From: an uncultured virus (IMG/VR IMGVR_UViG_3300050508_000500)
Taxonomy: Duplodnaviria > Heunggongvirae > Uroviricota > Caudoviricetes
Length of the DNA stretch: 25,998 nucleotides
IMG/VR virus record: IMGVR_UViG_3300050508_000500
Direction: 5' to 3' (one strand)
In this document: positions 1 through 25,998 of the stretch, in pieces
Numbering within the stretch: position 1 is the first letter of the stretch
Layout of the letters: every line of letters starts with the position of its first letter
The notes under the pieces: generated by a model
Databases searched by the model: none
What the model saw: the letters and a program-made list of their open reading frames with translations, nothing else
Told to the model about the DNA's origin: nothing
Made by a program: the position numbers and the translations under genes

Positions 1-36
1 CCGCGTAGGAGTTTGGCGATGGAGTTGCATATATGA
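1..36 (+). CDS. 3' end of upstream gene, probably terminase large subunit (partial)
   Basis: Frame 1 reads PRRSLAMELHI* with its TGA overlapping the portal ATG (ATGA 33-36); identity inferred from position only. Confidence 0.3.
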   Translation, partial: PRRSLAMELHI

Positions 37-1583
37 GTGTCACGCTTCCGCATCCGGCGTATCGTGCCATGCTGCCGCTCTGGGCGATGCTGCGCGACGG
101 CTACCTGGGCGAAGCCGCCGTCAAGTCGGCACAGCCCCTCGATGCCGTCCGCCGCAGTACGTCCACAGCGCGCAATGGGACGGCGTATCTGCCACGCCCA
201 GCGGGGATGCGCCGCGATGAACAGTACGCCGCGTATCGGGATCGCCCCGCGTGGACGAGTGCCACAGAACACGCCGTGCATGGGATTACCGGCTCGGTAT
301 TCCGCCACGAGCCGCAACTCGTAGGGCCTGCTGCCTTAGAGCCGCAACTGGCCGACATTACGCAGACCGGCATTTCGCTGCGCATGTTCTGTGAAGAGGC
401 GGTGCGTGAGACCTTACTCATGGGGCGCTTCGGCATCCTGGTCGACTTCCCGACCGGTGACCTCACGCCCGATGGTCAGTTGCTCCCGCCGCCGCCGCAG
501 AGTCGCCCGTACTGGGTGGCGTACCAGGCCGAGGAGATTATTAACTGGCGCACGATGCAGCGGGGGGGCGATACGATCCTGTCGCTCGTGGTGCTGCGGG
601 AATGTGTGCAGGTCCCACAAGGCCCGTGGGGGACGCCCGACTTCTTTGTGGTCAAAGACCAGATTCAGTACCGCGTGCTGCGCTTGAATGAACGGGGGCT
701 CTACGAGGTGAGCTTGTGGCTGGAAGATCCGATTGGCCAGCGTACCAATGCCCAGGCCGCAACGCTCCAGCGGGTGTGGATGCCGACCCGCCAGGGGCAA
801 CCGCTCGACTTCCTCCCGTTCTGCTTCATGGCGCCGTTTTCGCTCGAGCCGACGCCCGAGAAGTCGCTCCTCGAAGGCTTAGTCCAAAGGAACTTTTTGA
901 ACTGGCGCCACAGCGCGGACTACGAGCATGCCTTACACTTGACCGCCATGCCGCAGTTCTACATTGCCGCCAACATGGAAGCGCCCCCGGAGCTGTACGT
1001 GGGGGCCAGCTCGGCCCTCTTCCTGCCCGATAATCAAGCCAAGGTGGGGATCGTCGAGTTTCACGGGCAGGGCCTCCAGCCGCACGAGAACGCCCTCAAA
1101 GCCGATCTGCAAATGATGGCCGCGATGGGCGCGCGGCTCCTCGAAGGTCCACCGGAGACCCAGGAAACGGCCACGGGTGTGCAGTGGCGCATGGCGGGCA
1201 GCGATAGCCCCGTGCAGAGCCTCGTGAGCAGCGTCAGTCAAGGGCTCACGTGGGCACTGCAAGTGCACGCGTGGTGGCAGGGCCTCACTGAAAATGTGGA
1301 TGATCCGTCCGTGCATGTGGTCCTCAACAAGGACCTCGTATCGAATGTGATGCAACCGCAGATGCTCCTGGCCTTGATGCAAGCGTTGCTCAACGGTACT
1401 ATTTCGTACGAAACGTTCTATTTCTGTTTACAACGTGGGGAGATTGCAAGGCCACTTGTGCCTGTAGAGGAAGAACAGGCGCTGATTGAAGACGAGCAAG
1501 CCCAACGGCCGCTCGCCATGCTGCCTCCAGGACCAGGAACCCCACCACCGGGACGCAATGGGACGACGCGGCAGGTGGCTTAG
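33..1583 (+). CDS. Phage portal protein (DUF4055-like)
   Basis: 516 aa; YLPRP..Y.AY..R start, 'GRFGILVDFP', 'RPYWVAYQAEEIINWR', 'LSLVVLRE', 'SADYEHALHLTAMP', 'GARLL', 'GTISYET' are typical of this portal family; first gene of head module. Confidence 0.9.
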   Translation: MSVTLPHPAYRAMLPLWAMLRDGYLGEAAVKSAQPLDAVRRSTSTARNGTAYLPRPAGMRRDEQYAAYRDRPAWTSATEHAVHGITGSVFRHEPQLVGPAALEPQLADITQTGISLRMFCEEAVRETLLMGRFGILVDFPTGDLTPDGQLLPPPPQSRPYWVAYQAEEIINWRTMQRGGDTILSLVVLRECVQVPQGPWGTPDFFVVKDQIQYRVLRLNERGLYEVSLWLEDPIGQRTNAQAATLQRVWMPTRQGQPLDFLPFCFMAPFSLEPTPEKSLLEGLVQRNFLNWRHSADYEHALHLTAMPQFYIAANMEAPPELYVGASSALFLPDNQAKVGIVEFHGQGLQPHENALKADLQMMAAMGARLLEGPPETQETATGVQWRMAGSDSPVQSLVSSVSQGLTWALQVHAWWQGLTENVDDPSVHVVLNKDLVSNVMQPQMLLALMQALLNGTISYETFYFCLQRGEIARPLVPVEEEQALIEDEQAQRPLAMLPPGPGTPPPGRNGTTRQVA

Positions 1584-1592
1584 GAGGGTGCG

Positions 1593-1784
1593 ATGGCCAA
1601 GAAGAAGGTATCCTTTAAGACGGGGACCAAGGCCCGAGCCGCTCGGGGTAAAGTCGCCGAACAACTGAAGCGTCGGGGGTTGCGGAAAGGGAATGCCTTT
1701 GCCCTGGCGACGTATATTGCCAAGCGTGCCGGTGCGGCCGGCCGCAAACGCCTTGCCCGTCGGGGCTTGCGCAAGCGAGGATAG
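1593..1784 (+). CDS. Small very basic protein
   Basis: 63 aa, about 23 K/R and one acidic residue; GGAGGG RBS upstream. Confidence 0.7.
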   Translation: MAKKKVSFKTGTKARAARGKVAEQLKRRGLRKGNAFALATYIAKRAGAAGRKRLARRGLRKRG

Positions 1785-1787
1785 TCG

Positions 1788-1991
1788 ATGGCTGAGCACA
1801 CCACGGCGAACTTTGAGATCCTCCAGGAGGAAATCCGTCTGCGCATGCTCCAGGAAGACCGGGCCTATGCGTTGCAGCGGCTCCTCATGACCTTTCGCCC
1901 CCGGGCGGAATCACCCCGTTCTTATCGTCAACTCCTGGTGGACGTGCAGACGTGTGTTACCGAAGAATTGCAAACGTTAGGAGAGCCCTAG
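1788..1991 (+). CDS. Hypothetical protein
   Basis: 67 aa ORF, tightly packed, GAGGA RBS. Confidence 0.6.
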   Translation: MAEHTTANFEILQEEIRLRMLQEDRAYALQRLLMTFRPRAESPRSYRQLLVDVQTCVTEELQTLGEP

Positions 1992-2431
1992 TGGAACCTT
2001 ACGATCCAACGATGGAAGCCTTAGTCGATGCGATGATTCAGGCCCTTGATCACGACGCCGACATGACGCAAGGCTACGTGGATAAGCTCCGCCAACTCGT
2101 GGTGACGCTCCAGCATATGCTGGCCGATCCCGAGGGGCATGGGCTCATTGGCGAGACCCCGCCTGATCCCAAGACCACGCCGGAAGAAGAGCAGGTCATG
2201 CGCCAGGCGTTGGGGCATCTCGACCCCAAGGCGGGCGATGCCGAGTTGGAGTATCTCCAGGTCTTGCAGCGGCTCCAAGCAAGTGTCGAGCGCGAATTAT
2301 TTCGCTGGGCCTCATCGATTGTTCAGCCGGCGGGTTTTAGCGGAGAAATCCAGATACCTGTCGGGGGTGGTGAGTGGGAGCGGCATGACGAAGCGCTGCC
2401 CGAGACGAGTCGGCTGCGGCTCACGGTGTAG
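1991..2431 (+). CDS. Hypothetical acidic helical protein
   Basis: GTG at 1991 after AGGAGAG (ATG 2012 alternative); overlaps previous stop. Confidence 0.6.
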   Translation: MEPYDPTMEALVDAMIQALDHDADMTQGYVDKLRQLVVTLQHMLADPEGHGLIGETPPDPKTTPEEEQVMRQALGHLDPKAGDAELEYLQVLQRLQASVERELFRWASSIVQPAGFSGEIQIPVGGGEWERHDEALPETSRLRLTV

Positions 2432-2435
2432 CGGC

Positions 2436-2752
2436 ATGGGTATGGTCGTCACTTCCCTGGAAGGGATTGAAACTTTGAAGAGACTATCGCCACGGTCATG
2501 GCGGAGTATGCCACGGCCGTATCGCGCCAGAGGTGGCTAATGCGTGATGACCGTGCCCATGCCCGTCGCGTCTTCGAAGAAACGATTGCCCACGTGATGG
2601 CCGCGTACGCCCCTGCCGAGGATGTCCTGGTGGAGGCCAAGGCCCTTGACGAGGCGGGAGAGTCGATCGTGGTGGCCCGGTACAAGCTACACACCGATGG
2701 GCGGGTCGAATGTTTCGAAGTGCTCGATGAGGTATTATGGCCGAGTCCGTAA
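2436..2752 (+). pseudogene. Hypothetical protein, apparently frameshifted near 2470 (intact ORF part 2498..2752)
   Basis: ATG 2436 frame gives MGMVVTSLEGIE; the 2498 frame extends upstream as FEETIATVMAEYA, which repeats as FEETIAHVMAAYA at 2573. Confidence 0.4.
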
Positions 2753-2784
2753 ATGCCCCACGACGGGGTGGGAGAGTGCAACAT

Positions 2785-3012
2785 ATGAGTACGTTAGGAG
2801 ACGGGAAGCCCACGGTGTATCCGGGCGCTGATGGGACGCTAGAGGGCGCGATGGCCTCTCTGGAGGCCCTCCGGGCGGCGTTTATCGCCGCAGACCGCCG
2901 AGGCGGCGATGCGGACCTCTCACTCGTTTCCCCGGCGACGCGGATGCGGGCTCTGGAAGCCTGGCTTGATGCCGAAGACGCTAGGCGTGCCGCAGACGAC
3001 GGCGTCGCATGA
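2785..3012 (+). CDS. Hypothetical protein
   Basis: ATG 2785 after GGGAGAG; ATGA overlap with next gene. Confidence 0.55.
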   Translation: MSTLGDGKPTVYPGADGTLEGAMASLEALRAAFIAADRRGGDADLSLVSPATRMRALEAWLDAEDARRAADDGVA

Positions 3013-4052
3013 CCGAGCCCGTCAATGCGCAGATTGCCGACGCTTTCACCGCGCGCTTGCTCCAGGTGGGCCGGGCCGAGACGCACCAGCGCCAGGAGGT
3101 CTGGGCGGTCTTGCTCTTGCTGGAGCAGGATCTGTTGCATGCACTCCGGGAGGCCGATCCCGCGCAGTTTAGCTTTCTCGTGGCGCGGCGCCGGGCGGTG
3201 CAATTCCTGGTGCGGGATGAGATTGATCCCCTTGTAACGACCCGGTACGCCCAGATTGCCCGCGACGTGGACGCGTTTCTCGTGGCCCTGGCCGAGCAAG
3301 AGGCCCGTGTCACGCGGCGCATTGTGAATACCGAGACGGAGACCCGCACCATTGACGAGATGCCCAGCGAGACGACCTTGCGCCGGGCCGTGCGTCAGAC
3401 GCTCATCCCCAGCCCGGCCACACCCACGGACTTGAGCACGACCGGGGACGACTGGTGGAGCCGCGCCGCCGCTGGGCTCGTGACCCGCGTGGGCGATTCG
3501 CTCATGGTGGGGGTCAGCCTGGAGGAGCCCCTCCCGACTCTCGCGGCACGGGTGCAAGGGACGGCGGCGAACGGCTTTCAAGATGGGATTATGGCGAAGG
3601 CGAAAGAGGATGCCGCACGCCTCTTACGCACGCAGACGACCAATGCGGTGAGTGAGGCGCGCGTTGCAACGGCAATGGTGAATAGTGATGCAGTTCAAAT
3701 TGAACATCATTCGATTCTCGATTCGCGCACGTCACACGTCTGCCTGGCGCGTAATGGCCTCCGGTATACCGCCGATGCCGATCATACGCCGGTGGGGCAT
3801 AGCATTCCCTATCTCTCCGGTGTGCCGTACCATATCGCCTGACGTTCGAGCTTTATCCCGGTGGTACCGGGAGGAGGTCGCGTGCCAAACGACAGCGTGA
3901 GTAGCTGGCTGGCACGCCGCGATACGGCCTATCAGGATGCGGTCTTAGGGCCAACGCGGGCACGCATGTTTCGTGCTGGATCGCTCACGGTGAAACAATT
4001 AATCGAGGCGGCTACGGGCAAGCCATTGACGCTGGAGGAGCTCGGGGCATGA
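3009..4052 (+). CDS. MuF / SPP1 gp7-family minor head protein with internal in-frame TGA (3840-3842); 347 aa if read through
   Basis: 'A.RLLRTQTT', 'SILDSRTSHVCLARNG', 'PYHIA*RSSFIPV' (family PxHxxCRS motif), then in-frame C-terminal 'WL.R....QDAVLGPTRARMFRAG.LT..L....GKPLTLEEL' typical of these proteins. Confidence 0.85.
3843..3882 (+). promoter_or_regulatory. SECIS-like stem-loop immediately 3' of the in-frame TGA
   Basis: TCCCGGT-GGT-ACCGGGA perfect 7-bp stem (3856-3872), extendable by CTTT/GGAG and CGA/TCG; G-starting loop 20 nt after TGA. Confidence 0.55.
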
Positions 4053-4285
4053 GCTTGAATGCCCGACATCGCTATGTCATTCTGCGTCGGGGCGTCCCCG
4101 TTTTTACGACCGACGAGTGTGCCATGCTCGTCCCCTATTTGTGGGGACGTGACATCAACGATCGGTATGTGGTCTACGACTATGAGCGCCCCTATCCGGT
4201 GGATACCCCAGACCTCCTGGCCTGGCTTCAACCCTTGGAGGCGGCCACGGGCCAGCCGTTGACGCTCGAGGAGTTCGGCGCATGA
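4005..4285 (+). repeat. 48-nt imperfect direct repeat (4005-4052 and 4238-4285)
   Basis: 42/48 identical; each copy ends in GAGGAG...GCATGA. Confidence 0.85.
4049..4285 (+). CDS. Hypothetical protein whose C-terminus duplicates the MuF C-terminus
   Basis: ATGA coupling at both ends; ends EAATGQPLTLEEFGA. Confidence 0.65.
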   Translation: MSLNARHRYVILRRGVPVFTTDECAMLVPYLWGRDINDRYVVYDYERPYPVDTPDLLAWLQPLEAATGQPLTLEEFGA

Positions 4286-4482
4286 TCACCGACGCGTACC
4301 GCATCCTCACGCTTGCGGAAAAACCCGCGCTCCTCTGTCTCCTGTGCAATAGTATCAGTTTCCATGTCCAGGATATTGATTTTGCCTACTGTGTCGTCTG
4401 CCACGTTTACCTGGAGCGGGTCCCCAGGACGTATGATCCCGCCCAAGGTCCCTACGGGCAGACCGCGAAGGAAGCGCCATGA
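4282..4482 (+). CDS. Small putative zinc-binding protein
   Basis: CLLC and CVVC pairs; ATGA coupling. Confidence 0.6.
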   Translation: MITDAYRILTLAEKPALLCLLCNSISFHVQDIDFAYCVVCHVYLERVPRTYDPAQGPYGQTAKEAP

Positions 4483-4763
4483 GCGACCCCACCCGTGCGC
4501 TACGCGATCTGGCCATTGCGACCCGCGTGCGCCAGGGCGCTTCGTATGGGCGTGTGGCCCACGACTATGGCCTGTCCGCGACCCGCGTGCGCCAGATTGT
4601 GTGGACCCTGGCTCAGCGTGCGGGGGTCTCCATGCTGAGCCAGGTCTCCCTCCACGCCTTGCGGGCCTATTATGGGCGCCATGGGAATTTGAGCGGGATT
4701 GCCACGGTGTTCCCGGCCCCGACCTGGGCGCAGGACGTGTTGCAGCACAAGGAGCGACCATGA
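4479..4763 (+). CDS. Helix-turn-helix protein
   Basis: 'GASYGRVAHDYGLSATRVRQIV' HTH pattern; ATGA coupling. Confidence 0.6.
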   Translation: MSDPTRALRDLAIATRVRQGASYGRVAHDYGLSATRVRQIVWTLAQRAGVSMLSQVSLHALRAYYGRHGNLSGIATVFPAPTWAQDVLQHKERP

Positions 4764-4800
4764 TGAGTGTCATGCGGCTCCCGGCGAAGGATCTCCACTC

Positions 4801-4998
4801 ATGACCCCGCGCGATGCCCGGTACACGCATTGGCAGCAACAGCCGGACGACGAGTTGGACTATGAGCCCGAGCCCGGCTTCTACGCACGCGAGGAGGCGC
4901 CTCCAGATCCACAAACAGTCCTGGAGCGCTTAGAACGGCAGCTGCACGCCGCGCATTGTCTCCGAGAGGCGCAGGAGGATCCATGCCTGGAACCCTGA
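4801..4998 (+). CDS. Hypothetical acidic protein
   Basis: ATG 4801 after AAGGA. Confidence 0.4.
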   Translation: MTPRDARYTHWQQQPDDELDYEPEPGFYAREEAPPDPQTVLERLERQLHAAHCLREAQEDPCLEP

Positions 4999-5201
4999 CG
5001 CTCACGGGCGAGGTGTGGCTCCCCGCGCGGCTCATGGCCGGGCGCACGATGGTGGCCATTGAGGCCCTCCTGCATGCGCATGGCGCCCTCCCGCAGCAGG
5101 CGCAGAGTCTGCGCTGGCGCCTCGATGCGGAAACGCCGGGGAGTTACCGGCTGACGTATACCTTCACATTGCCCGAGGAACTCCCGGAGACGTCGGCATG
5201 A
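4983..5201 (+). CDS. Hypothetical protein
   Basis: ATG 4983 after AGGAGG; ATGA coupling downstream. Confidence 0.55.
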   Translation: MPGTLTLTGEVWLPARLMAGRTMVAIEALLHAHGALPQQAQSLRWRLDAETPGSYRLTYTFTLPEELPETSA

Positions 5202-5488
5202 GTGCCTGTTGTGGACGGATTAGGGCTTTGAGGCGGCGCCCACGTCTGCGGCCAGGCGGCGTGAGCGGGAGGGACACTATGCTATTCGAGGGTCGGCTCC
5301 TGCCGCCCATTAGTGCGACGCTGGAGGCCTTCGTGCGGGCGCATCTGCCGCGCCTCCCTGCGGCCCCCGGCTGGCTGTGGGTGGGCGAAACCTGCTGGGT
5401 GGCGACGTATACCCAGGAGTCGATGCAGCCCGAACACTTTGCGGGCTGGGAATGCCTCAACCCGCGCCGGGAGGTGCCCGATGCTTGA
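5198..5488 (+). CDS. Hypothetical protein (start may be ATG 5279 after GGGAGG)
   Basis: ORF in packed gene string. Confidence 0.45.
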   Translation: MSACCGRIRALRRRPRLRPGGVSGRDTMLFEGRLLPPISATLEAFVRAHLPRLPAAPGWLWVGETCWVATYTQESMQPEHFAGWECLNPRREVPDA

Positions 5489-5708
5489 TGCGCTCGTGTG
5501 GGAACGACTTGAACTGCATGGCGTGACCGAAGAGCACCTGCGCATGCTGGCGTGTGCGCTGGAGCTGCAAAAGAATGGCTCCCTCGCCTGGCACTTCGCG
5601 CACGGGTATCTCTCGCAATGTGATCTGCGGCTCGTGATGCCCTCAAAAAGCTATGAGTTGTCACGGATCAGCGACGCGGTGCTGGACGGCGCAAGCGTGG
5701 TCCGCTAG
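5481..5708 (+). CDS. Hypothetical protein (YezD/DUF2292-like pattern possible)
   Basis: ATG 5481 after GGAGGT; helix then 'GSLAWHFAHGYL' beta-hairpin pattern. Confidence 0.55.
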   Translation: MLDALVWERLELHGVTEEHLRMLACALELQKNGSLAWHFAHGYLSQCDLRLVMPSKSYELSRISDAVLDGASVVR

Positions 5709-5723
5709 CGTGGAGGAGACTGC

Positions 5724-6056
5724 GTGCAGGCGGACTGGTTTTATCGCCTAGCCACGACGGCGAGCCTGGTTGCCGGGTCGGCCTGGATGTTTCTCGGGTC
5801 CGTGTTGGCCTTTGGGCTCTGGCTAGCATTAGGCCCCGTCTTCCACTGGGGCGACCTCTGGAATCTCATCCCCACCAGTTTGCTCACGTGGACAACCTGG
5901 ATTCTCGTCATTTTGATTCAACATACCCAAACGCATCAAGAGACGGCGCTTCAGACCAAGGTTGACGAGTTGATTAAAGCGATTGATGCGGCCGATAATC
6001 GGTTGATTGGCTTAGAGAAGCAGCCGCCCTCCGCATGTCCCCCGGACTTGGGCTAG
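5724..6056 (+). CDS. Low-affinity iron permease (Fet4-like) family small membrane protein
   Basis: Two TM segments with 'GPVFHWGDLWNL', 'LIQHTQ', 'ALQTKVDELIKAI', 'NRLIGLE' matching the family pattern; GGAGGAG RBS. Confidence 0.8.
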   Translation: MQADWFYRLATTASLVAGSAWMFLGSVLAFGLWLALGPVFHWGDLWNLIPTSLLTWTTWILVILIQHTQTHQETALQTKVDELIKAIDAADNRLIGLEKQPPSACPPDLG

Positions 6057-6181
6057 GGCGGCGGGCAGCTCGCATGGGACAGGCCAGCGGGGCCTTGCCT
6101 TGGCCAGCCTCGACACGTCACGTCGCGCCGTGCCTAGACGGCGATGCCTTGCCATGTCTATATCCCATAGTTTTATACGAA

Positions 6182-6706
6182 CTATGGGCCTGTGATCAGA
6201 ATATACGGGTCGTTAAAGTCCTCAAACGTCAGCTCATAGCTAAAACTCACCAACGCCAGCGTCCCTGCACGAATAACCGGCGTCCAGTTCGGATTAGGGC
6301 AGCCCTGCGCGACAATGGTAGGATTGACGCTCTGTGCTGGCACGCTCAACCGGCCATTCTTTCCCGACGTGACGGTAATCTGCGTACTTGCACTAAAACT
6401 CGTCGTGTGTGACTCAATCGGATTATTTCGATTCGCGCCGTGGTTGAAACAATCCACGGTGGCGCTGTAGCTGGCGTTCAGGCTGACGTTCGCGTCAGTA
6501 TGACCGACGCCCGCCAGTTCAAACGTGCTACAGGTGACGGACTGGTCGGCATTGACGCTACAGCCAATGGTGCCCGTTTGCAGATGGGTCCCCGAGGGGG
6601 CTTGCGACGGATCGAGGCTGCTCGTGATGGCGGCCAGGGCGCCGGTGGCGCTCAGGCACAGGGCCAGGAAGCTGGCGACGAGCCGGGAGCGAGGGTGACG
6701 GATCAT
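6182..6706 (-). CDS. Secreted Cys-containing beta-rich protein (moron)
   Basis: Signal peptide ending ALA, 4 Cys in mature part incl. CPNPNW; AAGGAG RBS; antisense to structural genes. Confidence 0.75.
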   Translation of the reverse strand: MIRHPRSRLVASFLALCLSATGALAAITSSLDPSQAPSGTHLQTGTIGCSVNADQSVTCSTFELAGVGHTDANVSLNASYSATVDCFNHGANRNNPIESHTTSFSASTQITVTSGKNGRLSVPAQSVNPTIVAQGCPNPNWTPVIRAGTLALVSFSYELTFEDFNDPYILITGP

Positions 6707-6814
6707 GACGTGTCTCCTTGTGCTAGACAGGTATGTCGTGTAAACGGCGATGCGGGGCTACCCTACACGAAGAGATTGTGCTAGGCAAGCGGAGGGAGGC
6801 GAGAGAAGCGACCA

Positions 6815-6834
6815 GGGCGGGTTCCGGCCCGCCC
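6815..6834. terminator. GC-rich hairpin, possible minus-strand terminator
   Basis: GGGCGGG-TTCCGG-CCCGCCC; weak U-tract. Confidence 0.4.
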
Positions 6835-6881
6835 CAGTGACTACACAAGCATTCACGAGTAGCCAGGAGTGTAGCAGATCC

Positions 6882-7079
6882 TCACCGGTCCTGCACGCCC
6901 GTGGGCGGGGCCGAGTGTCGTGGGACCTCCCGCGTGGCGAGCCAGGCGTGGAAGTCATGCGCCTGCGCCTCCATCTTGCGGGCAATCGCATCGAGGCGGG
7001 CCAGGGTCCGTGCGTGCAGGGCGGCATGGCCGTAGATGGATTCGAAGTCATGGTCGGGCAGGTCGGCGTCGTCACACAT
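6882..7079 (-). CDS. Hypothetical protein
   Basis: ATG 7079 after GAGGA; divergent from RHH operon. Confidence 0.45.
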   Translation of the reverse strand: MCDDADLPDHDFESIYGHAALHARTLARLDAIARKMEAQAHDFHAWLATREVPRHSAPPTGVQDR

Positions 7080-7092
7080 CACGGTTTTCCTC

Positions 7093-7122
7093 TTGCTTTC
7101 ATCAGTCTTTTCGCCATACAAT
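7093..7122 (+). promoter_or_regulatory. Sigma70-type promoter, probably giving a leaderless mRNA
   Basis: TTGCTT-18 nt-TACAAT; ATG 7129 lies at expected +1 and has no SD. Confidence 0.65.
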
Positions 7123-7128
7123 GATATC

Positions 7129-7311
7129 ATGAAAAAAATTACTGTCCATATTGCGGCACAACAATATGTACGGCTCAAGGCGCTGGCTGACGTGCTTGGA
7201 ATGAAACAAGCAGAATTGTTGCGCCGCTTTCTTGAGGAGGGGCTTGTCCAGGCTGAACAGGAACGCCAGCAGCAGGCACGGCATTCCTCTATGCATAGAG
7301 AGGAGGAGTGA
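7129..7311 (+). CDS. Ribbon-helix-helix (CopG-like) regulator
   Basis: MKKITVHI beta-strand, 'RLKALADVLGMKQAELLRRFLEEGL'. Confidence 0.8.
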   Translation: MKKITVHIAAQQYVRLKALADVLGMKQAELLRRFLEEGLVQAEQERQQQARHSSMHREEE

Positions 7312-8342
7312 TGGCGGAGGAGTCACGGCCTATTCCTGAACGGCTAATCGCGCCATGGATTGCCGACAATCAGGACTTCCTTCGTCAAATTGGCGAAAGA
7401 CTGAACCTCCTGGAAGATGCCACTGAGTTGCGCGATTTGCTCCATATCCGCACGGTGGAAGCAGCGCCTCCCACGTCATTAGGTGCAGTGGATGCGGCGG
7501 TCATTGATGTCCCGCTCGGCGATATCTGTTCTATTTTGATTCAAGCAGTCCGTGTCGATGCCGATGGCCAAACGTCGTTCGGCGACCCTATCCGTGAAAC
7601 TGGTATTAATGGTGAAGAATTGAGCTTGGCCCGTACGCCTTTACGTATGCTCGCGGAAAATATCTTGTTGGTCGACAGCTGTACGCCCACGATTGCCGAT
7701 ACGTCATTCTGGTCGATGCTCATGGAAGTGAATCAAACGATTACGCGGCGTATAAACGGTGGGACGAGGAATGCTGGTATTAATCGAGCGTATGAAAGGT
7801 TGGTCGTTGATGGCGGCTTTCTCGCCCTGCTTGAGAATCCTGAAGTGATTGCGATGAGCAAGAGTAGTGAGCGTATTACGCTTGCGGCTCTTCAGGCCAG
7901 AACACACCAGTTTGATCGTGCGCTTGTCTCCGATCGTGAACTCCTTGGACAGATACTCCAGCCAGGAGAATTTCTCGCGCCAGAGCCGCTTGTCACAGGG
8001 ACTAAAGGCCGGTTTGGCGTGGAAAAGCGTGGATTCAAGCATGACGAGCGGCAGGCCCTGCGTGATTTCTATGAGCGGCGCTTAGGCATGACCTATTTTA
8101 AACCCCATCCGTTTTCACGGGCCTTACGTATTGAAGCACGGCTAGAGAGGCTCTGTGATGATACATGGCTGATGCCGTTACTTTCCGCCCTCACGTACCA
8201 TACGGCAGATCGAAGCGTGGAGCCCTGGCCCCAGTTTCTGGCGGATTGGACGACGAAGCGGTTATCAGCCATTGCGACGCTCTACGGCATGTTCAATTTT
8301 CCACGTACGCCCTTTTTCGATCCGGCTAGAACACTCATCTAA
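7311..8342 (+). CDS. NurA-like nuclease (RNase H fold)
   Basis: 'GAVDAA', 'IADTSF', 'IAMSKSS', C-terminal 'EPWPQFLADWTTK' correspond to NurA AVDGS / DGS / GxxK / YPxxLxxAH motifs; directly upstream of HerA. Confidence 0.7.
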   Translation: MAEESRPIPERLIAPWIADNQDFLRQIGERLNLLEDATELRDLLHIRTVEAAPPTSLGAVDAAVIDVPLGDICSILIQAVRVDADGQTSFGDPIRETGINGEELSLARTPLRMLAENILLVDSCTPTIADTSFWSMLMEVNQTITRRINGGTRNAGINRAYERLVVDGGFLALLENPEVIAMSKSSERITLAALQARTHQFDRALVSDRELLGQILQPGEFLAPEPLVTGTKGRFGVEKRGFKHDERQALRDFYERRLGMTYFKPHPFSRALRIEARLERLCDDTWLMPLLSALTYHTADRSVEPWPQFLADWTTKRLSAIATLYGMFNFPRTPFFDPARTLI

Positions 8343-8361
8343 CCCGGACGAAAGGAGTCTG

Positions 8362-9999
8362 ATGGAACGATGGATTGCGACGCTCGATGGTGTCAAAGAT
8401 GGCCTTATTTACTGTACGATTCTCCACGAGGCTCGTGGAACCCCGCTGACAGGACAATATGTCGCCTTGCCGGTCGAGTTAAATCTCATTGTGGGACGCA
8501 TGGGGCCTATTAATCTGAGCAATCCGATTCATGACGATCCTGCCTTCAAGCCCTATCTCATGGTTCATGGTCGCGTGGAGCAATGGTCCCGCGAAGTCGA
8601 TATTGAGCAATCGACCATTCAGATTATTGGGACGGTCGATGCCAAAAACGTCAAAATCCCGCAACAAGCCTGGCCATCGACTGGGACGCTCATTGCCCTC
8701 GCAGATAGTGACCATCTCACACGACTCTACAATGAGAAAGATGAGCGGTATCGGCTCGCACTGGGCCATATTCCCAATACCCCAGAGATTCTCGCAACGA
8801 TTATCAATCGCAATTTTGGCCGAGTTGAAGACGGTGGGTATGGGGAGGCCCGCTTGTATGCGGTTTATGGCCAAACGGGATCAGGCAAAACGGTTTTTGC
8901 GCTGATGTTGATCGCTGGGAAGCTCTGCGCACATCCACAGATGGGCTTACTTATGCCCGATACGGCGGGCGATCTCTCGGATGCCACGCGCCATGATCGA
9001 GGCGACTTCCATTGGAATTATCTGGAGGTCTGTCAGGCTGCGGGGATCAAGGTTGAGGTGCTCAATGTCCAGGACATTTGCATGACCGATCGAGCCACGT
9101 TGGCTGATCTCCTGGTGTTTCCGTTCCATCGGCATATAGGGAATATGCGCGACGACATTGCCTATAGGTTGGGGGAGCTTGTGAGCGAAGAGATTTTTGG
9201 TGAGAAGGATGTCACCATTGCGGAACTGACGAGTGAGCGCGTGCTTGACGCCGTTGGCGTCCATATTGGCTCCTGTTATGCCGGGGGCGGCAATACCCAG
9301 AAAGCCAAGCTGCAAGAAGTCGCTCAATTGCAGACACAGCCTGCTCGGCGTCGGGCTTTTGAGCGTGACTTTGAGCGCGTCAGGCAGTTCTTTGATGGCC
9401 GCGAACGCATGGGTGATCTTGTCCAGAGTATTTTAGAGCATGGGCGCAAGGTGGTTATACGGATGGATTCGCGGTATCTCCGGGAAAAAGAACAAGTCTA
9501 CGTCATGAGGGAACTCATGGAGCATCTGACGCAGCATGCTCAAAGGCGCTATACCCAGGGGCAACAAAACAATGCCCTCGTGGTTTTGGATGAGGGGACG
9601 CGGTGGGTCCCCGAAGCGCGAGTCGATGATACCAATGAAACACGGTCGGTCGTGAATCGGGCCTACCGTGAAACGCGTAAATATGGCGTCGGCTGGATGG
9701 TTATTGCCCAACGCATTGCCGAAGTGGCGAAAACGGTCTTAACCCAGTCGCAGATGGTGTGGTTTGGTCGCGGGTTGGGCAGCGGAACAGACCGGCGCCA
9801 TTTAGAAGAGGTGTTGCTCAAAGAAGGGCTGGAAACCTATGACCGCCTCGAACTCCAGGGCGGCTTTTTCTGGGTGGGCAAGGGCCAGGAGAACAATCTC
9901 GGTACGGAAGGCAACTTTACGACGGTCCATCCCTTCGGTGGGGATGCAACAGCGGCGTTAATTGCCGCGAATCCTGCAATCTTTAGGAGACGGCACTAA
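8362..9999 (+). CDS. HerA/FtsK-family ATPase
   Basis: N-terminal HAS-barrel-like region, Walker A GQTGSGKT, Walker B VVLDEG, 'RETRKYGVGWMVIAQR'; AAGGAG RBS. Confidence 0.9.
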   Translation: MERWIATLDGVKDGLIYCTILHEARGTPLTGQYVALPVELNLIVGRMGPINLSNPIHDDPAFKPYLMVHGRVEQWSREVDIEQSTIQIIGTVDAKNVKIPQQAWPSTGTLIALADSDHLTRLYNEKDERYRLALGHIPNTPEILATIINRNFGRVEDGGYGEARLYAVYGQTGSGKTVFALMLIAGKLCAHPQMGLLMPDTAGDLSDATRHDRGDFHWNYLEVCQAAGIKVEVLNVQDICMTDRATLADLLVFPFHRHIGNMRDDIAYRLGELVSEEIFGEKDVTIAELTSERVLDAVGVHIGSCYAGGGNTQKAKLQEVAQLQTQPARRRAFERDFERVRQFFDGRERMGDLVQSILEHGRKVVIRMDSRYLREKEQVYVMRELMEHLTQHAQRRYTQGQQNNALVVLDEGTRWVPEARVDDTNETRSVVNRAYRETRKYGVGWMVIAQRIAEVAKTVLTQSQMVWFGRGLGSGTDRRHLEEVLLKEGLETYDRLELQGGFFWVGKGQENNLGTEGNFTTVHPFGGDATAALIAANPAIFRRRH

Positions 10000-11195
10000 T
10001 GGCCACTGCTCCAGCATTACATCTTGTCGACGTTTCTCTAAAGGACCCCAGCCAGGAAACATGGGAAGCTCTTATTGCTCGCTATGGGCAAGCCTTCATT
10101 GCGATTGAAGCACGCGAGGCGACGACGAGCTGGGACAAAGCGCAATTAGTGAGAGACTTTGACGAAGAAGTACTTCGCCATCCGGCGATGCATGGAAAAC
10201 CGCGGCATGAGATCAGCAAGAAGGCCAATATGGACCTGCGAGCATGGCTGGAGACGCAACGGCAACCTGCCGTGCGGCCCTCGTTTCTTGCTAATGCACG
10301 CAAACTCTTTGCAACGTGGCCAGATATTATTGCCGGCAATAATATCTTGCCCTATGAAGCCTATCGACACATGGCAAACTGTAATTTGCCACGTACAGAA
10401 AAAGAAGAAGTCCGCGCTTGGGCGGAAGAGACTCGCCCTCTTCGGACAGAACTGCGGCGTGCCATTCGTGCCCGTGTCGATGCCGCACAGGGCGTGTATC
10501 GCCCTGACTTTGATCTCAAGGTGTCAAATCATTGGGTCTTTGCCGCTGACGATAAGCGCCTCGATGGCTTTGAAGGCGGGGTCAATCCCGCCCTGTATGC
10601 GAACCTCATCCATTACTTCTCCAATCCCGGCGATACCGTGCTTGATCCCTTCGCAGGTGGTGGTCTCCTCGCAGCCACTCTCAAGCGGTACACCCATTTT
10701 CAGCACGTGACGCAGGCAGAATTTAGCGGACCACGCTATGCCCTCATGGCGGACATTGCCCCGCAGCATCCAGCGATTGTACAGGCCGATGCCCGTATAA
10801 GTCTCCCGTTTCCTGATCAATGTGCCCACCTCGCTATCTGCGACCCCCCCTATCTGACAATAGCGAAAGGCAAATATACTGAGCTAGGGCATGTCTTTGC
10901 AGAGTGGCGGGAGGGCCTCAAAGCGGCTATCAACCAAGTTGCTCGCTGCCTCACCCCTGAGGGTATTTTGGTCATCATGACCGATGATCTCTTGCGTAAG
11001 CAACAGCATATACCTCTTGGCTATAAAGTCGTGAGCTTGCTCGAAGAGGAAGGCTGGCAACTCATGACGACGCTCTATAACTTCAATCGCAATTTTCTCA
11101 GTATGAGCCCTGTCGCTATGGCGGGTGCCAAACATGCACGGTTTGCGGTGAATGCCGTCAAATCTATTCAGGTAGCCGTACGGCCTACCGTCTAA
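9999..11195 (+). CDS. Amino-methyltransferase (probably DNA m6A/m4C) with extra N-terminal helical domain
   Basis: 'GDTVLDPFAGGG' motif I followed by 'CDPPY' motif IV; TAATG coupling to HerA. Confidence 0.8.
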   Translation: MATAPALHLVDVSLKDPSQETWEALIARYGQAFIAIEAREATTSWDKAQLVRDFDEEVLRHPAMHGKPRHEISKKANMDLRAWLETQRQPAVRPSFLANARKLFATWPDIIAGNNILPYEAYRHMANCNLPRTEKEEVRAWAEETRPLRTELRRAIRARVDAAQGVYRPDFDLKVSNHWVFAADDKRLDGFEGGVNPALYANLIHYFSNPGDTVLDPFAGGGLLAATLKRYTHFQHVTQAEFSGPRYALMADIAPQHPAIVQADARISLPFPDQCAHLAICDPPYLTIAKGKYTELGHVFAEWREGLKAAINQVARCLTPEGILVIMTDDLLRKQQHIPLGYKVVSLLEEEGWQLMTTLYNFNRNFLSMSPVAMAGAKHARFAVNAVKSIQVAVRPTV

Positions 11196-11201
11196 GGAGC
11201 A

Positions 11202-11561
11202 ATGCGTATGGCCGACCCTACCCTCGAAGACCTACGCGGCTGGTTAGCGGAGCTTTCTCACCTCTCCAAGACGTATCAGGAGATAGCCGCCCCATACCAA
11301 ACACAGATTACCCGTCTTGAAGGGGAGCTTGCCCAGCATACCGCAGCCTTGACCTTCCAGATGGAGACCCTGCAAGCCCTCATTAAGCCCGCCATTCTGA
11401 CGTTGAAGCAGACGCAGAAGGTGCCCTACGTGACGGTCACGTACGTGCACAGGCCGAAGTGGGACGACAAGAAACTCCGCGCGATGGCGGAGGAAATCCC
11501 GGCGATCATGCAAGCCTATGAGGATGGGTCTACCGTCCAATTCCGCAAGACATCGCACTAG
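11202..11561 (+). CDS. Coiled-coil protein, possibly Mu Gam / gp157-like
   Basis: Long N-terminal coiled coil, then beta strands and 'KWDDKKL...P.I'; AAGGAG RBS. Confidence 0.5.
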   Translation: MRMADPTLEDLRGWLAELSHLSKTYQEIAAPYQTQITRLEGELAQHTAALTFQMETLQALIKPAILTLKQTQKVPYVTVTYVHRPKWDDKKLRAMAEEIPAIMQAYEDGSTVQFRKTSH

Positions 11562-11569
11562 GAGCCCCT

Positions 11570-11797
11570 ATGCCCCCCGATCCCTGGTCTCGCCGCGTCC
11601 TCCACGCGATCCCTCCCCTGGCGGATCGGATCTGGGTGGGCATCTTGCTCTTCACGATCTTCATGTGTGGGGCCATCCTGGGGCTCACCCTCCACGACCT
11701 GCGCCGTGCCGCTACGGTGCCCGAGCCTTTTCCACTGCAGCACCAGCTCAATAGCTTGGAGCAGCGGGTGCGTGCGTTGGAACAACGCCAGCCGTGA
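11570..11797 (+). CDS. Small single-TM protein with C-terminal coiled coil
   Basis: Hydrophobic IWVGILLFTIFMCGAILGL; 'LNSLEQRVRALEQR'; AGGAG RBS. Confidence 0.6.
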   Translation: MPPDPWSRRVLHAIPPLADRIWVGILLFTIFMCGAILGLTLHDLRRAATVPEPFPLQHQLNSLEQRVRALEQRQP

Positions 11798-11821
11798 AAT
11801 ATTTCTTGACTTTTCCCCAAG

Positions 11822-11830
11822 TTATCCACA
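11822..11830 (+). promoter_or_regulatory. Perfect DnaA box in AT-rich promoter-like region
   Basis: TTATCCACA, next to TTGACT (11806) and palindrome GAAATATTTC (11796-11805). Confidence 0.45.
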
Positions 11831-11883
11831 ACCTTAGCGCATAATTCGCTCTTGCCCTCGGGTGAGATCCGCCTCTGTCTCGC

Positions 11884-11925
11884 AAGCGGCCTTCGGGAAC
11901 ACGATTCCTGGAGGCCGCTTTTTTT
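11884..11925 (+). terminator. Rho-independent terminator
   Basis: AAGCGGCC...GGCCGCTT long stem followed by T-run. Confidence 0.75.
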
Positions 11926-11937
11926 GGTGCCCCGCTC

Positions 11938-11987
11938 CCGCTGTGAGATGCAGCGGTCTTTGGTCCATGGCTGGCGAGATGCCGGCC
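11938..11987 (+). promoter_or_regulatory. Twin GAGAT-loop hairpins in scaffold leader
   Basis: CCGCTGT-GAGAT-GCAGCGG and GGCTGGC-GAGAT-GCCGGCC. Confidence 0.6.
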
Positions 11988-12014
11988 CAACCACACACAC
12001 CGAGAGGGTGCTGT

Positions 12015-12794
12015 ATGGCGCTGAAACAATGGTATACGGCTGCGGGAGAGATTCCTGACAGCTTCCGCGAACTCTATGCCGAGCATGAGGGGAAATGGAT
12101 TCTCCAGACCGAACCCTCACTCGATGGCATTCCCAAGCTGCAAGAAGCCCTGACGACCGAGCGCACGGTACGTCGGGAAGTCGAGAAGCAGCTCGTAGAT
12201 ATGAAGACGCGCTATGAAGGCATCGATCCTGATGAACACCGGAAGATGCAAGAGCGCGTCAAGGGCTTGGACGATGCCGATATTTACGACCGTCAAGGCA
12301 TCGAGGTGCTCATCGCTAAACGTACCGACAGCATGCGGGCCGATCATGAACGCCAGGTAGGCACCCTGAAACGCGAGAATGATCAGCTGAAAACGACCGC
12401 CGCCGATCTGGATCGCCGCTGGCGCCAGGACCGCATCAAAACGGCACTCCTTGACGCGGTCACAAAAAACGGTGTGTATGAGAAAGCAGTTGACGATGCG
12501 GTACAACGCGGGCTGTCCGTGTTCACCGACCTGGACGATAAAGGGAATGTGATCGCCAAAAACGGTGATGATACGATTTACGGCAAAGATGGCGTCAATG
12601 CCCTGAATCCGAGCGAGTGGATTACCACGCTCAAAGCCAGTGGCCAGGCGCCGCACCTGTGGCCGCCGTCGTCCGGCGGTGGTGCCCCGGCAAGTCATAG
12701 CGGCAATGGCGCGGGCATCGACTGGAACAGTATCACGAATCCGGCAGAACGCCTGACCCGCTTCCGTGAGTGGCAGGCGACGCAAACCCGCTAA
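12015..12794 (+). CDS. Capsid scaffolding protein
   Basis: 'EIPDSFRELYAEHEGKWIL' N-terminus, coiled coil, 'APHLWPPSSGGGA'; directly before capsid gene. Confidence 0.85.
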   Translation: MALKQWYTAAGEIPDSFRELYAEHEGKWILQTEPSLDGIPKLQEALTTERTVRREVEKQLVDMKTRYEGIDPDEHRKMQERVKGLDDADIYDRQGIEVLIAKRTDSMRADHERQVGTLKRENDQLKTTAADLDRRWRQDRIKTALLDAVTKNGVYEKAVDDAVQRGLSVFTDLDDKGNVIAKNGDDTIYGKDGVNALNPSEWITTLKASGQAPHLWPPSSGGGAPASHSGNGAGIDWNSITNPAERLTRFREWQATQTR

Positions 12795-12866
12795 CTCCTC
12801 CCCTGACGAGCCTCCTGGCAGGGCGCTGAGGCAGGGCGAGGGCACATCCGTGGAGGAAACATCCCT

Positions 12867-13802
12867 ATGGCCCTGACCATCGTGGAAGCGTCCAAGCTCA
12901 ATTCGGGCGATGTCGCCCGCACGGCAATTGTGGAAATGTACGCGAGGAATTCTGACATCCTCAGAGTGTTACCTTTTGAAGGAATCGCTGGCAATGCGCT
13001 GAAGTATAATCGTGAGGATATTTTGCCCGGCGTGGGATTTCGCGGAGTGAACGAAGGTTTTACGGAGTCGGTTGGAGTGCTGAACCCCATCACGGAATCC
13101 CTTGTCATTGCTGGCGGAGACCTCGATGTTGACCGGTTTATCACGCGAACGATGGGAGCCAACCAACGCAGCGTGCAGGAGGGTCTGAAGGTCAAGGCCC
13201 TTGCCCACCGCTGGACCCTCGCTTTTATAAAAGGTGACAGTTCAGCCGACCCTCGAGAATTTGATGGGCTGCAACGGCGTATCCCGCCAGGGAGTTCACA
13301 ACTCCTCGATGCCGGGGCCACGTCGGGCGGGGATGCGCTCTCCTTGTTCAAGCTCGATACGCTGATCAGCAAGGTCGATGACCCTAACTACCTCATTATG
13401 AACAACACGATGGCACTCAGGTTGGCGCAGGCAGCGCGCAATACGGCGGTGGGCGGGTTCATTACATGGGACCCCAATCAGTTCGGGCAGCGCGTCATGG
13501 CCTACAACGGCATTCCGATCCTCATTGCCCGCGAAGATAATGTTGGGAACGACATCCTGCCGTTTACCGAGGCGAATCCGGGCGGGGGCGCCGCCGCCAG
13601 TACCAGCGTTTATGCGGTCCAGTTTGGCGACGGCGGCGTAGTAGGGATACAAAATGGGCCTTTAGACGTAAGAGACCTAGGAGAATTAGAAGCAAAACCG
13701 GTCTTTAGGACCAGGGTCGAGTGGTTCGCCTCCATTGCAGTATTCCATGGTAGATCAGTTGCAAGACTACGAGGCATAAAAGATGCAGCCGTTGTGGTAT
13801 AG
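12867..13802 (+). CDS. Major capsid protein (HK97 fold)
   Basis: 'MALTIVEASK', 'YNRE..LPGVGFRGVNEG', 'GGDLDVDRFI', 'FIKGD..DPREFDGLQRR', 'VRDLGEL..KPVFRTRVEW'. Confidence 0.92.
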   Translation: MALTIVEASKLNSGDVARTAIVEMYARNSDILRVLPFEGIAGNALKYNREDILPGVGFRGVNEGFTESVGVLNPITESLVIAGGDLDVDRFITRTMGANQRSVQEGLKVKALAHRWTLAFIKGDSSADPREFDGLQRRIPPGSSQLLDAGATSGGDALSLFKLDTLISKVDDPNYLIMNNTMALRLAQAARNTAVGGFITWDPNQFGQRVMAYNGIPILIAREDNVGNDILPFTEANPGGGAAASTSVYAVQFGDGGVVGIQNGPLDVRDLGELEAKPVFRTRVEWFASIAVFHGRSVARLRGIKDAAVVV

Positions 13803-13807
13803 TATAT

Positions 13808-14692
13808 CTAGTCATTAGAAGGCTGCTTATGAAGACGTATGCGGTAGCGAATAGCTGGAGCTGTAACCCCATAGCGCAAACCCAATTGGCTCAGGGTCCA
13901 CTCTCCAGTTGCATACAACCTGCGTGCCTCTTCGACTTGTGCCTCAGTAATCTTGTGTACGGGGCTGTTGTCGCCACGCAGGATAGACTCAGGATGCAAG
14001 CGCATACCGTTCCTATCGCCACTTGTCTGCGGGCGCGTAGGATTCTCAAGATTCCATCGGCGTACCCCTGCATGGACACGCTCAGGGTTTGTCTGCATGA
14101 TTCCCCGCCCCTTGCTCATCATGTCCTGCACATTCTCTATGTGCGTACCAAGAAAGAGGCACGCTTCGTTGTTGACGCATGCCTTGACATCGCATGCATG
14201 GAGCACAAACAGGCCTTCTGGGGGCCATTCTCCTGTTTTGAGGAACCAGCTGACGATGTGCGCGCTCACATTCCCTTCCTTGTAGGGTGTGGCGCGAAAA
14301 TTCCCGTAGCCGTTCGCATGGGTTGCGCCTCTCCACAGCCAACAGAGACCTTGAGGGCCATAGCCAGGGGTCTTGTCGACCTTACTCCAGAAGCGTGCCG
14401 CAAAGGCCTCGTGGCTCTGTGTCAGCCGGGCTGCGTGGTAACACGCCGTCGAGCAGTATTTCCAGATGGTGGTTTGCCACGGCATCACGGCAAAGGTTTG
14501 ACCGCATGGGGCATAGGCACAGGCCAGCATTTGAGGAAAGACGCGAGGTTGCTGTCTCGCCAAGCTTCGGCATGTGGGCGAACAATACCGGACTCCTCCA
14601 CGCTTGGCTTCGCCAGGCATGGCCTCAAAGGGCTTCGCACATGGCTCGTAGGCACAGAGGAGTTGGACACGGGGCACACGATGAGCAGGCAT
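13808..14692 (-). CDS. Free-standing HNH homing endonuclease with two N-terminal Cys4 zinc fingers and C-terminal HTH
   Basis: Two CAYxPC...YCSxxC repeats; 'RFWSKVDK..CWLWRG..GYG', 'VLHACDVKACVN..LFLGTHIENVQDMMSKGR'; GGAGGT RBS. Confidence 0.88.
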   Translation of the reverse strand: MPAHRVPRVQLLCAYEPCAKPFEAMPGEAKRGGVRYCSPTCRSLARQQPRVFPQMLACAYAPCGQTFAVMPWQTTIWKYCSTACYHAARLTQSHEAFAARFWSKVDKTPGYGPQGLCWLWRGATHANGYGNFRATPYKEGNVSAHIVSWFLKTGEWPPEGLFVLHACDVKACVNNEACLFLGTHIENVQDMMSKGRGIMQTNPERVHAGVRRWNLENPTRPQTSGDRNGMRLHPESILRGDNSPVHKITEAQVEEARRLYATGEWTLSQLGLRYGVTAPAIRYRIRLHKQPSND

Positions 14693-14849
14693 GGAATGAC
14701 CTCCTTGTATGGTCAGAGTGGGGTAGTTAGGCTCCCACATGGACAAGGACCACGCAGGACTTTATCGGGAGGAGCGACCTCCAACCTAACCAACGCTAGA
14801 GTATACAACATATGCTCTCACACGAGAAGGTTCTAAAGGAGATAGTACT

Positions 14850-15278
14850 ATGACGACTGCGGTTTATGACGCCGCGCTTTCGCTCCTGACACCTGGCGCT
14901 GCCCTTGCCGCCAACGGCTCTGGAACAGGCATTCTCGCCTACCCCCGTACCCTCCCAACGTGTGATTGGGTGCTCCATTGGTCCGGCACCGTTGCCACTG
15001 GGACCTATACGTTCAATTTGCAAGTGAGTGACCTTGTGGGTGGAACGTATACAACCATAGCGTCCTATACCGTTACGCCGACGACGGCTGCAGGGCGAGT
15101 GCATATTCCGATGCAGGGCAATGTGGCGCAGGGGCTCGACAATGATAGTAAATTCATCCGCGTCAACTATGCCATCGGCGGGACCACGCCTGGCATAGTC
15201 GCTGGATCTTTTATTACTAAGACAAGTAATAATAACGGCCTTGCGGTGGACGTTGGGGATATTTTTACATTTATCTAA
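14850..15278 (+). CDS. Capsid cement/decoration protein
   Basis: 142 aa beta-rich, 'KFIRVNY..GGTTP'; follows capsid gene; AAGGAG RBS. Confidence 0.65.
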   Translation: MTTAVYDAALSLLTPGAALAANGSGTGILAYPRTLPTCDWVLHWSGTVATGTYTFNLQVSDLVGGTYTTIASYTVTPTTAAGRVHIPMQGNVAQGLDNDSKFIRVNYAIGGTTPGIVAGSFITKTSNNNGLAVDVGDIFTFI

Positions 15279-15308
15279 CTGGTATATATTTGAGAGGAGT
15301 AGTATAAA

Positions 15309-15716
15309 ATGCCGCAAAATCCAGTTATTGTGTACGAGAAAGAAGGTGGCTCCCCCACCTACATGCACACCGTCGATGCCGCCGAAGCCGTGCGCCTGGG
15401 CGATTATACGCCCGTCCCGCCAGGCGGCAAGGAGGTGGAGCCCGAGGCCCGCGCCTCGGCGATGAGCCGCTTCCGGACCGGCCAGGGCGCCACGCATCCT
15501 GAGCTCCAGACCGAGGAGGAGCGCGAGGAGGCCCGTGCCAAGGCGAATGAGCAGGCGGAGCTGCTCGCGGGCGTGCCCGAAGGCGCGCAGGTGGTCGTGA
15601 TGGCGCCGACACCGGCCGCGAGTCCGAGCGCCCGCAGTACCACGCGGAGCCACCAGGCGACCGCGAGTAGTAGTACGCCCCCGGCGACGCCGCCTGCCTC
15701 GCGGCGTAGTGAATAG
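15309..15716 (+). CDS. Hypothetical head-associated protein
   Basis: 'MHTVDAAEAV' N-domain and low-complexity tail; GAGGAG RBS. Confidence 0.7.
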   Translation: MPQNPVIVYEKEGGSPTYMHTVDAAEAVRLGDYTPVPPGGKEVEPEARASAMSRFRTGQGATHPELQTEEEREEARAKANEQAELLAGVPEGAQVVVMAPTPAASPSARSTTRSHQATASSSTPPATPPASRRSE

Positions 15717-15733
15717 GGAAGGATGCAGACGCC

Positions 15734-15910
15734 GTGGCGCATCACGTCACGCCCTGGCTGTCCTGGGGTTGGTATCCTGAGCTGTCAGACTGGCGCTGGT
15801 GGTATTGTCTCGACGTGGAAGAGGCGCCGTATGTGGTGTGGAGTCTGGAGTTGGGTCATTTCTGTGTGCGGATACGCTGGAAGCGCTCGGCCACAGTGGG
15901 AGGCTCTTAG
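15734..15910 (+). CDS. Possible Trp-rich small protein (58 aa, not in ORF track)
   Basis: GTG..TAG frame with 8 Trp fills the gap and ends 2 nt before next ATG. Confidence 0.3.
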   Translation: MAHHVTPWLSWGWYPELSDWRWWYCLDVEEAPYVVWSLELGHFCVRIRWKRSATVGGS

Positions 15911-15912
15911 TC

Positions 15913-16443
15913 ATGGCGCTGGATGCGACGCCAGGTGGTATTTCTAGTAACAGTTACGTGACTGTAGCCGATGCGACCCTGTACCTCCAGCAGCGCCCGT
16001 ATCACGACGCGTGGGACGCTGCGCTGGTGAGTGGGGATGCGGCCCCGGCGCTGATGTGGGCCACGAGCCTGCTCGATAGCCTGGTCCACTGGTACGGCAC
16101 GCCCACGACACCGACGCAGGCCCTCGCCTGGCCGCAAACGGGGCAGGTGGATCGCTACGGGCAGCCGATTGATCCGCTGCTCATTCCCGTTCGGCTGGAG
16201 CAGGCAACGGCGGTCTATGCGCTGGCGCTCTTGGGCGATACGACGCTGAGTCAGCCCAACGGCGGGCAGACGGCAGGGATTAAGTCCACGAAGATTGGCG
16301 GGACGACGATCACGTACCAGGATAACCCGAATCCCGTCGTGGGGGCCTCACCGGTAACGAGCGTCCCCAGTGAGGTCCGCGCGTTGCTCAAAGGCTATGG
16401 CGTCATGGCGGGCATGATCGCTATTCCCATTCTGCGCACATGA
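15913..16443 (+). CDS. Head-tail adaptor (DnaT-like family)
   Basis: 'NSYVTVADA', 'QALAWP', 'IKSTKIG...ITY'; GGGAGG RBS. Confidence 0.82.
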   Translation: MALDATPGGISSNSYVTVADATLYLQQRPYHDAWDAALVSGDAAPALMWATSLLDSLVHWYGTPTTPTQALAWPQTGQVDRYGQPIDPLLIPVRLEQATAVYALALLGDTTLSQPNGGQTAGIKSTKIGGTTITYQDNPNPVVGASPVTSVPSEVRALLKGYGVMAGMIAIPILRT

Positions 16444-16450
16444 GGGGCCG

Positions 16451-16765
16451 ATGCATAGCGCCCTCGTCGCTTTCTTAACGGATACGGTCCTGGTAGCCCC
16501 CTACACGGGCCAGGACGGCTATGGCGCGCCCACGTATGGCACGCCTGTGGCGACGCCCTGCCGGGTCGAATACCGCACACAGGTCTTTACCAATGCGCAA
16601 GGGCAAGAGCGGGTCAGCCGGGCGCTGCTCTTCTTTGACGGCACGGTGGCGCTGGATATTCGCCACAAACTGACGCTCGAAGACGGCACGAGCCCGGCCA
16701 TCGAGCGGCTTGATCTGTGGAAGACGCCGCAAGGGGCGAAGGACCATTGGGAGGCAATAGTGTGA
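16451..16765 (+). CDS. Head closure / head-tail joining protein
   Basis: 'GQDGYGAPTYGTPV..CRVE', 'GQERVS', 'HWE'. Confidence 0.78.
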   Translation: MHSALVAFLTDTVLVAPYTGQDGYGAPTYGTPVATPCRVEYRTQVFTNAQGQERVSRALLFFDGTVALDIRHKLTLEDGTSPAIERLDLWKTPQGAKDHWEAIV

Positions 16766-17151
16766 TCACCATTGAGCTTGAAGGGATCGAGGCCCTGCGC
16801 CAAGCCTGGCAGCGGCTCCTGCCACAGGCGCGGGATGGGGCGGCGCGTGCCCTCATGACGGAAGCCGATCGCATTCTGGAAGAGAGTCGGTTTCTTACTC
16901 CTATTGATACCGGGTTGCTGGTGTCGAGCGGCATGACGGAAGGGCCGGTCGAGCGCGGGGCCGTCTTGGAGATGATCATTCGGTCGGGAGGCCATGGGCT
17001 CGCGCCCTATGCGATCCGTATTCATGAAGATACCACGCTCAACCATCCCAACGGCGGACAGGCGCATTATCTCTCATCGCCGTTTTTCGCCGCGACCGGC
17101 GGCATGGCCGAACGCTTTGGCGCCATCATTGGCCCGGCCCTGCGAGGGTGA
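16762..17151 (+). CDS. HK97 gp10-like tail completion protein
   Basis: 'IELEGIEAL', 'TPIDTGLL..SG', 'APYAIRIHE', 'GQAHYL'. Confidence 0.8.
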   Translation: MITIELEGIEALRQAWQRLLPQARDGAARALMTEADRILEESRFLTPIDTGLLVSSGMTEGPVERGAVLEMIIRSGGHGLAPYAIRIHEDTTLNHPNGGQAHYLSSPFFAATGGMAERFGAIIGPALRG

Positions 17152-17417
17152 GCATGCCCCAGTTTATGCGCCACGACGGCTATGGCAACCCGCTCCCTGA
17201 GCTGGCCGACGCCCGTAAAGCTGTGCTGTATGAGCGACCCTTTAATGTCCAGCAACGGCGGACCATCCTCCAGTTACTCGAGGAACAATGGCGCGAGCTG
17301 CTGCGCAAGGGCATGCACGGCGACGTGACGCTCACCTTTTACGTGCGGGACGGGCTCATTCAGCCCGACGTGGCGCTGACCGAAACGCATGTCTACCGCA
17401 GTGTGAAGGATGAGTAG
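17148..17417 (+). CDS. Hypothetical protein (YezD/DUF2292-like pattern)
   Basis: 'HGDVTLTFYVRDGLIQ'; GTGA coupling. Confidence 0.6.
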   Translation: MSMPQFMRHDGYGNPLPELADARKAVLYERPFNVQQRRTILQLLEEQWRELLRKGMHGDVTLTFYVRDGLIQPDVALTETHVYRSVKDE

Positions 17418-17420
17418 CGT

Positions 17421-17828
17421 ATGCTGCTGGACGAGTTAGGCGCATATCTCCAGAGTCAAGGCGTGGGCGCCGTGGGGAATACGCTGTTTAAGGGGGGGTT
17501 CCCACTCGATACGATCGAGAACACGGCGCCCATTCTGGCCTTGATCGAAGTGCCGGGGTTGCCGCCCATGCGCAGCCATGACGTGCCGGTGGCGCGCTAC
17601 GAGCAGCCCGTGGTGCAAGTCGCCACGCGTGGGGCACCCTACGGCTATCCGGCGGCACGGGCGGCAGCACAGGCGGCCTGGGACGTGCTCGACGGCGTGC
17701 AGAATGCGTCGCTCAGTGGCACGTTTTATCTCTGGCTCCAGGCGCTCCAGAGTCCCTACTGGCTGCGCACCGATGATTTTCAGCGGCCCGTGCTGCTCTT
17801 TAACGTGCGCTGTGCACGGGCGTTGTAA
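17421..17828 (+). CDS. Tail terminator / minor capsid-family protein
   Basis: 'YL...GVG..G.TLF.G', 'PVVQV..RG', 'ALQSP..L..DD..RP...FN'. Confidence 0.8.
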   Translation: MLLDELGAYLQSQGVGAVGNTLFKGGFPLDTIENTAPILALIEVPGLPPMRSHDVPVARYEQPVVQVATRGAPYGYPAARAAAQAAWDVLDGVQNASLSGTFYLWLQALQSPYWLRTDDFQRPVLLFNVRCARAL

Positions 17829-17839
17829 AGGACAAAGCG

Positions 17840-18679
17840 ATGGGGTCCTTATCAGACTATGCCGAAAATGCCTTATTGAACCATATATTTAATACTGCTT
17901 ATACTAGTGTTGCGACCGTGTATGTGGCGCTCTCGACCGGCACGCTGACCGACACGTCCACGGGTGCGAGCATGAGCGAAGTCACCAATGCCAACGGGTA
18001 TGCGCGCACGGCCGTGACCTTTGGCGCCGCCGCCACCCGCCGCGTCATTCAGAGCGGCGCCGTGACCTTTCCGCAGGCCTCGGGCGCCTGGGGCACCGTG
18101 ACGGACTGGGCCATTGTCGATACCAACACGCATGGCGCGGGCAATGTCCTGGCGTATGGCTCGTTTACGGCCTCCTTTGCGCCGGTCACGGGGAATACGC
18201 CCACGATTCCCAGCGGTGAACTCCAGGTCCAATTCAACGCCTCATCAGGCGCGGGCTTTGTCGATGTCTGTGTGCACCTGCTCCTGAATCGCATGTTTCG
18301 TAACCAGGCGTATACGAAGCCGGCCACGTACATCGGCCTAGCGACGGCGACGATTGCCGATACTGCGGCGACCGAGGCGAACGTGACGGAGGTGAGCACC
18401 GCGGCCACCGGGTACAGCCGCAAACTTGTCAATATCAACGGCGGGGCGGCGCCGACCTGGACCAACGCCAGCGGCGGCGCGCTCGATAATGTCGCCGCCA
18501 TCACGTTTACGACGCCGACGGCGACGTGGGGCACCATTACGAGCTGCTTTATTATCGATAGCGCGAGTGGAGCCGGGAATATTATTGGGTATGATAATGC
18601 CTCGATTGTCGATCAAACTGTAAACGCATCTGACACAGTTCAGTTTGATATAGGGGCTTTTGACGTGTCAATGACGTAG
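17840..18679 (+). CDS. Tail-associated structural protein with tandem duplicated domain
   Basis: Two copies of 'LLN..F...YT...YVAL.T....EV...GY.R...ITF......WGT.T...I.D...GAGN'. Confidence 0.75.
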   Translation: MGSLSDYAENALLNHIFNTAYTSVATVYVALSTGTLTDTSTGASMSEVTNANGYARTAVTFGAAATRRVIQSGAVTFPQASGAWGTVTDWAIVDTNTHGAGNVLAYGSFTASFAPVTGNTPTIPSGELQVQFNASSGAGFVDVCVHLLLNRMFRNQAYTKPATYIGLATATIADTAATEANVTEVSTAATGYSRKLVNINGGAAPTWTNASGGALDNVAAITFTTPTATWGTITSCFIIDSASGAGNIIGYDNASIVDQTVNASDTVQFDIGAFDVSMT

Positions 18680-18839
18680 GACCCTCGGGCTGTGGTTGTC
18701 GCTGCGGTCGTCCTGGTCGCACCGTTGGAGGGCTTGCGCGGACGTCATCGTATCCGGGGGCCCCGCGAGGACGCGCCTGGCTCCCACTCTGGCGCGAGGG
18801 CGGGCGTAGTGTAGCACACGCCGCCATGAGAAGGATAGA

Positions 18840-19358
18840 TTGGTGCCACTGACCACCCAGCAGTTGACGCTCCTCAAAGCCGACATTGCCGCGCATCCGG
18901 TGTATGGATCCCTGGCGCACACGGGCGAAAACGCCTATACGATTGCGGCTGGCTATAACCAGGTGGCATCGCCCGATTTCTGGGTCTGGCGCACGGCACT
19001 GGCGGAACAAGAGGTGTACGAAGCGACCTCCCCTGACGATACCCTGTGGAACTGGGCCACCTACAAGGCGCAAACGGTGCAAGACCGGGATGCCTGGGCG
19101 CGCATGTTTAATCCAGGGGTCGTCAATCCGTCGCTGGCGCAAACCCGTGCCGGCTGGCAGGCCATTTTTGGCGGGCAGGGCGCCTCGCAGACCCAGGTCA
19201 ATTTTCTTCTCGCCCTGGGCCGCGAGAAAGCCTCGCAGGCCGAAAAGCTCCTCATCGTCCCCAGCAGTGGTACGGGCACCACGGCCAGTCCTGCCGTCAT
19301 GGGCTTTCAGGGCAACCTCACCGGGAGTGATGTGGAACAAGCCTGGGCCATTCCCTAG
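18840..19358 (+). CDS. Hypothetical tail-region protein
   Basis: 172 aa ORF with phage-like codon usage; start TTG 18840 or GTG 18843. Confidence 0.7.
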   Translation: MVPLTTQQLTLLKADIAAHPVYGSLAHTGENAYTIAAGYNQVASPDFWVWRTALAEQEVYEATSPDDTLWNWATYKAQTVQDRDAWARMFNPGVVNPSLAQTRAGWQAIFGGQGASQTQVNFLLALGREKASQAEKLLIVPSSGTGTTASPAVMGFQGNLTGSDVEQAWAIP

Positions 19359-19369
19359 AGGAGACCGTC

Positions 19370-20119
19370 ATGACGCCTAGTGCCCCAGACGCCCGCGTGC
19401 GGCTCGACCTCGATGCGTACTGCTGGACCTGCCAGCACCGGCATCGTCTCGGGCGTACGCTCCAGGACTTTACGGCGGAACTCTGGGAGTGGGAGGTCAA
19501 GCACCGGGGGCACGACTTTGAATTTCTTTCCCCTGCTCGGCGCCTACCACCACACTTCGATGACCGGCCCTACCAGCAGACCGGCGAGGCCCCCTGGTGG
19601 TTGGCCTTGAAAGAGAACGCCAACGTCAAAATTGCCTACGCGGCCTCGACCCCGCTGACGATTACGCTCGCCTCGCTCGCTACCTCCGCCACCTTTCTGA
19701 TCGGACGGGAATCGGCGGCCATCGTCAATACCTCGGATCTCTATATTGACGGGCGTATCACTGTGGCCATTACTACCGGCACCTCCGCCCCGACGGTGGA
19801 TACCGAAATCCGCGTCTATGGCGTGCAGGCCCTGGACGATACCCCGACCTGGCCCGACACCATGACGGGCAGCGATGCCGGGTGCACCGTCACCAATGCC
19901 TACATCCTCGATAGTGCCTTCATCCTCCTCGGGGTCACTGCCGTGAGCGCGTCCACGGCCGTGGACTATCCCATCCGGACTTTGACCCTCGCGGAAGCCT
20001 TTGGCTTTGTCCCCAAACGCTTCAGTGTTTTCGTGTCGCATAATACCGGCCAGAACCTGCACGCCACTGGCTCGCTGCATAGTCTCGCCTATATCGGGGC
20101 CTATCTGACCGCCATCTGA
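19370..20119 (+). CDS. Tail-region protein with N-terminal Cys/His domain and beta-rich C-domain
   Basis: CWTC..H motif, then 'TITLASLATS' domain; GAGGAG RBS. Confidence 0.7.
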   Translation: MTPSAPDARVRLDLDAYCWTCQHRHRLGRTLQDFTAELWEWEVKHRGHDFEFLSPARRLPPHFDDRPYQQTGEAPWWLALKENANVKIAYAASTPLTITLASLATSATFLIGRESAAIVNTSDLYIDGRITVAITTGTSAPTVDTEIRVYGVQALDDTPTWPDTMTGSDAGCTVTNAYILDSAFILLGVTAVSASTAVDYPIRTLTLAEAFGFVPKRFSVFVSHNTGQNLHATGSLHSLAYIGAYLTAI

Positions 20120-20138
20120 GTCCGAAGGGGGCCGTGCC

Positions 20139-23100
20139 ATGCCGCTGCATCTGCTGGGTCCCCGCAGCCTGGACTATGGCCAGCCCATCGCCTGGGAGGC
20201 ACCGCTGAACCGTGGGCTCACGGCCTGGTGGTTGCTCCTCCCCAAGCGCGTGGGGGGCCGGCGCCTGGTCGATCTGGCGAAGCGTCTTCCGGCCACTTTG
20301 ACGGGCATGAGTGCCTCGACCGCCACGAGCGGGTGGGGTGCCTCGACACGTCCGGGCGGGTGGGCCGCGCTGCGCTTTGATGGGACGGACGATCACCTGG
20401 CCGTCCCCGGAACGCTGGCCACCTACATTACCCCCACGGCCGCCACGGTCAGTCTCTGGGTCTTGCCGCTGGGAACGGCGCCCTCCATTAGCTCTGTCTA
20501 TTTTGGGCAAGGCATTGTCGCCGAGAATGCCGGGTATTTTGGCCTCTACCGCACCAGTCTGACCGGGGACGACCGCCTGTGGGCGTTTAACTGGACGGGC
20601 TCAGATACCCACATTGGCGTGCCCTATACGGTCGGGGCCTGGACCTATCTCACCCTGACGCATGACAGTAGCACGCTGAGTATCTATAAGAATGGCGTCC
20701 TGGGGGGGAGCATCGCCAGTACCGCGACCGGCTCCGTGAGCGGGACCGTGTGGCTCGGGCGTGGCTATAACAATATTTATCTGCCAGGGCAACTCGACGA
20801 TTGCCGCCTCTACAATCGGGCCTTGAGTGCGAGTGAGGTGCGGCGCCTCTACCGCGACTCCTGCCTCCGCTATCCGCAGGAGTTGCGCTGGCGCGCGCCG
20901 CTGCATGTCGTCCCTGTCGGGATATCCGTCCCCGTCGATCCTGACGCCATCGCTACCGGGATTACGGTCCTCTGGAGCGGCAGCGTCGCCAGTATTCCTG
21001 CCGGGTGGACACGCGCCACCGCCCTTGATGGCCGCTATCCACGGGGCGCCGCGGCGAGTGCCAATGGGGGTGCCACGGGCGGGAGCGCCACGCATACGCA
21101 TCCCACGACGACCCATGACCACACCACGGCGCATACCCATACGACGCCCAATACGACGGGGACGGGAGGGACACCCTCAACGCGCGATACGGGCACCACG
21201 AACCCGCCTATGGTGCATACGCACGGCTCGAATCCCGCCGCGCCCAACCCCGTGACGACGCTCACGACCGAGGCGCCCAGTACGGATACGGTGAACCATG
21301 AGCCGGCGTATGTCGAAACCCTCTTTCTCATGTCCCAGGGTGTGACTCATGGCTTTCCGGCCTCCACCATTGGCCTGTGGGCGGATAGTGCCGGAGCGCC
21401 CGCTAACTGGTCCCTGTGTGATGGCGCCGGGGGACGACCGGACTACCGGGGAACGTTTCTCAAAGGGGCACCGGCGGCCGGGGCACCGGGCGGGACGGGC
21501 GGCGGCGCCACGACCCATGCGCATACCATTGCCAGTCACAGTCACGGCGGCACGTATAGCCATACGCATCCCGGCGTGACCAGTAGTCAGCGCACGGAAG
21601 CCCTCACTACCGGCAGCATCGGCGGGGCCACGGCCAATGTGGCGACGGCCACGCACACACACGCCCTTACCTTCAGTACGCCTGCGCCAGTCGTGACGGC
21701 GCAAACGGATAGTACCACCAGCGCCAGTATCCCGGAGCCGCCGTACTGGCTCCTCGCCTATCTCCAAAACGTCAGTGGCGCGCTGCAAAAGACCAGCGGC
21801 ATTATCGCTCTCTGGCTCGGCACAGTCGCCACGATTCCTACAGATTGGGTATTGTGTGACGGCACGAACAGCACTCCCGACCTGCGCAGCCTCTTTGTCA
21901 AAGGTGCCTCTACCGTCGCCGCCATTGGCGGTAGTGGCGGCTCGACCGCGAGCCATGGACACACGGCGACGGGGCATACGCACGCGATTGCCGCGCATGT
22001 GCATACGGTGACGGGTGGGGTGGGTGCCTCGGAAGCGCGGACCGTTGGCGCCACCAACGCGCCGCCTGATACGCATACCCATACCTGGCCCAATACAGGT
22101 TCGACCGCTCCCACCTCGGGCGCCACCACGCCGACGCTGGACAGCGTGGCGGATATGCTGCCGCCCTATGTCACGGTGCTGTTTCTCCAGTATCAGCCGC
22201 CGGCGCCCCCCGGCGCCCATTTTGCCGCGAACCTGGTGGGGACGAGTACGACCCCGACAAGTGCCCGGACCGTGACGCGGCGCCTCAGTGCGGCGGCGCT
22301 CGGCAGTAGTACCACCCCTGCAGCGACGGCCACGCTGCTGACTACGCGGCGGCTCACGGCGGCGCTGGCTGGAACCAGTACCACGCCCGTCAGTGCGCGC
22401 ACGCTGACGCGGCGCCTGACCGGCCAACTCGCCGGGGCCAGCACCACCCCCGTTGCCGCCCGGACGCTCACGCGACGCCTGACGACGACGCTCGCCGGGG
22501 CGAGTACCACCCCCGCCGCTGCCCGGCCCACCACGGTCCGGCGCCTCACGGGTGTCCTTCCTGGCAGTAGCGCCACACCTACCAGTGCGCAGACGAGCGT
22601 ACGCCGTCTCCAGGCCGCGCTGCCTGCGGCCAGTACGACGCCCAGTGCCACGGCTCTTGTGCTCACCCTGCGGCGTCTGACGGCGGTTCTCAGCGGCCAG
22701 AGCACGACCCCGGCGAGTGCGCGCACGGTGACACGGCGCCTCGCCGCGGGGCTTCCTGTGACCAGTACGACGTCCACGAGCGCGGTGACGGTCCTGCATC
22801 GCTTTGCGGCTGCCCTGCCCGGAGCCAGTACCACCCCACCCGCCCAAGCCTCCGTGACCGCCGTACGCTCTCTCAGCGCCGCGCTCAGTGGCACGAGTAC
22901 CACGCCCACGACAGCGCGGACGGTGATGCGACGGCTGACGACTGCAGTGCTGGGCGCTAGTACCACGTCCGCCAGCCAGACAACGTTCACGCGCCGCCTC
23001 CAGGCAACGCTCAGCGGGGCCAGTACGACTCCCGCCGCGACCGCGACCATGGGCACGCTCCGGCATCTCGTGGCACAGCTCGCGCCCAGCAGTCTCACGC

Positions 23101-24155
23101 TAGCCAGCGCCCGGACACTCGCGCGACGGCTGACGGCAGCGGTCCTGGGGGCGAGCCAGACGCCCACGGCCACCGCCAGCATGGGTGCCGTGCGCTCCCT
23201 CACGGCGACGCTGGCGGCAACGAGTACGACCCCGGCCAGTGCCCGCTCCCTGGCACGGCGCCTGAGTACGAACCTCGCTCTCGCCAGTACGACGCCTGCG
23301 GTTGCGCGCACGCTGACCAGACGCCTCAGTACAGTGCTCATTGCCGCGAGCGTCACGCCCCCCGCCACGGCGGCACAGGCCGGGGTGCGTTCCCTCACGG
23401 CGAGTCTCCTTGGGGCGAGTACGACGCCCGCCAGTGCGCGGCAGATGGGGCGTCGCCTCACGGCACAAGTTGCCCCGAGTAGTGCCACGCCTGCCACGGT
23501 GCTCCGGCAGATCCGGGCGTTGCGGGTGATCGCCGTGGGGACCAGTACCACCCCGGCCGCGATCCTGGCCAAGCGTGTGACCTTCCAGGCGGGTCTCCTC
23601 GGGACCAGTACGACGCCGGTGAGTGCCCGGCAACTGGTGCGACGGCTCCAGGCGTTCCTCAGTGGCCCGAGCCAGACGCCCCTTGCCCAGGCCGTGAGCC
23701 TCCGGCGTTTGACGGCCTTCCTCGCCGCGGCGAGTCTCACGCCGCCGACGAGTGCGGCCTACGTCCGCTTCCTCCAGGCAACGCTCGCCCTCGCCAGTCA
23801 GACGCCGCTCGCGTCCGCCTCTCTACTACGCGATCTGGCCGCAGCTTTCCTCGCCGTGAGTCTCACGCCGCTGAGTACTCAGACGAGCCTGCGGGCGCTC
23901 CTCAGTGCGCTCAGCGGGAGTAGTGCGACGCCGAATGCGCGGGCCACGATGCTCGACATGCCCCTGCTCCTCATGGGCACAGGCGCCCTGCTGCAACGGA
24001 CGGGGCAAGCGACGACCGCCACGTTGACGCGCAGCCAGACGGCAGGCACGCTCATGCGTACCAGCCCCGGTACCAGCCCAACATTGCGGCGCGGGGACGG
24101 GCAGGCCGGCACTCTCCGGCGTACCGCGTCCCCGCGCGATCCTGATTTGAGGTGA
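20139..24155 (+). CDS. Large tail fibre / receptor-binding protein: LamG-like domain, three collar/needle modules, long repeat region
   Basis: 'GQLDDCRLYNRALSASEV' (LamG); 'W.LCDG..G.PD.R..F.KGA' with many HxH motifs; ~20-aa RRL..L.G.STTP repeats. Confidence 0.8.
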   Translation: MPLHLLGPRSLDYGQPIAWEAPLNRGLTAWWLLLPKRVGGRRLVDLAKRLPATLTGMSASTATSGWGASTRPGGWAALRFDGTDDHLAVPGTLATYITPTAATVSLWVLPLGTAPSISSVYFGQGIVAENAGYFGLYRTSLTGDDRLWAFNWTGSDTHIGVPYTVGAWTYLTLTHDSSTLSIYKNGVLGGSIASTATGSVSGTVWLGRGYNNIYLPGQLDDCRLYNRALSASEVRRLYRDSCLRYPQELRWRAPLHVVPVGISVPVDPDAIATGITVLWSGSVASIPAGWTRATALDGRYPRGAAASANGGATGGSATHTHPTTTHDHTTAHTHTTPNTTGTGGTPSTRDTGTTNPPMVHTHGSNPAAPNPVTTLTTEAPSTDTVNHEPAYVETLFLMSQGVTHGFPASTIGLWADSAGAPANWSLCDGAGGRPDYRGTFLKGAPAAGAPGGTGGGATTHAHTIASHSHGGTYSHTHPGVTSSQRTEALTTGSIGGATANVATATHTHALTFSTPAPVVTAQTDSTTSASIPEPPYWLLAYLQNVSGALQKTSGIIALWLGTVATIPTDWVLCDGTNSTPDLRSLFVKGASTVAAIGGSGGSTASHGHTATGHTHAIAAHVHTVTGGVGASEARTVGATNAPPDTHTHTWPNTGSTAPTSGATTPTLDSVADMLPPYVTVLFLQYQPPAPPGAHFAANLVGTSTTPTSARTVTRRLSAAALGSSTTPAATATLLTTRRLTAALAGTSTTPVSARTLTRRLTGQLAGASTTPVAARTLTRRLTTTLAGASTTPAAARPTTVRRLTGVLPGSSATPTSAQTSVRRLQAALPAASTTPSATALVLTLRRLTAVLSGQSTTPASARTVTRRLAAGLPVTSTTSTSAVTVLHRFAAALPGASTTPPAQASVTAVRSLSAALSGTSTTPTTARTVMRRLTTAVLGASTTSASQTTFTRRLQATLSGASTTPAATATMGTLRHLVAQLAPSSLTLASARTLARRLTAAVLGASQTPTATASMGAVRSLTATLAATSTTPASARSLARRLSTNLALASTTPAVARTLTRRLSTVLIAASVTPPATAAQAGVRSLTASLLGASTTPASARQMGRRLTAQVAPSSATPATVLRQIRALRVIAVGTSTTPAAILAKRVTFQAGLLGTSTTPVSARQLVRRLQAFLSGPSQTPLAQAVSLRRLTAFLAAASLTPPTSAAYVRFLQATLALASQTPLASASLLRDLAAAFLAVSLTPLSTQTSLRALLSALSGSSATPNARATMLDMPLLLMGTGALLQRTGQATTATLTRSQTAGTLMRTSPGTSPTLRRGDGQAGTLRRTASPRDPDLR
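22220..23950 (+). repeat. Coding tandem repeat, about 60-66 nt unit, roughly 25-30 copies
   Basis: Recurring AGTAC(C/G)AC(C/G)CC core encoding STTP. Confidence 0.8.
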
Positions 24156-24158
24156 TCT

Positions 24159-24551
24159 ATGCCGACGATTCCCTTGTTGTCCACGACCTTGCTCGAAGCG
24201 ACGACTGGCCTCCTTACGTTTCTGCTCGTCGATAGTGTGGGCGAAGGCGTGCCGGTGTCCATGCTCACGACCCTGACGCTCACGTACTATGATGTGATTA
24301 GCGGCACGATCGTCAATAGCCGTAATGCCCAGAATGTCCTGAATGCCAATGATGTGAGTGTGACGACGGCTGGCTCTCCTGCCGTCACGACCATCGAATG
24401 GCAGATTCAACCTGCTGATACGGCGATGGTGGATCCCGAGTTGGCGCTGGAGTACCGCGTCGCGCAATTTCGCTGGACCTGGGATAGCGGGACGCGCCAT
24501 GACGCCTTTCAGGTCCAGTTTGCGGTGGAAAATATGGCCTTTGTTGTCTGA
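24159..24551 (+). CDS. Tail-associated beta-sandwich protein (BppU N-terminal-like)
   Basis: 'LTF.LVD..G..V', 'W..QPADT', 'FRWTW'; GAGGTG RBS. Confidence 0.6.
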   Translation: MPTIPLLSTTLLEATTGLLTFLLVDSVGEGVPVSMLTTLTLTYYDVISGTIVNSRNAQNVLNANDVSVTTAGSPAVTTIEWQIQPADTAMVDPELALEYRVAQFRWTWDSGTRHDAFQVQFAVENMAFVV

Positions 24552-24637
24552 GATGAGCACTACTAAAAAAGTCGTGTGATTTGTATGGGGGTATGCTAGG
24601 CTCACGATATCTTTTGAGAGGCAGTGCTGAGAGGGTG

Positions 24638-24730
24638 GCCTTCCCCACGTGTGTGGGGATGACCCGATACATGGCTTGACGCTGTGTCTGTACGTGTGCT
24701 GTTCCCCACGATGGTGGGGGGAGTGAATCC
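24638..24730 (+). CRISPR. Type I-E-like CRISPR mini-array, one spacer, no cas genes in window
   Basis: 29-nt repeat GCCTTCCCCACGTGTGTGGGGATGACCCG (24638-24666), 32-nt spacer (24667-24698), degenerate repeat CTGTTCCCCACGATGGTGGGG... from 24699. Confidence 0.8.
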
Positions 24731-24772
24731 TACGGTAGTCACTGGTCGCCTGGCATCCTCCAGGTAACACAT

Positions 24773-24826
24773 ACCGCCGCAGAGTTTCGAAGCAACCGGT
24801 TTGCTTCGTCGCTGTCGGCGGTTTTG
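24773..24826 (+). terminator. Long hairpin with T-tract downstream of the mini-array
   Basis: ACCGCCG..CGAAGCAA-CCGGT-TTGCTTCG..CGGCGGT-TTT. Confidence 0.6.
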
Positions 24827-24846
24827 TCGTTGCTGGAGGTCACGTC

Positions 24847-25095
24847 ATGGACGATGCCCCCTACCGCTCCGAATCCTGGTCCGGTCTCATCCAATTCCGC
24901 TGTCCCGCCTGTGGCTACGATACGCTGCTACAAGCGCGGATGGATGCCCACATTGCGCACTGTGTCCGCTTGCAGGCAGCCATCGCGGCGGGAGAACCCC
25001 CATCGCCGTTTCCGCCTCCTGAGCCCGCTCCGGACGACGAACCCGCCCCCGATGACGAGCCCGAACCGGCCCAGCCGACGCCTGCGGGGGCCTAG
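24847..25095 (+). CDS. Small zinc-finger-like protein with acidic Pro-rich tail
   Basis: CPAC...H...C; EPAPDD twice; GGAGGT RBS. Confidence 0.65.
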   Translation: MDDAPYRSESWSGLIQFRCPACGYDTLLQARMDAHIAHCVRLQAAIAAGEPPSPFPPPEPAPDDEPAPDDEPEPAQPTPAGA

Positions 25096-25098
25096 CAC

Positions 25099-25755
25099 AT
25101 GCCAACCCTTGCCATAAGCGCATTTGGAATAGCCCTGCGCCTCGGGGACGGTATTCCAGCTGTTTTGAACATTACCGCTGCCACCAACGCCACGCCGATT
25201 GTCGTGACCACCGCAGCCGTCCATGGGATTGTCGATGTCTCCAAGGTGACCGTCACCAGCGTTGCCGGGAATACCGGGGCGAATGGAACCTGGATTGCTG
25301 AGGCCGTGACGCCCACGACCGCCCGGCTCCGGGGCTCAGTGGGGACCGGGGCCTACACGTCGGGTGGGGTATTCACCCTCGATAGTACGTATGCCACGAT
25401 TGCGGAAGTGACGGACATCCAGGACGCGGGCATCATGGCGTCGGTGATTAACGTAAGTGCTCACGACGGGATCGGTGGATGGGGCTCGCAAATCCCGACG
25501 ATGCTTTCCAATAACAGCATGCGGTTAGTCCTCAACCACGTCCCTGAACATGGCACGCACAATGAAGTCACCGGCCTCCTCTATCTCATGGAAAATCGCA
25601 TTCGTCGTCCGTACCTCCTCGTACTGCCTAATGCGACGAAGACTACATGGTGGATGTCTGGTTGGGTCACGGGTTGGCGCGATCAGGCGCCGGTCGCAGG
25701 GGCACTGACGGGGCAAGTCACGTTTGAATTTGATGGAGCGCCTATCTTAGCCTAG
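25099..25755 (+). CDS. Tail tube protein with inserted beta domain
   Basis: 'LRLGDG'..'TIAEVTDI', 'GWVTGW....PV.G.LT..VTF...GAP'; insertion 'ITAATNATPIVVTT..HG'. Confidence 0.8.
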   Translation: MPTLAISAFGIALRLGDGIPAVLNITAATNATPIVVTTAAVHGIVDVSKVTVTSVAGNTGANGTWIAEAVTPTTARLRGSVGTGAYTSGGVFTLDSTYATIAEVTDIQDAGIMASVINVSAHDGIGGWGSQIPTMLSNNSMRLVLNHVPEHGTHNEVTGLLYLMENRIRRPYLLVLPNATKTTWWMSGWVTGWRDQAPVAGALTGQVTFEFDGAPILA

Positions 25756-25998
25756 GCCCTCTTGTTGTAGGGTTTGGCTGGAGCGAGTGTCAGCAGTAAG
25801 GGTTGGACAGGAATGAGAGGCGCCTTCGCATGTTTCTTGGAGTTGCAGGATTGGCAGGCAGGAACCACATGCGCCAGTGTGTGCGCGCCGCCCTTACTGA
25901 TGGGGGTAAGGTGGTCTTGGGTCAGGCGTTTCATCTTGCGACGGCAATAGACACACCGATGACCGTAGGCACTTTTGATTTCTTCCCACTGTGCGGCG
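25752..25998 (-). CDS. HNH endonuclease (3' part; start lies beyond window)
   Basis: 'QWEEIKSAYGHRCVYC..LTQDHLTPISKGGAH...VVPACQSCNSKK'. Confidence 0.85.
   Translation of the reverse strand, partial: AAQWEEIKSAYGHRCVYCRRKMKRLTQDHLTPISKGGAHTLAHVVPACQSCNSKKHAKAPLIPVQPLLLTLAPAKPYNKRA

Follow-up and report, generated by a model that had tools for sequence, protein, structure and literature searches.

The MuF gene and its surroundings

The DNA analyzed here, called the window throughout, is a stretch of 25,998 nucleotides from an uncultured soil phage. It belongs to a 64-kb record in which every open reading frame (ORF) scanned was phage-like, without a host flank. The genes and gene parts needed to place the locus are as follows:

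L102:766-2265, minus strand: large terminase gene, just upstream of the window
33..1583, plus strand: portal gene, upstream of MuF (phrog_145 portal, E 5e-107)
3009..4052, plus strand: MuF/SPP1-gp7-type head morphogenesis gene with an internal UGA that is probably read through; 347 codons and a terminal TGA
3843..4049, plus strand: conserved C-terminal part of MuF, 69 codons, with a predicted beta strand (281-285) and four helices (phrog_241, dN/dS)
11862-12794: scaffold gene, downstream of MuF
12867-13802: major head protein gene, downstream of MuF

As annotated, the MuF ORF runs from the ATG at 3009 through PYHIA to the TGA at 3840-3842 (ORF 3009-3842) and yields a short product of 277 amino acids. 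Beyond this TGA the same frame continues as RSSFIPVVPGGG... and stays open, with no other internal stop, until a second TGA at 4050-4052; the next ORF, 4049..4285, opens with an ATG (4049-4051) that shares bases with this TGA. The coordinates thus bear out the first-pass annotation, which had described a frame interrupted after PYHIA, continuing to 4052, and coupled to the next gene through ATGA. The order of the module is terminase, portal, MuF (3009-4052), scaffold, major head protein, connectors, and tail, with 1.4 kb free of annotation between portal and MuF. With the portal gene upstream, the MuF gene belongs to the head-morphogenesis module.

Family profiles favor the longer product. The read-through protein reached 29.9 bits against Pfam PF04233 (Phage_Mu_F; cut-off 29.6), with residues 160-282 aligned to model positions 6-111 of 112, whereas the 277-residue product scored 26.3 bits, below that cut-off, and covered positions 6-93. 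Against PHROG, a single match to phrog_241 ("head morphogenesis") extended over residues 1-345 and across the TGA (E 8.8e-54), and the 69 residues past the TGA, searched alone, matched positions 298-352 of the same profile (E 1.8e-12). Only the read-through product is matched end to end by MuF profiles. A natural homologue with cysteine in place of the UGA, compared with a protein atlas, matched only MuF clusters labeled Viruses. In an excerpt of PMC9503650, MuF is described as a structural component packaged in the head.

An AlphaFold2 (AF2) model of the read-through protein formed one confident fold (pLDDT 92.4, pTM 0.90) and placed a beta strand, 281-285, immediately after residue 278. Judging from this model, a 277-residue fragment would end before a beta strand of the core and before the C-terminal helices. 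A sequence search of the PDB returned nothing, a fold search with the full model returned generic helical bundles only, and for one with a model of the C-terminal domain (pLDDT 80) no match exceeded Z 3.2.

The codons that follow the UGA are under purifying selection, similar to that on the upstream part. Among relatives carrying the TGA (hereafter TGA forms), dN/dS was 0.09-0.48 downstream of the TGA and 0.10-0.33 upstream of it; between the window and the relative L002, for example, there are 24 synonymous and 9 nonsynonymous differences downstream. Every complete TGA form has 68-70 open codons past the TGA, all leading to the same C-terminus, and neither a frameshift nor a further stop was found in 12 distinct TGA forms despite protein divergence of up to ~50%.

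The UGA codon and the invariant cysteine

Two codons of the domain are relevant here:

3741..3743, plus strand: Cys245 codon, the second invariant cysteine of the domain (alignment)
3840..3842, plus strand: in-frame UGA, codon 278, candidate selenocysteine (Sec) codon in the PYHxxCRS motif, in the column of the invariant cysteine

The proposal that the TGA lies exactly on the conserved MuF cysteine was upheld by the alignments. All 61 full-length relatives have cysteine in this column, and C278 is invariant in the 62-sequence alignment. In distant MuF loci, cysteine occupies the motif position in 35 of 38. Two further loci have an intein there, and the last could not be read in the chosen frame. 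At the nucleotide level, the codon at C278 is TGA, TGC, or TGT and nothing else in 35/35 distinct contexts (from 61 loci). The invariant residues of the domain are H233, C245, H264, H275, and C/U278, and together the four His and Cys residues and residue 278 may constitute a metal or redox site.

To look for homologues with both a TGA at codon 278 and a hairpin had been proposed as a check on the locus, and diverged TGA forms with a hairpin were indeed found. Relatives at 47-100% identity, metagenome contigs included, comprise 12 distinct TGA contexts and 20 TGC/TGT contexts. TGA is present at the motif in 8 of the 25 viral-contig relatives that carry it, and a pattern scan of the whole viral_contigs set gave 8 TGA contigs and 19 TGY contigs. 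Among database homologues, 31 of 95 are shortened proteins of 210-292 amino acids, and 16 of the 18 shortened homologues that were aligned end exactly before the cysteine column. A tree was built from 27 distinct genes, 10 in the Sec state and 17 in the Cys state; on it, Sec and Cys interleave with at least eight changes, four of which are forced by well-supported branches alone. The TGA and Cys states therefore appear to have arisen independently several times, as far as the tree of these genes can tell. A private nonsense mutation, which the first-pass annotation had named as a possible refutation, is excluded by the recurrence of the alternation across the diverged subfamily. The TGA state is, at the same time, lineage-specific: a second MuF lineage, scanned at the same codon with a narrow pattern, gave 0 TGA and 85 TGY contigs, and the TGA share differs between the two lineages (8/27 vs. 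0/85, Fisher p = 5e-6).

The hairpin downstream of the UGA

Directly 3' of the UGA, the RNA is predicted to fold into the following elements:

3856..3872, plus strand: apical stem-loop, SECIS-like element; 7-bp stem UCCCGGU/ACCGGGA, 3856-3862 with 3866-3872
3842..3883, plus strand: extended hairpin with three short lower stems, reaching the A of the UGA (folding)

The apical loop, GGU at 3863-3865, begins 23 nt after the U of the UGA. Folding thus reproduced what the first-pass annotation had noticed, namely, a hairpin right after the UGA with a loop that starts with G and a lower stem that can be extended (3842-3883). The minimum free energy of 3840-3885 is -20.5 kcal/mol, with a z-score of -2.36; among 200 shuffles that kept dinucleotide composition, 5 were equally stable. 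In a 90%-identical strain, the 3' arm carries two changes (3866 A>G and 3872 A>G) that turn U-A pairs into U-G.

Bacterial SECIS (bSECIS) elements have a loop 16-37 nt from the UGA and a G in the first loop positions; a bSECIS consensus has reportedly been drawn up by Zhang and Gladyshev. By such general criteria, the hairpin in most TGA forms has bSECIS geometry. We defined a tight hairpin as a stem of 7 bp or more without interruption and a loop of 3-5 nt starting 22-27 nt after the U. By this definition, tight hairpins are present in 9 of the 12 TGA forms and in 2 of the 20 Cys forms (Fisher p = 3e-4, uncorrected for kinship); when the stem threshold is lowered to at least 6 bp, the counts become 10/12 and 6/20. 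The same number of TGA forms, 10 of 12, combine six or more uninterrupted base pairs with a loop that contains G and begins 23-26 nt past the U, and the tight loops (GGU, UGGA, UGGU, UGGG, UGUGC, and GGC) always include a G. The mean free energy of the single hairpin is -9.7 kcal/mol in TGA forms vs. -6.9 kcal/mol in Cys forms (Mann-Whitney U test, p = 0.007). Against synonymous-codon shuffles, mean z is -0.84 for TGA and +0.31 for Cys forms (p = 0.006, uncorrected for kinship), with modest values for single sequences (-2.1 for the window and -1.5 to +0.8 for other TGA forms).

The stem differs in sequence between lineages, as UCCCGGU/ACCGGGA, ACCAUCC/GGAUGGU, CUAUCGC/GCGAUGG, and CCUGUUC/GAACGGG. 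Across six TGA forms in the same register, 97.6% of cells pair, and both sides have changed in 3 of 7 pairs, all owing to L022. This level of covariation was reached by 7 of 500 shuffles, and slid registers pair at 36-74%. The apparent association with the UGA has its exceptions. Similar hairpins are folded by the Cys forms L021, L006, L100, and L025; the TGA form L015 has 4 uninterrupted bp inside an interrupted 11-bp stem, and the TGA form L086 has a weak hairpin (dG -7.1). The peptide encoded here (V-L-x-D-G-G, P-V-V-P-G-G-G) also dictates part of the hairpin. A phylogeny-aware test on four independent Sec/Cys pairs, too few for significance, gave about 1.6 for the hairpin changing in the expected way and 0-0.2 for the opposite. 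Rfam at gathering thresholds had no match in the region of the MuF gene and hairpin.

Probable selenocysteine, its alternatives, and known systems

Taken together, we consider it probable, at roughly 70%, that this is a phage selenoprotein, in which the UGA at codon 278 is decoded as Sec with host SelB in a 347-residue MuF-type minor head protein. A ribosome reaching the UGA at 3840-3842 would meet the downstream hairpin (3856-3872, with its G-rich loop ~20 nt on), which would recruit SelB·GTP·Sec-tRNA(Sec). Sec would be inserted at position 278 and translation would run on until the terminal TGA (4050-4052); ribosomes terminating at the UGA would release the 277-residue fragment, and the ratio of long to short isoform may matter. 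That the inserted residue is Sec is suggested by its alternation with cysteine, and the full-length form would be the functional virion protein.

SelA, SelB, SelC, and SelD functions would be supplied by the host, because the phage records searched carry none of the genes. Neither tRNA-Sec, selD, nor selA was present in five phage records (G000-G004), which are fragments, and selB was absent from G000 and G001, the two fragment records searched for it. ARAGORN found no tRNA in the window or in the rest of the record. Neither the MuF alignment nor the portal alignment found a relative when each was scanned against 185,579 species genomes. By major capsid protein, terminase, and MuF C-terminus, the nearest cultured phages are 25-54% identical and infect many different hosts, which is uninformative as to the host here. 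Among the sequencing runs listed for the window there was no RNA run.

Leaky read-through that does not depend on a SECIS is one alternative. A near-cognate tRNA (Trp or Cys) would decode the UGA, with the hairpin perhaps helping, and a fixed ratio of 277- and 347-residue isoforms would result, as for the Qbeta A1 protein. The frame downstream of the UGA is conserved, and the hairpin could stimulate read-through. In bacteria, a C or A next to the UGA makes termination leaky; the next base is C in 9 and A in 3 of the 12 TGA forms, and a share of read-through could occur without Sec. However, this base merely follows from the conservation of the Arg codon, and the hairpin has a G-containing loop at bSECIS-like spacing. 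Moreover, the stop occurs only on the invariant cysteine column and is exchanged only with TGC or TGT, in all 35 contexts, which is the signature of Sec/Cys exchange, and Trp would be unexpected there. For Qbeta-type read-through, the identity of the residue at the stop is uncritical, and this type was rejected on the grounds that the column is an invariant cysteine. We regard leaky read-through as unlikely.

The UGA might also be recoded to cysteine, either by a host tRNA-Cys that resembles tRNA-Sec and works with a SelB-type factor or by Cys carried on tRNA-Sec when selenium is scarce. Minor tRNA-Cys species with a tRNA-Sec-like structure have been reported in bacteria, according to an excerpt of PMC5389517. 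Cysteine recoding would leave a comparative signature identical to that of Sec (a UGA at a cysteine column together with a hairpin), and the sequence itself does not separate the two readings. Such systems are rare, however, and we give this one only a slim chance.

If the UGA were a true stop, the locus would encode a 277-residue protein along with a C-terminal peptide that has its own start, or else be a recently inactivated gene. Gene callers do predict the 277-residue proteins, and the window has a GTG in frame at 3882, after the GGAGGAGG Gly codons, that could serve as a restart site. This GTG, at offset 42, is common to 7 of the 12 TGA forms, but the other five lack a start in the first 15 codons, and two have no ATG, GTG, or TTG in 19 codons past the TGA, so a restart is not a conserved route. 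The stretch of 13 codons from the UGA to the offset-42 GTG also retains the Arg-Ser and Gly-Gly of the family. Arg-Ser directly past the TGA is kept in 12/12 TGA forms, with Arg written as CGN or AGA and Ser as AGY or TCN. The low downstream dN/dS, the intact frames of the 12 diverged TGA forms, and the core beta strand that the model puts right after residue 278 argue against termination as well, and we hold it to be highly improbable.

Sequencing or assembly error and global reassignment of TGA (genetic code 4 or 25) were refuted and are next to impossible: the contigs of four further public sequencing runs cover 3840-3842 with the same TGA and no other letter listed, the 90%-identical strain has this TGA too, and of the 26 plus-strand genes listed in the window, 10 end in TGA, this gene's own end at 4050-4052 included, so that any recoding is local. 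Error had been named in advance as a possible refutation, and ordinary use of TGA as a stop elsewhere had been asserted; the first fell and the second stood. At the record's G+C content of 61%, a scan for further genes with an in-frame TGA was too noisy.

Returning to selenocysteine, we also favor, with somewhat more reserve, a broader account. The MuF proteins of this soil-phage lineage would be genuine selenoproteins, the first for bacterial viruses, and the toggles between Sec and Cys, at least eight in number, would track the ability of hosts to decode Sec. The complete virion protein, and with it infectivity, would depend on host selenium metabolism, and Sec would sit in a putative metal or redox site made of His and Cys residues, within a protein packaged in the head. 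The first-pass annotation knew of no Sec-containing MuF, and our literature searches found no report of one; Sec in any virus of bacteria was likewise not found described in the literature searched. If the reading is true, bacteriophages use Sec decoding for a core structural gene, and the bacterial selenoproteome gains phage genes. It would also expose a routine annotation error to correct, with 31 of 95 database homologues called as shortened proteins, and make host Sec machinery and selenium supply a determinant of host range or productivity for phages. Finally, it would mark the invariant MuF cysteine as chemically active. Inteins in distant homologues insert at exactly the same cysteine site, which points likewise to a chemically active residue.

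Several known systems provide a frame for comparison. With MuF, SPP1 gp7, and Mu gpF (PF04233, phrog_241), the protein shares the full-length profile match, the place in the head module some genes past the portal, and the H...C...H..C residues; it differs in that the invariant cysteine of PxHxxC is written UGA and in that the C-terminus carries no fused effector domain. E. coli fdhF is the prototype of the bacterial selenoprotein genes in which SelB reads a SECIS inside the ORF. Common to fdhF and the present gene are an in-frame UGA aligned with the cysteine of homologues, Sec and Cys forms in one family, and an in-ORF hairpin directly 3' of the UGA whose apical loop lies ~20 nt on and has G at its start. 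Unlike bacterial selenoprotein genes, the one described here is a phage gene without Sec machinery in the records searched, and its product is a virion morphogenesis protein with no recognizable oxidoreductase fold. Qbeta A1 is a minor virion protein made by UGA read-through, and it resembles the present case as a phage virion protein with a short and a long product obtained via a decoded UGA. In Qbeta, however, the stop is at a non-conserved residue with no Sec/Cys alternation, the phage is an RNA phage, and no SECIS-type hairpin is needed.

Some 90 prokaryotic selenoprotein families are known or predicted according to excerpts of PMC5029168, in which MuF does not appear. Among eukaryotic viruses, selenoproteins homologous to glutathione peroxidase are described in excerpts of PMC6769590 and PMC8310308. 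To judge from these excerpts, they have in common with our case a virus-borne gene that relies on host Sec machinery. The eukaryotic-virus genes are captured host antioxidant enzymes with a SECIS in the 3'-UTR, whereas the phage lineage would use a bacterial-type signal inside the ORF of a core structural gene.

The MuF gene across its in-frame TGA

The open reading frame that begins at ATG 3009 on the plus strand closes with ...SGVPYHIA-TGA at 3840-3842. Past this codon the frame reads RSSFIPVVPGGGRVPND..., and the next stop comes only at TGA 4050-4052, a codon that shares bases with the following ORF's ATG, all as the first-pass annotation had described. The gene lies inside the head module.

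Just upstream of the window: large terminase
33-1583: portal, preceding the MuF gene
3009-4052, plus strand: MuF gene
11862-12794: scaffold, after the MuF gene
12867-13802: major head protein, followed by connectors and tail

This stretch is a MuF gene only when it is read through the TGA. The read-through protein scores 29.9 bits against PF04233 (cut-off 29.6; model positions 6-111 of 112), and the 277-residue product 26.3 bits (positions 6-93). The family phrog_241 (head morphogenesis) spans residues 1-345 of the read-through protein unbroken (E 8.8e-54), and the 69 residues past the TGA match it alone (E 1.8e-12), which bears out the earlier claim of an intact C-terminal part. With the 62-sequence alignment and an input carrying Cys at position 278, AlphaFold2 gave a single confident fold (pLDDT 92.4, pTM 0.90), in which a modelled beta strand (281-285) comes directly after residue 278, followed by four predicted C-terminal helices.

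The window is a piece of a 64,380-base IMG/VR record (provirus class, ~70% complete by estimate), and all of the ORFs scanned in it are phage-like. Between portal and MuF gene (1584-3008, 1.4 kb) every ORF is short, and the frame varies (1593-1784, 1788-1991, 1952-2431, 2737-3012), and a PHROG scan of 1952-2431 and 2737-3012 gave no match. About 12 small ORFs follow the MuF gene (4049-7311), several with ATGA-overlap junctions; the sole PHROG match among those scanned is 5724-6056, a membrane protein (phrog_3485). The interval 8272-11195 holds a 575-aa protein whose C-terminal residues 390-515 resemble the large-terminase family phrog_2666 (E 3e-12), and a methyltransferase-like gene comes next; both are within the head module despite a complete large terminase upstream of the portal. 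Beyond the window, this phage record has a type-P5 twister ribozyme (RF02684; 44.9 bits, gathering score 37.6, E 4e-6) in its early/replication region, at 4097-4164, plus strand, of contig L102, or about 49097-49164 of G000.

Recurrence of TGA at an invariant cysteine

Five residues are invariant in the 62-sequence alignment (H233, C245, H264, H275 and C278), and the TGA falls on C278, the conserved MuF Cys, as proposed. From this conservation we infer that the five could form a His/Cys metal or redox site; sequence and fold searches for a role of the MuF Cys returned nothing useful. Among distant relatives (identity <=32%), 35 of 38 loci have Cys in the TGA column, two have an intein-like insertion exactly at the Cys site, and one is unreadable in the frame used. 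Functionally critical sites are the usual locations of inteins. The viral contigs L058 and L056 (MuF homologues, ~26-28% identity) carry intein-like insertions exactly at this Cys, an intein-type N-terminus following the motif ...HFN in L058 and L056 being alike; P0061, a 479-aa database homologue, bears the Pfam intein domain PF14890.

The protein search returned 95 homologues, 31 of them 210-292 aa long with <=80% query coverage (identities 48%-100%); 16 of 18 aligned short homologues end exactly before the Cys column. The motif Y-L-x-G-x-P-Y-H-x-x is present in 25 of 63 viral-contig loci, followed by TGA in 8 and by TGC/TGT in 17. With metagenome contigs there are 35 distinct 120-nt contexts (61 loci), and the codon is always TGA, TGC or TGT. 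Scanning the entire viral collection with a degenerate pattern gave 8 contigs with TGA and 19 with TGC/TGT, versus 0 and 85 for the other MuF lineage (G-P-G-x-x-H-W-G-C-R-S-T; Fisher p = 5e-6). TGA is thus confined to one of the two lineages scanned, as a trait of that lineage rather than an error to which this codon is generally prone. The maximum-likelihood tree covers 27 distinct genes, 10 with TGA and 17 with Cys, and leaves out partial genes <600 nt (the related loci L093 and L097 among them). In it the states are interleaved, with at least 8 changes between them; well-supported branches alone force 4.

The hairpin and the reading of the codon

The hairpin that had been reported right after the TGA was recovered by folding.

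3856-3862 / 3866-3872, plus strand: hairpin stem, UCCCGGU / ACCGGGA, loop GGU
3842-3883, plus strand: extended hairpin with lower stems

The minimum free energy of this structure, -20.5 kcal/mol (z = -2.36), is matched by 5 of 200 shuffles. A co-occurring strain, ~90% identical over the MuF gene and seen in contigs of other public runs (window 3632-3881 and 4103-4206), keeps the TGA; its two substitutions in the 3' arm turn U-A into U-G pairs and so preserve pairing.

Contexts long enough for analysis comprised 12 distinct TGA and 20 Cys forms. The homologue search suggested earlier found a tight hairpin (uninterrupted stem >=7 bp, 3-5 nt loop beginning 22-27 nt after the U of UGA) in 9/12 TGA versus 2/20 Cys forms (p = 3e-4, relatedness ignored); with stems >=6 bp the counts are 10/12 and 6/20. 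Also with relatedness ignored, TGA forms fold more stably than Cys forms over the 40 nt that follow the codon (-13.0 versus -9.8 kcal/mol on average, p = 0.008), against synonymous-codon shuffles (mean z -0.84 versus +0.31, p = 0.006) and as single hairpins (mean -9.7 versus -6.9 kcal/mol, p = 0.007). Across sublineages the hairpin's position is constant, while stem sequence and register vary. Of the 42 cells in the six TGA forms that share a register, 97.6% pair (slid registers, 36-74%), and 3 of 7 pairs changed on both sides, a level reached by only 7 of 500 shuffles; all three compensatory pairs stem from a single sequence (L022).

By standard comparative selenoprotein-gene criteria, TGA 3840-3842 in this phage structural gene is probably a Sec codon, a reading to which we give a probability of roughly 0.7. 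The main rival, read-through independent of a SECIS, is unlikely. Several points qualify the hairpin evidence: the encoded peptide itself favours an inverted repeat at the site, several Cys forms also fold there, the TGA forms L015 and L086 are without a tight stem, and a phylogeny-aware test had 4 independent pairs only, too few to reach significance.

Translation past the codon and proposed host dependence

Comparative evidence indicates that translation runs on in frame beyond the TGA. All complete TGA forms retain 68-70 open codons up to the same C-terminus. When TGA forms are compared in pairs, dN/dS is 0.09-0.48 past the codon and 0.10-0.33 upstream of it, many pairs being saturated at synonymous sites; the downstream part of the window shows 24 synonymous and 9 nonsynonymous differences from its 90% relative. 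Arg-Ser directly follows the TGA in 12/12 forms, through different codons (CGN 9, AGA 3; AGY 8, TCN 4). No conserved restart codon was found in the TGA forms, two of which have no ATG, GTG or TTG within 19 codons. Together, these observations tell against a split gene and against pseudogene decay. Global reassignment is excluded, since TGA terminates 10 of the 26 listed genes in the window, the ordinary stop it had been taken for. Sequencing error is likewise excluded: contigs from four further runs, two of them holding a divergent strain in which the TGA is retained too, span 3840-3842 with no other letter listed.

For the Sec reading, tRNA-Sec, selD and selA were absent from the phage records searched, and selB from both records searched for it, so decoding would rest on host machinery. 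We found no description of a bacteriophage-encoded selenoprotein in the main text of the openly available papers searched; passages of PMC5389517 and of preprint 10.1101/2022.07.06.499078 mention phages in other contexts only. According to PMC5029168, Sec is used by 21.5% of ~5,200 sequenced bacteria, which makes switches between hosts that use Sec and hosts that do not a plausible driver of the Sec/Cys toggling.

Follow-up and report, generated by a model that had tools for sequence, protein, structure and literature searches.

A type I-E mini-CRISPR array in the tail region of an uncultured tailed phage, at an intergenic site that hosts alternating CRISPR units

The question raised by this locus is why an uncultured tailed phage from soil should carry, among its tail genes, a single CRISPR spacer flanked by two repeats of type I-E appearance. 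The window analysed here is a stretch of 25,998 nucleotides, which corresponds to bases 19801-45798, read on the minus strand, of a 64,380-bp IMG/VR virus record (61% G+C) and differs from that record at 2 of 25,998 bases. PHROG matches on the plus strand of the window include portal, scaffold, major head, adaptor, connector and tail proteins. The mini-array site is a 295-nt gap between a 130-aa ORF (24159-24551), which comes after a 1338-aa tail-like protein, and the gene for an 82-aa protein (24847-25095), which precedes a major-tail-like protein gene. The 82-aa protein has an acidic tail rich in proline in addition to a CxxC...HxxxC motif; it is conserved in all of the relatives described below, and it matched no Pfam or PHROG family. 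An antisense ORF (23826-24770) that overlaps genes of the plus strand was taken to be spurious.

The first inspection of this DNA had reported no cas genes in the vicinity, and that observation is upheld. The Cas6e family (PF08798) has no match in the 64,380-bp record at E<=1, and only phage functions were seen, with no cas genes, when 38 ORFs outside the window were compared with Pfam and 21 window ORFs with PHROGs. The record is labelled a provirus, yet no integrase or host gene is present among the 38 ORFs scanned outside the window. An identical locus is found in a 70,484-bp metagenome contig (L100), but at a position that does not allow contig and record to be superimposed over their full length; this suggests a circularly permuted or larger genome.

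The features of the site, several of which are predictions, are as follows.

24574-24602, plus strand: putative promoter, assigned from conservation and position only, with a -35-like GTGTGA (24574-24579), a 17-nt spacer and an extended -10 element TGc-TAGGCT (24594-24602)
24603-24637, plus strand: short leader between the -10 element and the first repeat, homologous to the leader of the I-E unit in the relative L110
24638-24666, plus strand: first repeat (R1), a full 29-nt type I-E repeat, GCCTTCCCCACGTGTGTGGGGATGACCCG, recognized by sequence, fold and pattern search
24659-24666, plus strand: predicted 8-nt handle AUGACCCG, produced by a presumed Cas6e cut in R1 after G24658
24667-24698, plus strand: 32-nt spacer ATACATGGCTTGACGCTGTGTCTGTACGTGTG, read from the sequence
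24699-24727, plus strand: second repeat (R2), in whose first 21 nt (24699-24719) the hairpin CCCCAC-GATG-GTGGGG is preserved; these 21 nt constitute the predicted 3' handle
24659-24719, plus strand: predicted mature crRNA, 8 + 32 + 21 = 61 nt, from the geometry of the unit
24733-24826, plus strand: conserved leader RNA, not part of the array, containing the invariant block GGTAGTCACTGGTCGCC, a hairpin that covaries, GGTAACACATACCGCCG and a long terminator hairpin (24773-24822) with a T run
24834-25095, plus strand: ribosome-binding site CTGGAGG and the gene for the 82-aa CxxC...HxxxC protein (CDS 24847-25095), the first gene after the leader RNA

The original prediction had described a 29-nt repeat with a stem and an 8-nt handle, a 32-nt spacer and a second, stem-keeping repeat, and this anatomy is reproduced when the sequence is re-read. 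R1 forms a 7-bp stem, TCCCCAC/GTGGGGA (24642-24648 / 24653-24659), around the tetraloop GTGT, and its 3' end is the 8-nt tail ATGACCCG. The hairpin cores of R1 and R2 each fold at about -13 kcal/mol and lie 61 nt apart, a distance equal to the period of a real array, and the crRNA length of 61 nt proposed earlier (8 + 32 + 21) is consistent with that spacing. The position of the Cas6e cut is a prediction based on the E. coli and Thermus Cas6e enzymes. When the pattern TTCCCCACNNNNGTGGGGATGNNCCG was searched with up to three mismatches (<=3), a single match was found in the window, none was found in 100 shuffles (0/100), and there was one in the 64,380-bp record.

Type I-E repeats are about 29 nt long. 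A GC-rich stem of 7 bp encloses a tetraloop, and the 3' end is an 8-nt tail that terminates in CCG and forms the 5' handle of the crRNA. R1 has each of these features, from its length and 7-bp stem to the tetraloop and the 8-nt tail ending in CCG, and the 32-nt spacer and the 61-nt period are those of real I-E arrays. A strict pattern that includes the window's own tail (TTCCCCACN4GTGGGGATGACCCG) detected 21 loci in a species-genome collection, including arrays of 42, 53, 29, 13 and 8 repeats from records of Verrucomicrobiota (Haloferula, Luteolibacter and others). Agreement with R1 is 23-26 of 29 positions throughout the 21 loci, the best cellular repeat reaching 26/29, and the Verrucomicrobiota array repeats, GCTTTCCCCACnnnnGTGGGGATGACCCG, agree at 24-25/29, with differences only at position 3 and in the loop. 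In 4 of the 5 array-bearing Verrucomicrobiota genomes checked, Cas6e (PF08798) is encoded about 3-4 kb from the array. This proximity of strict-pattern arrays to Cas6e genes argues that the window repeat is, on sequence grounds, a member of a real I-E family. The type I-E assignment made at first sight is thereby substantiated, the repeat family being found in cellular arrays of up to 53 repeats beside Cas6e, and the comparison with cellular arrays that had been proposed as a check does yield I-E arrays, in Verrucomicrobiota and at 24-25/29. Repeat similarity points to Verrucomicrobiota as a candidate host group. However, a search with the capsid protein detected no relative among 401 Verrucomicrobiota genomes, and the same was true of the 5 genomes with arrays; the nearest cultured phages, with capsids only about 54% identical, have mixed hosts.

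Relatives were found with the tail-like protein (51-100% identity), and a search with the invariant motif GGTAGTCACTGGTCGCC detected 17 viral loci, of which 16 are true relatives of the intergenic region and one (L108) is unrelated. Many of the 16 are duplicates from related samples; seven versions can be distinguished, and a repeat unit is present in six. At the locus level, a CRISPR-repeat unit occupies this site in 15 of the 16 relatives. The window's own I-E unit is found in two (L102 and L114), and another two (L110 and L116) have a different I-E unit, in which both repeats, CTGTTCCCCGCG(C/T)GCGCGGGGATGAACCG, are intact and the 32-nt spacer is another one. A 37-nt repeat with GGGATTGAAAC at its end characterizes the units of 11 of 16, in four versions: L107 has four copies of the repeat GTCTCAAAGCCGTAACAGCCCTGGAAGGGATTGAAAC with spacers of 23-37 nt, and ten further loci, comprising three versions, have truncated copies of the 37-nt repeat behind a TAGAGT-type -10 element. 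The remaining relative, L113 (1/16), has no repeat unit.

The window and L110 were compared by segments. Identity is 83% at the end of the upstream ORF, 75% in the putative promoter and 82% in the conserved RNA; the array leaders share 25 matches over 35 and 37 nt, and the R1 sequences agree at 21/29 positions. The two spacers, by contrast, are unrelated (local-alignment shuffle p=0.31). The stem is CCCCGC/GCGGGG in L110 and L116 and CCCCAC/GTGGGG in the window, a compensatory change that is present in both repeats, and such paired changes are what selection for a Cas6e-cleavable hairpin would predict. The earlier suggestion that the parts needed for one crRNA are maintained by selection thus gains support from the sister unit, which is homologous and occupies the same site but has compensated stems and a spacer of unrelated sequence. 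In contigs from the same four metagenome runs, the flanks of the site are covered by diverged relatives in which 24552-24732 is replaced by 165 or 197 other letters; rival versions therefore co-occur. In the sister phage L074, the DNA that separates the tail-like gene from the 130-aa ORF contains, at about 5590-5660, TGATATAAT followed by a repeat-like unit, an 8-bp hairpin, CGCTTGCC/GGCAGGCG, and then AGGATTGAAAC. This is another candidate promoter-driven solitary repeat, which may resemble type I-C repeats.

The second repeat of the window unit is less regular than the first. Its first 21 nt match R1 at 15/21 positions, whereas its last 8 nt (GGAGTGAA) match at 0/8 and are not a handle. The first 21 nt are nearer the L110 repeat (18/21, the R2 sequences of the two phages being compared) than the window's own R1 (15/21), and the hairpin is followed by GTGAA, a possible remnant of ATGAA(CCG). 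These features suggest truncation of R2, or a deletion behind its hairpin, in place of slow or random decay. The original prediction was that R2 had retained its stem and had decayed thereafter; retention of the stem is seen, whereas decay describes the remainder less well than truncation or deletion.

The sequences that flank the unit have a history of their own. A -10-like TGCTAGNCT with a -35-like GTGT(C/G)A 17 nt upstream is conserved in the relatives L110 and L113, and the corresponding sequence in L103 is TGCTAGCCT. In the window, TGCTAGGCT is found at 24594-24602, although this 9-mer alone is not rare (it is present in 36 of 100 shuffles), and a sigma-70 consensus scan did not call the promoter at 24574-24602. 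Downstream, a terminator-like hairpin with a T run was called at 24806-24822. The leader RNA that it ends, about 95 nt in length, is common to all 16 relatives, including L113, which is without any repeat unit, and folds far better than shuffled sequences (z-score -4.33). No Rfam family was matched at the gathering threshold, and the sub-threshold matches in 24540-24860 were two chance matches only, to Chlorobi-1 (E=0.63) and sX7 (E=9.5). In the consensus fold, the leader segment CCTCCAGG pairs with the ribosome-binding site CTGGAGG of the 82-aa gene, and the leader RNA therefore looks, in this model, like a cis-acting leader of that downstream gene. It is possibly an attenuator or a translational switch for the tail genes.

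Since both the -10-like TGCTAGNCT and the leader are also present in the array-less L113, the I-E unit is, as judged from this alignment of relatives, inserted between a putative promoter and a leader that were both there before it. The idea of a stand-alone transcription unit, with which the analysis began, must be given up on this point: the putative promoter (TGCTAGNCT) and the terminator belong to the conserved leader RNA and are kept in relatives without the I-E array.

These observations bear on an alternative in which the unit would be a mere relic or passenger, derived by recombination from a host I-E array and now decaying without a function for the phage. R2 does lack its 8-nt tail, no target was found in the searches, and all copies of the exact unit come from near-identical phages (L068, L069 and L100), so there is no independent conservation of that unit. 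However, the lost part is the only one that is dispensable in a unit with a single guide, the two hairpins are preserved and show paired changes relative to the sister unit, and the unit lies directly after a conserved putative promoter. Furthermore, 15 of 16 relatives keep some repeat unit at the site, and the same layout recurs in L012, another phage contig, where a full repeat and a 32-nt spacer are followed by a handle-less hairpin. A functionless relic is on balance an unlikely explanation.

A possible function in conflict between phages is suggested by one of the 37-nt units, that of a sister phage. The L107 array (about 940-1200, minus strand) consists of four 37-nt repeats, and its last "spacer" is native promoter DNA. 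Its spacer 2 matches the ribosome-binding site and start codon of the 82-aa gene homologue in three sister contigs at 30/33 positions, with GTT directly 5' of the match. The same spacer agrees at 28/33 positions with other sisters, and at 24/33 with L107's own copy and with the window. The 37-nt repeat, the spacers of about 35 nt and a GTN/GTH PAM accord with the values given for type I-D in a review (PMC10212523), and the L107-type repeat may be classed as I-D-like. Taken at face value, the spacer match means that the unit of one sister phage (L107), of a CRISPR type other than the window's I-E, is one that targets other phages. That the array is aimed at the start of the 82-aa gene suggests that this gene matters to these phages. 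The tail of the 37-nt repeat, searched in 401 Verrucomicrobiota genomes, gave four single matches with two mismatches and no arrays.

The window itself contains a repeat of this second type at another position. At 2437-2473, in the intergenic region 2432-2497, a -10-like TGGGTATGGT is followed by the truncated 3' end of a 37-nt repeat, TCCCTGGAAGGGATTGAAAC (repeat at 2454-2473). The repeat is followed directly by native DNA, leading into the start of an ORF at 2498-2752. The arrangement resembles a solitary repeat of the I-D-like type under the control of a promoter. In the sister record G006, the same gap is about 540 nt long and contains other small ORFs and no such repeat.

For the window's own spacer, a search of viral databases had been recommended, and it did not reveal a protospacer in IMG/VR, in JGI metagenomes or by blastn against phages. 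The full-length spacer, with N at positions 6, 12, 18, 24 and 30, was found in IMG/VR and the JGI metagenomes only at the same locus in near-identical phages (L002, L003 and L100), and sub-patterns of 22-23 nt (positions 1-22, 11-32 and 7-29) were likewise found in IMG/VR only at the same locus in near-identical phages. These collection scans used exact patterns, by which targets with scattered mismatches would be missed, so the negative result is a weak one. There were no blastn matches to phages, and matches to plasmids were limited to 20-nt chance matches at E=9. Within the record and its relatives, a search allowing up to 11 mismatches (<=11) found only the spacer itself, and no match was found, with up to three further mismatches (<=3), in the whole records of 5 relatives and in 10 genomes with a similar repeat. 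The L110 I-E spacer, searched in IMG/VR, also detected only itself.

Absence of the target from viral collections would be expected if the guide were directed at the host, and two alternatives of this kind have to be considered. In the first, the crRNA would act against a host chromosomal gene, a resident prophage or a defence island, in order to silence or destroy it; phage-encoded CRISPR systems directed at host defence elements are described in a review (PMC11656645). However, the 10 genomes with a similar repeat, which may not be those of the host, contain no match. With a full 32-nt match, the chromosome would moreover be degraded by Cas3, at a cost to the phage if it is temperate. Among the ORFs scanned, none was recognized as an integrase gene. 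We regard a guide against the host chromosome as very improbable.

In the second, the unit would be an RNA anti-CRISPR, either a decoy that soaks up Cas6e and Cascade subunits, similar to a Racr, or a Cracr guide that pairs partly with a host cas promoter and tightens its repression. Solitary type I-E repeats and mini-arrays from phages have been shown to inhibit I-E systems. The I-E RNA anti-CRISPRs RacrIE1 and RacrIE2 are described in one study, in which placement directly behind a promoter, as predicted here, is also described for such RNAs (PMC10651486). An I-E Cracr array from a Salmonella prophage is reported in another, where the tested I-E guides of 24 and 21 nt pair partially with the casA promoter (10.1101/2024.10.29.618823). 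The lack of a target in virus collections is again what a host-directed guide would lead one to expect, and the same phage has a promoter-proximal lone repeat of a second type at 2454-2473.

However, the window unit has a canonical 32-nt guide between two cleavable hairpins, and this favours a normal, interference-competent crRNA, and a normal rather than an aberrant Cascade. The guide is also longer, at 32 nt, than the 24 and 21 nt given for the tested I-E Cracr guides (10.1101/2024.10.29.618823). Furthermore, when the spacer was compared with 281,489 bases around the arrays and cas genes of candidate hosts, the true host being perhaps absent from among them, its best match was 20/32, and ten shuffled spacers reached 20-21. 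An RNA anti-CRISPR is a possibility to be taken seriously, although we consider it rather doubtful.

The explanation that we prefer, with a confidence that is about evenly balanced, is that the unit is a virus-borne type I-E mini-array that serves as a one-guide gene by which host Cascade is turned on rival elements. The unit lies just downstream of the conserved putative promoter of the tail-region leader RNA, and would probably be transcribed as the 5' part of that leader. Cleavage by host Cas6e behind each hairpin would yield a crRNA of 61 nt, composed of an 8-nt handle, a 32-nt guide and a 21-nt hairpin. This crRNA would be loaded into host Cascade and, with Cas3, would direct an attack on DNA that bears the protospacer, the likeliest target being a competing phage or another mobile element in the same host. 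The anatomy of the unit, its repeat family, the absence of cas genes, the exchange of such units at the site among sister phages and the targeting of other phages by one sister unit are shown by the present data, whereas we infer transcription, processing, loading and target. The first interpretation is therefore supported in part, and the three functions suggested with it, attack on a competitor, repression of a gene and titration of Cascade, are not told apart by these data. The preferred reading agrees with what is reported for the mini-arrays of archaeal viruses, which occupy the same position in sister viruses with different spacers, have targets near the array, and are accompanied by a mutated target copy in the carrier itself (PMC6858448; reviewed in PMC11656645).

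A broader proposal, which is offered tentatively and with clearly less confidence than the preceding one, is that the intergenic site is a swap-slot for guide cassettes in an arms race among co-occurring sister phages. I-E and I-D-like units would replace one another at the head of the leader, each phage arming the effectors of the shared host against its relatives. The I-E unit would have been pared down to a minimal gene for a single crRNA, and the window phage would have one unit of each type, if the lone repeat at 2454-2473 is counted.

Units of this general form are not confined to the relatives of the window phage. A looser pattern, TCCCCACN4GTGGGGATGNNCCG, detected 64 viral loci, ranging from lone repeats to arrays of 48 repeats with a 61-nt period. 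After the removal of duplicates, 57 distinct viral loci remain; 29 have a single full repeat, and in 9 of these 29 a second hairpin is found downstream. The second hairpin is at 32 nt in four loci (L012, L020, which is a relative of the window, L053 and L059), at about 20-21 nt and without a handle in four more (L026, L028, which is the same as L056, L044 and L066), and at 11 nt in one (L007). In L028 and L044, a terminator-like hairpin comes after the second hairpin. The short guides of L026, L028, L044 and L066 resemble the published I-E Cracr guides (10.1101/2024.10.29.618823).

The lineage of the window phage provides a natural series at one site, with no unit in one version, two I-E units with compensatory stems, and four versions of the second type. 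Its versions co-occur in the same metagenome samples. Such a series could show how guides are acquired, trimmed and exchanged, and whether two host CRISPR types are exploited at once. The trimmed layout, with a full repeat, a guide and a hairpin-only repeat, recurs in L012 and amounts to the minimum for one I-E crRNA. If the guide is instead aimed at a host cas promoter, the Cracr strategy would be extended to a new host group. To our knowledge, virus-borne mini-arrays have been shown to work in only a few systems. The experimental validation considered here concerns archaeal viruses (PMC6858448).

Among known systems, the chromosomal I-E arrays of Verrucomicrobiota share their repeat length, stem, 8-nt tail and 61-nt period with the window unit. 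They differ from it in being long, cellular and beside cas operons, whereas the window has one guide in a phage, with a truncated last repeat.

The two classes of RNA anti-CRISPR are similar in other respects. Racr elements, described by Camara-Wilpert et al. 2023 (PMC10651486), are also repeat mimics located in phages without cas genes, behind a promoter (in the window, a putative one), and include I-E examples. However, they are single repeats that give rise to aberrant sub-complexes, whereas the window unit has two hairpins, a full-length guide and normal crRNA geometry. The SRUFinder rule (PMC10651486) calls for no second repeat within about 100 bp, and the window unit falls outside it, with a second hairpin repeat 32 nt downstream. 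The Cracr described by Liu et al. (10.1101/2024.10.29.618823) is a phage I-E repeat-spacer-repeat that is processed by host Cas6e and reprograms Cascade, and resembles the window unit in this arrangement, although processing is here a prediction. Its guides are 21-24 nt long and pair partially with the casA promoter, whereas the window guide has 32 nt and no cas-promoter match near candidate hosts.

The closest likeness is to the mini-arrays of viruses, which, according to Medvedeva et al. 2019 (PMC6858448) and the review (PMC11656645), lack cas genes, have one spacer enclosed by two repeats, and are intergenic and promoter-proximal; the promoter of the window unit is a putative one. As in those viruses (PMC6858448), sister phages have units at the same site with other spacers, and the L107 spacer is directed against a gene adjacent to the array in co-occurring relatives, its own copy being mutated. 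The published examples are from archaeal portogloboviruses and have Sulfolobales repeats, whereas the present one is from a bacterial tailed phage and is of type I-E. The window unit further differs from them (PMC6858448) in that its second repeat is reduced to a hairpin and that its site alternates between two CRISPR types.

Repeats identical or nearly identical to those of the host are typical of mini-arrays; here the best cellular repeat matches at 26/29. Their spacers are directed against a related virus or mobile element; the window spacer is without a match in the collections searched, whereas in the L107 unit, of another CRISPR type, such a match is seen at 30/33. The window unit belongs to a known kind of element, the virus-borne mini-CRISPR array, and the hot spot in which it lies, alternating between two CRISPR types, is unusually informative.
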